A stretch of DNA of 64,000 nt. Origin: Rebecca billardiae RCC1528 (lineage: Eukaryota > Protista > Haptophyta). The position numbers were made by a program, and so were the translations under genes. The DNA is taken from contig OZ251233.1 in assembly GCA_965240325.2 (NCBI GenBank), forward strand, positions 2,232,001 to 2,296,000, in the 5' to 3' direction. This document shows positions 1 to 64,000 of the stretch, in pieces; positions within the stretch are counted from its first letter, which is position 1; each line of letters starts with the position of its first letter. The notes under the pieces were generated by a model. It worked only from the letters and a program-made list of their open reading frames with translations. It was not told where the DNA came from and searched no databases.

Positions 1-545
1 GAGTACATCGAGATGCTGCAGCGCTCGGCGTATGCGTTTGCTCCCGGAGGCGGAGGGCCGTACTCATTCCGCTTCCTCGAGGTGGTCGCAGCGGGCGCTG
101 TGCCAGTCGTGCCAGCCGACCTCATCCTTCCGCACGATGAGCCCCACGCGGCGTCCGAGCGCGTGAGCCGCCTCCACCGTGCGTGGCGCCGGTGCGTCGT
201 GCGCGTCACCAACACCGACGTGCTCGTGCTACGTGACCTGCTGCTCGCGCTCGGCCCGCCCGGTTCGGCCGAGTATGAAAAGCGGCAGCGCGCTTGCGCA
301 AGCGCCGTGGAGATCCTCACCGAGCGCGTGCACGGCCGCGACGACAGCGGGCGAGAGGCGACGTTGGCACACCAGCTCGTCGAACGCAACATTGCCAGCC
401 TCGTCTGGGAAGAACTGCGCGGGCGCGTGCTCACAGCGGCGGCAGCTTCGACGACTGCGACGTCCTCGTCCTTGGGAGGAAATCACAGTCGGCAGACTTT
501 GCCGTCGTCTACTACGCCTCTGGTACGGGTCACTGGTGATGACGA

Positions 546-549
<4 letters not shown>
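1..549 (+). CDS. Exostosin-like glycosyltransferase (GT47), 3' part; gene starts upstream of window
   Basis: EYIEMLQRSAYAFAPGGGGPYSFRFLEVVAAGAVPVV matches the GT47 C-terminal motif (Y..M..S.F.L.P.G....S.R..E....G.VPV); frame open from base 1, stop at 547-549. Confidence 0.75.

Positions 550-600
<51 letters not shown>
550..600. repeat. (CT)n microsatellite
   Basis: Uninterrupted CT dinucleotide run directly after the stop codon. Confidence 0.95.
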
Positions 601-604
<4 letters not shown>

Positions 605-876
605 CTGCTGCTGACCGTCATGAATCGTCGCGTCTCATGAATAAGAGAGAGAGCCTGAGCTAGCAGAGCGCGTCGGAGATGATGTAAATCATGCATATGC
701 GTAATGAGAATCGGCATGCAGTGATGCGAAGTATAGTATAATAGTGTCTGTATAGTGTATACTATTCCGATACTATATTAATTCGAGCGCGTATTATTAT
801 TTGCAGCAGCAGCGGTACCGGTGAGCTCAGGCGCCGCCGACGGGCTGGCAGCAGTAGGCGCTGTCATAGGGATCGA

Positions 877-1118
<242 letters not shown>

Positions 1119-1258
1119 GCCGGTTCGTATTCATCAGTATTATTGATAATGAACGCGCCGACTACGACTACGGTACGGCCCTTCAGACCGAGCCTCCCGA
1201 ATCACTCGACGGTCACTGTGGGCCGGTCAGGCAGGAGAGAGCCAGTGCACATGTGATC

Positions 1259-1262
<4 letters not shown>

Positions 1263-1290
<28 letters not shown>
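1263..1290. repeat. (AT)n microsatellite
   Basis: AT dinucleotide run. Confidence 0.9.
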
Positions 1291-2187
1291 GGATCAGAAT
1301 AACGCGACGACAGGATTGCTGTCGTATAATTAAATGACGATACCGCAGCATCATATGCAATTCATGCAGGCATCCGACATCATGATCATCACTCATCAGC
1401 GCAGGAAACCATCACTCAGCGACGCCGGCCCAGACTGCTTAGCTACGCAGTACGCAGCTACGCTGCCTCTTTTATTTGTAGTGCCGAGTCACGCAATGCA
1501 GCGTGAGTCACATCGCCCCCTAGAGCTTCAGTCACAGTCACGGTACCTGCGTCGCCGTGCCGTACAGGGGCTCTATCAGTCGACGCGGCGTCGCTCACAG
1601 CGCAGGCAGGTGTTTGGCGCGGCTGCACTCTCGAGGTGGCTGGGATACGACATCCAGGTGCAGCACCCTCCCCGTGTGGTGTCAGAGCGCGCTCTCGAGC
1701 GCGTGCCTCCGAGCGCGGGGCGGCCGCTTGCTGCAATGGCCGCCTCGATGAGGTGCGGCAAGCAGAAGTGCGAGGCTGATGCCGCCGAGCCCCCACGCCT
1801 GTACACTTACAGTTACTCTGTTTTAACGTGCACACTTGGTTAAGGCGTAGCAGGCGTGTTGAACTAATGACTGCTGTCTGCTGTAGCATGACTTAATTAG
1901 CATCGTCATTACTACCTACTCAGTTCGTCGGAGGCGCCAGCTCGTCTCCCGGCCAGCTGCACAGCCTTGATGAGCGAGCGAGCATCATTCTACTGTCTCT
2001 TCCGCAGCCTCGGCAGCCATCGCAGTGGCTTCGCGGCTCCTGCCACTGCAGAGCTCCTCCCCATCGGCTCGCGGTCGGGAGGACCGCGAATCCCGTCGCG
2101 GCCGCGCAGCACGACGACGGCGGCAGCGCGGCTAGAGCGTGTGGCCCGCGCGGTCGAGCGGGGTGAGGCCGAGGCGCGTCGGCGCAG

Positions 2188-3563
2188 ATGCACGTCTTCA
2201 TCGTGACCGCGGGCTACGACCACACGATCCGCTTCTGGGAGGCACCCTCCGGCCGATGCTACCGCACACTGCAGTACCCGGACTCGGTGTGCGCGCATGC
2301 ACGCGCGCCGCCCCGCGCGCAGAGCTGGGGCTCACGCCGCGCCGCGCGCCGGCCTGCGGCACACAACCCCGTGCAGCAAGTCAACCAGCTCGCGATCTCG
2401 CCCGACAAGCGCTTCATCGCCGCGGCGGGCAACCCGCACGTGCGTCTGTTTGACGCCAACTCGACCAACCCAAACCCTGTGACGTCGTGGGAGGGGCACA
2501 CGTCGAGCGTGACGGCCGTCGGCTTCCAGAAGGACGGCAAATGGATCTACACCGGCTCGGAGGACGGCACGGTCAAGATCTGGGACATGCGGTGCGCCAC
2601 GCGCCGCGGCGGCGCGCGTGCCGCCGCGCGCGCCGGGAGCGGCGAGGGGCGTGGGCGGAGTTGCGCGGCCGCGGCGTGGGGCGGCCGGGCTCAGCCGCTG
2701 CGCTGCCCGCTGCGCGCCGTGCAGGACACCTGGCTGCCAGCGCGACTATGAAAGCCGCTCGGCGGTGAACACAGTCGTGCTGCACCCCAACCAGGTGCGC
2801 GCCCCGCGGGGCGCACGCGCGCGCGGCCGAGCTCCCGCGGCCGCGGCCAGCCGGTGCGCAGCCGGGCGGCCGCCGGCCCGGCGCCCGCAGCGCCGGCAGC
2901 GCCAGCGGCCGCAGCGCCGGTGCTCGCGCCCGTCGCCCATCCCCCGCCCCCCGCCCCTTCCCGCCCCCGCAGGGCGAGCTCATCTCGGGCGACCAGAGCG
3001 GCAACATCCGTGTGTGGGACCTGAGTGCCAACACGTGCAGCTGTGAGCTCGTGCCCGCGGGCGACGTGGCGATCCGCTCCGTCACGGTGGCGGCGGACGC
3101 GTCGCTGGTCGCGGCGGCGAACAACCAGGGCACGTGCTTCGTGTGGCGGCTGGGCAAGGCGCACGACCTGACCACGCACTTCGAGCCGCACCACATGCTC
3201 TGCGCGCACTCCCGGTACGTGCTCAAGGCGCTGCTGAGTCCGGATGTGAAGTGGCTGGCGACGATGAGCGCCGACCACACGACCAAGCTGTGGGACACGA
3301 GCACGTTCCAGCTCGCGCGCACGCTGACCGGGCACCAGCGGTGGGTGTGGGACGGCGTCTTCTCCGCGGACTCGGCGTACCTCGTCACCGCCTCGTCCGA
3401 CCAGACCGCGCGGCTGTGGGACCTCGAGCGCGGCGAGACGATCCGGCACTACGCGGGGCACCACAAGGCGGTCACGTGCGTCACGCTCAACGACTCCGCG
3501 CCCGAGCCGGCGGCGGAGGAGGGGCAGCCGCTGCCGCCCGCGCCGCCGGCCAGGGCGAGCTGA
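2188..3563 (+). CDS. LST8: TOR complex subunit LST8 (WD40); 4 exons, introns 2287-2376, 2592-2724, 2795-2972
   Basis: Spliced product [51 protein letters not shown]...[53 protein letters not shown]...[24 protein letters not shown] is the characteristic LST8 sequence; GT-AG introns restore the frame. Confidence 0.95.
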
Positions 3564-3809
3564 CAGGGCCGGCTCGAGGCGCGTGGCGATGCGGCGGCGT
3601 TGAGACTGCGCGGCTGGCCCAACGTCGGTGCATGCTAGATAGTAGCTAGATTCCTTGAGGCTTGCCAGTGCGGCCCGCTCGGGAGTCGGGAGTCGGGGTT
3701 GGGCGGCCTGGCTGCCGGTGGGGAGTAGGAGTCCGGAAAACCGTCGACCGGAGTACCGGATGCACAGGCACACAACGGGAAGCAGCCGGTTCGTTCAAAA
3801 TCGGCAACG

Positions 3810-4487
3810 ATGGTCGCCCCGTCGTCCTCGACGGTGCGCGTCAAGCGGTTGCACGAGCTCGTCGATCGAGCGCTCGACACGACCGTGACGAGCCTTGGCG
3901 GCGCGAAGGAGTTCACGCGCTGCTTCGCAGTGGGTGACGCCGAGCGCGCGTTCCTCGCCACCGCCTACGACGAGGCGCTCGGCAAGTTCCGCGCCAACGT
4001 GAAGGTGCGAGCTGCGAGCGCGAGCCAGGCGCCGTGCGTTGCTCCGCGCTCACGCGAGGCGATGGCGTCTTGCGCGGGTGAACGCAGGAGGAAGTGATCA
4101 AGACACTCGACGAGACGCGCGCCGCCGAGGACCTGGCACGCCTGGACACGCTTCTCGCACAGCAGCCGCAGCTGAAGGACGGCAAGCGGTGGTGCGCGCA
4201 CCGCGAGCGTGCGGCACCGCCGGCGGCTGCGCTGCGCCAATCACAACCGCGCGCGCGCGCGTGATCCCTCTCTCGCGCCATGCCCGCTCAGCCTGGCGCC
4301 GTCGCAGGTCACGCCGCGCACGGCCGTCGCACGCGCGGCGCGCGAACAACGAGCGTCGCACAAGCGCAAGCTGCAGGCGATGCTCGCGCAGCTTGAGGCG
4401 GAGAACGGCGCGCTGCACTCGCAGGTGAAGGCCAAGCGCGCGGAGAGCGATGCTGTGGTCGCGAGGGTCGGGGCGCTCTACGCCTGA
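3810..4487 (+). CDS. PMF1: Kinetochore Mis12-complex subunit PMF1/Nnf1-like; introns 4005-4087, 4192-4291
   Basis: RVKRLHELVDRALDTTV....KEFTRCF...AYDEALGKFRANVKEEVIKTLDE...LARLDTLL... followed by a C-terminal coiled coil (LEAENGAL) follows the Nnf1/PMF1 pattern; canonical splice sites give a ~165-aa protein. Confidence 0.7.
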
Positions 4488-4934
4488 GCACGCAGTGTGC
4501 GCGCTCCGGACCGAATCGACATCATGCGCTTAGGCGAGGTTGCGGGCCGTGCGGCCGGGACTCCGGACTGTCACTGGCCCGGACGGCGGGCGAGTGACCC
4601 GGCGGGCGACCGTCCTGATCGAGCGGCAAGTCGGCAACGCTGCCAAAGGCCAACGCACAAGCTTCGCTGAGCCGCAGCAGCCGCGGCATTGGCATGGCTG
4701 GCGTGCGCAATTCAGCAATCAGCTGCCGTGACGCAACAACACCGGCCGTGGGCGCGCTGGCGGGGCACCGTACCGTATTACTAGTATGTACAGTACGTAC
4801 AGAACGCCGCTAGTGTAGCTAGCTCACCATTATTGGATTGTCATTTGTCAAGCTCAAAAGACCGCAGCTAAAAGAGTCTCACCGAGAGCGACCGGCGCGT
4901 CGGCGACCCGGCCGGCCGCGTGCCCTGCCAGCAG

Positions 4935-6227
4935 ATGCACGGCGGGTCGTTCCGACGCGTGGTCCTCGCCACGCTCGGGCTGGCGACGCTCGCCCTCGAG
5001 CCGGCGCGGGCGGCCATGGTCGACGGTCGCGCGTGGTGGGCCTCGCTCGGCTCGCCGCGCTACGTCGCCGCGCCGATGGTCGACCAATCCGAGCTGGCTT
5101 TCCGGCTGCTCGCGCGCAGGCACGGCGCGCAGCTCGCGTACACGCCGATGCTGCTCGCCAAGCTGTTCGCCACGGTGCCGCAGTACCGGAAGGACCACTT
5201 CTCGACGTGCGACGCCGATCGGCCGCTCATCGCGCAGCTCGCCGGCCACGACCCCGACGTGATGCTGCGCGCCGCCTCGCACCTGGAGCCGCACGTGGAT
5301 GGCGTCGACGTCAACCTGGGCTGCCCGCAGCAGATCGCGAGGCGGGGGCGGTACGGCGCGTTCCTGCTGCCCGACGTGCCCCGCGTGTGCGAGATCGTGC
5401 GCACCCTCTCCACTGGCCTCAGCGTGCCCGTCTCCGTCAAGGTGCGGCTGCTGGGCAGCACTGCCGAGACGGTGCAGGCGTGCGCGCGCTTCGAGGAGGC
5501 GGGCGCGGCGATGGTGTGCGTGCACGGGCGCAGGCGGGAGCAGAAGAAGCAGTTCTGCGGCGCGGCGGAGTGGGAGCCCATCGGCGCGGTCGTCTCCGCG
5601 CTCTCCGTCCCCGTCCTCGCCAACGGCGGCGTCGCGCACCTGGACGACGTGTCGCGCTGCCTGCAGGCGACGGGCGCCGCTGGCGTGATGTCGTCCGAGG
5701 CGCTGCTGGCCAACCCCGCGCTCTTCTCGCGCAACCGCGAGGGCGGCACGGGCGCGTACCTGACGCAGCGCCGGCTCGCGCGCGAGTACCTCGAGCTCGC
5801 GCGCGAGCACGGCGCCTCGCCCTCGTGCGCGCGCTCGCACCTCTTCAAGCTGCTGCACGGCGCGTGCGCCGCGCGGCCGCGCGAAGTGCGCGACGCGCTC
5901 GCGGCCGCGGCCGACCTGCGCGCGCTCGAGGCGGTGGTGGGCGCGCTGGACGAGATCGACCCGGGGCTGGAGCTCGAGCCGTTCCCGCACGCGGCCGACG
6001 GGCGTGAGCCGCGCGCCGAGCTCGACTGGTACCACCGGCACAGGCAGCCCGCGCCCGGCGCGGCGGCGGGCTCGGCGGCGGAGCGCGCGGCGGCCGTCGA
6101 GGCGGCCGCGCAGGAGCGGCTGGCGCGCCGCGCGCTCAAGGCGCAGAACAAGGCGCACATGCGCGAGCGCGCGCTCGCGCGGCGAGAGGCAGTCGCGGCG
6201 GCCGCCTCTTCGCCGTCGGCCCGCTGA
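4935..6227 (+). CDS. DUS1: tRNA-dihydrouridine synthase (DUS1-like), with hydrophobic N-terminal leader; alternative ATG at 5016
   Basis: APMVDQSELAFRLL, YTPM, DRPLIAQLAG, DVNLGCPQQIARRGRYGAFLL, VHGR, ANGG motifs. Confidence 0.92.
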   Translation: MHGGSFRRVVLATLGLATLALEPARAAMVDGRAWWASLGSPRYVAAPMVDQSELAFRLLARRHGAQLAYTPMLLAKLFATVPQYRKDHFSTCDADRPLIAQLAGHDPDVMLRAASHLEPHVDGVDVNLGCPQQIARRGRYGAFLLPDVPRVCEIVRTLSTGLSVPVSVKVRLLGSTAETVQACARFEEAGAAMVCVHGRRREQKKQFCGAAEWEPIGAVVSALSVPVLANGGVAHLDDVSRCLQATGAAGVMSSEALLANPALFSRNREGGTGAYLTQRRLAREYLELAREHGASPSCARSHLFKLLHGACAARPREVRDALAAAADLRALEAVVGALDEIDPGLELEPFPHAADGREPRAELDWYHRHRQPAPGAAAGSAAERAAAVEAAAQERLARRALKAQNKAHMRERALARREAVAAAASSPSAR

Positions 6228-6637
6228 TTGGGCCGCGAGTGGGGCCGTCGCGGCTGACAGCCACGATGTGCGATACGCGCCAACCAGGGCCCCAGGCGGC
6301 CCAGCCTTGCTGGCTGAAACTGACCGAGGACGAGAGTGAGCCCTCGACCAATGCTCTGTCATACAGTTTCCAGGTCTCTCTTCGGAGAGCGTGCGATGAA
6401 GGATGGCGCGGCAACCTGCCACCGTGAGCCTTACGCACGTTAAAACAAATAAACTGTACTCACACTATCATACGGTACGTACAGTACAGTACACGTTCAA
6501 TGCCGTTCAATCATGCTCAACGATTGTCATCGCGCGGGCATGGCGGCTCATGACGCACTCAAGCCGAAGGGGTGCTCCGCTGCTCCCGCCTGCTGCTTGC
6601 TGAGCGTGTCGTGGGCGGCAGCCGGCACCCCGGCGCG

Positions 6638-7453
6638 ATGCCCTTCCGCCTGTTCACCCGCCTCGCCTGGGGGCGGGTCGGCACGGACGTGCTGCTGGAC
6701 GACTCCATCCTCGACCCGTGCGACCCTGCCCACGCCATGATGGCGCCGCCCTCGACGGTTGTGATTGACGCGGTGTTTGGGCGGCGCACGGAGTACGACC
6801 CGACGGTCAAGCGGCTCGCGGACCTGCCGCAGGACATCATGTGCCGCATCTGCTCGAACCTCTCGCCGCGGTCGCTGTGCAACCTGGGTGCGTCATTGGC
6901 CGGCCTCCCACGCCGTGCGCGGCGCGTCCTCGCGCCCGCCCCAGACACACGCGCTGCGCTCACTCCTCGCTCGCGCGTCTCGTCCTCTCCATGTGCGCGC
7001 GCAGCGCAAGTGAGCAAGTCCGCGAGCGAGGTGGCCGAGGACGACTCGATCTGGCGCTCTCTCTGCGCGTGCGGCCGCCCGCCCTCGCTCGGCGGCTGCT
7101 GCAAGGAGCACGTGCGCGACGAGCACCTCCGGCGCAAGCAGTGCGAGCAGCTCTTCCGGCTGCTGCAGGCGGAGGAGAGGCGGCGACGCACGCGCGCGCG
7201 GCTACGCAAGCTCAAGCAGCTGCTGCTGCCGCTGCTGCAGGGCGTGTTTGTGCTCTTCCTCTTCTTCTTCCCGTGGGCCGATAACGACGGCTCGACCACG
7301 CTCGACTCGCACGCAGCGAGGGCCGGCGCGGGCGGCTCGCCCGCGCGGGCCGCCGGGTGCGGCAGCCGCGGCGCAGGCGCTGTCCGCTTCCAGTACGGCG
7401 CGTGGCATGCGCGCCACGAGCTCTCGCCGACGATCCGCGCGGCGAGCGCATAG
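6638..7453 (+). CDS. F-box protein with C-terminal transmembrane segment; probable intron 6888-7004
   Basis: LADLPQDIMCRICSNLSPRSLCNLAQVSKSASEVAEDDSIWRSLC after splicing is an F-box motif; LLLPLLQGVFVLFLFFFPW is a hydrophobic helix. Confidence 0.75.
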   Translation: MPFRLFTRLAWGRVGTDVLLDDSILDPCDPAHAMMAPPSTVVIDAVFGRRTEYDPTVKRLADLPQDIMCRICSNLSPRSLCNLGASLAGLPRRARRVLAPAPDTRAALTPRSRVSSSPCARAAQVSKSASEVAEDDSIWRSLCACGRPPSLGGCCKEHVRDEHLRRKQCEQLFRLLQAEERRRRTRARLRKLKQLLLPLLQGVFVLFLFFFPWADNDGSTTLDSHAARAGAGGSPARAAGCGSRGAGAVRFQYGAWHARHELSPTIRAASA

Positions 7454-7910
7454 GCGGGCCGGGGGAGGCGTGGCGCCTACCTCGGCGCGGCCTGCGCGTC
7501 GCCGTCGCCCCACGCCGTCGCAGCAGAGGGCAGCGAGGACCGCCGAGGAGCTGAAGCGGTGCGGGGCACCAGCCACCAGTCAGCAGTCTCATCAGCGGGC
7601 ATTGTCAACCAGCCTGGGCCGAGTCCGCCGCACCGTTCGATCTTCCGAGACTCTTCACTCGTCGCTCGAAGACTGTGGAGCCTCGAGCATACGCCGGGCG
7701 TCCGCCTAGGCAGCGCTCAGCTACGGTCACGACACTGGCACGGGCCCTTGCCGCCCCGTGGCGGGCCGTGGCCGTTGCCCCCGGGGCACGGCGGGCCCGT
7801 GCGATCACGGACTCGCGCGAATGGCAATGGTAATAAGCTATCCCAGTATGAACTGAGTCGTATGCTGCCATCAAGCCTACTCGGAGGCGCCTGAGTCACT
7901 GTGTCCGACA

Positions 7911-8768
7911 GACCCGTTGCACGGGTGAGTAACCGTGAGCGTATGAAAAAACGACAAGCGTATGAAATCTCGCGGTTTTGTCGCTCGCGCTGCCGCATGG
8001 CTGACGTCCGCGCCGATCCGAGCGCAATGGTGCATTGCGAAGCCGATTCGCAATGCACCAATCCAATCCGCATGTCAATCGACCCAACCGTCGCTGAGAA
8101 CGAACGACAAAACCCAGGGCAGGTGTCCACCACGAAGCCACGCCGCGCGCGCGCTGGCAGCGTGAGCCGGCGCGGTTGCAAAGGGTTGCCCAAAGGCAGA
8201 GAGATCAGCCAATGCGGCTACCTTCGGCAAGCACGCCACCTCAGCGTCAGCATCGGGTGGGGCCGTGAGGATACATGCCCTTGGATGCGGCTCCAGCCAA
8301 ACGGCTCTCGACGCGGGGAGCCGCCATCGGCCGCGAGCGCGTACACGGATACACGTGCTGTCCTCGTGAACGAGGATTCAGGAGACGAGGCGCGGCCCGC
8401 GATGCGCAGGCAAGACCTAGGGAGTGGCTCACGCTTTGATCGCGGGTACGGGTACAGAAGGCGTGCGCACGCAACCACACCGCCTTCGTGAAGCGCGTGG
8501 GCAAGCTGCTGAAGCTCTCACGATGCGCGCTTACTTCTCATCTCCGTGCGCTCGCCGACCGCTCACGCTGCCTTCCGCGCGGCGGACCTGGGAAACCTGC
8601 CACCTGGCGCGCACGACGCAGCGCGTAACGCGGAAGGTGGTAGATCTGCTGCCACGCTCCCGCTGCCGCCGCCGGCGGCGGCAGCGGCATGCCCACGATG
8701 CGGCGACGGTGCTGATGACTATCACTGCCAAAGTGTCGTTTTTTCGGCGCTCACGCGTGCAACGGGTC
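7911..8768. mobile_element. Non-autonomous TIR element (GACCCGTTGCA ends, 4-bp TSD GACA), family copy 1
   Basis: Left end gacccgttgcacgggtgag...aaaaaacgaca; right end tgtcgttttttcggcgctcacgcgtgcaacgggtc; both flanks gaca; related copy at 35731-36586. Confidence 0.8.
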
Positions 8769-9250
<482 letters not shown>

Positions 9251-9253
9251 GTC

Positions 9254-10697
9254 TAATGGGGCACCTTGACTGCCCCCCAGCCCCGTTTTTGGCCGCACGA
9301 TTGCGAATCTCAGAGTTACTTGGCCAGTCAATGTTTAGAGTTTTGAAGAAGGCGAAAGACTATCTGGCGGCCGAAACGAGGGACGGCTGTCCCGATGGCG
9401 TTCCGGCCGCGAAGTCCGCCGGTGCCTTGCACGAGGGCGGCCGATCAGTGGCGCCTAGCCCGGTCGTCCGCGCGGTTGTGTCAGCGCACGCGCCATGTGT
9501 GTGCCCCCCACTGTCACGGCATGTTGTGCGCCAGCACCGTGGGAGCTCCTCGCCTGTTCCTGTCACTCACGGCCAAGCGACGGTGCAGAGATCTTCAGTC
9601 CGAGCCCGCGACTGCTGAACTTCTGTGATACGTGTGCGATTCCTTGCAGAAAAGCACGCTCTGCTCCCGCAAATCTACCTGGCGAACGTGCGCTGGTGTC
9701 AATGCTTCACGCAGTGCACAAATGCCATGGCGAATCAGTCTTCCCTGCGTGTCACAGGCCTTGGCGTTTGCACATCGACAAGCTAACGGAGACGAGTCCC
9801 GACGAGCTGCGTATGGCTGTGGTCGCATGTAGTGTGGGCGTCGAACGCCGGAGAAGGTGGTGGCTGAAGGCGATAGAAGTATGCTCTCCCATCTGGTACA
9901 AGCCAGGCTTGGAAGACGTCTGCTTGCATCACACACACAGCTTACGCCGACCCGTGCGACGTGAAGCGCCTCAAGCGTGACGGAAGCAACCCAAGGTGCG
10001 CGCAAGGCGTGAGGAGCAGGGTGATCTAACCTTACGCGGGCCTGCTCATCTAGCAGCGCACTCAGTAGATCGGCCCCGTCCTCAGGCGCACGATGACCAC
10101 CGAATCGTGAATGTGTAGACGCTGACGAGTGCCAGCTTGCGGCGAGCAGCGACCGTGCAGAGGACTCGGGCCTCGCGCAAGAACAAGCAGGTTTTTTTGG
10201 CGCGGAGGACGCTAGCATGACCTGCACGTACAGCGGGGAGATTGTTTGCAAGGCGTGCCCTACATACAGCTCGCGTGCCCCTCAGATATCCCGCGCGGAG
10301 AACGTCAGCAGCCCAGCATCGCAGTCCGCGCCGCAGCCCCAACCACTCAGCTCCGCCCCTCGCCCACCACGAGACGGCGAGATACCGTCAACGAAGTGGA
10401 ACGGAGCGAGCATCTATTTCCCGCGGGAGCCGATGTGATCATTTTTCATTGAGCGAACCCGCCCGAGCTGGCTTCCCATTGGACGGATTGGCGGCTGCGC
10501 TACTCCGCAAGGCGAAACACTTACAGCTTCACATCCCGAAAATGCAAGTTTGGACAATAGAGTGAGGCACCCTCCTCCAATGAAACTGCTGAAAATCCCG
10601 ACGAAACTTTACTGACGTACGTCAGTAAACGCAATCTCCGGGAGATATGGCCATTTCCGCCCACTGGGGTCATTCAAGGTGGGGGCGTGCGCCATAA
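9254..10697. mobile_element. Possible degenerate TIR element / TE remnant
   Basis: Lower GC than the genes and no convincing ORF; ends show gapped inverted similarity (taatggggcaccttgactgcccccc vs rc ttatggcgcac..caccttgaatgacccc); perfect palindrome tttactgacgtacgtcagtaaa at 10608-10629. Confidence 0.3.
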
Positions 10698-10747
10698 TAA
10701 GCGCGCGCAGCATCAAGTCGTATCTCGCGACTATGACGACGACGTAC

Positions 10748-10778
<31 letters not shown>

Positions 10779-10861
10779 TGCACCGATGATCAGCGCGTCA
10801 TCTACTTGATGGATACGACTGTGACGATATGTACTCGTTGTCGTCACAGACGTCAGTCGAG

Positions 10862-13800
10862 TCACGGCGTGGGGGTTGGCACCCGGGAGCGACATGGTCC
10901 CTCGTCCTGCGTGTCCTGCTGCTCGCCGCCGCCGCGGTTGCTCTCGTCCGCTGCAGCCGGGCTCCCAGTGCCGCGGGCAGCCTGGGCAGGCTGGTGGCTG
11001 CGCTGCTGCAGCTGGGCGCCGCCAAGGGAGGTAGCCGTGAACGCTCCCTTGGCGCCGCCCTCGAGCGCGTGGCCGCTGCTGCCGTCGTAGACGGCGAGCT
11101 GCCCGGCGAGGTCGACGCGCCACGGCACGTCGGCGTCCCCTGTGGCGCGGGACGCGGCCGGCGGCGAGTCTGGCGGCGGCAGCTCGCGCTCCGCCGCCTC
11201 CACACCCGCCTCCACGGCTGGCAGCAGCGCGCGCACCTCGGCATTCACGCGCGCCGCGCCCGCGAGCTGGACGGCGTGCGTGAACGCGCGGTGCTCGGCG
11301 CTGGCTCCGTCCGTGTCGAGCGCGAGCGCGCCGCCCTGCTGCTGCCCGTCGTCGAGGCGCGCGGCGCCGCCCAAGCTGCCGCTGGACAGCGCGCGTCGCG
11401 CGTACAGCACGTGGAACGCGTCGACCGCGGCGATGGCGGCGCGCAGCTCGGCGGCGCTTTCGCCCACCACCGCGAGCGCGACGTCGGCCAGCACGCCGCC
11501 GCTCGAGCGCCACGCGAGCAGTCGGCCGACGCACGGCAGGCACTCGAGGAGCGCGGGAGAGAGGAGGATGAGCATGCGCCTCGAGCGGCACATCGCAACC
11601 ACCTCGTGCGCGAGCAGCTGCGCCCGCTCGAGGTACGGGTCCGCGCACAGCGCGTCCAGCCACACGCGCGGCCACACGCCGCGCGCCTGGTGGTGCTCGC
11701 GCGCCCAGCGGCGCAGCGCGGCCGAGCGCGCCGCCGCCCCGTCCGCCGCGCAGTGCAGCACGTAATAGTCGATGGTCTCGGGGCTGGCCACGCGCGCATC
11801 GGAGACGTCGACGCGCGAGGTGACGCTCGCGCCGAGCGCGGCGAGGGCGAGCTGCCCGCTGGTGCGCAGCAGCCCAGGCGCGCGCGCGGACGTCCGGCGC
11901 CGCCAGCGCGTGAAGCCGTCAGCGCTGCCGCCGGCCGCGGGCGCGCGCGCGCCGGCCGCTGCGCCGCCCTCCGGCTCCCAGATGCGGCGCGCGACGTCGT
12001 CGTGCAGCTCGACGGCGCGGAGCGAGCGCAGGGCCTCGGGCACGAGGCGCGCGGGCTCGAGCCGCTGCTGCGTGCCGTACCCGACCAGCGGCGCGAGCGC
12101 GCTGCCCAGCCGGTCGCTCTCGCGCGAGGCGGCCGCGCGCTCGACGAGGGCGTGCAGCCGCGTGCGCACGGGCGGCAGCAGCAGCGCGATGCCGAGCGCG
12201 AGCGTGCCCAGCGTCACGCACAGCATCAGCGGCACGAGCGCGCGCGAGCGCGGCGCGTGCGCGCCGCCGTGGCCGAGCTCGTGCGCGCAGCGCCACGAGA
12301 TCAGCGCCGCGTATGGCACGGCGGTGCTGGCGGTCATGGCGGCCGCCCAGCGCCAGAGCGCGCGCAGCCGCGCCGCCTGCGCCTCCAGCCGCGCCGAGGC
12401 GGCCGTGCGCGCCCACGCGCGCGCGAGCAGCGCGTTGCCGACGAGGATGCACGCGGCGTTGAGCATGATCCACGTCGGGCTGAGCTCGAACTGCACGCGC
12501 GGCGGGGACGCGTAGCAGAACATGAACGCGCGCCGCTCCCGCCCCAGCTGGCCCACCGCGGCGCGCAGCGAGAGCGCGAGGAACGCGAGCATGTTGCCGC
12601 CGCCCAGCAGCGCCGCGGCAGAGGTCGCGCGGCTGTGGCTCGCGATCGGCTGCAGCGCGAGCAGGCAGAGCACGAAGCCGAGCAGCATGGCGGCGGCGCC
12701 CGCGATGCCCACCGCGTGCGCGCGCTCGTACGCGGCCGTGTCGGCCGCGGACGGCCGCGCCGAGAGCGCGACTGCGCCGTACGCGGTCGTGCCGAGCGCG
12801 CTCAGCAGGATGTACGCGTGCGCGGCCGCGCGCATCGCGCACTGCAGCCGCGTGCGCGCCGCGGCGATCGAGCTCTCGAGCAGCTGGATGATCTCCGCGC
12901 TCGAGAGGACGGCCCCGCCCCCGCCCTCGCGCGCGGGCAGCACGCTGCTCGCGCGGCGGCGCGCGCTGTCCGGCGTGCAGCTGAAGCGCCGCGCGCCGTC
13001 GGGAGTCATGTTTAGGCGGCCGGCGCGGCGCGCGCCGATGGCGAGCCCCGGGCTGCCGCGGCGCAGGTTCACCGGGCTGGGGCCGACCGCGCCGCGCAGC
13101 TCTGCCCTGCCCGTCGCGGCGAACCTGCGGTTGAGCCGGGCCGACACCGGCCCGCCCACCAGCACGACATCGTGGTACACCGTGCGCAGCAGCTCGAGCA
13201 CGTGCGCGCGCTCGATCGCGTGCTCGGCGCACAGGTGCAGCGCGTGCTCGGCCGCGGGCGCGGAGGGCGGCAGCCGCGGGTCGGCGCGGCCCACGCGCGC
13301 AAAGGCGGCCGAGGGCATGCCGGGCAGCACGCTCATCAGCGCGACCACGTCGTACGGCTTGACGTACCCGTTGAGGTGCGGCATGATGTCCGCACTCGCG
13401 TCGAGTGCGTGCAGGCCGCGCGCGCAGAAGCCGTCCGCGTCCACGCCGCAGAAGGTCTCAAAGTACCACTGCTTGGTGCAGCGCGCGGGCAGCTCGCCCG
13501 CGCACAGCCGCTTCCACAGCCCCTCGAGGCCGAGGAACTGCGCGTTCGCCAGGTACGCCATCACGGGCGACTGCGTGCGCTCGGCGAACGAGCGCGCGAG
13601 CTGCATCGGCAGCAGCGGCACCGCGTGCCGCGAGACGGCCGTGAGCGGCAGCCCTCTCGCGAAGCAAAAGTCGTAACACGCGGCCGCCGCCTCGCGGTCG
13701 AACTCGTTGTTCACGCTCGTGTCCGGCACCCACCTCGCCGCGGCCTCGTCGTACTCCAGCCCCGCCTGCACGCTCACGCGCGCCACCTTGCTCAGCACGA

Positions 13801-14347
13801 GGCTCGGCACGCGCGCCACCAAGTCCGCGAGGTCGCGCAGGCTCGAGATGCACACGACGACCACCGACTGCTCGCGCGCGCTCTGCAGCACGCGCACGAG
13901 CGAGGCGTGCGCGTCGGTCTCGAGCCGAGCGTCGCGCACCTCGCCGAAGCCCTCGAGCGCGTACTCGTGCGCGACGGGCTCGTAGCGCCGCGTGCCCTCC
14001 GAGCCGATCGCCACCGGCACGGCGCGCACCTCGATCGAATCGAGCAGGCAGCGCGCCAGCCGCGCGCGGTTCCGGGCCTGCTGGCCGCCGTTCGCGACGA
14101 CGAGGCGCAGGCAGATGTCGCCGCGCTTGTGCAGCGTGCCCGCGATCAGGATCGCCTGCAGTGCCGCGCCAGGCGCGCAGGGCCGCGGGCACGCAGGCAG
14201 GGGTCAACGCTCGAATGCGGCGCGGGAGCGGCGCACTGTGCCTGCCGGTGCGACATCGGCCCGCACCTTCACGTCATCGGGGTCTGGTCCCGGATCAGTG
14301 ATCAGCACGATGTCTCGCCTGCGCGGCTCGGAGCGTTGAGCCGCCAT
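10862..14347 (-). CDS. Nucleoside-hydrolase-fold domain + ~6 TM helices + C-terminal TIR/HET-like domain (~1124 aa); intron 14156-14266
   Basis: Exon 1 MAAQRSEPRRRDIVLITDPGPDPDDVK carries the Asp-rich IU-NH motif; later VPVAIG, ISSLRDLA, SVNNEFDREAA and PYDVVA; hydrophobic helices ~12170-12830; DYYVLH...RRWAREH...PRVWLDALC...RMLILLSPALLECLPCVGRL resembles algal TIR-like domains. Confidence 0.75.
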
Positions 14348-14435
14348 GACGGGGGATTGTCCGCCGCCAGCCTCGCCGCCAGCCTCGCGTGCCGAGCCTC
14401 GTCCTGACCGCGCCTTCTCTGGAGGATTCTCGGGC

Positions 14436-15544
14436 CAAGGGAGTCAAGGGTGCCCGCGCCCCAGTGGCGCGCTCGGCGGATGTTGGGATACACCTTTTTG
14501 CCCGGCGCCCTGCGGCGGCGGCGGCGATGGCGTGCTCCGCTGGCGGGGCGAGCGCACGGGGCACGGCGCTGCGGGCGCGGATGTGCCCGCGAAGCCGGCG
14601 CGTGCGGACGGGCTGTTGCGGGAGAGCATCTGGCGCCCTCCTGCGCCGCGCGACTTGCGCCACGCCTCTTTCGCCTCGGCTCAGAGCAGCGCGCACGCAC
14701 GCGCCGCCTCAAGGCCAGCCTTGCCGCGCCGCAGCCGACCGCGCGCGCGCCGTGCGCGGCGTGGTCGGGAAGGAACGGGCGCTGCTGCCGGGCGAGATGG
14801 CGACGTCATAGGCGCACGCCATGCCGCCCCGCCACGCCTTGACGAGAGTGTCGTCGGTCCGTTTGCACGCCTTTTCGACTTGTCACAAATGGTGTGCACT
14901 GCCTCGCGGTCGTGACCGTTGTCGGGACGATCATTGAGACACAGAACAGTGCCAGACGGGCACGCGGGCTACTCTTACATGAATGTTCATCACCGCGTGG
15001 TCATGTAGAAGTGCTGGGTGCGACGCTTTCCTCGCGCTGATGCTCTTTCATCATCTTCTTCGAGCTCAGGTCTGGCTTCAGGCACGGCAAGAAATCAGCA
15101 CTCGTCAACAGCTGTGCGGATCCGTTCTCGTGCTCTTTCGCGGCGCCGCGGGGCGGCATGGCGTGCGCCCATGACGTCGCCATCTCGCCCGGCAGCAGCG
15201 CCCGTTCCTTCCCGACCACGCCGCGCACGGCGCGCGCGCGGTCGGCTGCGGCGCGGCAAGGCTGGCCTTGAGGCGGCGCGTGCGTGCGCGCTGCTCTGAG
15301 CCGAGGCGAAAGAGGCGTGGCGCAAGTCGCGCGTCGCAGGAGGGCGCCCGATACTCTCCCGCAACAGCCCGTCCGCACGCGCCGGCTTCGCGGGCACATC
15401 CGCGCCCGCAGCGCCGTGCCCCGTGCGCTCGCCCCGCCAGCGGAGCACGCCATCGCCGCCGCCGCCGCAGGGCGCCGGGCAAAAAGGTGTATCCCAACAT
15501 CCGCCGAGCGCGCCACTGGGGCGCGGGCACCCTTGACTCCCTTG
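14436..15544. mobile_element. Foldback non-autonomous DNA transposon, P-element-like (397-bp TIRs, 7-bp TSD CTCGGGC)
   Basis: 14436-14832 is the reverse complement of 15148-15544 with about 4 mismatches; ends CAAGGGAG..CTCCCTTG; ctcgggc at 14429-14435 and 15545-15551. Confidence 0.88.
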
Positions 15545-15776
15545 CTCGGGCGCCAGTGTGGGTCGCAGCCGCTGAGACTACAGATTTGTACAGTTGCGTT
15601 TACCGCTGATGAGGCCTGATATGACTTGGCGGAAATGAATTGATGATGCGACTTATTGCGACCGATTTGGCGATGTTTCCCCAAACCCGCCCCTAGTTCC
15701 CGCCAAGGACGCCTATCTATCACTCCCGAGGAAGCCAGGAATGCAAGCCTTTGTAAAGCCGACTTCTATTTTGGAG

Positions 15777-15826
15777 CAATCTCGCCTGCCTGAGCTGTGT
15801 GCGTCTCTTATTCTTAGTTAACTGTA
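15777..15826 (-). repeat. Solo right TIR of the Tc1-like MITE family
   Basis: caatctcgcctgcctgagctgtgtgcgtctcttattcttagttaactg followed by TA; one mismatch to the TIR at 15859. Confidence 0.75.
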
Positions 15827-15858
15827 CGATGGTGCCCACCCAAACCCCCCAAAAGTTA

Positions 15859-16521
15859 CAGTTTACTAAGAATAAGAGACGCACACAGCTCAGGCAGGCG
15901 AGATTGACGCCCGTAGTACACCATAGACTGGTTACAGAAATCATTTTGAAATGTACCCGCTGGCGGCGGCGGCGGTTCGCTATTAATCAACGGATTGGCG
16001 AACCGCCGCCGCCTTCAGTTGCTGTGCACCGCGGCAACGCGCCGCGAGCCGACCAAGTCGCGCGCCACACGCGCGCGGTCGTCTGGGCAAGCCTGCCTGT
16101 GCCGCCTTCAAGGTGGCGGCGCGCACATGCGTACTGCTCCAAGGCGGGAAGGAGGCGACGCGGAGGACGGCGCTCGCGGGGCAAAGCAAGGCGCACTGCC
16201 GCTTTAGTGGCCGAGCGCCGCGCATCGTCAGCGGACCGACTCCGCCGACGCCGCGCCTCACGCCGTGCGCGGCCTCAGCGCCCTCCGCAGCTGATAGTAC
16301 TCGCACCGCTCCGCTCGATGACATCCGGACCTCATAGTCATCGCGGACGCGCGGCAATCGAACCGAATAGTGCTACTAGCTGGTCATTAGCAGCATCCGG
16401 TTTACACCGCCGCCAATCCGTAATTCATTCTAAGCTGGCACATCTAGTATTGTAATGCCATCAGTTCCGATCCGATTCTCGCCTGCCTGAGCTGTGTGCG
16501 TCTCTTATTCTCAGTAAACTG
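15859..16521. mobile_element. Tc1/mariner-type MITE (CAGTTTACT ends, ~45-bp TIRs, TA TSD)
   Basis: TA|cagtttactaagaataagagacgcacacagctcaggcaggcgaga ... tctcgcctgcctgagctgtgtgcgtctcttattctcagtaaactg|TA; no transposase ORF. Confidence 0.85.
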
Positions 16522-16889
16522 TAGCTCCAACCCCAGGGCACATTCTGCTTTCGCGGCGCCGTTGGCTGGCCGCCCGCCGGTCGAGCAGGCACGCGACTCG
16601 GCGGGCGATCCGACCGGCGCCTGGCCAGCGGCGCGGCGCGGGCCAACTGCTTGCGCTCTTCTGACCGCGCTGCCGGGCGGTGTGGGCACGTGGACTGAGG
16701 ATTGGTTGCACCAAGAAGGCGTCTCCGCGCTCGCTCGCTCGCACGCGCTGGTCGTGGCCGCCAGCCGTTCGTGAGGCGGAGCAGGCACGGTTCCGATCCC
16801 GGCCAACCCGGGCGGCGGGGCCGCCGCCTGCCGCGGCCAAACTCCACAACTACGCGAAACAAAATACTGTGCCCTGGCGGGCGGGGGGG

Positions 16890-17737
16890 TCGGCGGGCCG
16901 TGCCAGTGCTGTCGCAATGTTTCCTCTGCGAGTTCGCGTCTTTCCACATTCGCTCGTGGCCGTGGGTGACGGACAGTCGGACCAGTGACACCTGAAGTTC
17001 TCTCAGGCGAGTGTACACGTCCGTGCGCATCGGCGAGGCCCACACCCACGAGGGAATGTGCAGCACGCGGGGCGGGGCGGGTAGCCCGTTGTTCCGCGCG
17101 AGCGCGGGTACGCGCTGTATGAGCCGCATCTCGACCGCGATGGTGTAATCGAGCGCCTCAGTCGCCGCCGACAAAGCCGCCAGAGTAGATCGTGTGCATG
17201 TCCTCCTTCCGCCAGCCGAGAGCGGTCGTCGCGAGGATGCTTGCCGATGTCCGCTCCGGGCATGATGGGCTCGGCGCAGGTCGCGCTGACGTCGTACAAG
17301 GCCGCCACGCTGAGTACGAGCGCGTTGACGTTCGCGCGGTCGTCGCTCTTCGCCTCGTGCGACAGGTCTGGTGCCCGCGTGCTCGGCGGCACGAGGAGCT
17401 GTTGGTTGTGCGCGCGCGTTCACAGCGACAGCGTGTGCCACTCGCGATCGAGAGGGGGCACGAGCTGCTCGAGCAGGCACACGAATCGCAGCGCATCCGT
17501 CACCGGCGTGACGCCGTCCGCCTCGTCCCGCAGCGCCTGCGCCATGGACGAGGATGGTGCGTCGATGTTGCATGCTCGACGTTTCATCTTTCTGCGGATG
17601 GCATCACGGGCTTGTCTGTGTCGCGCTGCGGCGAGGGTCGCCGACTCGCAAAGACGCGGTTGCTGCCACGGCGACAGACCCGGGAGGTGCGTCCGCTGCG
17701 CGTCGTACGCCGGTTGGCGCTGCGTTTGCGTTCGCAT
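16890..17737 (-). pseudogene. Interrupted ORF within a dispersed repeat (possible TE-derived gene remnant)
   Basis: ORFs 17420-17737 and 17003-17392 are in the same frame, separated by one TGA; 16890-17405 is homologous to 8769-9250; no recognisable domain. Confidence 0.35.
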
Positions 17738-19163
17738 TGGTCACCGTGCGACGCCATGCAGGCCGGACGTGAGCTTTCGGCTGAGGGAGGCCACCGCGCT
17801 GGCGAAGTGGCGAGCGACAGTCCGGTGCGCGCCGATTTCGGCGATCGAGTTCAGAAGGCCCGAGGGCCGAGGCCGCGCCAAATCTTGCGTCGCGTGCGAT
17901 GGCGCTTCCCGCCCGCGAGACACCTCGTGACGAGGGCCTTTCCGCACCGAACCCGACGTGCGGCGGTGGATCGCGCGAGGTGGCTGACGTGCGCAGCGCT
18001 TGATGCTATGGCCAGTGCGAGCGCTCGACGTGCAAGTCGGGCGAGGACCGCCCCAGGTCGCACGATCGTGTCGACGCGCCGAGCGTACCTTCAAACGCGT
18101 CGACTTTGGCCCCCGTTCGACCTGCACGCGAGACGACGAGGGCAGCAATCTGAAATCGCAAATCGGGCGAAAACACCCTCGGGAGTCCGCGCGCGATGTC
18201 CGCGCCGGCGTTGGATCTGGCGCGCGCCGCCCGCGGGCTCCGCGCCATCCGGTCACTCTTTTTCGGCCGAGCGTCCCCAGTGGTCTACTGTACTGTCCTC
18301 GTGGCCACCATCCGCAATGGAGTGTGACCCGCCCGCCGCTGACCAGGCGATGGGCGTGCCGGCGGGGGAGGGTTCGACGATGGCGCGCGCAGTGGTGGAC
18401 GAGACGGCGAGACTCGTCGACCGCGTGCGCGCCCGCGTCGACCCGGTCTGCAGCTTCACCGTGGATGTGTGGGTCACCGGCGACGGTGGCTGGCGCGCCA
18501 AGGTGTTCGTGTCGGGCAACTCCCCTGGGGTCGTGGACGGTGCGCTGACCCCACAGGGCGGGGCTGGGCATCTGAACAGGAGCCGTGGCCCCACCCCCAG
18601 CGCACCGGCCCGCGGGCCGGTCCCACCTCGCAAGGGGGGGGCAACCACTTCAGCCGCCGTGCTGTCGGTCGTCCCCGCAAAGTATGCGCGCGCTGAGCGC
18701 AATCCGAGGCGCGCATCCCAGGAAGGCGTGAGCCAGGTCACAGTACGGTCGTAGCCGCGCGTCATGGTGCCCATCGGCTTCACGCGCATGCGTGCCTCTC
18801 CGCTATCTCGGCAGGCAAGGCGCCCATGGCCATGTCTCTGGCTGAATGCGGCGGCGGCGCAAGCTCGCGCTCGCGTGGGCCTCAAGCTGACCTTCGAGGT
18901 GCGAGGGCGCAAAGCGCCGCGCCACGCGCAAGCTACAGTAGTTCACGGCCTCGTTACCGCCCCGCTGCGTCCCATCGGAAGCTCTACTGGACATCGCGCG
19001 GCCTCGCCCTGGCGGCGGTAGGCGCGAGCGAGGTGGCGGCGGCGGCGGCGTTCTGCTGAGTCCGGGACCGGGCGCCGCCCCAGCGTGCGCCAACCGGAAA
19101 CGCGGCTGAGCCGCGTTTTGGATTGGGCTGGCAAATCCCAGGAGGTCTGGCCGTGTCTTTGTC

Positions 19164-20261
19164 ATGGCGTCGTCGCATGGACGATCCTTGGCAACCGCGC
19201 TACTCCTACTACTCGGCAGCGCGTCGGCGGGACGATCGCGGAGCCTTGTCTACGTGCACATTGGGAAGGCCGGTGGCGGGAGCGTGGACCAAGGGCTCAG
19301 GCGGCTGTGCATCAGCGGCCTCCTGGATGAGGTGATCTCCGTACACACGTGCAAAGTTTTGAAGGAAGAAATGCACACGCCCGGGAAGAAGAGTTCCTGC
19401 ACCACCGTGGAGGTCAGCGGCCCGCTCTTCGCGAGCAATCACACCGCCTGCCCCAGCTTCAACAAGACCAAGCGTAGCAGGAGTACGCCCCTCTTCTCCC
19501 GTGCCGACATGCTCGCCCGGAGGGCCCAGCATGCGCCCATCTTGCTGTGGGTCCGAGACCCAGTCGCTCGGCTCGCCTCGTGCTGGGGCAACTTTATGGC
19601 GCTCGCCGATCGACCCAACCTGTCGAAGGACACGATCGCGCACTGGGTGCACCGCGCCGAGAAGTTCGTGAACAAGACTCTCCCCGCCATCCAGCATCGC
19701 ATCCCTGGGCTCGAGCACCTGAGCGAGCTGCACGTGCGCACAGACCTCCAGAGCCTGCTGGAGGTGATCGCCGCCAGCCCCCGCGCACACGAGGCGATGC
19801 AGCAGGTCTTCGATAACGTGCCGCACGCCCGCACCGGCATCGCGCACTACATGGGCGGCACGGAGGGGCTCGAGCGCGTGCGCGCACGGCTGGCATTCGT
19901 CGGTACGACGGAGCATTTTGAGGAGAGCTGGAAAGTGATGATGCCTGCGCTCTCGCGTGTGTTTGGCTGGAGTGAACGGCACGGGCCAAGCTCCGTGCCC
20001 GCTGCGCCGTTGCTTAAGCACGTGCACGTCTCAGCGAGAGGGCACGCGCGCAGTGCGCTGTCTGCGCCCTCCGTCCGCTTTCTGCGCGACCACTTTGCGG
20101 CTGACCTCGAGTGCATCGCTCTGCTCTCAAAGTGGGAGCTGCTTCCGCGCTCGTATGCGGTCGCGGTGGGGGCGGTTACGGACGCGTCTACGACGTACAC
20201 CTACGAGGCGTCGTCCCTGCGAATGAGGCCCGACGACGCGCCCAAGGCCGACGGGCAGTAG
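19164..20261 (+). CDS. Secretory-pathway sulfotransferase family protein
   Basis: Signal peptide; PAPS-binding motifs YVHIGKAGGGSV and VRDPVARLAS; FVGTTEHFEES; F..D.E C-terminal motif. Confidence 0.8.
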   Translation: MASSHGRSLATALLLLLGSASAGRSRSLVYVHIGKAGGGSVDQGLRRLCISGLLDEVISVHTCKVLKEEMHTPGKKSSCTTVEVSGPLFASNHTACPSFNKTKRSRSTPLFSRADMLARRAQHAPILLWVRDPVARLASCWGNFMALADRPNLSKDTIAHWVHRAEKFVNKTLPAIQHRIPGLEHLSELHVRTDLQSLLEVIAASPRAHEAMQQVFDNVPHARTGIAHYMGGTEGLERVRARLAFVGTTEHFEESWKVMMPALSRVFGWSERHGPSSVPAAPLLKHVHVSARGHARSALSAPSVRFLRDHFAADLECIALLSKWELLPRSYAVAVGAVTDASTTYTYEASSLRMRPDDAPKADGQ

Positions 20262-20809
20262 CCCGACTCAACGGTGAGACCGTGTCGTGATGGCTGATGC
20301 GGTGCCTTGACTGATGCTGCTGAGCTGCTGCTGTGACTGTGTCCAATCGTGTCTCATCACTATACGGATAGACTCATCAGATAACAGTAGCAGTATCGTG
20401 ATATCATATCAGCAGCAGATGACGAGGCGGCGCGATATCCCGCCGCCGCCGGCCGATCTCCCGCCGAGCATATGTCATCAAGATGATTGTACCGCTTCAG
20501 TGATGGCCGGACTTAGTAGGGGGTTCAACCGAAGTAGCCGGAGTAGCCTCTGCTCAGAGGAGTCAGACGAGGCCGCCACTGAGAGGCCGAGACCTAGGTA
20601 CGGGCTGCCAGTGTGCGGCCGTTGCCGCTAACACGGTCTGCTGCCCGGCAGTCGAGTGCCTCCCGCCATCGATGTATATAAGATGATGGATTCACACGCG
20701 CCGGCAGCCGCAAGGGCCACGCGGCCACGCAGGCGACGCGGCACGGTCGGAGCGACGCGGACCGTTCAACACACCGTCGGGCACACAGCCATTGGTCGGT
20801 CGTGATGCG

Positions 20810-22759
20810 TCATCGTCGTCGTCGGAGCTGCAGCCAGCTGCCGCTGCGCCGGTCGTCGCCCGGCGCTGTCGCGGAGCGCCCCGTGGGCGACGGCCCTGCC
20901 GGCGGCGACCAGTCCGCGCAGCTGCTCGGCGGCGACGCGCCGCCATCCACGCCGCCGTCTGGCCTCCCCGCAGCTCGGGCGGGCGGCGGCGGCGCCGCGG
21001 CGGACGATGCCGCGAGCGGAGGGGGCGTCGCGGCCGGCTCCGAGCGCTGCGGGGCGCGAGGCCGAGGCGGCGCGGGCGGCGGCGGCGCAGCGGGCGGAGA
21101 TGCGCGCGCCGCGCTCCCCGCGCCGCGCGGCGCGGCGGCGGCCGACGCGGCGGCGGCGGCCTTCGCCGCGGCGGCGCGCCTGCTGCGGCAGCGGATGCTG
21201 TCCAGCCCAGTCCACGCGGTCAGCCCCGCCATCGCGGCCGCGCTCAGCCCGATCGCCGCCTCGCACGAGGCTACGTCTGCGAGCACGCCGAGGCCGACGG
21301 GGCAGACGAGCCCGAGCACGTCGGCGGCGGTGCGGTGCACCGAGAGCGCGCGGCCGCGGATCGACTGCGGCGTCACCTGCGCGGTGAGCGCGCCCACCGC
21401 GGGCGTCGCCAGCCCCGCCGCCACGTTGGACAGCGTGAGCACGCCCAAAAACGCGCTGTACGAGTCGACGCACGCGAGCGCGCCAAACGAGAGATGGGAG
21501 CCGAGCATCCCGCCTGCGCTGAGCCAGCGCTTGTTGCCCAGCCGGTCGGCGAGCCAGGAGCCGACGGGCATGCTCACCATGTACACCGCGGACACCGCCG
21601 CGAACACCGCGCCCAGGCTCGCCGGCCCCACGCCCCACGCCGCCAGGTGGAACGGGATCACGGCCATGAAGCACGACTGGCTGATCGCTGTGCACGCCGA
21701 GATGGCGATGATCAGCCGCTGGTCGGCGGAGGCGAGGATCTTGCGCCACGTGGACGCGCGCCACCACGCGAGGAGCGTCTCGACGCGCCCGTTCGCCCCG
21801 GCCGCGGGCGCCGCGGCGAGCGCCGTGGCGCTCGCGGCCGCCGCGTCCGTCGCCGCCGCCACGCGCGCCGCGGGCGAGCCGGCCGCCGCCGCCGAGCGCG
21901 CCGCCGGCTGCGGCTGCGCGTGCGGCGCGGGCTCCTTGTGCGTCGCGTGCGGCTTGACGGTGAGCGTCTCGGGCAGCGCCATGTACCCGAGCGTGCACAT
22001 CAGCGTGCCCGCGCCCGCCAGGTAGAACGAGTTGAGCGCGCCGTACTGCTCCGCCACCACGCCGCCGACCGCGGGGCCGAGCGCCCACGCGCTGCTCACG
22101 ACCGCCTGCTGGATGCCCATCAGCTTGGCGCGGTGCTCGGGCGCGCGGTCGGAGAGGTCGGCGATCATCGCGCCGGAGCCGACCATCGAACAGCCCGAGC
22201 CGAAGCCCACGAGCGCGCGGAACGGCAGCAGCGCGAGCAGCCCGTACGGCATCGCCAGCCCCGTGCCCACCACGCCGAGTGCCGACAGCATCGTGCCGAC
22301 GATCATCAGCGGCCGGCGGCCGACCGTGTCGGCGAGCCGGCCGAGGGGGATGTTGACGAGGAGGCGGGCGGCGGAGGGCAGAGCGAGCACGATGCCCAGC
22401 CCCGACGCGCCCAGCTCGCCCGTCTCCTGCGCAAAGTAGGGCAGCACGGGCACCACCTGCGACATGCCCAGGTTGAGCATCAGCTGCGCGCCCGTCAGGA
22501 TGGCGACGGGCACCCACGGCGGCTTGGCGGCGGCGCCGCCCGACGGGCTGGCGGACTCGCCACTGCCCGCGTGCGCGCCCGCGCTGTCGGGCTGAGCCTC
22601 GCCCGGCGCCGGGCGCGCGCCCGGGCGCGCGTCGGCGTGCGCATGCTCGCGGCCGCTGCTCGCGTCCGGCCGCGGCGTGCCGAGCGAGAAGGCGGCGAGC
22701 GGCGGCGCGCGGCACAGCCGCGGTGGGCCGCGGCCCGCACGCAGCACGCTGCGCAGCAT
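20810..22759 (-). CDS. Major facilitator superfamily transporter (DHA1/TetA-like), with Arg-rich N-terminal extension; 3' end uncertain
   Basis: Motif A GRLADTVGRRPLM, FRALVGFG, ALGPAVGG, SWLADRLGNK, RGRALS; about 12 hydrophobic helices. Confidence 0.88.
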   Translation of the reverse strand: MLRSVLRAGRGPPRLCRAPPLAAFSLGTPRPDASSGREHAHADARPGARPAPGEAQPDSAGAHAGSGESASPSGGAAAKPPWVPVAILTGAQLMLNLGMSQVVPVLPYFAQETGELGASGLGIVLALPSAARLLVNIPLGRLADTVGRRPLMIVGTMLSALGVVGTGLAMPYGLLALLPFRALVGFGSGCSMVGSGAMIADLSDRAPEHRAKLMGIQQAVVSSAWALGPAVGGVVAEQYGALNSFYLAGAGTLMCTLGYMALPETLTVKPHATHKEPAPHAQPQPAARSAAAAGSPAARVAAATDAAAASATALAAAPAAGANGRVETLLAWWRASTWRKILASADQRLIIAISACTAISQSCFMAVIPFHLAAWGVGPASLGAVFAAVSAVYMVSMPVGSWLADRLGNKRWLSAGGMLGSHLSFGALACVDSYSAFLGVLTLSNVAAGLATPAVGALTAQVTPQSIRGRALSVHRTAADVLGLVCPVGLGVLADVASCEAAIGLSAAAMAGLTAWTGLDSIRCRSRRAAAAKAAAAASAAAAPRGAGSAARASPPAAPPPPAPPRPRAPQRSEPAATPPPLAASSAAAPPPPARAAGRPDGGVDGGASPPSSCADWSPPAGPSPTGRSATAPGDDRRSGSWLQLRRRR

Positions 22760-22961
22760 CGCCGGCCCCGGCGCGCGCGCCCGCGCGCCAGAGCACCGCA
22801 GCAGCGTCGCCGCCGTCGCTGCGGACCCCCGCGAGGATCGCGCTGCTGCCAATTGAGCTCCTCGACGCTGCCGCCGCCGGTCGGGCGCGCGGCCGATCGC
22901 AAGATCCTTCTGGAGCGTCAAATGAATGCGCTCAAGGGGCAGGTACAAGTAAAAGCCCACG

Positions 22962-25900
22962 ATGGCGGCCTCCGGCCGCGCGCGCCCGCGGCGGGGCGAG
23001 CTGCGCGGGCTGCAGGCGCTCGTGCTGGTCGGCTCGGTTGCGCTACTCGTGGACTACCTCCTGGCCGCGCTCGTGCTGCGCCGGGTGCTGCCCGCGCGCC
23101 GCGCGCCGCCGCACGGCGCGGCGCCAGCGCGCGGCGCTCCGCGGGCTGGCGGCGGCGCCGACGCGGCGTCGGCGCTGCTCGAGCGCGTCGCGCGCCCGCG
23201 GCTCGAGTCGGTGCTGGCGGCGCCGTCCGAGCTGCGCATCTACGTGTACCCGCTCCCCGCCGCCTTCAACGAGGCCGCGCTCCGCGCGCTCGAGTCTGCG
23301 CCCGCAGACGTGCGCGCGTGGTACCCCCCCCTTCGGGTGGAGGTGGATGTGCACGAGGCGCTGCTGCGCTCGGCGTCGCGCACGCGCGATCCGGAGGAGG
23401 CCGACCTGTTCTACGTCCCCGTGTACGCATCGGCGCACATCCTCGTCGACAACGGCGAGCACGGCGTCGACTGGCCCGAGGGCAACCGCGCGCGCGCGAT
23501 CGCGTTTGTCCAGCGCGCGCTCGAGCACGTCGCGGGTGTCGCGCCGCACTTCAACGCGTCGGGCGGGCGCGACCACGTGCTCACGCTGTCGTACGACTTT
23601 GGGCGGTGCCTCACGCACGTCCCCGCGCTCGCCGCCGACGGCGTGGGCCCGCGCCTCGCCCGCCACGCCATCGTGCTGTCGATGTTTGCCGACGGCGCGC
23701 GCGCGCCGGGCGGCCGCTGCCACGCGCACGGCCAGGACGTGGTGATCCCGCCGCGCGTCGAGGCGGCGCGGCTGCCCGACGCGGCGGCGGTGCGCGGCAG
23801 CGCGCGGAACGAGACGCTCCTCTACTTCCGCGGGCGCACCAAGGCGTACCTCCCCGCCGCGCGCAGGCACGACCCGGTCGGCGCCGACTGCTACCGTGGG
23901 CGCGCGGAGCCGGCCAACGCGTGCGGCGCCGTGTACTCGGCCGGCGTGCGGCAGCTGGTGGTGGCGCTGCACGCGGGCAGGGCGGGGTTCGAGGTGAGCT
24001 CGACGACGGACGCGCAGGTGCGCAAGTCGGCGCAGTCGCACGCCGACGCCTCCGCCGCGATGCTGCGCGCGCGCCACTGCCTGTGCGCCGCGGGCCTCGC
24101 GCCCTGGTCGCCCCGCCTCGTCGAGGCTCTGGCGCATGGCTGCACGCCGCTCTTCACGTCGCTCTCGCCGCCGGCGGAGCTGCTGCCGTTCGGCGAGCTG
24201 GTGGACTGGCGCGCGCTCTCCGACCGCGTGGACGCGTCCGAGCTCGCCGCGCTCCCCGCCGCGCTCGCCGCGCTGCGCGCGCGCGAGGGCGCGCCGACGG
24301 CGCCGCAGCTCGGCCTCGCGTCCTCCCTGATGCGCTACAGGGGGCCTGGGCCGTCGGCGTCGGCGTCGGCGGCGGGCAGGGCGCGCGGGCTGGACGCGCA
24401 CGCGCTGATCGAGTACTCGCTGCGCCCGCGCGCCGCGTGCGCCCGCGTGCGCATGCGGCACGACGCCACCCTCGCGCGCGCGCTCGCCCTGCACCGCGCG
24501 GAGCTGCGGGCTGAGGAGGCGGCGCGCGCGGAGCAGGCGCGCGCGCTGCCGCCCGAGCCGCCGCCGCCGCCGTTCCGCTGGGCGGCGCCCGGCGCGTCGG
24601 TGGACGGCGTGGGCGCGCGCTCCGACGTGGGCGGCCCCGGCGGCGGCCTCGGCGGGCCGCACGGCCTCAAGCTGTACGTGTACGCGCTGCCCTCGGAGTA
24701 CAACCGCGCATTCGTGGCCTCCAACCCTAAGTGCTCCTCGCACATGTTCAGCTGGGACGTGTACCTGCACGCGCGGCTGATGGCGGACGGCGGGGAGGAG
24801 GGGCTGGCGACGGGCGTGCGCACGGAGAACGCCTCCGAGGCCGACCTCTTCTTCGTGCCCGTGTACACGATGTGCAACTTCAACGCGTGCGCGCGGCCGC
24901 GCGCGCGCTCCACGCGGCCTCGCGCCGCGCGCGCCCACACGCGCGCCCCCGCCGCGCGCGCGGCGCGCTCGCGCCGCAGGCGCGGGCTGGCGATGCAGGA
25001 GCTGTCGCGGCCGCTCGTCGAGGGCGCGATCGCGTACATCGCCTCGGCCCACCCGTGGTGGGCGCGGCACGGCGGGCGCGACCACGTGTTTGCGCTGCCC
25101 GGCGACTACGGCGGCTGCTTCACGTATCGGCGCGCGCCAAGCAATTCCATCCCGAGGGCGCTGCGCTCGTCGGTGCTGCTGCAGACGTACGGCGAGGTGG
25201 GGCGGCCGTGCTACGCGGGCGCGGCGGCGACGGTCGTCGTGCCCGCCGTCGCGTCCAACGTCGCGTTCCGCGCGAGCGCGCGCGGCGTGCGGCCGCGTAC
25301 CACTCTCGCCTACTTCCGAGGCGACTGCCACGAGCTGGGCGGCGGCGGCGGCGGCGGCGCGGCGGCCGAGGGCGGCGGCGGCGGCGGGGGCAACGGCTCG
25401 GCGGCGGGGGGCGGCGAGGCGGGCGCGCGCTGGTCGGCGGACGCGTACACCGCGGGCCTCGCGCGCCAGCTCTTCTCCGCGCGCGCGCAGCTCGTGCGGC
25501 ACTGGGCGGGGCGCGACCCGCGCGTGCGCATCGAGTGCGGCCGCGCCTCGCGCCAGCAGTACCTGCTCGAGATGGCGCAGTCGACGTTCTGCCTCGCGCC
25601 GAGGGGGTGGGCGCCGTGGTCGGCGCGGCTCTTCGAGGCGCTCGAGGTGGGGTGCATCCCCGTGCTCCTCGCCGACGGCATCGTCCTCCCGTTCGCGCAG
25701 ACCATCGACTGGTCCTCCATCGCCGTCGTGCTGCCAGAGGGCCGCGTGGACGCGTTGCTCGACCATCTCGAGGCGATCTCGCCCGAGCGCGTGCGCAGGA
25801 TGCAGGGCGCGCTCGCGGCGCTGCGCCCGTCGCTGCTCTTCTCGTGGCCTCCCGCGCCGTGCGACGCGTACGAGCTCACCCTGCTCTCGCTCGCGAGGCT

Positions 25901-27062
25901 GCTGCCGCGCGTCTCCGCGCGCGGCGGCTCGGCCACGCGCGAGTTTGTGCGCGAGCGGAGCGCGCGCGTCGCCGCGCGCCGCGCGGCCGCGGGCGGCGCG
26001 CAACACGGCGGCGGCGGCGGCGCAGCAGCCGGCGGCGGGGGCGGCTCGGAAGACGCCGTGGCGGCGGCCGCGGCGGCGGCCGAGGCCGAGGCCGAGGCGG
26101 GCGCGGACGCCGAGGCAGGCGGCGCGGCGGATGCGGGCGCGCAGCGTGGCTCGCGCGCGACGCCCGATGCCTCCGCTGCGCGGCCCGCGCCGGGCGCGCG
26201 TGGCGCCGCGGCGGAGCCGCCGGCCCCCGCGCGCGCCGCGCCCGCGGCCAGCGGCGCGTCGGAGCCGGGCGCGCCCCCCTCCTCCGCCTCCGGCGTGCTC
26301 GAGCTCGTGCTCCTGTACGGCTCGAGCTGCACGGGCAAGAGCGTCGCGGCCCGGGCGCTGGCGTCCTTCCTGGCCGAGGGCGGGCTGCCCGCGCGCGCGC
26401 TCGAGGCGGACGCGCTCATCCCGGGCGCGCTGTACGCGGAGCGGCGGCGGGCGGAGGAGGGCGGCGCGCTGCACCGCGCGCTCGAGCGCGCGCTCGGCGA
26501 GGCCGGCGCCCGCCCGCCGCCGCTCGACGCGCTGAGCGACGTGCGCGTGCAGAGCGAGGCGACGGCGGCCGTGCAGCTGCGCGCGCTCACCCACCTGCTG
26601 CCCGAGCTGTGGGCGGCGCACGCGCGCCCGCTCGGCGGTGGCGCGTGCCGCGCGCTCGTGGTGGTGAGCACGTGCAGCTTCCTGCCGCTGCCGCCCGGCG
26701 CGCGTGCCGAGCGGCCGGGGCCACTCGGCTGGCTGCGCGCGGCGCTGCGCGCTGAGCACGGGCTGGCGCTGCGCATCACGCCGATCGGCATCGAGATCGG
26801 GCACAAGGAGCACCTCAGGGCGCTCGAGCGCGAGCGCGGCTTCTTCGACGAGGGCATGCGCGCCGCGTTCGCCGAGCTTCAGCGCGCGTACCAGGCGAAT
26901 TACTCGGACGCGGGCGTCGCGCTGCGGCTCAAGCAGTGGGGGCCGCGCTCCGGCTTCGAGAAGCACCCGAAGCACCCATTCGCGCGCGTGCGCACGGGGC
27001 TGCTCGAGCGGCTGCGCGGGCCGGGCGCGTGCGGCGCGGCCGCCGCCGACGCCGCGGCGTGA
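22962..27062 (+). CDS. Type II membrane protein with two exostosin (GT47) domains and a C-terminal P-loop domain; probable intron 24887-24979
   Basis: Two copies of LxIYVYxLP / TxDPEEADLFxVPVY / GGRDHV / CLxPxGxAPWSxRLxEAL..GCxP; LELVLLYGSSCTGKS Walker A near 26300. Confidence 0.88.
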   Translation: MAASGRARPRRGELRGLQALVLVGSVALLVDYLLAALVLRRVLPARRAPPHGAAPARGAPRAGGGADAASALLERVARPRLESVLAAPSELRIYVYPLPAAFNEAALRALESAPADVRAWYPPLRVEVDVHEALLRSASRTRDPEEADLFYVPVYASAHILVDNGEHGVDWPEGNRARAIAFVQRALEHVAGVAPHFNASGGRDHVLTLSYDFGRCLTHVPALAADGVGPRLARHAIVLSMFADGARAPGGRCHAHGQDVVIPPRVEAARLPDAAAVRGSARNETLLYFRGRTKAYLPAARRHDPVGADCYRGRAEPANACGAVYSAGVRQLVVALHAGRAGFEVSSTTDAQVRKSAQSHADASAAMLRARHCLCAAGLAPWSPRLVEALAHGCTPLFTSLSPPAELLPFGELVDWRALSDRVDASELAALPAALAALRAREGAPTAPQLGLASSLMRYRGPGPSASASAAGRARGLDAHALIEYSLRPRAACARVRMRHDATLARALALHRAELRAEEAARAEQARALPPEPPPPPFRWAAPGASVDGVGARSDVGGPGGGLGGPHGLKLYVYALPSEYNRAFVASNPKCSSHMFSWDVYLHARLMADGGEEGLATGVRTENASEADLFFVPVYTMCNFNACARPRARSTRPRAARAHTRAPAARAARSRRRRGLAMQELSRPLVEGAIAYIASAHPWWARHGGRDHVFALPGDYGGCFTYRRAPSNSIPRALRSSVLLQTYGEVGRPCYAGAAATVVVPAVASNVAFRASARGVRPRTTLAYFRGDCHELGGGGGGGAAAEGGGGGGGNGSAAGGGEAGARWSADAYTAGLARQLFSARAQLVRHWAGRDPRVRIECGRASRQQYLLEMAQSTFCLAPRGWAPWSARLFEALEVGCIPVLLADGIVLPFAQTIDWSSIAVVLPEGRVDALLDHLEAISPERVRRMQGALAALRPSLLFSWPPAPCDAYELTLLSLARLLPRVSARGGSATREFVRERSARVAARRAAAGGAQHGGGGGAAAGGGGGSEDAVAAAAAAAEAEAEAGADAEAGGAADAGAQRGSRATPDASAARPAPGARGAAAEPPAPARAAPAASGASEPGAPPSSASGVLELVLLYGSSCTGKSVAARALASFLAEGGLPARALEADALIPGALYAERRRAEEGGALHRALERALGEAGARPPPLDALSDVRVQSEATAAVQLRALTHLLPELWAAHARPLGGGACRALVVVSTCSFLPLPPGARAERPGPLGWLRAALRAEHGLALRITPIGIEIGHKEHLRALERERGFFDEGMRAAFAELQRAYQANYSDAGVALRLKQWGPRSGFEKHPKHPFARVRTGLLERLRGPGACGAAAADAAA

Positions 27063-27295
27063 GGGGCGCGTGCGCAGGGCCAAGAGCCAAGACAGGGCTC
27101 GGATGGGCGCCAAGGCGCCATGCTGACGACTGCACACTGGGGCAGCCATCGTGAAAATCCGCGGCAGTGGGCAGTCTGAAACACTCAGCCGCCTCTCCGG
27201 CCGCGAGCCGGAGCCCGGAGCGCGGCGGCGCCGCCGGTCGTTGTCTCCCGGGGGTCGAACTCGGCGCGGCCCTGCGCGGGGGCCGGCGCACGCGC

Positions 27296-27960
27296 ATGTT
27301 CTTCTTCCAGGCGTCGACGAGGCTAGAGGCGGACAGCACCGTCGAGATCGTGCAGCACATCCGCTGCTCCGGCGCGACGTGGAACCACGAGCCCGGCGAG
27401 GAGGTGCCGCGCAAGATTGCAAACCGAGTCGGTGCGCGCGCGCGCGCCGCTCCGCCCGCCGCAGCCCTTGGCCGAGCCGCGGCCGGGCGAGGTATGCACG
27501 CGGCGCGCACTCACGTGCATGCACCGGCGCCGCCCGCTCTCGCGCCCGCCCCGCCCGCCTCGTAGACGAGGAGTACTGGACGCAATTCCTGAGCGCGGTG
27601 CAGCCGCTCGGCAGCTCGCTCTTCTTGCTCGCCTGGGCGGAGTCGTTCATGATGGCGGCGGCGCTGGCGCTGATTACCACGCTCTTTATGGTGGGGCAGC
27701 CGGTGGCCGCGCTCGTCGGCACGCTGGGCATGCTCGCGGTCTACGCCGGCGTGAACGTGCTCGTGACGACGCGCGTGCGGAGGCAGGCGGCGTCCTTCTG
27801 CGAGAAGCACGGCCCCGAGCTGCGGGCCGTCGGGCTGCGGCTCACGGCGCACACGGACAGATGGCAATTCGCGATCACGCGCATGGAGCTGTGGCTGGAG
27901 ATCGAGATCGAGATGGCCCTGGAGGCAGCGGTCTACGGCGACTTGGCTTCACGCACATGA
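27296..27960 (+). CDS. Small 2-TM membrane protein, possibly Erf4/Golgin-A7-like; intron 27432-27565
   Basis: GT-AG intron joins VPRKIANRVDEEYWTQFL to two hydrophobic helices and ...GLRL...WLEIEI. Confidence 0.55.
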
Positions 27961-28370
27961 TACTGTATAGATGCGGCATGATGACTACATGATTTGATGA
28001 TGATGGTTACTGTAATGCCGGTCGGGCCTCACCACGCGGTACCCACCGACGCACCGTGCACGGTGCTGTGCAGCCCTGCGCCCCGTGCTCATTCCGAGGC
28101 CCATCAGCCTCAGGCCGACCGTGTAGCAGCGGCGAGCAGTAGCACTCTGCGGGGCACGATGCGCCGCCGCGCCGGCGGCGCTGGGGCGCGCTGGCGCGCT
28201 CGCGGGTCGGCTGGATAGTGGATAGGCCTCGGCTGGACCTGGTCAGTCATCACAGTGACGCCGCGCACGCGTCATACTGTCACAGTCATTGTCCGAGTGC
28301 CCAGCTGACACTGCCCGGGCACTGGCCCACCGTCGGTAATTAACGCTCGGGCAGGACTGCGCTCATCAGT

Positions 28371-28813
28371 TAGTGGGGGACCTCAGAGCTCCGACCGACC
28401 GTTACACTCTCGGGTGCCACACTGATCTCCCGAAATCTCTTAGCATCAACTATCACACGGGTATTTACTTGGACGAACTAGTTAGTAGGCGTTAAGGCTT
28501 AATTCCAGGGTGTAGAATCCGCCTGTGCCAATTTCAGACTGCCAAAATGTGATCTAGACGGTGCGATTCTGGTGCAAATAGCGAGATCACCTTGGAGATC
28601 GTGTATCTCCCCTACTAATGTTGCCGAGATCGCGTCGAGATTGAGGTCGTATATCTCCAGTATGTGACATTTTTTCGCAAAACTTGTCAGCGTGACCCCA
28701 GCTCATTTATTCAGGCGAATATTGACATCCCGAAGTTTGAGAGCCTCATCTCAAGACGACAGGAAGTTGGATTTTGGGCCACGCACCCCCCAGTGGGGCT
28801 CTGACCCCTCTAC
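28371..28813. mobile_element. Possible MITE (AT-richer island with weak terminal inverted similarity)
   Basis: tagtgggggacctcagagctcc vs ggggctctgacccctcta; composition differs from the flanks; no TSD found. Confidence 0.25.
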
Positions 28814-29087
28814 TCATCAGTCAGTGACAGCAGACGCGTATAAGCAGTATCACGACTCGTCAGTCATCATATGATGAATCGTGAGTCACATCAGTGATCA
28901 GTTAGGGTAGCAGTCGGTCAAGACTCAATGACAATAATAAGTCAGCAGCATCACAATCAGCAGCTGGCAGCAGTCTGACGTCTCACGAGTTGTTCAGTCA
29001 CTGACTGACGCCTGACGGTGTCCTAGACCTAGTTACTGTACGCGCTGTACTGTCCTCCTTGCGGCTGCGACCGTCACCGGCCAGGCG

Positions 29088-29506
29088 GCCAGCATAAAGG
29101 ATGGCCGCTTCTGAACCTGTGATGGAGGCCCTTCCGCACGCGCCCGTGCGCGGCGACGGGTGGGGTGCGGGGCTGGCGGGCGTCGGGCGGTCGCCTCGAG
29201 AGGGTCGAGGAGTCCCCCGCCCAAGCGAGGGCCACCGCCTCAGTCAGCCTCTCCGCGTCGCGCGCGTCGTCGGCGCGCGGGTGCTTTCGAGCCCTTGTGA
29301 AGGCACGCCGAGGTACGAGCAGTCGGCCACAGTGCGCTGATGCGGCCGCGGCCACTGGCGGAGCAGCCGCCAGCTCTCGCCCTTTTCTCAGTTCTTGAAG
29401 AACGGATTTGTTCTGCTCAAGTTTGTGGTACACGACTTGAGACTGGTGGCTTGCCTTTCACCTTCGGTACCAGACGTGGCGCGAAGCGGTCATCCTTTAT
29501 GATGGC
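29088..29506. mobile_element. Candidate MITE with ~24-bp imperfect TIRs
   Basis: gccagcataaaggatggccgcttc ... gaagcggtcatcctttatgatggc; no clear TSD. Confidence 0.5.
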
Positions 29507-29539
29507 TGCCGCGCGGGCTCGGCGGGATTAGGGTGGAGC

Positions 29540-30451
29540 ATGGTCGCCCCCGCCCTGCTGGTGCTGTGCGCTGCGAGCGCGGCTGTCAGCCCGGCGTCGT
29601 CGACGGGCATGGCACGCCGGCTGATCTACGGCACTGCCTGGAAGAAGGAGCGCACGACGGAACTCGTCGTGCAGGCGCTGCGCGCGGGCTTCCGCGCGGT
29701 GGACACCGCGTGCCAGCCGCGGCACTACCACGAGGCTGGCGTGGGCGAAGCGCTCGCGATCGTGGCCGAGCAGGATGGGCTGAAGCGTGAGGAGATCTTC
29801 CTGCAGACCAAGTACACGCCCGAGCGCGGGCAGGACGCGTCGTCCATCCCGTACGACCCGTCCCTGCCGCTGGGCGAGCAGGTGCGCGCCTCGTTTGGCG
29901 CGTCGCTCGCCAACCTGCGCACGGACTACGTCGACTCGCTGCTGCTGCACTCGCCGCTTGAGACGCTGGACGAGACGGTGGAGGCGTGGCGCGCGATGGA
30001 GGCGCTCGTGCGCGACGGCGCGTGCCGGCAGATCGGCATCTCCAACCTGTACGAGCTGGGCGCGCTGCAGCAGCTGTGCGAGGCCGTGGCCGTGCCGCCC
30101 GCGGTCGTGCAGAACCGGCTGTACGCGGACACGGCGTACGACGCACAGCTGCGCGAGTGGTGCCACGCGCGCGGCATCGGCACGCAGACGTTCTGGACGC
30201 TCACCGCCAACCCCGAGGCGCTGCGCTCCGAGCCCGTCCGCGCCATCAGCGCCTCGCGCGGCTGCAGCGCGCAGCAAGCCTTCTTCCTGTACGTGCTCGG
30301 CCTCGGCGCCACGCCGCTCACAGGCACCACCTCGGCCGCGCACATGCGCGACGACCTCGACGTGCTCAGCATGGCTCCGCTGGCCGTGGACGAGCTCGAG
30401 GCAGTCTCCGAATGGCTGGCGCGGCATGCGGCGGAGGCAGGGACGGTGTAG
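29540..30451 (+). CDS. Aldo/keto reductase with N-terminal signal-like leader
   Basis: IYGTAWKK, GFRAVDTA.QPRHY.E..VGEAL, REEIFLQTKYT, LRTDYVDSLLLHSP, IGISN. Confidence 0.92.
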   Translation: MVAPALLVLCAASAAVSPASSTGMARRLIYGTAWKKERTTELVVQALRAGFRAVDTACQPRHYHEAGVGEALAIVAEQDGLKREEIFLQTKYTPERGQDASSIPYDPSLPLGEQVRASFGASLANLRTDYVDSLLLHSPLETLDETVEAWRAMEALVRDGACRQIGISNLYELGALQQLCEAVAVPPAVVQNRLYADTAYDAQLREWCHARGIGTQTFWTLTANPEALRSEPVRAISASRGCSAQQAFFLYVLGLGATPLTGTTSAAHMRDDLDVLSMAPLAVDELEAVSEWLARHAAEAGTV

Positions 30452-31852
30452 TTTCTGATGATGCACTTACTCGGTCGCAGCCGGGCGTGAGTCGGGCTGC
30501 TGCTTCATCCATCACGTCCACGACGACTCGACGAGTACGACCACGAGTCCATCATCGTCAGTCGTCACGACTACTCTATATATACCGTTGCTCTGTCACG
30601 ACGTCGTCGTCGGATGTGATCGCCCGAGTCACTAGACAATAATATATATATGTATTAAATATATTATTGCTGCTATGATATATAGCTACTACCCGCCAGT
30701 ACTCACTGTTACTCGCTATATATATACGTACTGCTATCTATATATATAATTATAATTGCGGCCGTCCTGGCGCGGGTCCACCGCGCCGTCAGGCGTCCCG
30801 CCGACTCGGCGTCCTGACGAGACTCGAGAGCAGCAGTGACGACGAGCGACGCGATACGTACTTCTGCTTGACGATATATCGCGATTCCGCCCCGCTAACG
30901 CTTCGGTGACTGCTCGTCAATCATGAATATAACTCGCTTGCCGGGCGGACTGAAACTCGGCCACTACAGAGTGGCGACTGCTACTCGGGCCCGCCAGGCC
31001 CAGCCAGGGGCAGGTAGTTACGGCCCGTTATCAGCCGCCCGGCCCCGGGCCTGCCGCCGCCGCGGTGCCCGCCAGCCCGCGGCCGGGCGCGACCGGCGCG
31101 AGCCGCGTTGACTACGACCGCGCATCGAGTCACTAACTACCGCCGCGTGATTGCCGCGGCGGCCGCCGTCTGAGTCAGCAGCAATAAACTTAAAGTAGAA
31201 CAGTACAAACCGTGACACGCGCCCGAGTGAGACAGCGCGCCTGATGCCGCCTGTCAATGTCATTGCCATCGGTTACCGGCTACCGCGGGCGGGCCTTCGG
31301 AGGCATCCGCCGAACTTGCCAACTCCTAAGGCAATAAATAATAACTCTACTCTATCTGAGTCTCTCTCGGCTCTCTCTTATTTGCTGACTCTCCGTCGAT
31401 CAGTCTCACAGTCACTGAGTCACTCACTGAGTCACAGTCTTCGGAGTCCGTGCTGACCGTGCTCTCTTATGACTGATTGACTCTCTCGTCTCTCTGTCTC
31501 TCTCTATTATGCATGCGCATCCGAGAATGCTCGCTGCGTTATGCTGCGAGTGCGCGCATATATCATCATCAATGATCATCATCATCGTCGATCTGCGACT
31601 GCGTGCTGCGATCAGTGAATCACTCCGACTCGCGCACGCCTCGGACGACAAGAGACGACAGCCTGGCGGCGCGGGCCTAGTCGCACGCGCCGACTGCCAC
31701 GGACCGCGTGACGAGCGGCCCCTCGCGGCCGGCGACCGCGGCGGCCGCCGGGCGTCGGCCGATACGTTCTCATGTCACCGATGGCCGCCGCCGATCCCGG
31801 ATCCGCGAACGACGCCGGACTCGCCGGAGCGCCGGAGCGGGAGAGCGCCTCG

Positions 31853-33190
31853 TCATGGGCTGGGCGTCGCGCCCGCCGACGAGCGCGCCTGCTGCTCCCA
31901 GTAGTGCACCGGGTCGCCCCACTCGCCCCACGCGATCTCCTTGCCCGCGGTGCGCACGCGCAGCTCGAGGCAGCCGCGGCACTGCGTCGCGGTCTCGTCG
32001 AGGCACGGCTTGCCCTCGTACAGCTGGTAGTTGGCGCGCGTGTCGGTGGGCGTGAGGATCGGCATCAGGATGTTAGCGCCGCGCCGCAGCGCGACCTCGC
32101 GCCCGTCGGCGCGGATGGCCTGGAGCGCGGTGGTCGCGGCAACGTTGACGTCGCCCATCGTCAGCCGCGCCAGCGCGACCATCCTGGTCGTGCGCTCGAA
32201 GACCCACTCCTTGTACCGCTCCTTGCTCCACCCCTTGGCCTGCAGCTCCTCCATAAACATCTCGCCGACCGGCGTGCCCGCCTCGTACACGTACGGGCCC
32301 ATGCCCACCATGTCGATGGACTCGCGGCGGAACCAGAGGAGGTCGCGCGCCTGGTCGGCGGTGGTCTGCGTGGGCAGCCCGATCATCACGCCCGTGCCCA
32401 GCTGGAACCCCAGCTCCTGCAGCTGCTTGAGGCAGCCCGCGCGCGTGTGCCACGAGTGCAGCTCGTCGGCTGGGTGGATGCGCGCGTACAGCTCGGGGTT
32501 GGACGTCTCGATGCGCAGCAGGTAGCGGTGCGCGCCCGCGTCGAGCAGCGCGCGGTAGTGCGTGAGCGGCAGCTCGCCCACCGAGAGCGCGACCCCCAGC
32601 CCTTTCCGGCCGCACGGCTGCGCCGGCCTGCCCGACGCCTCGTCCATCGCCGTGGTCTCGGCGCGGATCGTGCGGATCACGTCGCACAGGAAGTGCAGCC
32701 GCTTCTCGCTGAGCAGCTCGCCGCTCTGCAGCATCACGCTGCCGTACTGGTGCTCGTGCGCCCACTTGGCGATCTCCACGATGGCGTCCTTCTCCATCGT
32801 GTACCGCTTCACCTCCGCCATCTTCTTGCGGATGCCGCAGTAGCCGCAGTTCTTGCGGCACACGTTCGAGAACTCGATCAGCCCGCGGAAGTGGACCTTG
32901 CCCTTGTAGAAGCGGTCGGTCACGGAGTCAGCCTGCAGGTACAGCGCCTTGAGCAGCTTCTCGTCCGTCGACTCGAGCAGCGTCTCCAGCGCGGGCTGGT
33001 CGAGCTCGACCGTCTCACCCGGCTCGAGGCTTTCCTTGCCCACAAACGCGGCGAACGGGCGCGTGCGCGAGCGGATGACGTCGGGCGCGAGCGGCGGCAG
33101 CGGCGGCACGGCGAGCGAGCGGGTGCGGCCGGCGAGGCGCCACTTGAGCGCCTCGCGCGGCGCGCGGCGTGACCAGCCGGCGCGCAACAT
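31853..33190 (-). CDS. hydE: [FeFe]-hydrogenase H-cluster maturase HydE (radical SAM)
   Basis: RGLIEFSNVCRKNCGYCGIR (CX3CX2C), YLLRIETSNPELY, GTGVMIGLP.QT, DMVGMGPY, ATTALQ, GANILMP, YQLYEGKPC and CX7CX2C; intronless. Confidence 0.95.
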   Translation of the reverse strand: MLRAGWSRRAPREALKWRLAGRTRSLAVPPLPPLAPDVIRSRTRPFAAFVGKESLEPGETVELDQPALETLLESTDEKLLKALYLQADSVTDRFYKGKVHFRGLIEFSNVCRKNCGYCGIRKKMAEVKRYTMEKDAIVEIAKWAHEHQYGSVMLQSGELLSEKRLHFLCDVIRTIRAETTAMDEASGRPAQPCGRKGLGVALSVGELPLTHYRALLDAGAHRYLLRIETSNPELYARIHPADELHSWHTRAGCLKQLQELGFQLGTGVMIGLPTQTTADQARDLLWFRRESIDMVGMGPYVYEAGTPVGEMFMEELQAKGWSKERYKEWVFERTTRMVALARLTMGDVNVAATTALQAIRADGREVALRRGANILMPILTPTDTRANYQLYEGKPCLDETATQCRGCLELRVRTAGKEIAWGEWGDPVHYWEQQARSSAGATPSP

Positions 33191-33486
33191 CCCGCGCGAT
33201 GGACGCCGCCTAGCCGGTCAGTTGACCACGGCGCGGTCCTGGCTCGAAGTGGCGAGCCGTGCGGCTCGCGCTCTTACACGGGCATCGATTCATTCGACCG
33301 TAATGTATGCGCAGCGGGCCAATCAAGGGCGGTCGGCTGGCGGAAACTTCACAGCAGGGTGGGATTTGACCACGGAATGGCCCTGAATCTGTGAGGTTTG
33401 GACGTTTGGTGCGGCCGACCTGGCTCCAACGCGAACCAATCGGAAAGGCCTGCTTGGTCAGTCACAGAGCGGGCACGAACGGTCCG

Positions 33487-35097
33487 ATGTCGGCGTACGC
33501 GCTCCGCCGGGCGGCGCTCATGCTCGGCGCGCGGCGGCTGCCGGCGGCGGCGTGCGCGCGCGCCGGCCGGAGGGCGCTGTCCATGGCGGCGAAGCCGCAG
33601 GAGCTCAGCTGGGCCGACGCGAAGAAGATGCCCTCGCCGTCCGCGGGCAAGAAGAAGCCGGGCCCGGTGAAGGGCAGCGACGTGCCGCGGCTCAACATCG
33701 GCATCTTCGGCGCGATGAACGCGGGCAAGTCGCTGCTGATGAACCGCATCACGCGGCAGGAGACGTCGATCGTCGACTCCACGCCGGGCACGACCGCGGA
33801 CACGAAGATCGCGCTCCTCGAGCTGCACGACATCGGGCCCGTGAAGCTGTTCGACACCGCGGGCGTGGACGAGACGGGCGCGCTCGGCGAGAAGAAGCGC
33901 GCGAAGACGCTGGCGAGCCTGAAGGAGTCGGACCTGGCCGTCGTCGTGATCGACGCGAACGCGCTCGGCGCGGGCCGCGCGCAGCAGCTCAGCTGGGAGC
34001 GCGAGCTGCTCGAGGCGGCCGCGCACGGCGGCGTGCTCCCACTGCTCGTCGTGAACGCCAAGCGCACGCAGGTCGACGCGGCCGCGGTCGAGGCGACGCG
34101 CGCGGCGCTGTGCGACGGGCTCGGCGCCAAGGCCGCCGAGGGCGCCGCCGCGCGCGGCGCCGCGCTCGCGTACCAGCCCTCCGACTTCGCCGACGCGCCC
34201 GCGCTCGCGGTCGACCTCGCGGACGAGCGCGAGGCGATCCGCGCGCTCACCGCCTTCCTGCAGAGCAACGCGGCGCGCGTCAAGGCGTTCATGCCGCGCG
34301 CGCTGCCGGAGCGGTACCTGCGGCCCGACGCGGGCGTGTTCCTCAACATCCCGATGGACGCCGAGACCCCCTCGATGCGCCTCCTCCGGCCGCAGGCGCT
34401 CGTGCAGGAGGACGCGATCCGGCACTGGGCCACGACCGTCTCTTACCGGATGGACCTCGGCGCGGCGCGCGGCGCGGACGCGGACGCGCGCGACAAGGAG
34501 AAGGCGCGGTTCCAGCGCGCGCTCCGCGCGGCGATCGAGGCGTGCCCGCCCGACGCGCCGAAGATCCTGATCACCGACTCGCAGGCCATGGACGTCGTGC
34601 ACCCGTGGACGCTCGACGAGTCCGGCGCGCCGCTGATCGACGTGACGACGTTCTCGATCGCGATGATGCACCGCATGAGCGGCGCGCGGCTGCCGCTCTT
34701 CGCCGAGGGCATGCGCAAGTTCATGCAGCTCGCGCCGGGGGACCGGGTGCTGATGGCGGAGGCGTGCAACCACAACCGCATCACCGACGTGTGCAACGAC
34801 ATCGGCATGGTGCAGATCCCGCAGATGATCGGCGCGCAGACCGAGGGCATCGAGATCGAGCACGCGTTCGGCCGCGAGTTCCCCGCGCTCGACAAGGGCC
34901 TGGGCAGCTACGACCTGGTGATCCACTGCGGCGCGTGCATGATCGACCACCAGAAGGTGCGCGCGCGCATCGCGGACGCGCTCGAGGCCGGCGTGCCCAT
35001 CACCAACTACGGGCTGCTCATGTCGTACGCGTACAACGGCGCGGCCGCCCTCGAGCGCGTGCTCCAGCCGTGGGAGGACAGCCACGGCGCGCACTGA
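33487..35097 (+). CDS. hydF: [FeFe]-hydrogenase H-cluster maturase HydF (GTPase/scaffold)
   Basis: IGIFGAMNAGKS, SIVDSTPGTTAD, DTAG, ITDSQA, TTFSI, EACNH...DIG..QIP, IHCGACM, VPITNYG; intronless. Confidence 0.95.
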   Translation: MSAYALRRAALMLGARRLPAAACARAGRRALSMAAKPQELSWADAKKMPSPSAGKKKPGPVKGSDVPRLNIGIFGAMNAGKSLLMNRITRQETSIVDSTPGTTADTKIALLELHDIGPVKLFDTAGVDETGALGEKKRAKTLASLKESDLAVVVIDANALGAGRAQQLSWERELLEAAAHGGVLPLLVVNAKRTQVDAAAVEATRAALCDGLGAKAAEGAAARGAALAYQPSDFADAPALAVDLADEREAIRALTAFLQSNAARVKAFMPRALPERYLRPDAGVFLNIPMDAETPSMRLLRPQALVQEDAIRHWATTVSYRMDLGAARGADADARDKEKARFQRALRAAIEACPPDAPKILITDSQAMDVVHPWTLDESGAPLIDVTTFSIAMMHRMSGARLPLFAEGMRKFMQLAPGDRVLMAEACNHNRITDVCNDIGMVQIPQMIGAQTEGIEIEHAFGREFPALDKGLGSYDLVIHCGACMIDHQKVRARIADALEAGVPITNYGLLMSYAYNGAAALERVLQPWEDSHGAH

Positions 35098-35730
35098 GGA
35101 GGCGGAGGGAGGCCGGCTGGCGGCTGAGGGCGGGGTCGCCGCGCCGCGCGGTCCGGTGCAGCGGCGGCGCACACCGGCCAGCATGCGCAGGCCACGCCGC
35201 GCGCTCACCCACGCCCGGTTGGCACCGCCGGTCCACGGGCACGGAGCGCGCTTGCCGTGGTTACTGGACTATGCGCGGTCCGACGGTGTGACCGGCCCCT
35301 GCGGTGGATGGGCAGTCGCCAGTCGGCGCGGGCCAGCCTCTGAGTCTGACTGAGTCGGAGTCGACTGTAGACCTCAGTCTGCCGTGTTACTCAGCTCGTC
35401 CAGTGATGAGTCACGCGTTAAATGAAACCGTAGGGCCCCGGCTACGGCCGCTACGGCCACGGGCGCGGTCTCGGGTCTCGGCCCGACTCTGTCTCTGTAG
35501 TCTGTTACTCTATCTGCTGTACTTGTAGCCCGCCTGGGCGCCGTATAGAGCAGTCGCGTACTGATGACGTACGCCAGACGTACGTGCCAGCAGGCCCAGC
35601 AGCCACCGCCGCCAGGCGCCACGCCGCGGCACTGATGCGGTTGCCACGAGCCGCGCCGAGCCGGCACGCCGCACGGGCCGCGAGGCCGCGGTCCCAATTC
35701 CCATGGGCTGTGACGAGTGTGAAGTGTGCT

Positions 35731-36586
35731 GACCCGTTGCACGGGTGAGTGACCGTAGGGCGGTGAAAATGCGACGTACCGGTGAAAATACGGTTTTGCA
35801 ACTAGCGCTGGGCGATGGCTGCCGGGCGCGACGAGCCGAGCGGATTGGTGCACGGGGAATCCAATTCCCCGTGCACCAATCCAATCCGTTCGTCGCCAGG
35901 TGCTGCCGTTGCCGAGATCGAGCTGCAAAACCCTCAGCAGGTGGTCAAGAGAAGGAAACGGGGAGGGCTGTCGCAGCGCGCGCGCCGCGGTGGGAAGAGA
36001 GAAGGGCTTGCCTCCCAACTGCAGCTTTGGCAGCGTTCCCTCTTGCGGCAGTGGAAGCCGACGACGAGGAGGATGACGACGCAGCTGCTGATGACTGCTG
36101 CGAAGCAGCAGCGGTGACACTCTGCGGTGCACAGCTGCCACCGCGCGCGCCGCACGCGACTCGGACTCGGGTGATGGCGACAGCAGCACAGCAGTCCTCA
36201 TGAAGACGATGAAGCTGCGTGCACGGGTGCACGAGGTGGCAGGCGAAAGCGCGCCGACGAGACAGCTCTTGACACGCCTGAGCGCACGCCCATGCTCGCC
36301 GAGCGCGAGCGCTGCAAGTGCAACTACAGTGCGCGCCGCGCGGCAAGTGGATGCAGGCTGTACTCGGCGGCACTGCGTCCGCGGCCATCGTCTCTTCACT
36401 TGTCGAGGCTGCTGCTGCGGCGGGCCGGGGGCACTACCCGGCACGCGCGGCGTAGCGCGCTAGACGGAAGGTGATGGTAGACGCACTGTCACGCTCCCGC
36501 CGCCGCCGCCGCCGCCTGCAAGACTGTATCGTCACTCTAGGCCGCCGAAGTGTCGTTTTTTCGGCGCTCACCGCTTGCAACGGGTC
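35731..36586. mobile_element. Non-autonomous TIR element (GACCCGTTGCA ends, 4-bp TSD TGCT), family copy 2
   Basis: tgct|gacccgttgcacgggtgag ... tgtcgttttttcggcgctcaccgcttgcaacgggtc|tgct; 856 bp versus 858 bp for copy 1. Confidence 0.82.
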
Positions 36587-36774
36587 TGCTTCAGATGGGC
36601 ATGACTCAATGAGACCGTGACTGTGAGCCGCTCCGCGCGCACGCGGCCCTCGACGCCATCGCCAGCTTCATCAGCTTGGCCGTTGGGCCCGCCGCCGCCG
36701 CCGGCCGCGTCGCCCCGCCGCCCCGCGCACTGTGACTGGTGAATGGCTTAGCGACGCTACCGGAAGGCGGCTGC

Positions 36775-37551
36775 TTATGCTGACGAGGCGCCTCTGCTTC
36801 CCACCAAGAAGGTGAGGGCAAAACGCGACTGCCACTCGTCGAGGACGTCGAGCTGACGCTCCGTGAATGCACATGCCGGCCGGGCGAGCTGCCGATCCAC
36901 CGCCGCCAGGGCGCGCAGCACGGTGAGCAGCGCGCGCACGGCCTCCACGTGCTCATCGCCCGCCTGTGCGCCCGCCTTGGCCAGGCGCTTGAAGCCAGCG
37001 GCCTTGGCGCCGTGCAGCGGCCCTGTCTGCAGCGCCTGCTGCGAGACGAGGAAGACGCGCGTGGCGAGCTCCTTTGAATCGCGCAATGCGCCCTCATCGC
37101 CGAGCGCGCGGCACAACCGCGCGTGCGCGTCGATGGCTGGGAGCCAGGCGCGCACGGCGTCTGCCGGCCGCATAGCGCATGTTGCGCTCAGTGACTGCTG
37201 CACGCTGTCAATCGCACGATGCGCGGCGCGTTCGCGTCGACGCGCCTCTGCCCCGTCCACGTCATCCACCTCGGCCTCGACGGTGTCCGCATGCGCCTCT
37301 GCGCGGCTGTCGCTGAGGGGCATCGGTGGAGGCATCGTGGGAGCGCCGCCACTGTCCTCGGCTGCGGGCGCGTGCGCGACCGCGCCATTGTCGAGGGCAT
37401 GCACGTCCTCGTCGGCGTCAGCGGGTGCCCCTGCTTCTGTGCGCCGTCGGCTGCGCTGCGCCTGCAGCCCCTCGCGCTTCTGACGCCCCGACGCTGGCTT
37501 GCGGCGCAGGCCGGCGAATGGGTGGCGCACACCATGCGAGCGATCCGCCAT
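36775..37551 (-). CDS. Hypothetical protein (258 aa), divergent from hydG
   Basis: ATG-initiated, protein-like composition with a helical C-terminal half (QQALQTGPLHGAK..FKR...FTERQLDVLDEW); function unrecognised. Confidence 0.6.
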   Translation of the reverse strand: MADRSHGVRHPFAGLRRKPASGRQKREGLQAQRSRRRTEAGAPADADEDVHALDNGAVAHAPAAEDSGGAPTMPPPMPLSDSRAEAHADTVEAEVDDVDGAEARRRERAAHRAIDSVQQSLSATCAMRPADAVRAWLPAIDAHARLCRALGDEGALRDSKELATRVFLVSQQALQTGPLHGAKAAGFKRLAKAGAQAGDEHVEAVRALLTVLRALAAVDRQLARPACAFTERQLDVLDEWQSRFALTFLVGSRGASSA

Positions 37552-37866
37552 TGTACGACTGCTTTACTCCTGCCGCTACTGTTTTACCCCCCCGCGGTGA
37601 GTTCGTGAGCCGGTTGGGAGCCAGCCTGACGCCGATTCGAGATCAAATAATGAAGTTCGGTCGGGCTCCGACGGGTTTGGTTGCCGCTTCGCACCAAACC
37701 CCGGCGGGCGCACGCGATTGGCCGACGAGCCAGCTGCTCACGGCAACTCCTTTTCTGATAGGGCTGCCGCTCAGGCACGTTTGCACGAACTTACTACTGC
37801 GTCGTCAATCGGCCGCGTGCGTCGCCGCCGCGCGGCCAACGTCCCGGTCCAACCGCAACCGGCTTC

Positions 37867-39579
37867 ATGTGGCGGCGCACGAGCACAGCGCGGGCGGCGG
37901 CGGCGGGCGCGGCGCGGCGGCGCGCCGGCGGTCTGCTGGTGGGCAGGGGTCGGCGGTTCTCGGGGCTCACGCGGCAGCAGGAGCACGGCTCGAAGTGGAG
38001 TAAAGAGCTCGACCTCGAGGCGTCGGCCAAGGTGCCGCCCGCGAGCGAGATCATCGACGAGGCCGCCATCTTCAAGGCGCTCGAGGAGACGAAGGAGGCG
38101 GCGAAGGACGTCAACCACGTGCGCGCCGTGCTCGCGAAGGCGCTCGAGCGCGCCACGCTGCAGAAGGTCGAGGGCGAGCTCACCTCCGAGTACGTGCAGG
38201 GGCTGGACGCGACCGAGGCGGCGACGCTGCTCAACATCGACTCGAGCGACAAGACGATGATGTCCGAGCTGTTCCGCACGGCGCTGGACATCAAGGAGCG
38301 GATCTACGGGAACCGCATCGTCCTCTTCGCGCCGCTCTACCTCGCCAACTACTGCGTCAACTCGTGCACGTACTGCGCGTTCCGCTCGAAGAACAAGCAC
38401 ATCAAGCGCTCGCACCTCTCGGACGAAGAGATCCAACACGAGGTGGAGACGCTCGAGCGGATGGGGCACCGCCGGCTGCTGCTGCTCACGGGGGAGGACC
38501 CGAAGTACACGTTCGACGACTTCCTCCGCGTGGTGAGCGTCGTCGCCGGCGTGCGCTCCGAGCCGTGCGGCAACATCCGGCGCATCAACGTCGAGATCCC
38601 GGCGCTCTCGATCTCCGACTTCAAGCGCCTCAAGGCGACGGGCGAGATCGGCACGTACACGCTGTTCCAGGAGACGTACCACCGCGAGACGTTCAAGCGC
38701 GTGCACCCGTACGGCCCCAAGTCCGACTTCGACTACCGGCTGCAGACGATGGACCGCGCGCAGATGGGCGGCATCGACGACGTCGGGATCGGCGCGCTGT
38801 TCGGGCTGTACGACTACCGCTTCGAGGTGCTCGCGATGCTGCAGCACGCGGGGCACCTGGAGAGCCACTACGGCGCGGGGCCGCACACGGTGTCGATCCC
38901 GCGCATCCGCCCCGCCGACCAGGCGCCCGAGTCGATCCGCCCGCCCATGCCCGTCTCGGACCCGGACTTCCTCAAGCTGGTCGCGGTGCTGCGGTGCGCG
39001 GTGCCGTACACGGGCATGATCCTCTCCACGCGCGAGAGCCCGCAGATGCGGCGCAAGCTGCTGCACCTGGGCATCTCGCAGATGTCGGCGGGCTCGAAGA
39101 CGGACGTGGGCGCGTACGCCAAGGGCGACCAGAAGACCGAGCTCGAGACCTTCGGCACCTCGCCGCACCTAGACCTGCTGGACTCGCTCGACGGGCACAT
39201 TGACGAGGCCGCGACCGCGCCCGTCGACGGCGCCGAGCTCAAGGGCCAGTTCTCGCTGCTCGACCACCGCACGCTCGACGAGATCGTGCGCGACCTGCTC
39301 GAGCTCGGCTTCGTGCCGTCGTGGTGCACGGCGTGCTACCGCCTCGGGCGCACCGGCGCGAGCTTCATGAAGATCGCGAAGAAGGGCGACATCCACAACT
39401 ACTGCCACCCGAACGCGCTGCTCACGCTGCGCGAGTACGTCGAGGACTACGCGTCCGACGACACGCGCAAGAAGGCCGAGGCGGTGATCGAGTCGGAGAA
39501 GGGCACGCTCTCGCGCACGGCCGCGCTCGACCGCAAGCTCGCGAAGATCATGCACGGCGAGCGTGACCTCTACTTCTGA
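37867..39579 (+). CDS. hydG: [FeFe]-hydrogenase H-cluster maturase HydG (radical SAM tyrosine lyase)
   Basis: GNRIVLFAPLYLANYCVNSCTYCAF, GNIRRINV, YTLFQETYH, PYTGMILSTRE, PSWCTACYRLGRTG..FM...CHPNALLTL (CX2CX22C), GERDLYF; intronless. Confidence 0.97.
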   Translation: MWRRTSTARAAAAGAARRRAGGLLVGRGRRFSGLTRQQEHGSKWSKELDLEASAKVPPASEIIDEAAIFKALEETKEAAKDVNHVRAVLAKALERATLQKVEGELTSEYVQGLDATEAATLLNIDSSDKTMMSELFRTALDIKERIYGNRIVLFAPLYLANYCVNSCTYCAFRSKNKHIKRSHLSDEEIQHEVETLERMGHRRLLLLTGEDPKYTFDDFLRVVSVVAGVRSEPCGNIRRINVEIPALSISDFKRLKATGEIGTYTLFQETYHRETFKRVHPYGPKSDFDYRLQTMDRAQMGGIDDVGIGALFGLYDYRFEVLAMLQHAGHLESHYGAGPHTVSIPRIRPADQAPESIRPPMPVSDPDFLKLVAVLRCAVPYTGMILSTRESPQMRRKLLHLGISQMSAGSKTDVGAYAKGDQKTELETFGTSPHLDLLDSLDGHIDEAATAPVDGAELKGQFSLLDHRTLDEIVRDLLELGFVPSWCTACYRLGRTGASFMKIAKKGDIHNYCHPNALLTLREYVEDYASDDTRKKAEAVIESEKGTLSRTAALDRKLAKIMHGERDLYF

Positions 39580-40357
39580 GCGGGGGCACGCCCGCGCCTC
39601 CGTGCTCGCTCTGGCCGCTCGGGGCAACTCGAGTGAGTGACAGTCAGCTCGGCTCGGTGCGGCTCTGATGAGACAGATCGTTGTTCTCTCAAGAGTCACG
39701 CGCCCCGGGCGATGCCCGCCCCGGGGCTACCGGGCACCCCGCGGCCCGGCGCGGCCGCGGGTCCGCCGAGGGCACGGGCCCGGACGGCAGGCCGACGCCG
39801 CCACGGCCGGCATTTACAGCCATACAGCCGACAAATGATTTTCGGAATATATAATAAAAATGAATTTAATTTTAGCGGCGTAATATTTAGTAATGAGTAA
39901 AGTCGCGTCCTCATCATCATCAGTAATATATTCGTCATCCCGGATCAATATTGCATCGTCCGGAGCGGCAGACTGGCAGCGCGTGCGGCGTGATTGGCGT
40001 CGCGCCGTCCGCGCCGCCGGCTTGAAAACTGCCACGGCGCGGCTAGGACACGCCCCAAGTAGTTCGGCCCGCGACCAAGGACCCCAGTTTCTCCCGGGTA
40101 ACAATTCCTCTAACTATTACTCACCCCCGTCGCGCCCGTGAAAAGTGTTACAGGCCGAGCGTAGCAGTAACATGTAACACTCTCACGCCGGACTCACCCG
40201 GACTGCGGGTGTCTGACCGAGCCACGCCGCCTGACTAAACCCTGGCTGAGCACACTGTCAGCCATCACTTTCACTTGAGACCGTCGGTCTCGGATTCTCG
40301 CGGCCCGTTGCCGGCCAGTCCGGGTCCGGGTCCGGGGCCGGGCGGGTGGCGCTGGGC

Positions 40358-40789
40358 CCCGGGAGGAGGCCCCCTGTAACAGCTGTAACACCGTAACACG
40401 TAACAAGTCCGGCGCGGCGAGTCCGGGAGCCGACCGGTCCAGGTCCGGGGCGGGCGGGCCGCCAGGCCCGGGCCCGGGAGGAGGCCCCCTGTTACAGCTG
40501 TAACACCGTAACACGTAACACAATGGCGCCGCTCGGCCATGGCCCGTCGTCGGCCCGGTGAAAAAATGGCGGCGGGGCGCGCGGCGCGCAGCGTCGCGCT
40601 CGGTGCGCTCGGCGGGGCTCGAGGAACGACTGCGGACGGGCGAGCGCGCACGGGCGCGAGCACGAGTCGCGTCGCCCGCGCCCCTCCCCGAGCGACCTGC
40701 CGCCGCGTCTCGCGACGATGGCGCAGTGGCCGCTCGTCCGTGGCCGCGTGAAAAAATGGCGGCGGGGCGCGCGGCGCGCAGCGTCGCGC
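40358..40789. repeat. Left inverted-repeat arm (2 TGTTAC units plus a 190-bp-period subrepeat)
   Basis: Two gggaggaggccccctgt(a/t)acagctgtaacaccgtaacacgtaaca units, then tgaaaaaatggcggcgggg at 40559 and 40749. Confidence 0.9.
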
Positions 40790-42009
40790 GCCCAGGCGAG
40801 GCGTGCACGCACGAGGTTGTGTTCCTGGCAAGTGGCTCGCAGCGTACGTTCGGCGGCCGGCTGCACGTGCCGAGCAGCCGCCTGCGCGAGCTCGATGCAC
40901 TCGTGGCCGCGCAGCACTTGGTGCACGGCGCGCGCGCGCCCATGGTAGTCGAGGCGCTCGGCGCGCGCGCGCGCTTCGTCGTCGATGTGGACTGCGCCTT
41001 CAGCACCGCGCCCTCCCCCTCGGACGTGGCCGCACTGCTCGTCGGCCTCCACCGCGTCGCGGAGGAGCATCTGCCCGTGCCCGTTCCCGTGGCTGGGCGC
41101 GTCGTGTACGTCTCGGCGCGCGCGCCCAGCCCCGCGACCGCCGCCGGCTCGGCGCCGGGCGTGCGCCGAGCCGGGATTCACGCGACATGGGACGACTCGG
41201 CCATCGTCTCGGCCGCTGAGGCGGCGCGCATCGCGCGCGTCCTGCACGACTGGGCGCGCTCGCAGCCGCGGCCGCCGTGCTGGCACAAGCTCGAGATCGA
41301 CTGCAGCATCTACGGGGCGGGCCTGCGCCTGCCGTTCACGGCCAAGTCGGACGGCGGCCCGCCCTACCTGCCGGCAGCCGTCGTCGCCGCCGACGAGCAC
41401 GGCGCCGTGCGCTGCGCGTGGCTCGACGCGCTGCCTGCGCAGCACGCGCTGCGGCGGCTCGCGGCGGATGGCGCGCGCTGGCTCTCTCGCGCGCGGCTGC
41501 GCACCGAGCTGGTCGAGTGGAGCGCGCCGCCGCCCGCGCCCGGCCGACCGGCTGTGCCGGCGACGAGCGCCGCCGGTCGCGATGCGGCGGCCGGCGCGCG
41601 GCGCGCGGCGCTGGTCGGCTGGCTCAACGAGCAGCTGCACGCGCACGCACGAGTCTCTGGCTCGGCCGAGCGCTGGCCGCGCATCGTGCAGGTGTTTGCT
41701 GGGAGCACGGCGCACGGCCCGGTCGCGACGTGCTCGACCGCCAGCAGGTGGTGCGAGTGCAAGGGCGCCGAGCACGCGCGACGCACCGTCTTCTACTTCG
41801 CCAAGTCCGACGGCCTCGACCTGTGCTGCGCCGACGAGGCGTGCGTGGCAGCGCGCGGCGCCGGGCGCGCGCGCGCCGTCTGCCTGCGCAGCATGCTCTT
41901 CTGCGCGGGCGGCGGCCGCGCGGGCGCGCCGCCACGCAGCGCCGAGTTTGCCTCGCGCTTCCACGCCGCGTTCGCCAGCGGCCGTGCCGCGATGGGCCCG
42001 GCGCGTTGA
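40756..42009 (+). CDS. Archaeo-eukaryotic primase (PrimPol) with UL52-type Zn ribbon, NCLDV A468R-like (417 aa)
   Basis: TH....GGRLHVP, VVE...RFVVDVD (motif I DxD), GIHATWD (motif II His), IDCSIYGAGLRLPFTAK (motif III), PYLP, and SRWCECKGAEH...VFY...CADEAC (C-H-C-C); intronless. Confidence 0.8.
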   Translation: MAAGRAARSVARPGEACTHEVVFLASGSQRTFGGRLHVPSSRLRELDALVAAQHLVHGARAPMVVEALGARARFVVDVDCAFSTAPSPSDVAALLVGLHRVAEEHLPVPVPVAGRVVYVSARAPSPATAAGSAPGVRRAGIHATWDDSAIVSAAEAARIARVLHDWARSQPRPPCWHKLEIDCSIYGAGLRLPFTAKSDGGPPYLPAAVVAADEHGAVRCAWLDALPAQHALRRLAADGARWLSRARLRTELVEWSAPPPAPGRPAVPATSAAGRDAAAGARRAALVGWLNEQLHAHARVSGSAERWPRIVQVFAGSTAHGPVATCSTASRWCECKGAEHARRTVFYFAKSDGLDLCCADEACVAARGAGRARAVCLRSMLFCAGGGRAGAPPRSAEFASRFHAAFASGRAAMGPAR

Positions 42010-42271
42010 CGACGCGGCGGCCGTGCAGCGCGCATGCGCCCGCACGCCGCCGCCGTCGCCGCCGCCGCCGCCCCGCCGCCGCCGCCGCCGCCGCCGCGCC
42101 CACCTCGCGCCGTCGGCCGACGGGCTCGGCAAACGAGGCGGCGTGCAAACAAGGACTCGGCGCTCGCGCCGGGGTCGGTGCAGCGCGACGCCACGCGAAC
42201 CGCCGCGGTGCTCGCGCCCGTGCGCGCTCGCCCGTCCGCGTGCGCTCCTCGAGCCCCGCCGAGCGCACCGA

Positions 42272-42697
42272 GCGCGACGCTGCGCGCCGCGCGCCCCGCC
42301 GCCATTTTTTCACGCGGCCACGGACGAGCGGCCACTGCGCCATCGTCGCGAGACGCGGCGGCAGGTCGCTCGGGGAGGGGCGCGGGCGACGCGACTCGTG
42401 CTCGCGCCCGTGCGCGCTCGCCCGTCCGCGGGCGTTCCTCGAGCCCCGCCGAGCGCACCGAGCGCGACGCTGCGCGCCGCGCGCCCCGCCGCCATTTTTT
42501 CACCGGGCCGACGACGGGCCATGGCCGAGCGGCGCCATTGTGTTACGTGTTACGGTGTTACAGCTGTAACAGGGGGCCTCCTCCCGGGCCCGGCGGCCCG
42601 CCCGCCCCGGACCTGGACCGGTCGGCTCCCGGACTCGCCGCGCCGGACTTGTTACGTGTTACGGTGTTACAGCTGTTACAGGGGGCCTCCTCCCGGG
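42272..42697. repeat. Right inverted-repeat arm
   Basis: Reverse complement of 40358-40789; gccatttttt at 42301 and 42491. Confidence 0.9.
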
Positions 42698-43935
42698 CCC
42701 GGCGGCCCGCCCGCCCCGGCCCCGGCCCGGCCGGCTCCCGGACTCGCCGCGCCGGACTTGTTACGTCGTGTTACGGTGTTACAGCTGTCTGTTACAGGGG
42801 GCCTCCTCCCGCGGGCCCGGCAGCGCGGCCCCGGGGCCCGCCGGCAGCCCCGGACTCGGACGAGCCGGACTTGTTACGTGTTACGGTGTTACAGCTGTTA
42901 CAGGGGGCCTCCTCCCGGGCCGCGAGGCCCGGGCCCGCCGGCAGCCCCGGACCCGGACGCGCCGGACTTGTTACGTGTTACAGGTGTTACAGCTGTTACA
43001 GGGGGCCTCCTCCCGGGCCCGGCGCGGCCGGCCCGCCGGCAGCCCCGGACTCCGGGACGAGCCGGACTTGTTACGTGTTACAGGTGTTACAGCTGTTACA
43101 GGGGGCCTCCTCCCGGGCCGCGAGGCCCGGGCCCGCCGGCAGCCCCGGACCCGGACGCGCCGGACTTGTTACGTGTTACAGGTGTTACAGCTGTTACACG
43201 GGGGGCCTCCTCCCGGGCCCGGCGCGGCCGGCCCGCCGGCAGCCCCGGACTCCGGGACGAGCCGGACTTGTTACGTGTTACAGGTGTTACAGCTGTTACA
43301 GGGGGCCTCCTCCCGGGCCGCGAGGCCCGGGCCCGCCGGCAGCCCCGGACCCGGACGCGCCGGACTTGTTACGTGTTACAGGTGTTACAGCTGTTACTCA
43401 GGGGGCCTCCTCCCGGGCCCGGCGCGGCCGGCCCGCCGGCAGCCCCGGACTCCGGGACGAGCCGGACTTGTTACGTGTTACAGGTGTTACAGCTGTTACA
43501 GGGGGCCTCCTCCCGGGCCGCGAGGCCCGGGCCCGCCGGCAGCCCCGGACCCGGACGCGCCGGACTTGTTACGTGTTACGGTGTTACAGCTGTTACAGGG
43601 GGCCTCCTCCCGGGCCCGGCGCGGCCGGCCCGCCGGCAGCCCCGGACTCCGGGACGAGCCGGACTTGTTACGTGTTACAGGTGTTACAGCTGTTACAGGG
43701 GGCCTCCTCCCGGGCCGCGAGGCCCGGGCCCGCCGGCAGCCCCGGACTCGGACGCGCCGGACTTGTTACGTGTTACGGTGTTACAGCTGTTACAGGGGGC
43801 CTCCTCCCGGGCCCGGCGCGGCCGGCCCGCCGGCAGCCCCGGACTCCGGGACGAGCCGGACTTGTTACGTGTTACGGTGTTACAGCTGTTACAGGGGGCC
43901 TCCTCCCGGGCCGCGAGGCCCGGGCCCGCCGGCCC
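42539..43935 (+). repeat. Tandem array of 14 ~100-bp units with an alternating A/B higher-order dimer
   Basis: Core ggacttgttacgtgttac(a)ggtgttacagctgttacagggggcctcctcccgggcc at ~42645, 42754, 42867, 42964, 43064, 43162, 43264, 43362, 43464, 43562, 43661, 43759 and 43858, plus the first unit at 42539. Confidence 0.95.
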
Positions 43936-44436
43936 AGGAGTGCCGCCGCGGACCGACCACGCCGCTGACTCAGGACGCCGACGGCGTCACGGGGGCGATG
44001 CGGCGCGCCGCCGCGCGGCCGCCGCCGCGCGCGCGCGCCTGACGCGCGCGCTGTCGAGCCGCAGTCCCTCGCGTGCCTGCGCGGGCGGGTGACCGGGGTG
44101 TTACCATCGCTACGGCCGACAGGGCCAAAAATCCCTATAGAAAACATTTCCCCTATGAAGGTAATATGGGTAGCAGAAACTCGGGTCCATACCCCGGCCC
44201 GCACTACTCCGCAGGGTTTGGCCACCGCCGTCAGCGCGTCACCGGCTGGACGGCAGCGGTCGCGTGTCGCTCCGCCGACAGGCGCAGCGGGCGTAGGTGT
44301 GGTGTTGGTCGCAAGGCGTGCCGCGGCTGCCCGAACGTCTCTTGCGCACTAGGGCCGCGCGCGGGCGGCGCCCAAGCGCACAGCTGCCCGGCCGGAGCCG
44401 CCGGTGCCCTCGGGGGCGCCTAAGCGCGCGTGCCGT

Positions 44437-46669
44437 CTACTTGGAGGCGTTGTACTCGGCGGTGAACTTGGTCATCATCTCCTTGATCGAGTCGTCGGTG
44501 CCCTTGGAGAGCGCGCCCTCCGCCTTGATCGTGTCGATCAGGCCCGGGTGCGAGGCCTTGGTGTGCGCGAGCAGCTGGTCGAGGAACGGGCCGACCTGCG
44601 CACACGCGCACACGGACACAGAGAAGAGAGCAGGAGGCGCGCGTGAGGCCGCGAGCGCGCGGCGGCGGCGCGCGGCGCGTGCGCGTGCGCGTGCGCTCAC
44701 CTCCGAGATCTGCAGCTTGTCGAGGAAGCCGCGCGTGCCCGCGTAGATGAGGATCACCTGCTCCTGGAAGGGCAGCGGCACGTACTGCTTCTGCTTGAGC
44801 AGCTCCGTCAGCCGCGCGCCGCGGTTGAGCAGGTACTGCGTGGCCGCGTCGAGGTCGGAGCCGAACTGCGCAAACGCCGCCATCTCACGGTACTGCGCGA
44901 GCTCGAGCTTGAGCGTGCCCGCGACCTGCTTCATGGCCTTGCGCTGCGCCGCGGAGCCTGTGCGTGCGCGGCAAGCGCGGGTCGGCGGCGTGGGCCGGGC
45001 GCGCGCGGCGCGATCAGCCTCCGCCTCTGCGCGCGCGGCGCTGCCGGCGGCGGCGGCGCGCGGGCGCGGCGCCGGGCGCGGCGCCGGGCGCGGCGCCGGG
45101 CGCGCGCGGCGAGGGCGGCGGCGCGCGGGCGCGCACCGACGCGCGAGACGGAGAGACCGACGTTGATCGCCGGCCGGATGCCGCGGTAGAAGAGCTCGGC
45201 CTCGAGGAAGATCTGCCCGTCCGTGATCGAGATCACGTTGGTGGGGATGTACGCGGACACGTCGCCCGCCTGCGTCTCGATCACGGGCAGCGCGGTGAGC
45301 GAGCCCGCGCCAAACGCGTCTGACATCTTGGCCGCGCGCTCGAGGAGGCGCGAGTGCAGGTAGAAGACGTCGCCGGGGTAGGCCTCGCGGCCGGGCGGCC
45401 GGCGGAGCAGCAGCGACATCTGGCGGTACGCGACCGCCTGCTTGGAGAGGTCGTCGTAGATGATGAGCGCGTGCATCCCGTTGTCGCGGAAGAACTCGCC
45501 GATCGTGCAGCCCGAGTAGGGCGCGATGAACTGCAGCGGCGCCGCCTCCGAGGCGGTGGCGGCGACGATGCACGAGTACTCCATCGCGCCCGCCTCCTGC
45601 AGCGTCTTCATCAGCTGCGCCACCGTCGAGCGCTTCTGCCCGACCGCGACGTACACGCAGTAGAGCGACTTGGACTTGTCGCCCGCCGCGTTGATGCTCT
45701 TCTGGTTGATCATCGCGTCGATGGCGACGGCCGTCTTGCCCGTCTGCCGATCGCCGATGATCAGCTCGCGCTGCCCGCGGCCGATGGGCACGAGCGAGTC
45801 GACGGCCTTGAGGCCCGTCTCCATGGGCTCGTGCACCGACTGCCGCGCGATGATGCCCGGCGCCTTCACCTCGATGCGCTGGCGCGTCACCTCGCCCGCG
45901 ATCGGCCCCTTGCCGTCGACCGGGTTGCCGAGCGCGTCGACGACGCGGTTGAGCATGCCCAGGCCGACGGGCATGTCGATGATCGCGCCGGTGCGCTTGA
46001 CCGTGTCGCCCTCCTTGATCTCGCGGTCGTTGCCGAAGACGACGATGCCGACGTTGTCGTTCTCCAGGTTGAGCGCCATGCCCTTGATGCCGCTGTCGAA
46101 CTCGACCATCTCACCGGCTTGCACTTTGCTCAGCCCGTGCACGCGCGCGATGCCGTCGCCGATGGCGAGCACCTTGCCCACCTCCGTCACCTCCGAGGCG
46201 CTCGAGAACTCGGCGATCTTCTTCTCGATGATCGACGAGAGCTCCGACGCCGACGGCTGGTTGGCCTTGGACGACTCTGCGCGGCGCGGCGCGGCGCGGC
46301 GCGATTCGAGGCGGCGGCGGCGCGGAGCCGGCGCGCGGCGCGCGTGCGCGGGGGAGTTCAGCCGGCGGCGAGCGAGCGGCGGCACGCGGGAGCGTGGTGG
46401 ATTTCACGGCGCCCCCCACCCGCGCGGCGTCGCGCGGCCTCGCGGCCGCGCCACGAGCTGGCGCACGCCCCGCGGCCGCGCGAAATCAACGCCCAGACCG
46501 CCGCCGCGCGGGGCGGCGGCCGACCCACGGCGCGCGTGCTCGGGCGCGCACCCGCTGGCCGGTTCGCCCGGAAGTGGCGCGCGCTGCATGCCGCGACGAC
46601 ACGCGTCGCAGCCCGTGCCTCGGGCACGACGCTGCGCCCGAGGGCGGCGAGCGAGCGCTGGGCCAGCAT
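44437..46669 (-). CDS. ATP1: Mitochondrial F1-ATP synthase subunit alpha, nuclear-encoded; introns 46277-46551, 44958-45136, 44596-44700
   Basis: [63 protein letters not shown]; Arg/Ala/Ser presequence [12 protein letters not shown]... Confidence 0.97.
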
Positions 46670-46950
46670 GGCAAGGGGCTCCCTTCGGCGACACACCCGA
46701 GGAGCGAGGCTCTCGGGGCCGAGAAATGAAAGGCCCGGACTCGCGCCTTTGAGCGAATGAGTGATTCACGCCGTGCGTGGCGTGCGTCCGGACCGGCCCC
46801 AGTGCTTGCAAGCAGCCGCAGCGCGAGCCAAGGACGCCTGACCGTGAGTTGTCCGGTCGTCCACCGGCGGCAGCGAGGGGGCCGCCTCGTCCGTGGGCGC
46901 GCCCGCGGAGCGCGAGGAGTGCCGCGGGCAGCGCGCCTGCGCCCGTCGCG

Positions 46951-48065
46951 ATGGCGAACAAGCTGCTCAAAGCGTTCAACCTGTGCGCGCCACGCGCGCG
47001 CGCGGGCGCGCTGGCGACGGCCGAGGCCGCGCGCGCCGCCGGGCTGATCGCGCGCCGCCGGCCGGCGCGCGCGCGGTCGTGGCCTGCGCAGAGACAACCA
47101 AAAGACGTTCCGTCCGAAGAAGAAGCACGTGGTCGGCACGAAGCGTTACGAGCTGCACAAGTACGCGCAGTCCACACTGGGTGCAGGTGCGGGCGCGCAC
47201 GCGCCGAGCGGCGGCAGGAGCGCGGCGGCGGCCCGGCGCGCACGCCCGGCCGCGCCGACCGCTCACCCGTGGCGCCGGCGCGGTGGCTGCCGGCCGCGCC
47301 GCGCGCAGGGAATCTGCGCGATGCGGTCGCGCTGCCGAGGGGCGAGGACGTGAACGAGTGGCTCGCGGTCAACAGTGCGCGCTGCGCGCGCGCGCGCCGG
47401 TGCGCGCGCTCGGAGCGCGAGCTCACTCGCGCCCGGCGGCGGCCCGTCCGCGGCGCCGCGCAGCGGTGGACTTCTTCAACGAGATCTCCCTGCTGTACGG
47501 CACCGTCGCCGAGTTCTGCACCGCCGAGTCCTGCCCCGTCATGTCCGCCGGCCCCAAGTACGAGTACATGTGGGCGGACGGCGTGGAGGTGAAGCGCCCC
47601 ATCTCCGTCTCCGCGCCCGAGTACATCGACCTGCTGATGAGCTGGGTGCAGAACCAGCTGGACAACGAGGACATCTTCCCGACGCGAATAGGCGTGCCCT
47701 TCCCGGATAACTTCCGCGAGATCGTCTCCAACATCTTCCGCCGCCTCTTCCGCGTGTACGGCCACATCTACCACTCGCACTTCGAGAGCATCCTCAACCT
47801 GGGCGCGGAGCCGCACCTCAACACGTGCTTCAAGCACTACGTCTACTTTGTGCGCGAGTTCGGGCTGATCCCGAACAAGCAGGAGATGGCGCCGCTGCAG
47901 GAGCTGATCGACCAGCTGCTCGCGCGCGACGAGGCGCTGTACGGCGGCAAGGCGGCGGGCGGCGCGGGCGGGAGCGCGGGCGCGGGCACGAGCAGCGCGC
48001 CGCCACAGGCCGCGCCGTCCGGCCCGCCGCGACAGCCGGCGGCCGCGCACGGGGCGCAGGGCTAG
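46951..48065 (+). CDS. MOB1: MOB kinase activator 1; introns 46983-47091, 47187-47308, 47375-47463
   Basis: KTFRPKK, TLGAGNLRDAVALP.GEDVNEWLAVNTVDFFN, CPVMSAGPKYEY.WADG, RLFRVYGHIYHSHF, HLNTCFKH. Confidence 0.96.
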
Positions 48066-48705
48066 GCGGTGTGCGCATGGGCGCTGGCGGCCGTGCGCGC
48101 CGCGTGCCCGCCGCCGGCCGCCGGCCCTCGCGCGTGCGCATCGCGCTGCGGTGCGCGAATCGACGCGCGCGCCCGGCCGAGGGCGAGCCCGGCATCCGCC
48201 ACCTCGATCGCGCCGCGGCAGGGCTGCAGTCGGAGGCGAGCGCGGGCCGCGCCAACTTCGGACTCCGCACGCGGCACGCCTGTCTGGCGGGCGCCATCGA
48301 GCTCCCGCGGCGCTCACGCGCCAAGGGCGCGCGCACGGCGGCCCCGTGCGTAGGCCGGTGCCGGCCGCTTCATGCCGTGCCCGGCGCGCGAAGGCGGAGC
48401 GAGCGTCAGGCAAAACTCATCTGCTTCCACGCCACTGGCGCCGGGCGGGATTCTGATGAACAACTGCGCGCCGATACCGGGGTAAATGCCGTTAGATCGC
48501 GTCGAATGATCATCGATGGCGAATCTTCGAATCGTGCTCGCAGCTCACAGCGCGGGCCAATCAGCGCACGACTTTCGGGTGCGTTCGCCTAGATATGATA
48601 GCTGTTCCGCATACTAAACTACGTTGCGGCAAGCAGTAGCCGCGTTACCGTCTGCTGCGGCGGGGGCCCACAAGGAGGGAGGGCGCCCCAGCACGCGCGG
48701 CGGCG

Positions 48706-51700
48706 ATGGCGACGGCGTCGGCGGCACCGGGGCTGCCGTACCGGCCCCCGGTCGCCGCGCGACAGCAGCCGCCGCACATCCACATCGCCAACCGCGTCGA
48801 CCGCGAGCGCGAGCACACCTCGCTCGCATCGTCGACGGCGGCGTTTGTGTTTGCCTCGTATGTGCGCCACCTGCTCGCGCTGTACTACTCGTCGATCTCG
48901 ATCTACGGGCTGGACAACGTGCCGCCGCGCGGCACGCCGACGATTCTGGTGAGCAACCACCGCAACCTCTTCGTGGACGGGCTGCTGATGAGCGTCGTCG
49001 CGCCGCAGCGGCAGGTGGCCTTCCTGGTGGCGGAGGTGTCGCTGCGCTTCCCGCTGATGGCGCGGCTGGCGAAGCTGCTCGGGTACATCCCGGTGAAGCG
49101 CTCGCAGGACTCGGCGGTGACGGGCGAGGGCGCGATCGTCGAGCTGCGCCCGCTCGCCGGGCCCCGCGCGCGCGTCGAGGTCGTCGGGCGCGGCACGTCC
49201 TTCCGCAGCCAGGCGCTGCTCGGCCACCGGCTGCTCATCTCGGGCGCGGGCGCGTACGACGAGCTCAAGGTGCTCTCCGTGCAGTCGGACGAGCTGCTCA
49301 CGGCGGACGTGGTGTCCGTGCTGCCCGACGAGGCCGAGGCCGACGCCGAGCAGATCGCCGTCGTGCGCGACACGGAGGGCGAACGCGCGGCGCTCTCGGC
49401 GCGGCACGAGGCGGAGGCGATGCAGCGGCAGCAGCAGCAGCGGCGGCAGCTGCAGCAGCAGACGCACGGCGGGCCGGCGGGGGGGCCGCCGCTGCAGCGG
49501 CAGCCGTCGGACGAGCGCGGCGGCAGGCCGGGGGACACGACCACGCGCCGCCGCGCCATCGAGCTCCCCGCCGCGCGCTTCAAGCTGGGCAAGCCGATTG
49601 ACCAACGGCACGTGTTCCAGAACGCGATCGCCAAGCTGGGGCACGGCTGGACGATCGGCATGTGCCCCGAGGGGCGCTCGACGGACCGGCACGGGCTGCA
49701 GCCGCTCAAGCCGGGCGCGGCGGCGCTCGCGCTCGCCACCGCGGCGGAGCACGACGTGCCCGTCGCCTTCGTCCCCGTCGGGCTGCTGTACCGTGCGTAC
49801 GCGTTCCGATCGCACGCGCTCGCGGTCGCGGGCGAGCCGTTCGCGCCGCCGCCCCGGCTGCTCGGCGCGTACAGAGAGGGCGGCGAGCGGCGGGCGGCGG
49901 CGACGCGCACGCTCACGCGGTACCTGCGCCGCCGGCTCTCCGAGCTCGCCTTCGCCGACGCGGACGACGCGGAGGAGGCGCGCACGCTCGTCTCGGCCGT
50001 GGAGGTTGTGCACTCGCACCTGGGGCACGCCCTCGCGCCCGAGGCGGCGCAGCACTCGGCGATCGCGCCGCTGCCGATCGGCCGGCCGGTGTGGACGCCG
50101 CACGTGCGGCACTCGCGGCACTGGCGGAGTCGCTCGCTCTCGACGAGCTCGGGCAGCGTGGGCGCGGCGCTCGGCGCGTCGGCGTCCTCGCCGGGCGGCA
50201 TCGCCGAGGAGCCGCCGGCGCGCCGCTCCGCCGCCTCCACCGCCTCCGCCACCGTGCACCCGAGCTCCGCGCCGCTGTGGCCAGTCGGGCTGGTGCCGGA
50301 GTACGAGCGGCTGCACGTGGCGCTGGCGCGCGCGCGCCGGGCGGCGAGGAGCGCGGCGGCGGAGGACGAGGGCGCGGCGAGGCTGCGCGCCGCGATCGGT
50401 CGGATGGGCACGCTCCGCGCGCGCATCGAGGCCAGCGGCCTCGACCGCCCCGCCCACGTCGCGCTGCTCCGCGGCTGGAGCGCGCGCGGGCTGCGCGCGT
50501 GGCAGGCGTGCGCCGCCGCGTACACGGCGCTGCTGCTGCTGCTCGCGCTCGCGCTCGCGCCCGGGATGGCGCCGAGCGCGGTGGCGGCCGCGGTGGCGAC
50601 GCGCGTCGCGCGCGCGCACGCCGAGCGCGACCGCGCGCTGCCGCACAAGGACAGCGGCGCCGACGTGCTCGCCTCCTTCCACGTGCTCATCTTTGCGTAC
50701 GCGTCCACCGCGGCCAACGTGCTGCTGGCGACGTGCGCGGCGGCGGGCGCGGCCGTGCTGCACGCGCTGGGCTGGCTGCTGCCGAGCGCGCCGCCGGGGT
50801 GCGCGCGCCGTGCAGCGCGCGGCGCGCGCCCGCGCCGGCCCCTTAGTGCGCTCAGCCGGCCCCTCCCGCCGCCCTCGCCCCTCCCGCCGCCCTCGCCCCC
50901 GCCCTCCGCCCCTCCCGCACGCAGGCTGGTGGTGCTGCTGTGCGCGCTGGTCGGCTGCCTGTGCATGCTGTACGTGCGGCTGGCGATGCTGGCGGCGGAC
51001 ATGCTGAGCGTGGCCGCCGAGCACTGGTGGCGCACGCAGTGCTGGCTGGCGCTCAGCCGCGAGGAGCGCGCGCAGCTGCTGGCGGAGGTGGACATCGTGC
51101 GCGCCATGCTCACGCCCGTGCTCGCCGCTTACATCCCGCGCAGGCGCGAGCCGCTCGCGGCGATGGGCGCGGCGTCACTCGGCTCCGCCGCCGCCTCGCA
51201 GCAGCAGCAGCAGCCGGAGGGCGGCGGCGCGCGCCTCTCGGCGGGCGGCGCGCGCCGCAGCTCGGCGAGCGTGGGCTCGGGCGCGGGCGCGGCGCCGCTG
51301 CCGCCCCTCATCGGGCCGGACGGCGCGCCGCTGCCGCCCGTCCTCCCGCCCGCCGACGCCGAGCTCGAGCTGGGCGGCCGCTCCTTCGAATCGCGCACCA
51401 GCGCCGAGCTCCTCGAGGTGTCGTCCTCGCTGTGGGGCTCGGAGCCGCCGACGCCGCAGGAGCGGGACGGACCCGCGCCGCTCAGCTCGGTGCACAGCCC
51501 GCCGCACCAGATGGCGCGCGCGGACGCGGCGGGGCACGAGTCGCCGCGGAGCGACGGCGCCGGCGGGGACGGCGCGCACGGCGGCGCGCACGGCGCCGGC
51601 GGACGCGGCGCTCGCGGCTCGGACGGGAGCGCCAAGCGCGCGCCGGCGAGCAGCGCGCAGCCCTCGGGCTCGGCCAGCGGGCGCGCGCTCGCAGCCGCTG

Positions 51701-51759
51701 GCGCCGCGGACTTGGTCGTAGACGAGCGCGGCGAGCCCACCGGTGGCGGGGCGGGGTGA
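48706..51759 (+). CDS. Membrane-bound glycerol-3-phosphate/DHAP acyltransferase (Sct1/Gpt2-like); probable intron 50799-50924
   Basis: NHRNLFVDG (HX4D), IPVKRSQD, PEGRS, LKPGAA.LAL, VPVGL; several C-terminal TM helices. Confidence 0.85.
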   Translation: MATASAAPGLPYRPPVAARQQPPHIHIANRVDREREHTSLASSTAAFVFASYVRHLLALYYSSISIYGLDNVPPRGTPTILVSNHRNLFVDGLLMSVVAPQRQVAFLVAEVSLRFPLMARLAKLLGYIPVKRSQDSAVTGEGAIVELRPLAGPRARVEVVGRGTSFRSQALLGHRLLISGAGAYDELKVLSVQSDELLTADVVSVLPDEAEADAEQIAVVRDTEGERAALSARHEAEAMQRQQQQRRQLQQQTHGGPAGGPPLQRQPSDERGGRPGDTTTRRRAIELPAARFKLGKPIDQRHVFQNAIAKLGHGWTIGMCPEGRSTDRHGLQPLKPGAAALALATAAEHDVPVAFVPVGLLYRAYAFRSHALAVAGEPFAPPPRLLGAYREGGERRAAATRTLTRYLRRRLSELAFADADDAEEARTLVSAVEVVHSHLGHALAPEAAQHSAIAPLPIGRPVWTPHVRHSRHWRSRSLSTSSGSVGAALGASASSPGGIAEEPPARRSAASTASATVHPSSAPLWPVGLVPEYERLHVALARARRAARSAAAEDEGAARLRAAIGRMGTLRARIEASGLDRPAHVALLRGWSARGLRAWQACAAAYTALLLLLALALAPGMAPSAVAAAVATRVARAHAERDRALPHKDSGADVLASFHVLIFAYASTAANVLLATCAAAGAAVLHALGWLLPSAPPGCARRAARGARPRRPLSALSRPLPPPSPLPPPSPPPSAPPARRLVVLLCALVGCLCMLYVRLAMLAADMLSVAAEHWWRTQCWLALSREERAQLLAEVDIVRAMLTPVLAAYIPRRREPLAAMGAASLGSAAASQQQQQPEGGGARLSAGGARRSSASVGSGAGAAPLPPLIGPDGAPLPPVLPPADAELELGGRSFESRTSAELLEVSSSLWGSEPPTPQERDGPAPLSSVHSPPHQMARADAAGHESPRSDGAGGDGAHGGAHGAGGRGARGSDGSAKRAPASSAQPSGSASGRALAAAGAADLVVDERGEPTGGGAG

Positions 51760-52124
51760 CGCGCTGCCCCGGCTGGCAGCAGTTGCCATATCGGTCGGCA
51801 GCATCGACTTATAGTCGTCCCACCCACAGTGACGGTACATGCACGCGACTATACTGCGCGCTGTACATATATATAGAGAGAGAGCCGCCGAGAGAGAGAT
51901 GAGTAGTAGAGTTCTGCAGCTGACTGTCTGCTGAGTGAGCCGGCCTGAGTCTGCTCCGACTGCTGGAGCGCGCTGACTGTAGTATGACTCGCTATGAGCA
52001 GTGAGTGTACATGTATATACGCGAACCTGTCGCCCGGCCGCCATCGTCACGTACTACACGCGTACTACTTGCAGCGCATATATGACTCATCACTCAGTGA
52101 GTCAGACATCACTCATCAGACTCA

Positions 52125-52360
52125 TCAGTCCTCATCGCCGAACACGTCGTCCCACCGCACGCCGCCCTCCGCGCGCGCGTCTGCGGCTCGCGCGGCGGGC
52201 GCGCGGCCAGCAGCCCGCGCGTTGGAGCGCGGTGCCGCTTCGCCGGACGGGTGCGCATCGCCCACCGCCTCCTGCTCCGCCTCCGCCTCCGCCGCGTCCT
52301 CGCCCTCGGCCTCGCTGTCCGCGCCGCTGCCGCTGCCGTCGGAGGGCGCGCCGCCCTCGC

Positions 52361-52394
<34 letters not shown>

Positions 52395-54112
52395 CTCCTC
52401 GTCCGACAGCAGCTCGTCGTCGTCGACGTCGCTGCCGCGCGCGCGCGCCGCGCTCGCCGCGTTCACGTGCGGCTCGAGCTCGCGCATGTCCTGGCGCAGC
52501 GGCTTGATGGACGGCGGCACCTCGGGCGTGGTGCGCTCCGCCGCGCCGGCCGGCTGCGCGCCCGCCGCCGGCAGCTCTGCGCCCTCCTGCGGCGGCAGCT
52601 CGAAGTAGGGCAGGCGGCCGCGCTGCCAGTCGGTGAGCACCATCTTGGCGGCGGTGTTCAGGTCGGGGTCGCCGCCCTTGAGCAGCTTCCCCGTGCGCGC
52701 CGCCAGCTGCGCGAGGAAGTCCTCGTGGTCCTGCGGCCGCGCGGCCGGCCGCGCGGTCGGGCGGGTCAGGGCGGGTCGGGCGGCGCTGAGCGGCCGGCCA
52801 GCGCGCGCGCGCGGGCCGCGCGCAGGCGCGCGCGCGCGCGCACCGTCCAGCTGGCGATGGAGTAGGTGCGCGTGATGTACTCGGGCTTGACGCGCTCGAG
52901 CACGGCGCCGACGTACTCGGTGCAGTCCTCCACGCGCTCGAAGCGCACCACGCCCTTGAGCACCAGCTCGGTCTCGGAGAAGCCGCCGCTCGGCCGCACC
53001 GTCCCCGGGCAGTCGATCAGGTAGACGCGCCGGAAGAGCGTGATGTACTGCCAGACCTTGGTCTCGCCGGGGACGGGCGCGACGGAGCACACCTTCTTCT
53101 TGCGCAGCGTGTTGATGATGCTCGACTTGCCCACGTTGGGGTAGCCCACGAACCCCACGCTCACCGCCTTCTTGTCCGCGTGCAGCTTGGCGTACTGCCG
53201 CAGCAGCGCGATCAGCGCGCCCTTGCCAAACGGGTTGGTGATCGACGCGTGGAAGGCGATGGTGGGCGCCTCGCGCGAGAGCACCTTGATCCAGCGCGCG
53301 GTCACCTTGGTGGGCAGCAGGTCGCACTTGTTCAGCACGAAGACCAGGTGCTTGTGCCCCGCGTGCTTCTTGAGGAACGCCTCGACGTGGCGCGCGCGCG
53401 TGCCCATCGGGTCTCGCGCGTCCAGCACCTGCACGACCACGTCCGACGAGTCGACGACCTTGAGGACCTCGCCGCGGATGCGGCGGGACATGCCCGCCTC
53501 GAAGACCTTCTCGCGCGCCGGCGCGGTGTACTCCGCCGCGTCGTGCTGCAGGCTCGAGTCCGCCGCCTCCGCGTACCCGCCCTGCGCGTGCTGCGCGGCC
53601 GCGGCCAGCGCCTCGTAGTCGTGCGCGCCCAGCTTGGCGCGCTTGCGCTGCTTGCGCGGGCCGAAGGTGGACTCGAAGGTCTCGGCGCCGAGCAGGTCCA
53701 TGCGCGTGCGCTTGCCCGACTCCTTCAGCAGCCCCATCGGCAGCTTGTGCGCCTTGATCAGCACGCTGTACGGGTCGGCGACGCGCGTGGCGACCTCCTC
53801 TCGGAACGCCTGCATCTCCTGCTGCCCGACCACGCGCGTGTTGCCGAACCAGCGGCGGTCGGGCTGCACGCGCGCGGGGAGCATGTCCTGCACCTGCGCC
53901 CCCACGCCCACGCCGCCCTTCACGATCTTCCCCGCCTTGTCCCGCTTCAGCTTCGTGCGGTACATGTTGAGCCGGTTGATCGTGCCCTTGTCGCGCAGCT
54001 TCGGCCCGCTCGCCTTCGCCTTGGCGCTGGGCGCGCGGCTGGCCGAGGTGGACGCATTGCTGCCCGTGTGCAGCGCGTTCGCCTGCGCGTGCAGCCGCCG
54101 CGCGCGCGGCAT
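52125..54112 (-). CDS. NOG2: Nucleolar GTP-binding protein 2; intron 52731-52843
   Basis: [96 protein letters not shown]. Confidence 0.96.
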
Positions 54113-54565
54113 TGTCGCGCCGCCCTGCGAGCCGCCCGCGGGCGCGGGCCTGGGTGGGACGGCGGGGAACGAGCGGGGCCCTGGGCACACGCGCCGCCCG
54201 CCGCCCTCGTGCCACGACCCGCGGCCACGGACGCACGGTACGATACCTCTCGGAGAATCGCATTCGACGAAACACGGCCGAGGCTGGGCTGCGGCAAGGG
54301 AGGCCCTTGGCTGCGGCATCGTGAACGATGTCGGCAATTTGATGTCGGGCGTTGCACCTTCTGACAGCAGCGTCATACAGGTAACATGATCATGAGGTAC
54401 GAGCGCGCCACGCCGACGCGGGCGTGCCCCCTGCTGTACTATGACGAATACTCGTGTGCCTCGGATGCACACAGCCGTGTGCCCATCCGCTGAGCACTGA
54501 CCTCTGTACAGTCTTAGTAGCACCAGGCCAGTGCTGGTCCTGGTGCTGGCTGCCGCGCTCAGGAC

Positions 54566-55584
54566 TCAGGAGTGCTCAGCCTCATCTCTCACTAACACTC
54601 TGAGCACGCCGAGGGCGAGCGCAGCGGAGCGCTGGCCGCACGCTGATGCGTGCACGCCCCCCTCCGCGGTGCCGAAGAGCGAGTGGCGCGCGCCGAGCAC
54701 GCCGCCGTCCGAGTTTGAGCCGTCAGTAATGGCACGCGCGTCGAGTCGGCACGCCCAGGGCTGGCGGCGAGTGGCGTGTGGGCTGTCCGTGTGGGCTGCC
54801 GGTGCAGCGCGGTGCCGCCAGGAACGGCCGAGCAGAGCAGCGCCGTCGAGCGTCGCCTCGAGCGGCACACGGCAGCATCGCACGGTGCCCCGATTCGTGG
54901 GGCTGTCGGCGTCGGGCCGGACCGCCGGTGCCGCAGTGCACGCCCGCCACGCCCGCGCTCGCGCTATGCGTGCGCGCGCACGCTCGCGCACACGATGGCG
55001 ACCAGCTCCGCAGGCGCGCTCGGCAGCCGGTGCCGCAGCACCCACGCGCACAGGAGCTCGTCGAGCAGCGGGCGGCGCTCTGCTGCGAGGGCGGCGAGCA
55101 CTAACGCGCGCGCCGACCCGTGCGCGCGCGCCTCGTCCACGATCTCCAGCGGCCCGACGCTCGCCGCCCGCTCTCTGGCCAGCGCTGCGCCCAGGAGCTC
55201 GTCCAGCTCGCGCACGCTCGGGGCGCCGCGCCCGGACTGGGCGAGCGTCGCGAGCGCGGAGGCGGTCGTCGCGTGGGCGAGGCGGCGGGTCGCGTCGATG
55301 CCATACCCGCTCGACGTGCTCAGCGCGAGCACGTGCGCGATGGCTGCGCCGAGCGTGCTCGCGAAGCTCGGCAGTGTCGGCACCTCCGCCGCGCGGCTCA
55401 GCGCCGCCACGTCCTGCGGGCGGAGGCGGTGGCGAGGGGGCGGGCTGGAACCGCCGTGAGTGGCAGGGATGGGGGGCCGAGCGCCCAGCGCGATCCATCG
55501 CGCGCGCACCTGCACCGCTTGCAGGAGCAGCGCCTCTCCTCTGTCCTCGTGCAGCGGGCGCGCCTCCGCCATGGTCGCCACCAT
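54566..55584 (-). CDS. Hypothetical protein; predicted introns 55414-55509 and 54903-54991
   Basis: Host-type GTGCGC...CAG introns join three protein-like frames; no recognised domain. Confidence 0.45.
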
Positions 55585-55752
55585 GATTTCTCGAGGGCGC
55601 GCGCTGTTTCAAAATCAAAATTATCGCTTCTGCGCATGGCGGGGGAACACTCTGCGATGATGAAGCCTCCAGATGACACTGTCTTGCTTGAGAGTGAGTG
55701 AGTTGACAGTCGATAGATGGAGGCTGGCGTGGCCCATCCACGTACTCGTCAC

Positions 55753-56949
55753 TCAACAGTCACCGCGCGGCCGACGAGCCATTCGGCGCCTCGGCAGCAG
55801 CAGCAGCGCGATGCGATGGCATCGCGCGCTCCGCAGGCGCTCCGCCTCTGGGCGTGCCACAGCCGGCACGAGCCGCGCCTGCGCGCGCGCGCTCGCGGAG
55901 GCGCGGCTTGTCGTGCACTCGTGCACGCACCGCCCAACCCTGCGCACGGCGTGCGTGTACAGCGCCAGGTCGACACGCAGCAGCTCGTGCAGAGACTCGA
56001 GCTCGGCCGCGGTGGGCGCGTTGCGCGGCGCGCTCCTGCTCGCCGAGTTGTCGTTCGCGTGCGTGCTCGCCAGCGCCGTGCCGCTCTGCTCGCGCATGAA
56101 CGGCCAGTCGAAGCGCTCGCCCAGCACGAGCGGCACGCTCAGGCAGCTGCCGTGCGCCTGCGTCACGTTCTCGAAGACGATCGGGAAGAGATCGTCGCAG
56201 AGCAGCGCCTCCTTGGCGCGCGCGTACGCGCCGGGCTCGAGGCCCGGGTCACCGGGGTGCACGATGCGCTGCGCGCCGGTGCACTGCTTCTTGAAGGGCA
56301 GCGGCACGCCGCGGGGCGAGAAGACGACGGGGGGCGCGCACGCCCTGCACGCGCTCATGCCCGAGAGCTCCTCCGCGTACACGTTGCCCACCAGGGAGGC
56401 GTACTCGAGCAGGGAGAGGTGGGGGCAGCGCCGGCCGTACGGGGTCGTGCGGAAGATCGGGTTGCCGCAGTGACTGCACGCCTCGACACAGCCCGTGCAG
56501 AACCAGCGGTAGTCGCTCACCATCCGCTCGACCGGGTGGCGCAGCAGCATCGCGAGCTTTGCCGCGCTCGCTCGCCCAGAGCACGCGGCAGTGGCCGTAC
56601 GCGCCCTGCACGAGGGTGTGCCGGTGCAGCTCGTCCGCGCCGGCGTCCGCGAAGCGCCCGCAGTACCCGCGCGAGTAGCACCGCAGCCCGGCGTGCAGGC
56701 GGGGAAAGCGCGGCACAAAGTGCTCGCGCGCCTCCCGGCACGTGTACGCGCCGAGGATATCGCGCATCGTCGACCCGGCCGCCATAGGGACGGGCGCGGC
56801 ACGCGGCCGTTTGTGGTCTGCGGCCCGGCGCTCAGCTCACTCACGCACACCTCGCCGTCGGGGAGCTCCCACCGCCGCCGCTTGGACGCCACGGGGGCGG
56901 CGGCCATGCACACCGCGAGCCAAAACACGCCGCGCTTGTCCGCATCCAT
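55753..56949 (-). CDS. Sulfotransferase family protein with apparent compensating frameshifts near 56800 and 56580
   Basis: MLLRHPVERMVSDY (3'-PB motif) and VDLALY in the long frame; the 5'-PSB-like VPMAAGSTMRDIL and LVQG lie in another frame (ORF 56249-56785). Confidence 0.6.
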   Translation of the reverse strand: MDADKRGVFWLAVCMAAAPVASKRRRWELPDGEVCVSELSAGPQTTNGRVPRPSLWRPGRRCAISSARTRAGRRASTLCRAFPACTPGCGATRAGTAGASRTPARTSCTGTPSCRARTATAACSGRASAAKLAMLLRHPVERMVSDYRWFCTGCVEACSHCGNPIFRTTPYGRRCPHLSLLEYASLVGNVYAEELSGMSACRACAPPVVFSPRGVPLPFKKQCTGAQRIVHPGDPGLEPGAYARAKEALLCDDLFPIVFENVTQAHGSCLSVPLVLGERFDWPFMREQSGTALASTHANDNSASRSAPRNAPTAAELESLHELLRVDLALYTHAVRRVGRCVHECTTSRASASARAQARLVPAVARPEAERLRSARCHRIALLLLPRRRMARRPRGDC

Positions 56950-57025
56950 CCCTACCGTACAGGCGCCCTTTCCGCCGTCGTCAGCGGGACGCTTCGGCCG
57001 CGGTGCGGGCGTGGTCGGGCGCGCG

Positions 57026-58162
57026 ATGGCGACGACGCGGCAGCGGATGCGGCTGGCGTGCATCGCGGCGGCCGTGCTCGCGGCGGCAGTGAGATCGAGT
57101 GCGCTCGCGGCGCGCCCCGCGCCGCAGGCGCCCCTCCGCCGCGTGGCCAGTGGCAGGTGCGCGCTCGCGCGCCGCCGCGCCGGCTGCCCCGCGGCGCGCT
57201 GCGTGCCGCCGCCGCTCAGCCTCGGGGCGTGCGCGCGCGCCGATGACGCTCGCGCCGCGCCGCCGCGCTCGCGCAGGCGCGCGCAGCAGCGCATGATGCC
57301 TCGCGGCGGCGTGAAGGTGCCGTACAAGGTGCCCAACTCCGAGTTCTACCAGTGGGTCGGCGTGTACGAGCGCATGGCGCGCGAGCGCATCCTCTTCCTG
57401 CGCTCCGGCCTCGACGACAACGTGGTGAACGGGATGATCGCGACGCTGCTCTACCTGGAGAACGAGGACCGCTCGTCGCCCGTGCAGCTGTACGTCAACG
57501 TGCCCGGCTCGCTCACCAAGGCGGGCCTCGCCCTCTTCGACACGATGCGCTCGATCGCGTTCCCGATCGCGACGCTCAACCTGGGGATGGCTGCCGACAT
57601 GGGCGCGTTCGTCGTCGCGGCGGGGGACAAGGGGAAGCGCTCGTCGCTGCCGAACGCGCGGTTCGTGCTGTGCGCCCCCGCGATCCGCGGCGTGCCCGGC
57701 GAGCAGCCGCCCATCATGCAGGCCGAGGACATCGGCCGCGAGGTCGGCGAGGTGCTGCGCGACCGACGCAGGCTGGCGGGCGCGCTCGCCGAGCTGACGG
57801 GCCAGACGGAGGACGCGGTGCTCAAGGTGCTCAAGCGCGACGCGTACTTCGACGCGAAGGAGGCGAAGGCGTTTGGGCTCATCGACAACATCGTCGCGCC
57901 GAAGACGGGCGCCAAGACGGCGGCCAGCGACGACGACGTGCGCGCGCGCGCGCGCGCCCTCTCGCGCGCGCGGCGGCGCGCGCCCAGCCTGCCCTGCGCA
58001 CACGCCACACGCTCACTCGGGACACGCGCGCCGCGCCCCGCCGCGCAGTTTGGCTTCGGCAACTTCGGCGCGAACCCGCCCGACGCCGCGGCGATGGGCG
58101 CGGGCGGCGCGCGCGCGGGAGACGGCGGCGGCGACTCGGACTACACGCCGCAGCTCGCGTAG
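57026..58162 (+). CDS. clpR: Plastid-targeted non-catalytic Clp protease subunit (ClpR-like); probable introns 57157-57276, 57938-58048
   Basis: RERILFL, LLYLE, LYVN.PG, GKRSSLPNARF, RD.YF.A.EAK.FGLID; the catalytic Ser position reads AADMG and the His position reads VLCAP; signal peptide plus transit-like leader. Confidence 0.85.
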   Translation: MATTRQRMRLACIAAAVLAAAVRSSALAARPAPQAPLRRVASGRCALARRRAGCPAARCVPPPLSLGACARADDARAAPPRSRRRAQQRMMPRGGVKVPYKVPNSEFYQWVGVYERMARERILFLRSGLDDNVVNGMIATLLYLENEDRSSPVQLYVNVPGSLTKAGLALFDTMRSIAFPIATLNLGMAADMGAFVVAAGDKGKRSSLPNARFVLCAPAIRGVPGEQPPIMQAEDIGREVGEVLRDRRRLAGALAELTGQTEDAVLKVLKRDAYFDAKEAKAFGLIDNIVAPKTGAKTAASDDDVRARARALSRARRRAPSLPCAHATRSLGTRAPRPAAQFGFGNFGANPPDAAAMGAGGARAGDGGGDSDYTPQLA

Positions 58163-58617
58163 GCGCGCGCCCTGCGACGTGCTGCGCTGCGCGCGCGGGC
58201 GGGCAACACCGCTCACGCGACGGCGACGGGCACGGGCTCGCGTCGCGCTGCCTGCGGGCTGCTCCGGCGCGGGATCCCCGCCTGCGCGCGCTCTGGCTCC
58301 TGCGGTGCGGCACTCGCCACGTGCGGGATCTTGAGCCCGGCTGCGCCGCTGTGGTTGAGCTGCCGCACTGTCGGCCGCCACAGGTGACCGTGGCATCTGG
58401 CATCGCGGGCCGCCGCCCGCTCGGCTTCGGTTGTCAGTGCTGACGAGTCTGAAGTCGCGCACCTCTCCGTCTCCGTCCGAGGCGCCTCCGAGGTGGTGGC
58501 GGCACCGCTCCGCGGTCTACCAGTACGACTCATGTAATAGTGATGTATGGCGATCGATGATTGTCGGCGCCCGGTCGGCGCCGTTGCGCAAATCGATCGG
58601 CGGTACAACTACAAGTA

Positions 58618-58666
58618 CAGTTTACTACTGTAAGAATAAGAGACGCACACAGCTCAGGCAGGCGAG
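58618..58666 (+). repeat. Solo left TIR of the Tc1-like MITE family containing a 5-bp insertion
   Basis: TA|cagtttacTActgTAagaataagagacgcacacagctcaggcaggcgag versus cagtttacTAagaataag... at 15859. Confidence 0.8.
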
Positions 58667-58679
58667 TACAGTAAGCACG

Positions 58680-60173
58680 ATGGCGGCGTGCGCCCCCGGC
58701 GCGCTCGCGCCGCGGCGCGTCGCGGTACTACTCGTCGCGCTCGCGTGCGTGATGCTGCTGATCGGCTATCCCATGGAGCGCTCGCTGCTCGCACCGCAGC
58801 GGGCGGCCTCCGCGGACAGTGCGCCCAGCACCGACCAGCCCACGCGCGCGGTGGCGCCTGCAGCGCGCGCCTTGCCGCGGCCGGCCTCGGCGCCTGCGGC
58901 CCCGAACCGAACCGCCCCGACGCGCGTCGCGTCGTCGGCTGACGCTCGCCGCGCGCGCGATCTCGAGATCGCGCGCCTCGCGCGGCCGGGCGAGTCGTGC
59001 AGCTGCGGCGCGAGTGTGCGCAACTGGGAGCGGTGCGTGCAGCGGCTCGGGCAGCGGCCGGGGCAGCGGCCGGAGGAGCTGCGCTTCGTGCAGATCGGCG
59101 CGCACACGGGCGCGGGCGACCGCAACGACCCGTCGCGCAGCGTGCGCCTCTCCGAGTGGAGCGGCCTGCTGGTGGAGGCGGACCCAGCCACCTTCCCCGC
59201 GCTCGTGGCCAACATGTGCGCGCCCGGGCAGCGGCACACGTGCGTGAACCGCGCGGTGTGCGCGGCGGACGAGGCGGCGAGGACGCCGACGCTGGACTTC
59301 TACGGGCTCTCGGCCGACATCTCGCGCGAGACGGGCGTGGACGCGCGCACCAACCTCAGCTTCCCGCGCTGGGCGGCGCAGGTCGCCTCGCTCGACCGCG
59401 CGCGCGTGCTCCGGTTCGAGCCGCTGCTGCGCGAGGAGCTCAAGGCGCGCAACGCGGGCGCTGCCGCGGCCAGTGCGCTCGACGCGTTCGAGCTGGAGGC
59501 GTACGTGGTGCGGCACGAGGTGCGGTGCCAGTCGCTCGAGGCGCTGCTCGCCCCGGCCCCCGGCGCCGCCCCCGCCCCGGACGTGCGCGGCGGCGGCGCG
59601 TCCGCCCTCCCGGCCTTCCGCGCCGCGCAGCTGCTGGTGGTGGACACGGAGGGGCACGACGGCCGCATCCTGCGCTCGCTGCCGCTCCGGAGGGGCGGCT
59701 TCCGCCCGCGCTTCATCACGTTCGAGCAGACGCACCTCGACCGCGGCGAGCGCGCGCGCACGGCGGCGCACCTGCGCGACGCCGGCTACGTCTTCCAGCT
59801 GGTGCTGCCCGAGGTGAACGAGCAGCTGCTCGGGCCGGGCACGCCCGCGGCCGTGGTTTCGCGCAGCCGCTTCCACGCGCTGATGGGCCACACCTGGCGC
59901 CGCTTCAGCTGGCTGCAGCGCGAGGGCAGGCCGGAGCTCGAGTGCATCCCGCTGCTCGCCAACGCGGAGAACGTCTTCGCCGCGCGGCCGGCCGAGCCGG
60001 GCGAGCCGCGCGTCGAGGCCGAGGGCAGCGCGTGCGCGACCGAGTGCCCCGACCACACGCTCGACGAGCTGCGCGCGCTCGCGGCCGAGGTGCTGGCGGA
60101 CGCGGCCGCGCGCGCCGCGCACAAGCAGGCGGCAGCGGCTCCGACGCCGCGGCGCGGGCGCCGCCGGCAATAA
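58680..60173 (+). CDS. FkbM-family (Methyltransf_21) SAM-dependent methyltransferase, type II membrane anchor
   Basis: FVQIGAHTG...NDP, WSGLLVEA, VDTEGHD..IL, P.FI.FE. Confidence 0.82.
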   Translation: MAACAPGALAPRRVAVLLVALACVMLLIGYPMERSLLAPQRAASADSAPSTDQPTRAVAPAARALPRPASAPAAPNRTAPTRVASSADARRARDLEIARLARPGESCSCGASVRNWERCVQRLGQRPGQRPEELRFVQIGAHTGAGDRNDPSRSVRLSEWSGLLVEADPATFPALVANMCAPGQRHTCVNRAVCAADEAARTPTLDFYGLSADISRETGVDARTNLSFPRWAAQVASLDRARVLRFEPLLREELKARNAGAAAASALDAFELEAYVVRHEVRCQSLEALLAPAPGAAPAPDVRGGGASALPAFRAAQLLVVDTEGHDGRILRSLPLRRGGFRPRFITFEQTHLDRGERARTAAHLRDAGYVFQLVLPEVNEQLLGPGTPAAVVSRSRFHALMGHTWRRFSWLQREGRPELECIPLLANAENVFAARPAEPGEPRVEAEGSACATECPDHTLDELRALAAEVLADAAARAAHKQAAAAPTPRRGRRRQ

Positions 60174-60505
60174 CTGCTCGCACCGGCGGAACACCTCGTA
60201 GTCCCAATAGATTCTGACTCTACTATTTTTTCGACGATATGTGATTACGTACCCGTCCCGCCCGTGCTAAAACTGCGCTGAGACGTACGACTGACTGACT
60301 GTCAGCACTGTCTCACTCACAGACTGAGTCACAGTCACACTGTCGCGACGCGCTGCCGCGTAGTCGTCGCGACCCGCCCCGACCCGCGACCATGCAGCAG
60401 CGTTCGGCCGGCGGCGGGCATCATCGAGCGCCTCGGCGCGCTGGTCAGCATCAGCCCCCGAGGCGCGCCGGGCTCGCCGGGCGCTCCACGCGCGGCCGCC
60501 CGCGC

Positions 60506-61537
60506 TCAGCCCCGCAGCGGGCGGCCGAGCGGCGCGAGCACGAGCGCGTCGATGGCGGCCGCCCAGCCGTCGGCCGCGTTGGACGGCGCGACCAGCTGCG
60601 CGCTGCGCTTCGCGGCGGCGACGCCGTTGTCCATGGCGACGGAGTGGCCGCAGAGCTGGAGGAGCTGCACGTCGTTCTCGCCGTCGCCGATCGCCAGCGC
60701 CTCCTCGGGCGCCACGCCCCAGCGCTCGAGCAGCTCCCCCGCCGCCCTCCCCTTGTGCACGCCGCGCGGACACACTTCCACGCACCAGCGGAGCGCCTGC
60801 GTCACGTCCGCGCGCGTGCCGACGAGCAGCTCGAGCTCGGCGCGGAGGCTGCCGCCGGCGGCCTCCTCGTCGGAGGTGAGGAAGAGCACCTTGTGCACCG
60901 CCCCCTGCACCGCGCCGCGCGCCGCCAGCCGCGCCACGCCCCGCAGCGGCGAGTCGCCGACCGCGGCCAGCTTGTGCGCGAGCGCGCACTTGGGGCGGTC
61001 CACGAGCGCCTCGTCGCCGACGTACGCCACGGCGGTGGCGCGGGAGCGGCGCGCCTCGGCGAAGTCGAGCACGTCGGCCACCACGTCGGCCGGCACCGTG
61101 CTCGACTGCGGCGCCGCGCCCTCGTCGAACACGGCGCCGCCGTTGAGGTAGATGCCGGGGACGCCGCCGTTCAGCGCGCGCTCGGTGAGCACGTGCTGCG
61201 TCCACGCGCCGGCGCGCGCGCGGCCGGTGGCGGGGACGACGCGCACGCCGAGCTCGGAGAGCCGGCGCAGCGCCTCCGTCGAGCGCGCGGAGAGCCGGTG
61301 GTCCGGGCCGAGCAGCGTGCCGTCGCAGTCGGTGAAGATCACGCGCGGCGGCCCCACCTCCCGCAGCGCGCGCGCCCACGCGGCCGGGTCGGGCAGCGCG
61401 AGCTGCGCGGCCGAGGGCGGCGAGGCGGAGGCGCTGATGCACGCGTGGCGCGGCGCGGCGCGGCTTGCGACGCGCGGGAGGCTCGGCCTGCCGGCGAGTG
61501 CTGACGCCACGGCCACGAGCTGCATCACGCTGCGCAT
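60506..61537 (-). CDS. Cof-type HAD-IIB hydrolase, probably plastid-targeted
   Basis: FTDCDGTLL, PATGR, YLNG, GVHKG, AIGDGENDV.LL...G.SVAM.N. Confidence 0.9.
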   Translation of the reverse strand: MRSVMQLVAVASALAGRPSLPRVASRAAPRHACISASASPPSAAQLALPDPAAWARALREVGPPRVIFTDCDGTLLGPDHRLSARSTEALRRLSELGVRVVPATGRARAGAWTQHVLTERALNGGVPGIYLNGGAVFDEGAAPQSSTVPADVVADVLDFAEARRSRATAVAYVGDEALVDRPKCALAHKLAAVGDSPLRGVARLAARGAVQGAVHKVLFLTSDEEAAGGSLRAELELLVGTRADVTQALRWCVEVCPRGVHKGRAAGELLERWGVAPEEALAIGDGENDVQLLQLCGHSVAMDNGVAAAKRSAQLVAPSNAADGWAAAIDALVLAPLGRPLRG

Positions 61538-61658
61538 CTCGAGGCCCGCCGTGCGGCCGGTGGGAGTCGCGTCCGGCCGCGGAATCTTTCTCTCCGTGCG
61601 GGTGCGGCCGGACCGCCTTCGCGTGCTCTTGTCGATTTTGATGGGCGGGGCGCCAAGC

Positions 61659-63590
61659 ATGGCGGCGCTGCGCCGCGCGCTGTGGCTGCTGCTGCTGCTC
61701 CCGGTGGCGGCGCGCGGTGCCGCGGCCGACGCGCCGCCGCCGCCGGTCTGGCTGGACCACGACGACGAGGTGGTGCCCGGCGGGCCCGTCGTTGACGCGT
61801 GCAACGCCGCCGTCGGCGTGCTGCGCGAGTCCGCCGAGCCGCCGCCGCCGGTCGTGGAGCGCGTGGACTTCCGCGGCGCGGCGCGCGCCGAGGGCGAGCG
61901 CGTGGTGTTCGCGTACTTCGTGCTGGTCTCGCGCGCGTTCGCGGACCTGAGCGTCTCGCGCCTCCTCTACGCCGCGTGGGCGCCGCGCCACCTCTGGCTC
62001 GTGCACGCCGACCTGAAGACGCCCGAGGCGGCGGTCACGCGGCTGAGCGAGGCCGTGCGCCCGTACGGCAACGTGCACCTGATGCGCACGCGGCGGCGCG
62101 TGTCGTGGGGCGGGTTCTCGATGGTCGAGGCGCTCTTCGACGCGCTCGCCACCGCGGTGCACGGCGTCTCCGGCCCGGACTGGTCCGGCTTCGACTACTT
62201 CATCAACCTGTCGGACACGGACCTGCTGCTGCGCGTGGACGCGGAGCTCGACGCCTTCTTCGGCGCGCACGCGGCGCGGGGCGCGTCCTTCGTGGGGGTG
62301 AAGACGCGCGCGTCGGACCCGATGCGCTGGGACCTGCACGAGGAGCTGCGCAAGCTCACCTTCGTCGAGTGCGCCGGCGTGGGCTACGCGGTCGTGAACG
62401 GCAGCGCGGAGCGCCTCTTTCCCAACCACCGGCGCTGCTGCTACGGCCGCTCCGGGCCCATTCTGTTCGGCCCGCTCGACTTTGCGCTGCCGCGGCACGA
62501 CGAGAGCGTGGCGGTGTACCACGGCTCGCAGTGGGTGGCGCTGCACGCCTCGCTCGCCGCCGCGCTGCTCACCGACCCCGCCGCGCGCCTCGCCGTGCGC
62601 GGCTTCCGCCACACCTTCCTCTCGGACGAGGCGGTCGTGCAGACGGCCGTCATGGCGGCGCCGCAGCTCAGGCGGCGCGTGGTGAACCACAACCTGCGGC
62701 ACATCGACTGGCCGCACGGGTACGGCAACCCGGAGCAGTACTGGCGGCAGGCGGGCGAGGCGCACGACGGCGGGCCCGTCATGCTCACCTTCGCCCACGC
62801 CGCCGAGCTGTTCGGCTCGGAGGCGCTGTCCGCGCGCAAGGCGGACCCGTCGGTGGACGGTGGGCGGCTGTACTCGCTGTGGGACGGCTGGATGCGCGCC
62901 AAGAAGGAGGCGCGCGGCGCGGTGCAGGGGTACGAGCTCAGGCCGTTCGTGGTGGACGCGGCGAGCGGGCAGCCCACCGCCGAGCGCGCGCCGCCCGTGC
63001 GCGTCTCGCAGCGCCCGCTCGGCGCGTCGCTGCTCGAGCGCGCGCGCGGAGGCCCGCTGGAGGACGCGCTGCCGCTGCCGCACGCGCCCGTGGACGCGGC
63101 CGCGCTCGGCGCGGCGGGGCTGACCGAGGCGGAGGTGCGCGCCGCGCTCGGCGCGCGCGAGGCGTTCTTGCAGACGCACGTGCCGCACTACGGCCACGGC
63201 GACAACGTGACGCAGTACTACCTCGACTTCTTCGCCGAGGTGCAGCGGAGAGAGGCGGAGGCGCGCACGGCGCACCAGCTCGCGATGGGCGTGGCGCCGC
63301 CGCACACGCGCGCCGCCGACGGCGCGCAGCTCGGCCCGCCGGAGAGGCTGGCGCTCGGCGCCGAGCCGGGCGGCGGCGTCGCGCGCGGCCGGCACGCCGC
63401 GGCGCCGCTCGCCTCCGCCGTGTTCGCCGACGGCTCCGCGTGCGAGTGCGACTCGAAGCGCTGCCGCGCGCGCCGCACGTGCTGCGCACACGTGCACGGC
63501 CGCGCGGGCGAGCGCCTCTGCCGCGCCGAGGGCGAGCTCGGCGACGGCGCCGCCAAGCACGCGCACCCGGCGGACGCGGCGGACGGCTGA
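61659..63590 (+). CDS. GT14 (core-2/I-branching, xylosyltransferase-like) glycosyltransferase with a Cys-rich C-terminus
   Basis: Signal peptide; FAYFVLV, VHADLK, VSWGGFSMV, DYFINLSDTD, GSQWVAL, SDE..VQT, NHNLRHIDW, ARK. Confidence 0.88.
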   Translation: MAALRRALWLLLLLPVAARGAAADAPPPPVWLDHDDEVVPGGPVVDACNAAVGVLRESAEPPPPVVERVDFRGAARAEGERVVFAYFVLVSRAFADLSVSRLLYAAWAPRHLWLVHADLKTPEAAVTRLSEAVRPYGNVHLMRTRRRVSWGGFSMVEALFDALATAVHGVSGPDWSGFDYFINLSDTDLLLRVDAELDAFFGAHAARGASFVGVKTRASDPMRWDLHEELRKLTFVECAGVGYAVVNGSAERLFPNHRRCCYGRSGPILFGPLDFALPRHDESVAVYHGSQWVALHASLAAALLTDPAARLAVRGFRHTFLSDEAVVQTAVMAAPQLRRRVVNHNLRHIDWPHGYGNPEQYWRQAGEAHDGGPVMLTFAHAAELFGSEALSARKADPSVDGGRLYSLWDGWMRAKKEARGAVQGYELRPFVVDAASGQPTAERAPPVRVSQRPLGASLLERARGGPLEDALPLPHAPVDAAALGAAGLTEAEVRAALGAREAFLQTHVPHYGHGDNVTQYYLDFFAEVQRREAEARTAHQLAMGVAPPHTRAADGAQLGPPERLALGAEPGGGVARGRHAAAPLASAVFADGSACECDSKRCRARRTCCAHVHGRAGERLCRAEGELGDGAAKHAHPADAADG

Positions 63591-64000
63591 CGCGCCCGCG
63601 CGCGATGCTGCTCGCAGACGCGCGCGGCGGCGACCTATACGACGCGACCTATCATCGCGTCGAGGCGTCGCGCGTGTTGGTGGCGTGCGCCGCGCGCGCA
63701 TCGCATTCGCGGATGATATGCATATCACTGCTTCATCATCATCGATCAGTGCGCATTCGATGTCGTCGTCGCGGCGGATCGTCAGACTCACAGTGAGTGA
63801 CTCAGACGATATGATGACGACCACTGTGATTGAGACTGATGCTGCGCTGTCGTCGTAGTCTGATATGCGCGCTGCTGCCGCGATGATGATCGCGGACTAC
63901 TCAGTATTACTAGCACATATCACATTGTCACATACATACTACGACTATACGCGCGACAATGATGTCGTGCTGCTGCTGCTGACTGCTCCGTCACACTACC

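Follow-up and report, generated by a model that had tools for sequence, protein, structure and literature searches.

The window, that is, the whole stretch of 64,000 nucleotides that was analysed, contains on its minus strand a locus in which a hydrolase-like domain, a set of membrane helices and a TIR-like domain follow one another. The question raised by this locus is whether these parts belong to one protein, and what a protein of this build might do. The preliminary description had taken them for a three-part fusion encoded by a single gene, and every element that it described was found where it had been placed (Table 1). The locus is very probably one two-exon gene for a six-pass membrane protein of about 1,124 residues, consisting of a XopQ/HopQ1-like hydrolase domain with all calcium and catalytic aspartates intact and a TIR-fold domain without the catalytic glutamate and tryptophan; the soluble domains are both predicted to lie in the cytosol, and the gene belongs to a family of at least 55 loci with pavlovophyte haptophyte relatives.

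Table 1. Features of the gene, with positions counted from the first nucleotide of the window.
Feature	Positions	Strand	Remarks
Complete gene (two exons)	14347-14267 + 14155-10862	-	1,124 codons; start ATG at 14347, stop codon at 10862-10864
Exon 1	14267-14347	-	27 codons; start codon, first strand of the hydrolase fold, TDPGPDPDD motif (DXXXDXDD type)
Intron	14156-14266	-	phase 0, GT..AG, 111 nt; in-frame TGA inside
Rest of the XopQ/HopQ1-like (HLP) nucleoside-hydrolase-fold domain	13151-14155	-	exon-2 residues 1-335; NNEFDREAA and YD pair
Arg/Ser-rich linker	12902-13150	-	exon-2 residues 336-418; poorly conserved
Six-helix membrane block	12131-12901	-	helices at exon-2 residues 419-464, 473-500, 505-537, 553-583, 589-628 and 640-675
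Juxtamembrane segment	11780-12130	-	family-conserved APL[IV]GYG...EP motif
TIR-fold domain (modelled) and its C-terminal helices	11186-11779	-	family WCxxE site reads PCVGR; Arg878 at codon 11522-11524
Low-complexity C-terminal tail and stop codon	10862-11185	-	unconserved; 3' end of the CDS predicted

The splice junction, which joins DPDDVK to AILI, was supported in two ways: homologues, transcript-derived ones included, read DPDDVKALL, and paralogues without the intron carry DPDDVKA[IL]LI uninterrupted. The intron is found at the same position in five close paralogues (L053, L054, L056, L057 and L058) and is absent from L055, L059 and L061-L063, in which the frame runs through. The GC content of the gene region is 75-78%, and both strands carry long open reading frames. 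A chance open reading frame was rejected, since the frame is collinear with its paralogues at 56-57% identity across approximately 1,000 residues and is matched by 36 database proteins (best E 4e-126). Two separate genes were also rejected, given the unbroken frame and the complete transcripts of relatives. Similarity to the paralogues stops at residue 986-1009. A foldback repeat is located immediately upstream of the start codon.

The whole architecture recurs at no fewer than 55 loci of the same genome. Beyond this genome, the fusion was found in pavlovophyte transcripts and was kept in 25 of the 36 database homologues, among them Pavlova gyrans and complete MMETSP transcripts; the named relatives of the family are all pavlovophyte haptophytes. 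HLPs have already been reported from algae (PMC6019455). No publication describing a hydrolase-membrane-TIR fusion was found, and it is absent from the HLP and XopQ literature examined.

The N-terminal domain had been described as an IU-NH-type hydrolase carrying TDPGPDPDD; the motif and the hydrolase fold stood, while the assignment to the canonical IU-NH did not. A search of PDB sequences returned XopQ chains only, both with exon 2 (4kl0, 4p5f and 7jlu, E 1e-16) and with the contiguous homologue P0001 (E 8e-22), and canonical IU-NH was absent from the results of either query. The sole NCBIfam match was the XopQ model (NF041355, E 2e-23). Pfam IU_nuc_hydro (PF01156) was sub-threshold (E 9e-6; 26 bits, cut-off 34.2) when the query was the exon-2 part without the 27 exon-1 residues, and Pfam searches with the 1,055-aa open reading frame and its three pieces gave nothing beyond this match; a precomputed PF01156 match is carried by many full-length homologues. 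TDPGPDPDD aligns to TDPNKDPDD of XopQ and fits the DXXXDXDD calcium motif that marks the XopQ/HopQ1-like (HLP) subtype (PMC11685791). This motif is unchanged across 13 family members, and D.G.D.DD is kept in 10 of the 11 paralogue loci that were fetched (L053-L063, all from the clade lacking the TIR glutamate), not being seen at L060 in the stretch searched. KPYDVV aligns to LYDPL of XopQ and supplies the second catalytic aspartate with its preceding tyrosine; Asp269 (codon 13349-13351) corresponds to XopQ D399 in a mapping onto chain 7jlu_B that presumes a 13-residue tag offset. The domain has the Asp and Asn residues that bind ribose, and the position of the leaving-group histidine is occupied by tyrosine, as in XopQ. 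Canonical IU-NH was therefore rejected on the grounds of DXXXDXDD instead of DXDXXXDD and of PDB matches to XopQ only, and by its sequence the domain is of the XopQ/HopQ1 (HLP) subtype.

With the XopQ/HopQ1 effectors of Xanthomonas and Pseudomonas syringae and with the HLP clan, the algal domain shares its fold, sequence homology at E 1e-16 to 1e-22, the DXXXDXDD motif, the second catalytic aspartate in a YD pair and an Asn-rich ribose site. It differs from XopQ in being only about 25-30% identical, and its score of 82.6 bits lies far under the NF041355 equivalog cut-off of 500. Just 11 residues lie ahead of the hydrolase fold, which begins at residue 12, and no signal peptide, secretion leader or 14-3-3 site was found at the N-terminus. 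Because of this score and the short N-terminus, we regard the domain as a distant relative of XopQ and not as its orthologue; the low identity and the score also mean that its substrate may differ from that of XopQ. Unlike the bacterial effectors, the algal gene is an endogenous eukaryotic one that joins its hydrolase to a TIR-fold domain by way of six membrane helices.

Wild-type XopQ hydrolyses the TIR product 2'cADPR to ADPR with a kcat/Km of 1.4e7, and XopQ carrying D120N and D399N is catalytically dead (bioRxiv 10.64898/2026.06.15.732069, preprint). This is the only reported substrate of the XopQ subtype, and it is split at an O-glycosidic bond (bioRxiv 10.64898/2026.06.15.732069), not at an N-glycosidic one, the bond type that had been named as common to IU-NH enzymes and catalytic TIR domains. 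Common nucleosides are not hydrolysed by XopQ or HopQ1 (bioRxiv 10.64898/2026.06.15.732069; PMC8910321). The protein could instead be a housekeeping, membrane-bound nucleoside hydrolase of purine and pyrimidine salvage, with the TIR-like domain as a structural appendage that does no signalling. Such an enzyme would be in keeping with the IU_nuc_hydro record of many homologues and with the ribose-binding Asp and Asn residues, but it is improbable in view of the DXXXDXDD arrangement, the tyrosine at the leaving-group position that is shared with enzymes inactive on common nucleosides, and the presence of at least 55 fast-diverging paralogues, each with a TIR-fold domain, which would be unexpected for salvage.

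Between the two soluble domains, the Ser/Arg-rich linker and the roughly six transmembrane helices of the preliminary description were both recovered. Six hydrophobic helices were evident from hydropathy within exon-2 residues 419-675 and in the paralogues, and the AF2 model of the membrane block shows six long helices (pLDDT 84, pTM 0.80). The block is kept in all family members examined. Fold searches with the six-helix model returned nothing better than E 0.23 or a TM of 0.34 by query, and phmmer found no match to the middle region among the 36 homologues; this region could be aligned only by BLAST with close relatives and paralogues. Given six helices and the lack of a signal peptide, the hydrolase and TIR domains should share one side of the membrane, as had been proposed, and this side is predicted to be the cytosolic one.

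Whether the C-terminal part has a TIR or flavodoxin-like fold was examined with AF2, Foldseek and VIA-align, and a TIR fold was found. The AF2 model of this domain had a pLDDT of 84 and a pTM of 0.80. In VIA-align, ranks 1-14 were all TIRs (Z 8.1-9.6 over 114-141 residues), the best structural matches including the TIRs of MyD88, SpbK, RPP1 and SARM1, and the top Foldseek matches were TIRs with a probability of 0.97-0.99, yet at E 0.02 or weaker. A profile search against the PDB placed TLR and SIGIRR TIRs first (E 0.13-0.23). The Pfam TIR families gave no match to the domain at E up to 10, and TIR_2 matches two of 23 relatives, with a best E of 0.013. A word search limited to the TIR-like part (region 785-990) returned nothing, this search being word-limited, with Ala-rich words probably swamping the candidates. 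On the modelled structure, the C-terminal domain is a TIR fold, and the TIR-like domain first placed at about 11400-11780 now has the limits given in Table 1.

The family consensus at the critical site is WCxxE, which the profile aligns with the WCqYEL motif of TLRs; from plant TIRs (WCLxEL), we take its glutamate to be the TIR catalytic residue. The gene reads CLPCVGRLLAW here (11510-11542), with arginine at the glutamate site and proline at the tryptophan site four residues earlier. A probably inactive TIR had been proposed from CLPCVGR in place of RLWCxxE, and the arginine set against the family consensus agrees with this: the canonical glutamate is gone, and the TIR of this gene is probably non-catalytic. 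Glutamate is retained in 23 of 52 paralogous TIR-like domains (approximately 44%), and nine have arginine and three glycine. The gene falls into a 12-member clade that lacks the glutamate (9 Arg, 3 Gly), with a support of 100/97. Among the nine Arg paralogues, six carry C[VI]GRLLAWRA[ST] nearly unchanged, and the remaining three have GRL[LV]AW and differ at one or two more positions.

Five within-clade comparisons gave dN/dS values of 0.34-0.45 for the hydrolase domain, 0.35-0.84 for the TIR domain, 0.5-1.4 for the membrane block and 0.36-1.6 for the linker, which are read as a ranking of the parts only, as an extreme GC3 bias compresses dS and makes the absolute values unreliable. In the same comparisons, the linker evolves at about the rate of synonymous sites, its values being above 1 in the within-clade comparisons save for the recent L053/L054 pair, and the TIR domain, at 0.35-0.55 against its closest paralogues, lies well under the linkers. 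To judge from these substitution patterns, the TIR domain of the glutamate-less clade remains under constraint. The loss of the glutamate might otherwise be taken as a step toward a pseudogene, leaving a decaying paralogue with no function of its own. The missing glutamate and tryptophan and the foldback repeat directly upstream of the start codon would fit decay, but decay is very improbable: the frame of 3.3 kb is unbroken and its intron valid, the replacement motif is common to the Arg paralogues of a well supported clade, and the TIR domain ranks well below the linkers.

A TIR fold that lacks the glutamate and is under selection, presumably for TIR assembly, is a likeness to the scaffold TIRs of animal TLR/IL-1R adaptors and of plant RRS1 with RPS4, and 4c6t (RPS4/RRS1) was among the structural matches from both Foldseek and VIA-align. 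Unlike these scaffolds, the algal TIR is joined to a hydrolase and a six-helix block and not to LRR, Ig or NB-ARC parts. A homodimer prediction for the TIR-like domain returned a score of 0.00 without a verdict, which is evidence neither for nor against assembly. With catalytic TIRs (plant TNL and TIR-only proteins, SARM1, Thoeris ThsB and TIR-APAZ), the family shares the TIR fold and WCxxE at the position of the catalytic glutamate; the gene's copy differs from them in its arginine and proline, in going undetected by the Pfam TIR models, and in its C-terminal place on a polytopic membrane protein.

By analogy with XopQ, we tentatively favour a hydrolase that acts on a TIR product of the ADP-ribose type and is anchored beside a non-catalytic TIR scaffold, the protein being an attenuator of the signal or a sink for it. 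The family TIRs that bear the glutamate would convert NAD+ to an ADP-ribose-type product, and the fused XopQ-like domain would hydrolyse it, as XopQ converts 2'cADPR to ADPR; in these members, the maker and the breaker of a signal would be joined on one membrane-anchored polypeptide. A copy without the glutamate would bring an active hydrolase to TIR assemblies as a non-catalytic scaffold and thereby act as the attenuator or sink; the variable or sensing portion may lie in the membrane block and the linkers, which evolve fast. TIR catalysis requires Glu (10.64898/2026.04.20.719644). Against this reading, the eukaryotic microbial TIRs assayed so far yield cADPR or 3'cADPR (10.64898/2026.04.20.719644), and neither of these is cleaved by XopQ (bioRxiv 10.64898/2026.06.15.732069).

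A ligand-gated membrane effector is a possible but rather doubtful alternative, in which the XopQ-like domain would bind an ADP-ribose-type nucleotide without turnover, the dead TIR would assemble and the six-helix block would be a pore or channel output, comparable to the Thoeris and CBASS membrane effectors that open in response to the products of TIRs or cyclases. XopQ has been crystallised with ADPR bound, closing around the ligand (PMC8910321), and type VII Thoeris offers a precedent in a membrane-spanning effector that is triggered by cADPR (10.64898/2026.04.20.719644); the confident model of the six-helix block, its presence in every member examined and the apparent catalytic death of the clade's TIR would also suit an effector. 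The conservation of the hydrolase catalytic aspartates, in 13 members and in 10 of 11 paralogue loci, is however a better fit to an enzyme than to a binder, among the folded parts the membrane block is the least conserved by dN/dS (about 0.5-1.4), and no channel was returned as a fold relative of the block.

Returning to the hydrolase reading, the family may belong to a system of algal immunity or signalling that has not been described before. In a wider and rather unlikely form of this proposal, pavlovophyte-type algae would run an endogenous membrane TIR nucleotide signalling in which a Glu-bearing TIR maker is fused to a XopQ-type breaker, and the Glu-less subfamily, this gene included, would be hydrolase-carrying negative regulators or decoys. 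XopQ-type activity would then be an ancient eukaryotic self-regulation and not only a pathogen weapon, and the family, with its more than 50-fold expansion, would be the algal counterpart of NLR and HET repertoires, for example against giant viruses. XopQ was reported as a highly specific 2'cADPR hydrolase only in a 2026 preprint (bioRxiv 10.64898/2026.06.15.732069). The eukaryotic fusion of a XopQ-type domain with a TIR is strong guilt-by-fusion evidence linking HLP hydrolases with TIR products beyond plant-pathogen warfare, and the family would suggest that haptophyte-type algae signal through TIR nucleotides. With Glu-bearing and Glu-less paralogues in one genome, the family provides natural paired experiments for studying the production, limitation and perception of TIR signals at a membrane, and could help to show whether marine phytoplankton use such repertoires in antiviral immunity.

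Since the family's TIR domain goes undetected by Pfam, surveys that rely on the Pfam TIR models would overlook these proteins. Membership in the HET domain was rejected for want of profile support and on structural matches that are TIRs: Pfam HET (PF06985) matches one of 23 relatives, at E 1.6, which sets the module apart from fungal HET domains. Its likeness to these and to algal 'TIR/HET-like' modules lies in its nearest Atlas clusters, which are haptophyte fragments automatically named as HET or TIR domain proteins.

The hydrolase-TIR gene lies in a region of 72-78% GC, where chance long ORFs are present on both strands. Its splice junction, DPDDVK/AILI, is backed by 13 relatives, transcript-derived proteins among them, that read DPDDVKALL; five close paralogues in the same genome carry an intron at the identical site, and five others are intron-less and read DPDDVKA[IL]LI unbroken. 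Exon 2 is collinear with the closest paralogues, loci L053 and L054 (56-57% identity, residues 1-986/1009), and with the database homologue P0003, a complete MMETSP transcript product (34% over 84% of length). On the strength of this collinearity, the minus-strand frame is judged from sequence to be real coding sequence and one gene, as the preliminary description of a three-part fusion had held. The relatives that carry a name belong without exception to the pavlovophyte haptophytes (Diacronema lutheri, Pavlovales sp. CCMP2436 and Pavlova gyrans), and MMETSP transcripts marked complete provide cDNA-level evidence for the fusion.

Positions of the gene parts, other window features and related loci (C-numbers are contigs of the same genome)
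Feature	Position	Strand	Detail
Exon 1	14347-14267	minus	27 codons, terminates ...TDPGPDPDDVK
Intron	14266-14156	minus	111 nt, GT..AG, phase 0, contains in-frame TGA
Exon 2	14155-10862	minus	1,097 codons plus stop
YD pair	13349-13354	minus	hydrolase domain
Linker and membrane block	12131-13150	minus	
Membrane helices (exon-2 residues)	419-464, 473-500, 505-537, 553-583, 589-628, 640-675		AF2 model
Foldback arms	14436-14838, 15142-15544		403 nt each
Small inverted repeat	15783-15826, 15857-15900		44-nt arms
Exostosin ORF	22962-27059	plus	
TIR-like short ORFs	C12:124863-125327, 130318-130779, 133162-133623		284-295 aa
More distant XopQ-like hydrolase matches	C7:2969273-2970163, C12:2177212-2178144, C16:1320648-1321538, C27:158127-158981, C1:4195432-4196253		35-44% identity

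A sequence search of exon-2 residues 1-330 against all PDB chains matched XopQ alone (4kl0, 4p5f and 7jlu_B, E about 1e-16); canonical nucleoside hydrolases, many of which are deposited there, were all absent from the matches. The contiguous homologue P0001 aligned along the entire XopQ core, motif included (E 8e-22). The sole NCBIfam match was the XopQ model (E 2e-23, 82.6 bits, the equivalog cut-off lying far above at 500 bits), and Pfam IU_nuc_hydro fell below threshold for this domain (26 bits vs 34.2). The TDPGPDPDD of exon 1, which corresponds to TDPNKDPDD in XopQ, follows the DXXXDXDD pattern by which the HopQ1-like protein (HLP) clan is defined, whereas the canonical motif is DXDXXXDD (PMC11685791). 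Thus a nucleoside-hydrolase-type domain is present at the N-terminus as first described, but its exclusive PDB match to XopQ and its motif set it apart from the canonical enzymes. Catalytically dead XopQ carries D120N plus D399N (bioRxiv 10.64898/2026.06.15.732069). If chain 7jlu_B is taken to carry a tag that offsets its numbering by 13 residues, a YD pair in exon 2 aligns with the second mutated Asp, D399. The Tyr preceding this second Asp is the same in XopQ; canonical nucleoside hydrolases have the leaving-group His in that position. HLPs are known from algae, such as Aureococcus, Thalassiosira and Emiliania, the NH-like domain having been analysed on its own (PMC6019455).

The TIR-like domain was found by phmmer in 25 of 36 database homologues, every time alongside the hydrolase; in P0024 (Logan assembly, 947 aa) the order is reversed, its TIR-like domain spanning residues 270-386 and its hydrolase domain residues 497-819. 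A 23-sequence alignment gave the consensus ..D.YVVHS..DD...K..AL..WA......P..W.D..CA......RRLL.LAGP.L...LWC..ELY.W. The AF2 model of the C-terminal domain (pLDDT 84, pTM 0.80) has strands alternating with helices, and an exhaustive structural comparison with 48,161 chains placed TIR domains at ranks 1-14 (Z 8.1-9.6, 114-141 residues aligned), including MyD88, SpbK, RPP1, Hydra TRR-2, IL-1RAcPb and SARM1, with 2'-deoxyribosyltransferases ranked below. The top Foldseek rows were nearly all TIRs, the leading rows having probability 0.97-0.99 yet E 0.02 or weaker. The best PDB matches to the family profile were TLR and SIGIRR TIRs (E 0.13-0.23), in an alignment that pairs ...LILAGP.L...L.C..ELY with ...LFVLSPSFVNSCWCQYELYF; Pfam TIR models matched two of 23 relatives, weakly, and left the gene's own copy undetected. 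The TIR-fold assignment of the modelled domain is sound, so that the TIR/flavodoxin-like fold on which the preliminary description depended is present. The altered site that it reported is likewise confirmed, as PCVGR stands where the family has WCxxE; TIR catalysis needs the Glu in every case tested (10.64898/2026.04.20.719644).

In the gene's own copy, hydropathy analysis picked out six segments, four of them strong and two weaker, and the closest paralogues showed six clear peaks at matching positions. In an AF2 model based on 20 aligned sequences, exon-2 residues 405-700 form six long helices (pLDDT 84, pTM 0.80), for which fold searches returned no convincing match among solved or Atlas folds. 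The hydrolase fold starts at residue 12 without a signal peptide, and the positive-inside bias of the exon-2 sequence is only slight. Given the missing signal peptide and the even number of predicted helices, both soluble domains should lie in the cytosol, and hence on the same side, as had been proposed.

The 72 Mb genome (41 contigs, the window being C16:2232001-2296000) yielded at least 156 hits with the TIR-like profile and, for the hydrolase domain, at least 135 exon hits; when the two tables were paired by eye, at least 55 loci had a hydrolase 2-5 kb upstream of a TIR-like domain, both on one strand. Of the best 52 TIR-like paralogues, 23 have Glu at the catalytic position, 9 Arg, 5 Ala, 5 Gln, 3 Gly, 3 Leu and 4 some other residue. 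A maximum-likelihood tree placed the gene in a clade of 12 members (nine Arg, three Gly; support 100/97), sister to one Gln copy (99/94), with copies on contigs C17 and C3 as its nearest relatives. C[VI]GRLLAWRA[ST] is nearly unchanged in six of the nine Arg copies, the remaining three having GRL[LV]AW plus one or two further substitutions. The hydrolase motif D.G.D.DD is kept in 10 of 11 fully fetched loci from this clade (L053-L063) and was not found in the stretch searched of L060. Five more distant XopQ-like matches belong to open frames some 1,800-2,360 aa long that have no neighbouring TIR-like match, indicating that the HLP domain also occurs here in other architectures. We also observed three clustered short ORFs on contig C12 that match the TIR-like profile only, with no hydrolase nearby; they are apparently stand-alone members of this TIR-like family, arranged as a local tandem or inverted cluster.

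A rival explanation is that the gene is a decaying copy. By the Nei-Gojobori method, five comparisons inside the 12-member clade gave a hydrolase dN/dS of 0.34-0.45, against 0.35-0.84 in the TIR domain, 0.5-1.4 in the membrane block and 0.75-1.2 in the juxtamembrane segment; the linker exceeded 1 save in the recent L053/L054 pair (0.36). Absolute values are inflated because dS is compressed by GC3. The ranking of the parts, rather than these absolute values, shows at the sequence level that a TIR domain without the catalytic Glu remains under constraint. Across the linker and membrane block the non-synonymous rate was close to the synonymous rate relative to the other sampled paralogues, the L053/L054 pair excepted, in contrast to the two soluble domains, which are constrained. 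This may be a variable or sensing region, or the rates may instead reflect relaxed constraint plus GC3-compressed dS. Two further rivals are that the hydrolase-like domain senses a ligand and gates the six-helix block, and that the protein serves nucleoside salvage.

According to a 2026 preprint, XopQ converts the TIR product 2'cADPR into ADPR by cutting an O-glycosidic bond, at a rate near the diffusion limit, and is inactive on 3'cADPR, cADPR, pRib-AMP and nucleosides (bioRxiv 10.64898/2026.06.15.732069). By analogy, a XopQ-type enzyme fused with a TIR domain suggests a family in which production of an ADP-ribose-type signal may be coupled with its removal, or conversion, at a membrane. For the gene's own copy, the best reading is a predicted active hydrolase borne by a non-catalytic TIR scaffold, which agrees with the inactive TIR and effector hydrolase of the preliminary description. 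Both the HLP clan and the TIR domain are already known; none of the papers found mentions the HLP, six-helix and TIR architecture, the expansion of this fusion family or its division into clades with and without the Glu.

Directly upstream of the ATG is a foldback with 99% complementary arms 303 nt apart, the near arm ending 89 bp from the start codon, which may represent a foldback transposon or some structure of the promoter region. A small inverted repeat (98% complementary, arms 30 nt apart) lies in a lower-GC stretch. A long ORF elsewhere in the window contains an Exostosin GT47 glycosyltransferase domain, strongly matched in Pfam (E 4e-85), and appears unrelated to the hydrolase-TIR gene.

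Follow-up and report, generated by a model that had tools for sequence, protein, structure and literature searches.

Linked hydE, hydF and hydG genes for [FeFe]-hydrogenase maturation in an apparent pelagophyte nuclear genome

Gene content and organization of the hyd locus

The window analyzed in this study, a 64-kb stretch of DNA, contains a complete set of the [FeFe]-hydrogenase maturase genes hydE, hydF and hydG, which are present as three full open reading frames (ORFs) clustered within 7.7 kb, as the original prediction had proposed. The locus comprises the following features:

31853..33190, minus strand: hydE, radical-SAM H-cluster maturase of 445 aa with an N-terminal leader of ~45 aa
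33191..33486, no strand: hydE/hydF intergenic region of 296 bp, divergent, presumed bidirectional promoter
33487..35097, plus strand: hydF, GTPase/scaffold maturase of 536 aa from the first ATG
35098..37866, no strand: hydF-hydG spacer of 2.77 kb, with a dispersed repeat (35731-36586) and an ORF on the minus strand (36775-37551)
37867..39579, plus strand: hydG, radical-SAM tyrosine lyase / Fe(CO)2CN synthon maturase of 570 aa

The ATGs of hydE and hydF lie at 33190 and 33487, which agrees with the predicted head-to-head arrangement at a distance of 296 bp, and the two are separate genes on opposite strands, a HydEF fusion being absent. Because the ORFs are colinear with transcript-derived orthologues without large gaps, all three genes are full length and intronless, the latter as had been anticipated. 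The placement of hydA outside the window also holds: no ORF with a hydrogenase domain was found among the large coding ORFs scanned, and neither hydA nor genes for PFO or ferredoxin were identified in the 64 kb.

Identity of the maturases and host lineage

All three maturases fall into known families, and as such their assignment is routine. HydE scored 267.2 bits against the equivalog profile TIGR03956 (cut-off 254.6), with PylB as the next family at 77 bits, and its residues 48-426 gave the solved HydE of T. maritima as the best PDB match (226 bits). It contains the radical-SAM motif C111x3Cx2C (C111/C115/C118) and the auxiliary motif C396x7Cx2C.

HydF matches the GTPase domain MMR_HSR1 (PF01926) together with the Pfam domains HydF_dimer (PF18128; 24.3 bits, cut-off 23.4) and HydF_tetramer (PF18133; 117.9 bits, cut-off 22.6), and its best PDB match is the solved HydF 3QQ5 (129 bits). 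Its P-loop GAMNAGKS (75-82), which is conserved in the HydF alignment, and G3 motif DTAG (123-126) are present, G4 is reduced to N190, which is invariant in 11 of 11 aligned HydF sequences, and the [4Fe-4S] ligands of the CxH...HCxxC type (C427, H429, H480, C481 and C484) are likewise invariant in the HydF alignment. The score against TIGR03918 (252.8 bits in two stretches) does not reach the cut-off of 325.55, an NCBIfam equivalog threshold that is tuned for bacterial annotation. This match is split by inserts after the GTPase domain that are common to other pelagophytes, and we read the low score as eukaryotic divergence and not as evidence against membership.

HydG exceeds the cut-off of TIGR03955 (517.6 bits versus 312.15), whereas its score against the ThiH profile (292 bits) stays under the cut-off of 380 for that family. 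In addition to the N-terminal radical-SAM motif C163x3Cx2C (C163/167/170), it has the C-terminal cluster motif C487x2Cx22C (C487/490/513) in a domain that ThiH lacks. The best PDB match of HydG is the solved HydG 4WCX (463.7 bits), to whose residues 366-480 this domain aligns. None of the Fe-S and GTPase ligands is missing from the three proteins, in line with the earlier claim that all Fe-S ligands are kept.

HydE, HydF and HydG all have their nearest relatives among pelagophytes. In trees from quick searches, with support by SH-aLRT only, the pelagophyte clade received 100 for HydE, which lies on the eukaryote side, 99 for HydF, which nests inside the HydF tree, and 100 for HydG, where the grouping with a relative from MMETSP received 99 and the sister relationship of pelagophytes to diatoms 97. 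Aureoumbra, Chrysophaeum and an MMETSP relative are included in the strongly supported clades of all three. Identities to Chrysophaeum are 71% for HydE and 66% for HydF, and HydG shares 82% with an MMETSP strain, 80% with Aureoumbra lagunensis and 78% with Chrysophaeum taylorii. The haptophyte-type alga named in the original prediction is rejected as host, every close match of HydE, HydF and HydG being pelagophyte; the haptophyte Emiliania was scored without any hyd genes in a review table (PMC8003979). Judged from the protein sequences, the host is a pelagophyte alga (Stramenopiles, Ochrophyta).

Intergenic region and hydF-hydG spacer

The hydE/hydF intergenic region (33191..33486) contains two CCAATC boxes and two copies of TTGACCACGG (33222 and 33366), a sequence that occurs nowhere else in the 64 kb. 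Neither the Chrysophaeum locus nor that of Seminavis conserves this pair, and no cis-motif shared between the intergenic region and the sequence upstream of hydG rose above shuffled controls.

Host-like GC3 periodicity is lacking in the spacer between hydF and hydG. Its repeat resembles the region 7911-8768 of the window and includes a 141-nt palindrome (35792-35932). Contigs L002 and L003, which derive from short reads, stop at the borders of this repeat, and the join of hydF to hydG across it (35.76-36.56 kb) is given by the present assembly as sole support. The spacer ORF of 258 aa has a GC3 of 0.79, yielded no Pfam or Atlas match, has no counterpart at the Chrysophaeum locus, and has a few weak homologues, all located on short metagenomic contigs that carry no hyd genes; a further spacer ORF of 356 aa shows neither a Pfam match nor coding periodicity. 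The idea that the spacer encodes an additional factor linked to the three hyd genes was rejected on these grounds. An Rfam scan of 29-41 kb gave no match.

Linkage of hyd genes in other algae

Orthologues of the three genes lie together in Chrysophaeum taylorii (CTAYLR_003954-003956), as hydF(-), hydG(+) and hydE(-) within 4.7 kb, and in the diatom Seminavis robusta, where one unrelated gene separates hydF(-) from hydE(-) and hydG(+) and the whole set fits within 9 kb. Each locus has one divergent pair, which is E/F here, F/G in Chrysophaeum and E/G in Seminavis, and different from both, the cluster reported here is stretched by a 2.8-kb spacer with its dispersed repeat and ORF. In a close MMETSP relative, hydF and hydE are convergent on a single 3.7-kb transcript contig. 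The linkage of hydE, hydF and hydG dates back a long way in ochrophytes and has outlasted repeated rearrangements of the locus. The hyd entries of Chrysophaeum and Seminavis are annotated merely as hypothetical or generic proteins.

The chloroplast maturases HYDEF and HYDG of Chlamydomonas reinhardtii, whose genes lie head-to-head, share the biochemical roles and ligand motifs of the maturases described here, and HydEF and HydG of Tetradesmus are adjacent under consecutive locus tags. In green algae, however, HydE and HydF are fused and the maturases carry chloroplast transit peptides, whereas the two genes are separate here and the leaders are not of the complex-plastid type. A nuclear cluster of hydA, hydE, hydF and hydG is known from the ochrophyte Nannochloropsis, a member of the Eustigmatophyceae (PMC3499364, PMC3293424), which is similar to the present locus in its unfused hydE and hydF and in the nuclear clustering of maturase genes, but differs in gene order and orientation and in the inclusion of hydA.

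Leaders and cellular location

The leaders of HydE, HydF and HydG are short and rich in Arg. Within residues 1-32 they have 7-9 basic (Arg or Lys) and at most one acidic residue, and they contain R-x-[FL]-[AS] motifs of the R-2/R-3 type (RSLA, RALS and RRFS) at positions 24-32. Their maximal Kyte-Doolittle hydropathy over 10 residues is 0.70-1.28, versus 2.78 for a signal-peptide-like ClpP leader in the same window. The leader of N. gaditana HydG is also basic and without a signal-peptide core. Since in-frame stops occur upstream of the same start codons in the cDNAs of relatives, a missing upstream exon for a signal peptide is excluded. These pattern-level checks suggest that the maturases most likely act in the mitochondrion, at somewhat better than even probability, with the cytosol as the alternative.

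The glycine cleavage system is mitochondrial in eukaryotes. Two papers state that H-cluster maturation needs the H-protein of this system (PMC11736057, PMC12752695). The aerobic eukaryote Acanthamoeba castellanii, whose maturases carry mitochondrial leaders, serves as our working model: its HydA and HydE-G are experimentally mitochondrial, and its pathway is hypoxia-induced and produces H2 in mitochondria (PMC13632651). Localization and activity are experimental in that heterotrophic amoebozoan, whereas in the photosynthetic stramenopile studied here we infer them.

It is also possible, though considerably less likely than a mitochondrial location, that maturases and hydrogenase are cytosolic and that the N-terminal extensions are not functional import signals. 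A cytosolic system has been reported for Naegleria, the hydrophobic moment of the leaders is no higher than in shuffled controls (p = 0.2-0.97), and Chrysophaeum has very short leaders, of about 15-25 aa. Compared with their bacterial homologues, all three proteins nevertheless keep basic, acid-free extensions in at least three pelagophyte taxa; these extensions contain motifs of the R-3 type and would be costly to maintain if unused; we regard a cytosolic system as unlikely.

Coupling to photosystem I via ferredoxin in the plastid, with H2 photoproduction similar to that of Chlamydomonas or Chlorella, appears decidedly improbable. The host is photosynthetic, the HydG and HydF trees place pelagophytes among photosynthetic eukaryotes including green algae, and HydG from the MMETSP relative has a leader with an uncharged N-terminal stretch of 18 residues (maximal hydropathy 1.74). 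Plastid import in ochrophytes, however, requires an ER signal peptide. The three leaders in the window have no signal-peptide core, and therefore no ER-dependent route into a complex plastid, and the cDNAs of relatives leave no room for one on an upstream exon.

Expression and selection

Contigs of mRNA size for hydF and hydG are present in the transcriptome assemblies of relatives. Read mapping over the locus recovered only transcript contigs of relatives and one low-coverage, DNA-like dataset, and none of the runs recorded as RNA contains the hyd genes of the organism itself. Differences from the transcript contigs of a relative fall at third codon positions, and hydG is under purifying selection (dN/dS = 0.12 versus the cDNA of a relative). 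Co-regulated anaerobic H2 metabolism, as originally suggested, is plausible, with expression known from the transcriptomes of relatives only.

Partial systems do exist in ochrophytes, since T. pseudonana has a HydA without maturases (PMC10407231), and Aureococcus was scored in a review without any hyd genes (PMC8003979). A decaying relic without a working hydrogenase partner is hardly credible here, given that each of the three separate genes has kept its full set of catalytic ligands, that hydG shows the low dN/dS ratio above and that the orthologues are transcribed in relatives.

Origin of the hyd genes

The genes flanking the cluster are eukaryotic and encode WD40, F-box, GT47 exostosin, NGP1 GTPase, ATP1 and Dus proteins. 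GC3 is 0.97-0.99 in the hyd genes (0.97 in hydE) and 0.89-0.98 in most neighbours, with 0.81 in the gene at 19110-20261; the cluster thus has a eukaryotic nuclear context with the same extreme GC3. Lateral acquisition, which had been raised as a possibility, is not supported as a recent event because the hyd genes have the GC3 and codon usage of the host and branch on the eukaryote/algal side in the trees, HydG is sister to diatoms, and the linkage is common to other ochrophytes. HydG of Nannochloropsis falls outside the clade of pelagophytes and diatoms, on a long branch.

A recent transfer from bacteria, or contamination of the assembly by bacterial or chimeric sequence, might be suggested by the intronless genes, their operon-like proximity and the horizontal transfer that the Nannochloropsis authors proposed for their own cluster (PMC3499364), but is very unlikely, with next to no probability left to it, and was rejected on several grounds: codon usage, with its GC3, equals that of host genes, the flanking genes are eukaryotic, the proteins carry eukaryote-style leaders, contig L002 connects hydE/hydF to the adjoining aldo-keto reductase gene, named bacteria stand apart in the trees (HydE split 99, HydF Planctomycetes clade 100), diatoms form the sister group of the pelagophytes in the HydG tree, and orthologues are expressed in cultured relatives.

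Proposed function and implications

Taken as a whole, the locus is probably a vertically inherited nuclear cluster of three [FeFe]-hydrogenase maturases of a pelagophyte, for which a mitochondrial location is favoured. By homology with characterized maturases, HydG would cleave tyrosine to yield an Fe(CO)2(CN) synthon, HydE would turn this synthon into a di-iron precursor, and the GTPase HydF would be the scaffold from which the [2Fe] subcluster is passed on to an apo-HydA, whose gene would lie elsewhere in the genome. The 296-bp divergent region may serve hydE and hydF as a shared promoter, with hydG lying 2.8 kb downstream of hydF behind what appears to be an inserted dispersed repeat and small ORF. 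If the location is mitochondrial, the pathway would be a fermentative one for H2 under dark or anoxic conditions, of the Acanthamoeba type and not photoproduction of the Chlamydomonas type.

More tentatively, and with less confidence than an even chance, pelagophytes, raphid diatoms and eustigmatophytes might all retain anciently linked hydE, hydF and hydG and import the encoded proteins into aerobic mitochondria, and the persistence of linkage through reshuffling might reflect selection for co-regulation. If true, there would be photosynthetic stramenopiles with an Acanthamoeba-like, facultatively H2-producing mitochondrion for dark or anoxic phases in sediments.

No description of [FeFe]-hydrogenase maturation genes in pelagophytes was found in the literature searched, and the reference pelagophyte Aureococcus was scored without maturation genes in a review table (PMC8003979). 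A complete maturation set is present in a class that includes formers of brown-tide blooms; its three genes stayed linked across ochrophytes despite rearrangements, and its leaders speak against a plastid location. If mitochondrial and active, the system would help to explain how these algae live through dark or anoxic periods, an ecological link that we infer, and would bring photosynthetic lineages into the debate on the age of anaerobic mitochondrial pathways.

Maturase gene set and its genomic setting

The hydE, hydF and hydG genes, encoding the three maturases of the [FeFe]-hydrogenase H-cluster, form a real and intact cluster that is under selection in a pelagophyte nuclear genome. The genes, the elements between hydF and hydG, and the matching short-read contigs are located in the window as follows:

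31853-33190, minus strand: hydE, 445 aa; TIGR03956, the equivalog model for HydE, scores 267.2 bits (cut-off 254.6)
33487-35097, plus strand: hydF, 536 aa from the first ATG of an ORF that opens at 33391, with MMR_HSR1, HydF_dimer and HydF_tetramer domains
37867-39579, plus strand: hydG, 570 aa, matching TIGR03955 at 517.6 bits (cut-off 312.15)
35731-36586: dispersed repeat of ~0.86 kb, with a second, diverged copy at 7911-8768 (patches 71-93% identical)
36775-37551, minus strand: 258-aa ORF
29473-35760: short-read contig L002, joining an aldo-keto reductase gene, hydE and hydF
36557-39832: short-read contig L003, spanning the 258-aa ORF and hydG

The HydF model TIGR03918 reached 252.8 bits, under its cut-off of 325.55, in a two-part match because it is interrupted by inserts common to other pelagophytes. 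All ligand motifs were identified, including C111x3Cx2C and C396x7Cx2C in HydE, C163x3Cx2C and C487x2Cx22C in HydG, and C427xH...H480CxxC484 in HydF, together with the P-loop and DTAG motifs of the latter. The top matches among solved structures were 4WCX for HydG, the T. maritima enzyme for HydE and 3QQ5, from T. neapolitana, for HydF. All three ORFs are colinear with transcript-derived orthologues and are therefore intronless and complete. The original prediction of three intact, intronless ORFs at these positions with conserved Fe-S ligands, and of hydE and hydF start codons lying head-to-head 296 bp apart, is thus confirmed, as is its statement that the hydrogenase gene hydA is absent from the window, whose large coding ORFs include no hydrogenase-domain protein.

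The window has a G+C content of ~70%, and the GC3 of the hyd genes (0.97-0.99) is close to that of its real genes (about 0.9-0.98). Flanking ORFs are eukaryotic, encoding WD40, Dus, F-box, GT47 exostosin, aldo-keto reductase, ATP synthase alpha, NGP1 nucleolar GTPase and ClpP proteins. The main exon of the ATP synthase alpha gene (ATP1; 44931-46403, minus strand) has no in-frame start codon upstream of the mature N-terminus, which makes an upstream exon and an intron likely, matching what had been stated for this gene. Both short-read contigs, from public runs, match the window at 99.9% identity, although they possibly derive from the same strain and so are not independent proof. Both end at the edges of the dispersed repeat, so the hydF-hydG junction rests on this assembly and comparative synteny. 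This repeat contains a 141-nt palindrome (35792-35932), and at its borders a low-coverage run has loose ends and increased depth; the repeat is probably a mobile or foldback-type element that was inserted between hydF and hydG.

The 258-aa ORF has a GC3 of 0.79 vs about 0.97 and no match in Pfam or Atlas. Its only homologues are 11 weak ones, the best of which has 34% identity (E 1e-11); they come from short metagenome contigs that lack hyd genes. A relative's transcriptome contains patches ~85% identical to the ORF. The 10-mer TTGACCACGG occurs only twice in the 64-kb window (33222 and 33366), both times within the 296-bp hydE/hydF intergenic region, for which the chance expectation of a repeated 10-mer is ~0.04; neither the Chrysophaeum nor the Seminavis hyd locus conserves it.

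Host lineage and origin of the maturases

Sequence comparisons identify the host as a pelagophyte and not, as first proposed, a haptophyte-type alga, because the closest relatives of all three proteins are pelagophytic. HydG is 82% identical to a transcript of a pelagophyte strain in MMETSP (the MMETSP relative), 80% to Aureoumbra lagunensis and 78% to Chrysophaeum taylorii; HydE is 71% identical to Chrysophaeum, and for HydF the values are 78% (MMETSP relative) and 66% (Chrysophaeum). The next matches fall to 63-65% (HydG) and 53-56% (HydE and HydF). The exception is a short-read (Logan) HydF fragment with 74% identity across 71% of the query; in the HydF tree it clusters with the sequences of the window and the MMETSP relative. 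In a review table, HYDA/E/F/G are scored as missing from both Aureococcus CCMP1984 and Emiliania (PMC8003979).

Lateral acquisition had also been suggested. Quick maximum-likelihood trees (LG+C20, SH-aLRT support) placed the window HydG with the MMETSP relative (99) within pelagophytes (100), which are sister (97) to a clade of diatoms that contains Seminavis and Amphora, the whole nested in a large algal/eukaryote assemblage. The pelagophyte HydF clade (99) lies among algal sequences, with named Planctomycetes in a clade of their own (100), and the pelagophyte HydE clade (100) falls on the eukaryote side, with named bacteria across a 99-supported split. These placements, which are consistent with an earlier report that eukaryotic maturases are monophyletic (PMC4989108), and the host-like codon usage argue against a recent bacterial transfer.

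The nearest outgroup of pelagophyte HydF is P0254, a 674-aa JGI metagenome/transcriptome protein that opens with HydE C-terminal sequence and so looks like a HydE-HydF fusion; unlike it, pelagophytes and Seminavis have separate hydE and hydF genes. Among diatoms, the raphid pennate Seminavis robusta has hydE, hydF and hydG and Amphora coffeaeformis at least HydG (P0013), whereas Thalassiosira pseudonana is reported to lack maturases (PMC10407231), indicating a patchy distribution.

No RNA run of the host organism was found. Transcriptome-like assemblies of relatives contain mRNA-sized hydF and hydG contigs at ~87-90% nucleotide identity, with the listed differences at third codon positions, and the MMETSP cDNAs are complete. 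The dN/dS of hydG against the relative's cDNA is 0.12.

Predicted location of the maturases

The N-terminal leaders of HydE, HydF and HydG are Arg-rich and almost devoid of acidic residues, and each has an R-x-[FL]-[AS] motif within residues 24-32; their amphipathicity is not distinguishable from shuffled controls. Import into the complex ochrophyte plastid requires a signal peptide. The Hyd leaders have no hydrophobic signal-peptide core (maximum 10-residue Kyte-Doolittle hydropathy 0.70-1.28 vs 2.78 for the ClpP leader, used as an in-window contrast), which makes a plastid location unlikely. A missing signal-peptide exon is also unlikely, since in-frame stops precede the homologous HydG, HydF and HydE start codons in relatives' cDNAs. 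In the ClpP protease (57026-58162, plus strand), an Arg-rich stretch comes after a hydrophobic, signal-peptide-like leader, an arrangement that looks bipartite and plastid-type.

We infer that the maturases are mitochondrial (or cytosolic). A precedent is the aerobe Acanthamoeba, in which HydA and HydE-G are experimentally mitochondrial (PMC13632651), whereas the location here is predicted. The finding that the maturase leaders are not plastid-type is modestly novel.

Linkage of hyd genes across ochrophytes

The arrangements compared are as follows:

Window: hydE (minus) and hydF (plus) head-to-head; hydG (plus) 2.8 kb downstream
Chrysophaeum: hydF (minus), 74 bp, hydG (plus), 327 bp, hydE (minus); consecutive locus tags
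Seminavis: hydF (minus), an unrelated gene, hydE (minus), hydG (plus), all inside 9 kb
MMETSP relative: hydF (plus) and hydE (minus) convergent on a single 3.7-kb transcript contig (L013:97-3687), stops 441 nt apart
Nannochloropsis: hydA/E/F/G cluster (PMC3499364, PMC3293424)

The hydF/hydE orientation in the MMETSP relative is thus opposite to that in the window. One divergent pair is present at every full genomic locus, but the partner genes vary. Linkage in the window and these four taxa indicates, from comparative gene order, that hyd clustering is old within ochrophytes while order and orientation keep changing; this conservation of linkage despite shuffled gene order is likewise modestly novel.

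Follow-up and report, generated by a model that had tools for sequence, protein, structure and literature searches.

Hydrogenase maturases HydE, HydF and HydG of the haptophyte Rebecca billardiae carry short basic leaders of predicted mitochondrial type

The three enzymes that mature the H-cluster of hydrogenase, HydE, HydF and HydG, are encoded in Rebecca billardiae RCC1528 by intact genes whose products begin with short, Arg-rich and nearly acid-free leaders devoid of a hydrophobic signal peptide. The reading that we favor, to which we assign a probability of about 0.55, is that these nuclear genes are functional, that their leaders would act as cleavable presequences for import into the mitochondrial matrix, and that the [2Fe] subcluster of the H-cluster would be assembled there. 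H-cluster assembly in this alga is thus probably a mitochondrial process. The concept of mitochondrial maturation has already been published for other eukaryotic lineages, and the present case is a prediction from sequence. The DNA analyzed, hereafter the window, is a stretch of 64,000 nucleotides (assembly GCA_965240325.2, contig OZ251233.1, positions 2,232,001 to 2,296,000, forward strand), and all positions given below are counted from its first letter.

Three intact maturase genes

The genes and the region separating two of them are arranged as follows.

31853 to 33190, minus strand: HydE, radical-SAM H-cluster maturase, 445 residues, single exon, GC3 0.97
33191 to 33486: intergenic region of 296 bp separating the divergently oriented start codons of HydE and HydF, GC 0.64
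33487 to 35097, plus strand: HydF, GTPase scaffold maturase, 536 residues, single exon
37867 to 39579, plus strand: HydG, radical-SAM tyrosine lyase maturase, 570 residues, single exon

All three are confirmed as intact single-exon genes of the maturase families. HydE scores above the curated equivalog cut-off of TIGR03956 (267.2 versus 254.6 bits), as does HydG above that of TIGR03955 (517.6 versus 312 bits). HydF falls below the cut-off of TIGR03918 (253.2 versus 325.55 bits), with its match split into two stretches, probably owing to residues inserted between the GTPase domain and the dimerisation domain; every one of its nearest relatives is a HydF, and it matches the Pfam families HydF_tetramer (118 bits) and MMR_HSR1, the GTPase domain (65 bits). 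The catalytic Cys/His motifs are complete in the three proteins: the radical-SAM CX3CX2C of HydE occupies residues 111-118, HydG has an N-terminal CX3CX2C at 163 and a C-terminal CX2CX22C at 487, and HydF carries the P-loop at 75 together with CxH at 427 and HCxxC at 480, the [4Fe-4S] ligands. The nearest named sequences, from pelagophyte and eustigmatophyte hyd clusters, are 62-80% identical.

Composition of the leaders

Each protein extends beyond its conserved part at the N-terminus. Bacterial profiles place the beginning of the conserved core at about residue 60 in HydE, 66 in HydF and 58 in HydG (extensions given as 45-65 residues), and the block conserved among eukaryotes starts at about residue 36 in HydE and at W44-S45 in HydG. 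The first 26-31 residues are not conserved in sequence with those of relatives, although their character is. Hydrophobicity is given below as KD9, the maximum Kyte-Doolittle hydropathy over nine residues.

33113 to 33190, minus strand: HydE leader, residues 1-26, ending R-S-L|A; net charge +7, one acidic residue, KD9 1.22
33487 to 33579, plus strand: HydF leader, residues 1-31, ending R-A-L|S; net charge +7, KD9 1.08
37867 to 37959, plus strand: HydG leader, residues 1-31, ending R-R-F|S; net charge +9, KD9 0.86

A sequence-only reading had quoted these N-termini as Arg/Ala/Ser-rich, nearly acid-free and lacking a hydrophobic signal peptide; the quoted residues are present as written, and the description agrees with the measured values (net charge +7 to +9, 0-1 acidic residue, KD9 at most 1.22). 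The first 30 residues contain 8, 7 and 9 Arg plus Lys in HydE, HydF and HydG, respectively, and the only acidic residue among them is E13 of HydE. The next one in HydE is residue 37, and the first is residue 39 in both HydF and HydG, while Asp and Glu make up 12.5-14.4% of the mature parts. Charged residues, His, Gln, Asn or Pro interrupt the leaders so often that the longest stretch between them measures 4-7 residues, and an ER-type signal peptide, with its hydrophobic core, is absent from all three. Import into a complex red-type plastid requires such a signal peptide.

Other proteins encoded in the window provide internal references.

46552 to 46669, minus strand: inferred exon 1 of ATP1 (nuclear F1 alpha), with presequence; net charge +3, KD9 1.54
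57047 to 57091, plus strand: signal-peptide-like hydrophobic core of ClpR (CLP_protease domain); KD9 2.89, hydrophobic run of 13 residues
61490 to 61537, minus strand: signal-peptide-like N-terminus of a HAD hydrolase (Hydrolase_3 domain); KD9 2.49, hydrophobic run of 10 residues

The main ATP1 ORF (44934-46403) has no start Met, and the upstream exon that bears an ATG ends in a GTGCGC donor, from which we infer that the two are spliced together. ClpR, HAD, an aldo-keto reductase (AKR) and Dus all show KD9 values of 2.5-2.9 and hydrophobic runs of 10-13 residues. By these values the Hyd leaders therefore group with ATP1 and apart from the signal-peptide proteins, the same grouping that the sequence-only reading had drawn from ATP1, ClpR and HAD.

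The label mitochondrial-type, which had also been proposed, holds in part. Composition speaks for it, as does a motif of the R-3 type recognized by MPP (R-x-(F/Y/L)|(S/A)) at the junction of leader and mature part, found as RSL|A at residue 24 of HydE, RAL|S at 29 of HydF and RRF|S at 29 of HydG, although the specificity of this motif is low in Arg/Leu/Ser-rich sequence, with a chance match estimated at about 1 in 4 per leader. Amphiphilicity, on the other hand, does not exceed that of shuffled leaders: in windows of 11, 14 and 18 residues, the maximum hydrophobic moment of HydE, HydF and HydG was not above 2000 shuffles (fraction of shuffles reaching the observed value 0.23-0.97, with HydG below most of them), and the ATP1 control gave fractions of 0.08-0.29. 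When a net charge of at least +7, at most one acidic residue and the lack of a hydrophobic core are applied as criteria, 1.6% of the internal windows of the real coding ORFs of the window pass, which puts the three leaders above chance expectation, but so do 15% of all six-frame ATG ORFs of this DNA of about 70% GC; Arg/Ala richness by itself is therefore a weak discriminator. Mitochondrial import of the three maturases, as suggested by composition together with the R-3 motif, is thus a prediction.

Start codons and upstream DNA

The annotated ATG of HydE, of HydF and of HydG is in each case the first one after an in-frame stop, and translation begins there. GC3 of the leader codons is 0.97, 1.00 and 0.90, respectively, versus 0.67, 0.69 and 0.66 just upstream, and this step at each ATG identifies the leaders as real translated extensions. 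The HydF start is the first ATG in an ORF opening at GTG 33391; a non-ATG start at that GTG was ruled out by the GC3 of 0.69 across 33391-33486.

True starts lying downstream, or upstream exons adding signal peptides, had been named as what would overturn the mitochondrial reading. For HydE neither is found: a downstream start is ruled out because the next Met, residue 124, falls behind the CX3CX2C motif, and the intergenic scan left no splice-compatible upstream exon. On both strands of 33191-33486 the same scan met with uORFs that are all short and non-hydrophobic and with no strong splice-compatible exon; for neither HydE nor HydF did it leave an upstream exon with strong splice sites that could supply a signal peptide. 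The case of HydF is less complete, as in-frame Mets at 12, 33 and 48 could yield leaderless forms, and the context of its first ATG is weak (pyrimidine at -3, T at +4), with an A at -3 of Met48. For HydG, a downstream start is ruled out, as the next Met, residue 131, would cost about 75 bacterially conserved residues, but the scan of composition and splice sites returned one upstream candidate.

37534 to 37866, plus strand: candidate upstream mini-exon of HydG, judged unlikely

This candidate would start at ATG 37534 with 21 codons including a hydrophobic core (KD9 2.37); its donor is GTGAGT at 37597, and from the acceptor, a polypyrimidine tract with AG at 37760-37761, 35 codons lead in frame to the HydG ATG. 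No splice joints were seen when the contigs of one sequencing sample (of unstated kind) were aligned to 32800-38300 (5501 letters), where they gave a few short colinear pieces. Four Logan contigs (L001 and L011-L013) run colinear with the window up to a dispersed repeat, where they stop; their appearance is that of DNA, and they are uninformative on splicing.

Orthologues in related algae

The leaders of pelagophyte and MMETSP orthologues are likewise short, acid-poor and without a signal peptide, and an R-3 type motif lies at or near the junction in six of the nine scanned, being column-aligned in HydG. The HydG leader of Aureoumbra is basic and acid-poor, with four Lys and three Arg; as it uses Lys too, the basic character is not due to GC bias alone. 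The HydF and HydG leaders of the MMETSP relative have a single Arg in their first 30 residues. In mRNAs of that relative, in-frame stops stand 14 codons ahead of the homologous ATGs, with no uATG. The HydF and HydG ATGs of Chrysophaeum are 74 bp apart, and their leaders, of about 16 and 27 residues, leave no room for a bipartite plastid signal; its HydE is almost leaderless (8 residues), with a stop five codons upstream. A search of metagenome contigs for HydA with the Nannochloropsis H-domain returned 80 loci at 44-55% identity, one of them on a contig of a human-gut metagenome, and one Nannochloropsis-like contig at 87% identity; none came from the MMETSP samples.

Discussion

The three leaders are real and lack the signal peptide of a plastid protein, and to this extent the proposal that the H-cluster is assembled in a respiring mitochondrion stands; import itself is the conditional part, as predictions of this type can fail, as in Naegleria. 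A number of other arrangements have therefore to be weighed. The extensions might be translated but have no role in import; the maturases, together with HydA, would then be cytosolic as in Naegleria gruberi (PMC4007538), and the composition of the leaders would reflect the drift of a weakly constrained N-terminus at about 70% GC. The shuffled level of amphiphilicity, the passing of the composition test by 15% of random ORFs, and in HydF the weak first ATG and Mets 33 and 48 are all compatible with such a location, but a basic, acid-poor character is kept in all the orthologues examined, those of lower GC included, the junction of leader and mature part repeatedly shows the R-x-(F/L)|S motif, the leader GC3 of 0.90-1.00 is that of the normal coding regime, and the Naegleria extensions are unusually long compared with the 26-31 residues found here. 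On balance, we regard a cytosolic location as unlikely. More doubtful still is a mixed or conditional localisation with ambiguous leaders, in which leaky scanning to Met33 or Met48 of HydF would produce mitochondrial and cytosolic forms and assembly would occur in more than one compartment. The start contexts of the first ATG and of Met48 described above would permit it, and Mastigamoeba and Trichomonas are cited with hydrogenases both within and outside organelles (PMC4007538); HydE and HydG, however, have no usable downstream start, and a GC3 of 1.00 over codons 1-33 of HydF is what is expected if they are translated.

It is very unlikely that at least HydG is plastid- or dual-targeted, with the upstream exon adding an ER-type signal peptide to form a bipartite signal in which the present leader would be the transit peptide. 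The hydrophobic stretch at 37534 and its canonical donor fit this idea, the acceptor at 37760-37761 would splice out the in-frame stop and join HydG in frame, and the junction region contains a Phe, possibly after the cleavage site. Against it, the two parts of the candidate have GC3 values of 0.62 (P about 6e-4 under a coding GC3 of 0.90) and 0.66 (P about 9e-5), compared with 0.88-1.00 in real leaders; the putative intron has a GC content of 0.61, like intergenic DNA (0.63-0.64), whereas the verified introns have 0.82-0.89 and GTGCGC or GTGTGC donors; and ATG 37534 falls within the divergent neighbouring ORF 36775-37551. Moreover, the HydG mRNA of the MMETSP relative has an in-frame stop ahead of the homologous 'MW' start, and, since only HydG has a candidate of this kind, its compartment would differ from that of HydE and HydF.

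In the model that we prefer, that of matrix import, each maturase would be translated from its annotated ATG with a presequence of about 26-31 residues, Arg-rich and acid-poor, which would take it via TOM/TIM into the mitochondrial matrix and would be cut off by the processing peptidase at R-x-(F/L)|(S/A). The [2Fe] subcluster would then be assembled in the matrix, beside the ISC Fe-S machinery and the glycine-cleavage H-protein, and HydA would presumably mature in the same compartment. The glycine-cleavage H-protein is mitochondrial in eukaryotes. H-cluster maturation is reported to require this protein (PMC12752695). A variant in which the maturases reside in the respiring mitochondrion and a leaderless HydA outside it, so that either the [2Fe] precursor (HydF-bound or free) or matured HydA crosses the envelope, seems to us the least probable of all the arrangements considered; if true, this crossing would be the H-cluster counterpart of ISC-to-CIA export, and one not described so far.

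The matrix model would extend the predicted 'H2-capable aerobic mitochondrion' to haptophytes. A survey from 2021 listed haptophytes, of which only Emiliania was sampled, as lacking all the Fe-S enzymes of anaerobic metabolism, and it found none in Aureococcus either (PMC8003979). An ancestral mitochondrial hydrogenase maturation in eukaryotes has been put forward (PMC13632651), for which the maturases of pavlovophytes, pelagophytes, diatoms and eustigmatophytes may be good test cases.

Comparison with known systems

The sequence-only reading had set its mitochondrial system against the chloroplast system of green algae, a contrast that is outdated. The HYDEF and HYDG of Chlamydomonas reinhardtii, of the same maturase families and chemistry but with HydE and HydF fused, are indeed located in the chloroplast (PMC8003979 and references therein), yet this is a derived state of Reinhardtinia, the only group that moved its maturases to the plastid, and in most core chlorophytes they are predicted to be mitochondrial (PMC12924338). 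The core chlorophytes of that work (the Leontynka study; long-form HydA) resemble the present case in being phototrophs with maturases assigned to the mitochondrion in silico and an implied H2-capable mitochondrion; they differ in their fused HydEF, here two separate proteins, and in having a primary plastid, for which a transit peptide can pass for a presequence. As plastid import in an alga with a four-membrane plastid needs an ER signal peptide, its lack is here a more telling discriminator than in green algae.

Naegleria gruberi shares with R. billardiae an aerobic lifestyle among protists and maturase extensions predicted to be mitochondrial, and its HydA and HydE, despite their predicted presequences, are cytosolic; those extensions are described as unusually long (PMC4007538) and are atypical, whereas the leaders studied here are short and bear an R-3 motif. 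An experimental parallel comes from Acanthamoeba castellanii, whose HydA and HydE-G were located to a respiring mitochondrion by proteomics and tagging (PMC13632651). Both organisms have separate HydE, HydF and HydG genes of eukaryotic type, their HydE proteins are 52% identical, and a eukaryote-specific N-terminal block of HydE is common to both. Acanthamoeba, however, is a plastid-less heterotroph in which localisation and H2 production are experimental, unlike the present host, a phototroph with a complex plastid for which the location is wholly deduced. As regards gene organization, the hyd clusters of Chrysophaeum taylorii (CTAYLR_003954-6) and Nannochloropsis (PMC3499364) are similar to that of R. 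billardiae, with adjacent, intronless and separate genes and short basic leaders without a signal peptide; gene order and orientation differ, and the Nannochloropsis cluster additionally contains hydA.

The three maturase genes and their start codons

In the window, which has a GC content of ~70%, each of the three maturases is encoded by an intact single ORF, and the N-termini quoted in the sequence-only reading were read identically here. The ATGs of HydE and HydF are divergent, with 296 bp between them:

31853-33190, minus strand: HydE, intact single ORF
33487-35097, plus strand: HydF, intact single ORF
36775-37551, minus strand: putative ORF of 258 aa, divergent from HydG; gene called on a Logan contig
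37867-39579, plus strand: HydG, intact single ORF

In profile searches, HydE (267 bits) and HydG (518 bits) exceeded the curated NCBIfam equivalog cut-offs. HydF, at 253 bits, lies below its cut-off of 325.6, the model being matched in two stretches; it contains the HydF tetramerisation and GTPase domains, and its nearest relatives are HydF proteins without exception. A motif scan found the cluster-binding motifs complete across the three maturases: CX3CX2C at residue 111 in HydE; a P-loop at 75, CxH at 427 and HCxxC at 480 in HydF; and CX3CX2C at 163 and CX2CX22C at 487 in HydG. HydF seems to carry two further features: a lineage-specific insertion separating its GTPase domain from the dimerisation domain, and a Lys/Pro-rich segment (residues ~33-65) found also in a relative known from MMETSP transcript assemblies. 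Between HydF and HydG there is a dispersed repeat (35731-36524), on which several variant contigs pile up (95-99% identity, small indels) and whose edges mark the ends of Logan contigs L001 and L011-L013. The ORF at 36775-37551, for which no Pfam match was found, has a G+C at third codon positions (GC3) of 0.79, lower than that of neighbouring genes.

The start of each maturase is the first ATG past an in-frame stop, located 9, 39 and 35 codons upstream in HydE, HydF and HydG, respectively. In these genes GC3 reaches 0.96-0.97, the extreme codon bias of the genome; in the leader codons it is 0.97, 1.00 and 0.90, compared with 0.67, 0.69 and 0.66 in frame just upstream. This step at each ATG indicates that coding starts there and that the leaders are translated. 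The sequence-only reading had named downstream starts as one way in which it could fail. For HydE the next Met is residue 124, past the radical-SAM motif, and for HydG residue 131, with the loss of ~75 residues matching bacterial HydG, so that downstream starts were rejected for both. HydF may have leaderless isoforms, since Mets 12, 33 and 48 precede its P-loop and the sequence around its first ATG is a weak initiation context.

Composition of the leaders

Over their first 30 residues, HydE, HydF and HydG carry net charges of +7, +7 and +9, with one acidic residue in HydE and none in the other two. Kyte-Doolittle hydropathy, averaged over 9 residues, peaks at 1.22, 1.08 and 0.86 in these leaders, and the longest hydrophobic runs are of 4-7 residues; the inferred ATP1 leader reaches 1.54, whereas ClpR, HAD, aldo-keto reductase and Dus show values of 2.5-2.9 and runs of 10-13 residues, that is, clear signal peptides. 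The earlier grouping of the Hyd leaders with ATP1, apart from ClpR and HAD, is therefore correct. Each leader closes with an R-x-(F/L)|(S/A) motif (residues 24-27 in HydE, 29-32 in HydF and HydG), which matches the R-3 type site of the mitochondrial processing peptidase.

The composition test (net charge, few acids, no hydrophobic core) was also applied to the ORFs of the window as background, and was passed by 1.6% of internal windows in real coding ORFs, but by 15% of the ATG-initiated ORFs across all six frames of this GC-rich DNA. The hydrophobic moment of the leaders was not above that of shuffles of the same residues (0.23-0.97 of which reached the observed value), HydG falling under most of its shuffles; ATP1 performed somewhat better (0.08-0.29). 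Given this pass rate and these moments, the "mitochondrial-type" label draws on charge, the lack of acids, an absent signal peptide, the N-terminal extension as such and a low-specificity cleavage motif, and not on a demonstrated amphiphilic helix. How common presequence-like N-termini are in this genome is illustrated by an MFS transporter (20813-23053, minus strand), which from its first Met on is likewise rich in Arg and free of acidic residues.

Conservation in relatives

The closest sequences are those of the MMETSP relative (82% for HydG, 78% for HydF) and of two pelagophytes, Aureoumbra lagunensis and Chrysophaeum taylorii (62-80%). A metagenome scan for a relative's HydA returned mostly low-identity loci (44-55%), which were left out of the comparison. 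In the MMETSP relative, HydG and HydF are each covered by three independent transcript assemblies, in which the homologous ATG follows an in-frame stop by 14 codons and is preceded by no other ATG; nothing is therefore missing from these N-termini, and they have no signal peptide. Plastids of pavlovophytes and pelagophytes are four-membrane and red-type, and import into them needs an ER signal peptide, so that the argument is the same for a host of either lineage. In Chrysophaeum the three genes lie side by side without introns; 74 bp separate the ATGs of HydF and HydG, whose leaders, of ~16 and ~27 residues, leave too little room for a bipartite plastid signal, and the HydE leader is almost absent. 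Diatom, eustigmatophyte and chromerid HydG likewise have short leaders without a signal peptide.

The leaders themselves are not conserved; in the alignments, similarity sets in near residue 36 (HydE), near residue 66 (HydF) and at residue 44 (HydG). In Aureoumbra, the HydG leader is basic, with both Lys and Arg (4 K and 3 R) among its first 30 residues, so that leader character does not reflect GC bias alone. HydE residues ~36-58 (33040-33085) form a eukaryote-specific block, absent from bacterial HydE and common to Acanthamoeba, glaucophyte, jakobid and pelagophyte sequences. The maturase cluster is conserved across relatives while order and orientation vary: Chrysophaeum has adjacent HydF(-), HydG(+) and HydE(-) (L010:8439-13171), and the MMETSP relative has HydF and HydE in convergent orientation, their transcripts overlapping (L005:97-3687).

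Location of the maturases

Import into the mitochondrial matrix, directed by cleavable presequences on HydE, HydF and HydG, is in our view the most likely mechanism (probability about 0.55). The maturases might instead be cytosolic, as in Naegleria, where HydA and HydE remain in the cytosol despite predicted presequences (PMC4007538); we consider this rather unlikely here, and a mixed or isoform-dependent location quite improbable.

Signal peptides added by upstream exons would also overturn matrix import, as the sequence-only reading recognized. Introns do exist in this genome: the main ATP1 ORF lacks a Met, and at least three introns interrupt LST8, with the following inferred splice donors:

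2287, 2593 and 2795 (LST8) and 46551 (ATP1): GTGCGC (three) and GTGTGC (one)

Contigs aligned over 32800-38300 showed no splice joints. For HydE and HydF, a systematic search of the preceding 1 kb yielded no exon that would keep the frame and has both a strong donor and a strong acceptor, and a scan of their intergenic region found no hydrophobic mini-ORF. HydG has one candidate, a plus-strand mini-exon that starts with the ATG at 37534 and comprises 21 codons, including a hydrophobic core, up to a GTGAGT donor at 37597. Splicing to a polypyrimidine-AG acceptor at 37760-37761 would excise the in-frame stop and continue in frame into HydG. However, GC3 is only 0.62 in this exon and 0.66 in the bridging codons (P ~6e-4 and ~9e-5, were coding GC3 even 0.90), and the putative intron, with a GC of 0.61, resembles intergenic DNA (0.63-0.64) instead of the richer introns, 0.82-0.89 in the two measured, with their GTGCGC/GTGTGC donors. 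The mini-exon would, moreover, start within the divergent ORF at 36775-37551. With this non-coding-like composition, the candidate is unlikely to be a signal-peptide exon, and a hidden exon of that kind for HydG is highly improbable. The splice-site pair in 37534-37866, donor and acceptor being 165 nt apart, may mark an alternative first exon or an intron in the 5'-UTR, or have arisen by chance; splicing would also drop an out-of-frame upstream ATG at 37650.

Comparison with known systems

The glycine-cleavage H-protein is mitochondrial in eukaryotes. Its additional requirement in H-cluster maturation (PMC12752695) fits matrix assembly without proving it. Regarding distribution, a 2021 survey entered haptophytes (Emiliania only) and Aureococcus as devoid of these genes (PMC8003979), and Nannochloropsis has a hydA-E-F-G cluster (PMC3499364). 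In its ~70% GC and its combination of intron-bearing with single-exon genes, the host agrees with Diacronema lutheri (73% GC, 45% single-exon genes; PMC8379373). Acanthamoeba HydA and HydE-G have been localised to the mitochondrion, a respiring organelle that makes H2 under anoxia, and companion work predicts a mitochondrial location for HydA, HydE and HydF across eukaryotes (PMC13632651). The contrast drawn earlier with the chloroplast system of green algae applies to Chlamydomonas and its kin and not to green algae in general, the maturases being predicted to be mitochondrial in most core chlorophytes and having moved to the plastid only in Reinhardtinia (PMC12924338). An H2-capable mitochondrion in a phototroph is thus an already existing hypothesis.

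Follow-up and report, generated by a model that had tools for sequence, protein, structure and literature searches.

INTRODUCTION

Known self-copying elements of eukaryotes use a protein-primed polymerase, a Rep-helicase, a reverse transcriptase, or a transposase, and we know of no such element that consists of a primase and its own repeats. Transpovirons are linear DNAs of ~7 kb with terminal inverted repeats and several genes, including a helicase; they depend on giant viruses and are episomal in mimivirus systems. Foldback elements are multicopy, depend for their movement on a transposase that they encode themselves or that acts in trans, and are accompanied by target-site duplications. The bacterial and archaeal iteron plasmids of the pRN1 type are circular, and their initiator is a primase-polymerase, usually with a fused helicase domain. 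In the literature that we searched for inverted-repeat or foldback elements bearing a primase, no class matches the locus described here.

This locus is a cassette of ~3.6 kb (~3.8 kb with a relic fragment) within a 64-kb stretch of DNA, the whole of which was analyzed and is referred to as the window. A single primase gene lies between two inverted arms built of iterons, and the cassette may represent an undescribed compact selfish DNA. Like transpovirons, it is small, has inverted terminal repeats of a few hundred base pairs and a link to giant viruses, and carries no capsid gene; unlike them, it has one gene (the primase) and is integrated in a host chromosome, and the giant-virus link seen here is the ancestry of that gene. 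With foldback elements it shares long inverted arms of tandem subrepeats, unequal in length, around a short unique center, but this center is a primase gene, and no transposase was seen in the cassette, no clear duplication at its borders, and no second copy in the 64-kb window. The resemblance to pRN1-type plasmids lies in a putative AEP initiator beside short direct repeats that differ among relatives, whereas the cassette occupies a eukaryotic nuclear locus and has long inverted arms, which those plasmids lack. As in iteron replicons, the direct-repeat clusters adjoin the primase gene and vary from relative to relative; in such replicons the initiator binds the iterons and replication begins at them, and the primase may act likewise. 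The earlier note had set the cassette apart from Polintons, PLVs, Helitrons, and transpovirons, and indeed none of these fits by gene content. Besides the primase lineage, the ~3.6-kb cassette yielded no Pfam match to Polinton, PLV, or virophage genes (protein-primed PolB or primase-helicase, integrase, capsid, packaging), and a Helitron Rep-helicase was absent when its ORFs were searched with Pfam.

RESULTS

Genomic setting of the cassette

The host is a pelagophyte-like alga, and in its nuclear DNA the cassette occupies the intergenic stretch that separates the 3' ends of two convergent genes, both of which lie outside the element. The left neighbor (positions 37867 to 39579, + strand) encodes HydG, the radical SAM maturase of [FeFe]-hydrogenase (Pfam Radical_SAM and BATS), whose closest named homologues are from pelagophytes (78 to 82%); an independent Logan contig (L006) matches positions 36557 to 39832 at 99.9% and ends at 39832. 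The right neighbor (44437 to 46403, − strand; Pfam ATP-synt_ab and ATP-synt_ab_N) encodes ATP synthase alpha, has at least one intron, and is a nuclear host gene. HydE, HydF, and other host genes are found nearby.

None of the ten other ORFs in 39814 to 44225 matched Pfam, so that the primase is the sole recognizable gene between the arms, as the earlier note had proposed, and the cassette gave no Rfam match. Specifically, none of its ORFs was recognized by Pfam as an integrase, transposase, helicase, or polymerase. Primase, iterons, and arms have no second occurrence in the 64-kb window, and no other viral gene is present among its codon-biased ORFs. An endogenous giant-virus element (GEVE) was rejected, since there is no NCLDV hallmark cluster, the neighbors are host genes, and the cassette holds no other recognizable ORF. 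AT-rich islands were likewise rejected as element borders, being common intergenic features of the window.

Architecture of the inverted arms

The left arm (40355 to 40789, + strand) consists of iteron units and a box region, and the right arm (42272 to 42700, − strand) is its mirror image. The arms measure ~435 to 470 nt and were called as repeats of 322 nt at 99% and 118 nt at 98%; gapped alignment of 40318 to 40789 with the reverse complement of 42272 to 42760 gave 459 matches, 6 mismatches, and 6 gap events, corresponding to 98.7% identity. The left arm takes in the ATG and the first 11 codons of the primase gene. Each arm unit is ~100 to 115 bp long and contains four GTAACA-type iterons. 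The iteron 13-mer, defined as TGTTACGTGTTAC with one mismatch allowed, occurs 16 times in the 64-kb window against 0.02 expected, and all occurrences fall inside 40167 to 43875. The composite frame (GGCCCCCTG, 25 to 45 nt, TCCGG, 5 to 10 nt, GTCCGGG) and the box motif have eight and four matches in the window, respectively, all of them in the arms and each against 0.00 expected.

From left to right, a relic arm fragment (40138 to 40205, no strand assigned), recognized by reading the sequence, lies ~110 nt outside the left array; it contains degenerate GTTAC/GTAAC iterons in both orientations, two CCGGACT motifs, and a one-mismatch 13-mer at 40167 to 40179. The left iteron array (40318 to 40520, + strand) has ~2 units of ~115 bp, each running from a GGCCCCC-type frame through four GTAACA-type iterons (clusters at 40376 to 40405 and 40491 to 40520) to an AGTCCGG...GTCCGGG frame. 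It is followed by the left box region (40521 to 40789, + strand), ~1.3 copies of a 190-bp repeat, each copy of which carries GTGAAAAAATGG (40558 to 40569 and 40748 to 40759); the inner box provides the primase ATG and its A-rich context. A short unique spacer with a (CCG)n microsatellite (42040 to 42097, no strand assigned) connects the stop codon to the right arm. The right box region (42208 to 42540, − strand) mirrors the left with ~1.65 copies of the 190-bp repeat, and its boxes (42302 to 42313 and 42492 to 42503) point inward. The right iteron array (42541 to 43933, − strand) continues the right arm for ~1.4 kb and ~13.5 units, the three innermost of which (109 to 117 bp) are like the left units, while the outer ten, of ~100 bp, form a 200-bp higher-order repeat with 96% matches. 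The near-perfect, iteron-built inverted repeats described previously are thus borne out by the 98.7% identity and the 16 iteron 13-mers, but the asymmetry of the arrays (~2 versus ~13.5 units) had been understated. The outer ends of the cassette are asymmetrical as well; the two borders share only a GC-rich, heptamer-like similarity, and reading of the sequence there revealed no clear target-site duplication.

An intact AEP primase gene between the arms

The primase gene (40756 to 42009, + strand) is intact and intronless and encodes 417 amino acids, comprising an AEP catalytic domain and a C-terminal C-H-C-C zinc finger; taken from the first possible start, the ORF would span 40558 to 42009 and 483 amino acids. 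Long ORFs are frequent around the cassette in every frame (up to 1035 amino acids across the repeats), and the openness of the 417-aa frame alone is therefore little proof of coding. The GC content by codon position, however, is 0.77/0.64/0.91 and matches the host pattern (GC3 of 0.91 to 0.98 for host genes in the window), a family HMM aligns with positions 1 to 405 in a single frame, and the AEP and C-H-C-C residues are invariant. On these grounds, 40756 to 42009 is a real, coding AEP primase gene.

The catalytic domain (40807 to 41385, + strand; approximately residues 18 to 210) was delineated from invariant columns, the AF2 model, Foldseek, and relatives passing PF23162. Motifs I (D77/D79), II (G140/H142), and III (D182 and G189-L190-R191), together with K197, Y204, and P206, are invariant in an alignment of 11 sequences, and so are the zinc residues C333, H340, C358, and C363 of the zinc-finger domain (41668 to 41865, + strand; approximately residues 305 to 370), in line with the domain reading already made from the letters alone. 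Pfam Herpes_UL52 (PF03121) is precomputed for two relatives (P0135 and P0136) and matches a third (P0006) weakly. In the AF2 model, pLDDT is 75 to 89 over the AEP core and moderate overall (63 to 65). A primase or polymerase activity of the protein is predicted.

Relationship to giant-virus primases

Judged by its relatives and its modeled fold, the primase is an AEP of the NCLDV/herpes type and not a cellular PRIMPOL, as had been proposed; Pfam AEP_C962R in the relatives, NCLDV gene neighbors, and Foldseek all agree. The window protein itself has no AEP match in Pfam, that is, it falls below Pfam detection, and it is linked to PF23162 (AEP_C962R; cut-off, 23 bits) through relatives: P0004 (27.8 bits), P0006 (43.2 bits), whose gene adjoins capping enzyme, NUDIX, and TFIIS genes, and the AEP of IMG/VR contig L014 (60.9 bits). 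The last, a lone AEP of 466 amino acids on a contig that also carries an NCLDV major capsid gene, was found (1e-12) with a second HMM built solely from the pelagophyte-type clade of the family, which also detects AEPs on GVMAG contigs. GC-rich viral contigs (68 to 71% GC) with related AEPs exist. Foldseek returned viral AEP domains with a probability of 1.00, E values of 1e-5 to 1e-4, and TM scores of up to 0.58 relative to the isolated domain; the best matches are viral primases, and those in BFVD are NCLDV C962R-like proteins.

Cellular PRIMPOL likewise carries a UL52-type C-H-C-C zinc finger behind its AEP domain. It was rejected because no sequence search returned a cellular PRIMPOL, human PrimPol was absent among the best 50 Foldseek matches, and the distribution of the family is patchy. 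Direct sequence searches with the ORF against Pfam, PHROGs, NCBIfam, and PDB gave nothing useful, including no PDB match; DUF7739 and PcrP matches were below cut-off and set aside, and a homologous-protein search returned P0001 only. The family is rare, with 6 matches in 1.84 billion representatives, none of them named PRIMPOL or derived from an annotated algal proteome, even though that database includes proteomes of pelagophytes; the distribution is thus patchy rather than vertical. Stand-alone AEPs of algal giant viruses (PF23162 plus a UL52-type zinc finger, ~385 to 470 amino acids) share the domain order and size, the catalytic and zinc residues, and the fold matches of the window primase, but they are just ~20 to 27% identical to it, and chlorovirus A468R was not returned as a named match. 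In viruses and in green-algal endogenous copies, moreover, the AEP is an ordinary gene amid viral genes and has no iteron arms, unlike that of the window.

Recurrence of gene and arms at other loci

The arm framework was found upstream of a paralogue 32% identical to the window primase (P0004) and of a truncated relative from another organism (45% identical), so that gene and arms appear to travel together. As far as sequence comparison can tell, the primase gene and the arm framework recur as a family, each member with a different iteron; this combination at distant relatives is what is new here. The paralogue lies on contig L004, which belongs to the same organism as the window and comes from the run that yielded L006. 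Among all related loci, the composite frame has one match, on the + strand of L004, ~430 nt upstream of P0004, where it surrounds TGCA-type iterons within a 111-bp repeat at the contig start; downstream of P0004 there is one unrecognized ORF only. On L002 and L009, a cluster of up to five or six CCGCACCA-type iterons is followed directly by a TCCGG...GTCCGGG frame, and the interval from the iterons to the gene contains a box motif, CCATTTTTYCAC (expected 0.00 times in the window), in an orientation opposite to that in the window; the primase is alone there, and AT-rich, host-like DNA abuts the arm. On L007, CCGGACTT and then CTTTACA iterons stand downstream of the gene, in right-arm orientation, at the contig end. 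The iteron type therefore changes with the locus, from GTAACA in the window to TGCA, CCGCACCA, and CTTTACA elsewhere.

In local alignment of one arm unit, L002 and L009 exceeded 150 of 150 host controls, whereas L004 exceeded only 11 of 150 and L007 was not significant. An nhmmer profile of the 16 arm units matched neither the related loci nor the host control, and arm similarity across loci is accordingly limited to short motifs, which were chosen after those loci had been seen. No arm was found within 400 nt downstream of the gene on L001, nor beside the AEP of the viral and green-algal loci examined; the tandem repeat after the L013 AEP falls inside the next gene. NCLDV-derived lone AEP genes without arms occur in other algal genomes (Tetrabaena and Edaphochlamys). 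Several relatives are degraded, with one 5' truncation each in L002, L003, and L009, two frame changes in L007, and one in L008, which fits the decay of endogenous copies as well as a living family.

The window holds the one complete arm-gene-arm copy seen; the remaining contigs are short, and each covers a single side. No second copy of the complete element was found in the public collections and the 64-kb window searched, and nothing in these data pointed to an empty site or an extrachromosomal form. An exact look-up of the element's ORFs on both strands in a 15-billion-protein collection was negative, IMG/VR gave no match to the iteron pattern or to a mixed family alignment, and a further alignment found no relative among JGI metagenome contigs. 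A 23-mer iteron match on L010, single and without an array on an AT-rich eukaryote contig, was read as chance.

DISCUSSION

The explanation we favor, while placing it slightly below an even chance, is a compact, virus-derived selfish cassette of primase plus iterons, in which the arms would be the primase's own cis sites. Its single gene would supply a giant-virus-type AEP primase-polymerase with a UL52-type zinc finger, and the arms would hold the cis sites, namely, four-iteron clusters in a conserved frame and an inward A-rich box giving the start codon. The primase may recognize its own iterons, probably via the zinc finger, and start DNA synthesis there, with the arms serving as origins or termini of the cassette. 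One arm may have been copied from the other, or they may be of recent origin, which would account for their near-identity; the locus-specific iterons could reflect a matched specificity of protein and site, as in iteron plasmids. Since the cassette has no integrase or transposase, transfer to new sites would need host repair or a helper, either a giant virus or a larger relative.

A different and rather less probable account, though one to be taken seriously, is that a giant-virus gene was endogenised by horizontal transfer and is now a host gene, domesticated or neutral, with nothing that replicates or moves itself. The repeats would then be cis-regulatory or unstable flanks, the inverted arm a local duplication, in reverse orientation, of the region with promoter and start, and the frame common to paralogues because gene and promoter were duplicated together. 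The host-like GC3 (0.91) and codon pattern agree with this account, as do the single copy in 64 kb flanked by host genes, the promoter- or 5'-region-like character of an arm with a start codon and A-rich context, the lack of a mobility gene in the cassette, and the armless lone AEPs of Tetrabaena and Edaphochlamys. It leaves unexplained, however, why a promoter duplication should place an inverted copy of promoter and start codon downstream at 98.7% identity, and why an iteron end of right-arm type stands downstream of the L007 gene in another organism. Nor does it sit easily with paralogues 32% identical whose iterons differ within a retained frame, or with a patchy family of six matches, none of them in the annotated pelagophyte proteomes that the database includes.

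We regard as unlikely that the cassette is a fragment of a larger viral or virus-like linear genome, for example its terminal inverted-repeat region or what internal deletion has left of an endogenous giant-virus element, namely, the primase and the repeat arrays. Tandem arrays within terminal inverted repeats are a feature of many large DNA viruses, and the NCLDV lineage of the primase, related AEPs on GC-rich viral contigs, and the relic arm fragment at 40138 to 40205 would suit such an origin. But the codon-biased ORFs of the 64-kb window include no other viral gene, L002 and L009 carry the primase alone with AT-rich host-like DNA abutting the arm, L004 adds one unrecognized ORF, and the AEPs on all viral contigs examined are armless. 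The deletion derivative of a larger viral insert raised by the earlier note is disfavored because the primase is also alone at other loci. An assembly artifact, with inverted arms or a long array produced by a collapsed or chimeric repeat, is highly improbable. What speaks for it is that independent contigs do not reach across the arms, the short-read L006 from that organism ending at 39832, and that the element's ORFs are missing from public gene calls. The center is nevertheless unique and not palindromic, and the 6 mismatches and 6 indels between the arms, together with the distinct unit types of the arrays, are unlike a fold-back read artifact. Independent data sets also have arm-type sequence beside related genes, on the sides and strands where it would be expected.

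Should the primase and the lineage-specific iterons prove to be a matched pair, the cassette would be the smallest virus-derived replication module yet found in a eukaryotic genome and the equivalent, in a eukaryote, of an iteron plasmid. The cassette would also document exchange between giant viruses and pelagophyte algae, which include bloom formers. A wider reading, which we consider doubtful, is that iteron-armed, primase-only selfish DNA of giant-virus ancestry forms a new class in eukaryotes: the primase would recognize the iterons of its lineage in the inverted terminal arms and have the unit copied, by itself with host factors or as a satellite in the course of a giant-virus infection, and several such lineages would be present together in pelagophyte genomes. 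Even if the gene was simply endogenised, an algal nucleus has retained an intact giant-virus primase whose flanks are unusual in structure. The copy in the window may be active or a recent fossil, and its GC3, close to that of the host, fits long residence.

An intact primase gene between two host genes

The cassette consists of an open reading frame (ORF) at 40756-42009 and its flanking inverted iteron arms, together about 3.6 kb, and host genes converge on it from both sides, HydG from the left (37867-39579, + strand; Pfam Radical_SAM and BATS) and the ATP synthase alpha subunit from the right (44437-46403, – strand, the gene ending at 44437). The surrounding window has a GC content of about 72%, with AT-rich islands scattered across it and GC3 values of 0.89-0.98 in its codon-biased ORFs. 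The 417-aa ORF was proposed in the earlier note as an intact primase gene. Because this GC-rich region is also crossed by spurious ORFs as long as 1035 aa, its openness is weak evidence of coding; the proposal is borne out by its host-like codon-position GC (GC1/2/3 of 0.77/0.64/0.91), by the family HMM, which aligns with it end to end in a single frame, and by motif residues that are invariant in an alignment of 11 sequences. Pfam gave no match for any further ORF in 39814-44225, the Rfam search was likewise negative, and no second cassette-like sequence was found elsewhere within the 64-kb window. A (CCG)n microsatellite occupies 42040-42097, directly after the primase stop codon, and comparable tracts of GC-rich low complexity are found throughout the window.

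The closest named homologues of HydG are an MMETSP transcript (82%) and the proteins of Aureoumbra lagunensis (80%) and Chrysophaeum taylorii (78%), which makes the host pelagophyte-like; its own proteome is absent from the named databases. Upstream of HydG lie HydE (31856-33217, – strand; radical SAM) and HydF (33370-35094; a GTPase with HydF domains), so that 31856-39579 holds a clustered nuclear set of all three [FeFe]-hydrogenase maturases of a pelagophyte-like alga. The gene for ATP synthase alpha, also nuclear, contains at least one intron, which is GC-rich and includes low-complexity sequence. Run ERR14847151 yielded an independent short-read contig (L006) that is 99.9% identical to window 36557-39832, and the run is therefore from the same species. 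This contig breaks off at 39832, inside an AT-rich island (39800-39959); the initial 29 nt of L006 have a second match at window 8740-8768, which points to a short dispersed repeat or a break in the assembly.

The primase is of giant-virus type

In direct searches, the window protein is below sequence detection in Pfam and PDB, and an exhaustive search of 1.84 billion representatives returned six relatives. P0001 (452 aa, 37% identity to the window protein) is intact; P0004 (509 aa, 32% identity) and P0006 (399 aa, with a weak UL52 zinc-finger match) score above the Pfam AEP_C962R cut-off, and the other three are shorter proteins. P0006 is encoded on a 14.4-kb contig alongside capping-enzyme, NUDIX, and TFIIS genes, and its own relatives, among them endogenous copies in Tetrabaena and Edaphochlamys, are AEP_C962R proteins of 352-433 aa that stand alone. 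The gene of a further related protein, P0130, neighbors RING, TBP-like, and DEAD-helicase genes. An HMM for which solely the pelagophyte-type clade was used detects lone AEPs on IMG/VR contigs; one such contig, L014, also has a cap methyltransferase, NUDIX, and the major capsid protein of NCLDVs.

We made two AlphaFold models, with overall pLDDT values of 63-65 and values of 75-89 in the AEP core. In PDB, the folds closest to them are AEP domains from primases of large DNA viruses, and human PrimPol is absent from the top 50 matches; the BFVD matches are NCLDV "C962R-like AEP" proteins. The window protein is therefore an AEP of giant-virus type that has a C-H-C-C zinc finger, not a cellular PRIMPOL. 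The earlier assignment to NCLDV-type AEPs thus holds, on the strength of the AEP_C962R relatives, the capsid-bearing contig, and the fold matches; chlorovirus A468R, the comparator that the earlier note named, was not returned as a named match. Within the stand-alone NCLDV AEP group, the window protein is a divergent member.

Architecture of the inverted arms

The left arm (40355-40789) and the right arm (42272-42700) are inverted repeats of each other, 98.7% identical over about 465 aligned nt, and the primase ATG and first 11 codons fall inside the arm. Each arm has two parts. One is built of units of about 100-115 bp, each composed of a GGCCCCC-type frame, four GTAACA-type iterons spaced 7-9 nt apart, and an AGTCCGG...GTCCGGG frame; the other is a 190-bp repeat with the A/T-rich box GTGAAAAAATGG, two inward-facing copies of which are present per arm. 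The arrays are unequal in size, with about 2 units in the left array and about 13.5 in the right, whose outer ten make up a 200-bp higher-order repeat. The motifs are much too frequent for chance: the iteron 13-mer has 16 occurrences where 0.02 are expected, and in the window the box occurs 4 times and the composite frame, that is, the frame motifs around the iterons, 8 times, each against 0.00 expected; every window occurrence of the three lies within 40138-43933.

About 110 nt outside the left array, a degenerate arm piece at 40138-40205 contains iterons of either orientation together with a pair of CCGGACT motifs, which suggests, from its sequence, older rearranged arm material at the site. 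An AT-rich eukaryotic contig (L010) was rejected as unrelated to the cassette: the iteron 23-mer matches it once, by chance, and it has no array.

Recurrence of gene plus arms

P0004 is encoded on L004. Since L004 and L006 derive from one run, P0004 is a paralogue within the same organism. L004 begins within a 111-bp repeat, about 430 nt upstream of the P0004 gene and on its strand. In this repeat, GGCCCCCTG precedes four to five TGCA-type iterons at a spacing of 9-10 nt, and ATCCGG...GTCCGGG follows them; among the other loci, L004 alone is matched by the composite frame pattern. L002, L003, and L009 represent a single locus in three other samples (P0002/P0007, 45% identity), with the order GAGGCC-type frame, up to 5-6 CCGCACCA-type iterons, AGTCCGG...GTCCGGG, and box motif. 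In L007 (sister run, 49% identity), the contig ends downstream of the gene in CCGGACTT followed by CTTTACA iterons, in the orientation of the right arm. These shared motifs were defined after the loci had been inspected, and a profile of whole arm units gave zero matches in the other loci. When one arm unit was aligned locally, 150/150 host controls were beaten for L002 and L009, the figure for L004 was only 11/150, and L007 was not significant. No arms were found beside the AEP of viral and green-algal relatives.

The gene is truncated once at the 5' end in each of L002, L003, and L009, which removes the stretch coding for motifs I-II and leaves the rest open; it has two frame changes in L007 and one in L008, and in both it is cut by the contig end. 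The A/T-rich box is common to the window (40558-40759), L002 (321-439), and L009 (487-600); relative to the iterons and gene it is inverted in L002 and L009 compared with the window, and because of this opposite orientation it cannot supply a start codon there. Positions 1-25 of L002 resemble residual adapter from the sequencing library, and the start of this contig is therefore non-genomic. Judged by sequence comparison, gene and arms form a family in which the iterons differ between loci and the frame is conserved. The layout put forward earlier, a lone primase between iteron-built inverted arms, is thus real and recurring.

Relation to known elements and possible origin

We class the cassette with virus-derived elements bounded by inverted repeats, a known kind. 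It resembles Foldback elements in having arms of subrepeats, but those use a transposase; transpovirons share the inverted ends and the giant-virus link, whereas they carry several genes, including a helicase, and the cassette one. Iteron plasmids with primase-polymerase initiators follow the same logic but are prokaryotic, circular, and without the long arms of the cassette. Its gene content matches none of the three, and literature searches found no named class with a primase-between-iteron-arms layout; that it represents a new class is nevertheless doubtful.

We tentatively favor a compact virus-derived primase-plus-iteron cassette. The arms would be putative cis sites for its own primase, and the zinc finger would be the likely reader of the iterons, since related primases choose their templates through their zinc fingers. 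Priming at the arms would then copy the cassette, one arm templating the other would maintain their identity, and iterons and protein would co-diversify. The proposal of a mobile replicon stands as regards layout and protein assignment, and mobility and replication stay conjectural.

The host-like codon composition and the arm sequence at the start codon may also be read as an endogenised gene with structured regulatory repeats, which we regard as rather unlikely. A remnant of a larger viral genome is improbable, and an assembly artefact, set beside related arms in other samples, is very improbable.

AEP genes on other viral contigs

In L005 (10001-11200) and L011 (90-1283), both NCLDV-like, the lone AEP is close to a contig end, 30-90 nt away, which may reflect chance or adjoining repeats in the viral genomes. 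L013, an IMG/VR viral contig of 68% GC that encodes a related AEP, contains at 10306-10408 about 8 tandem copies of an 11-bp unit with a GTAAC core, about 3 kb from the AEP; the 5-mer core that it has in common with the window iterons may be coincidence. L013 and L018 (46 kb and 127 kb) are giant-virus-like contigs of 68-71% GC and may represent viruses of GC-rich algae like the window host, or endogenous copies in them.
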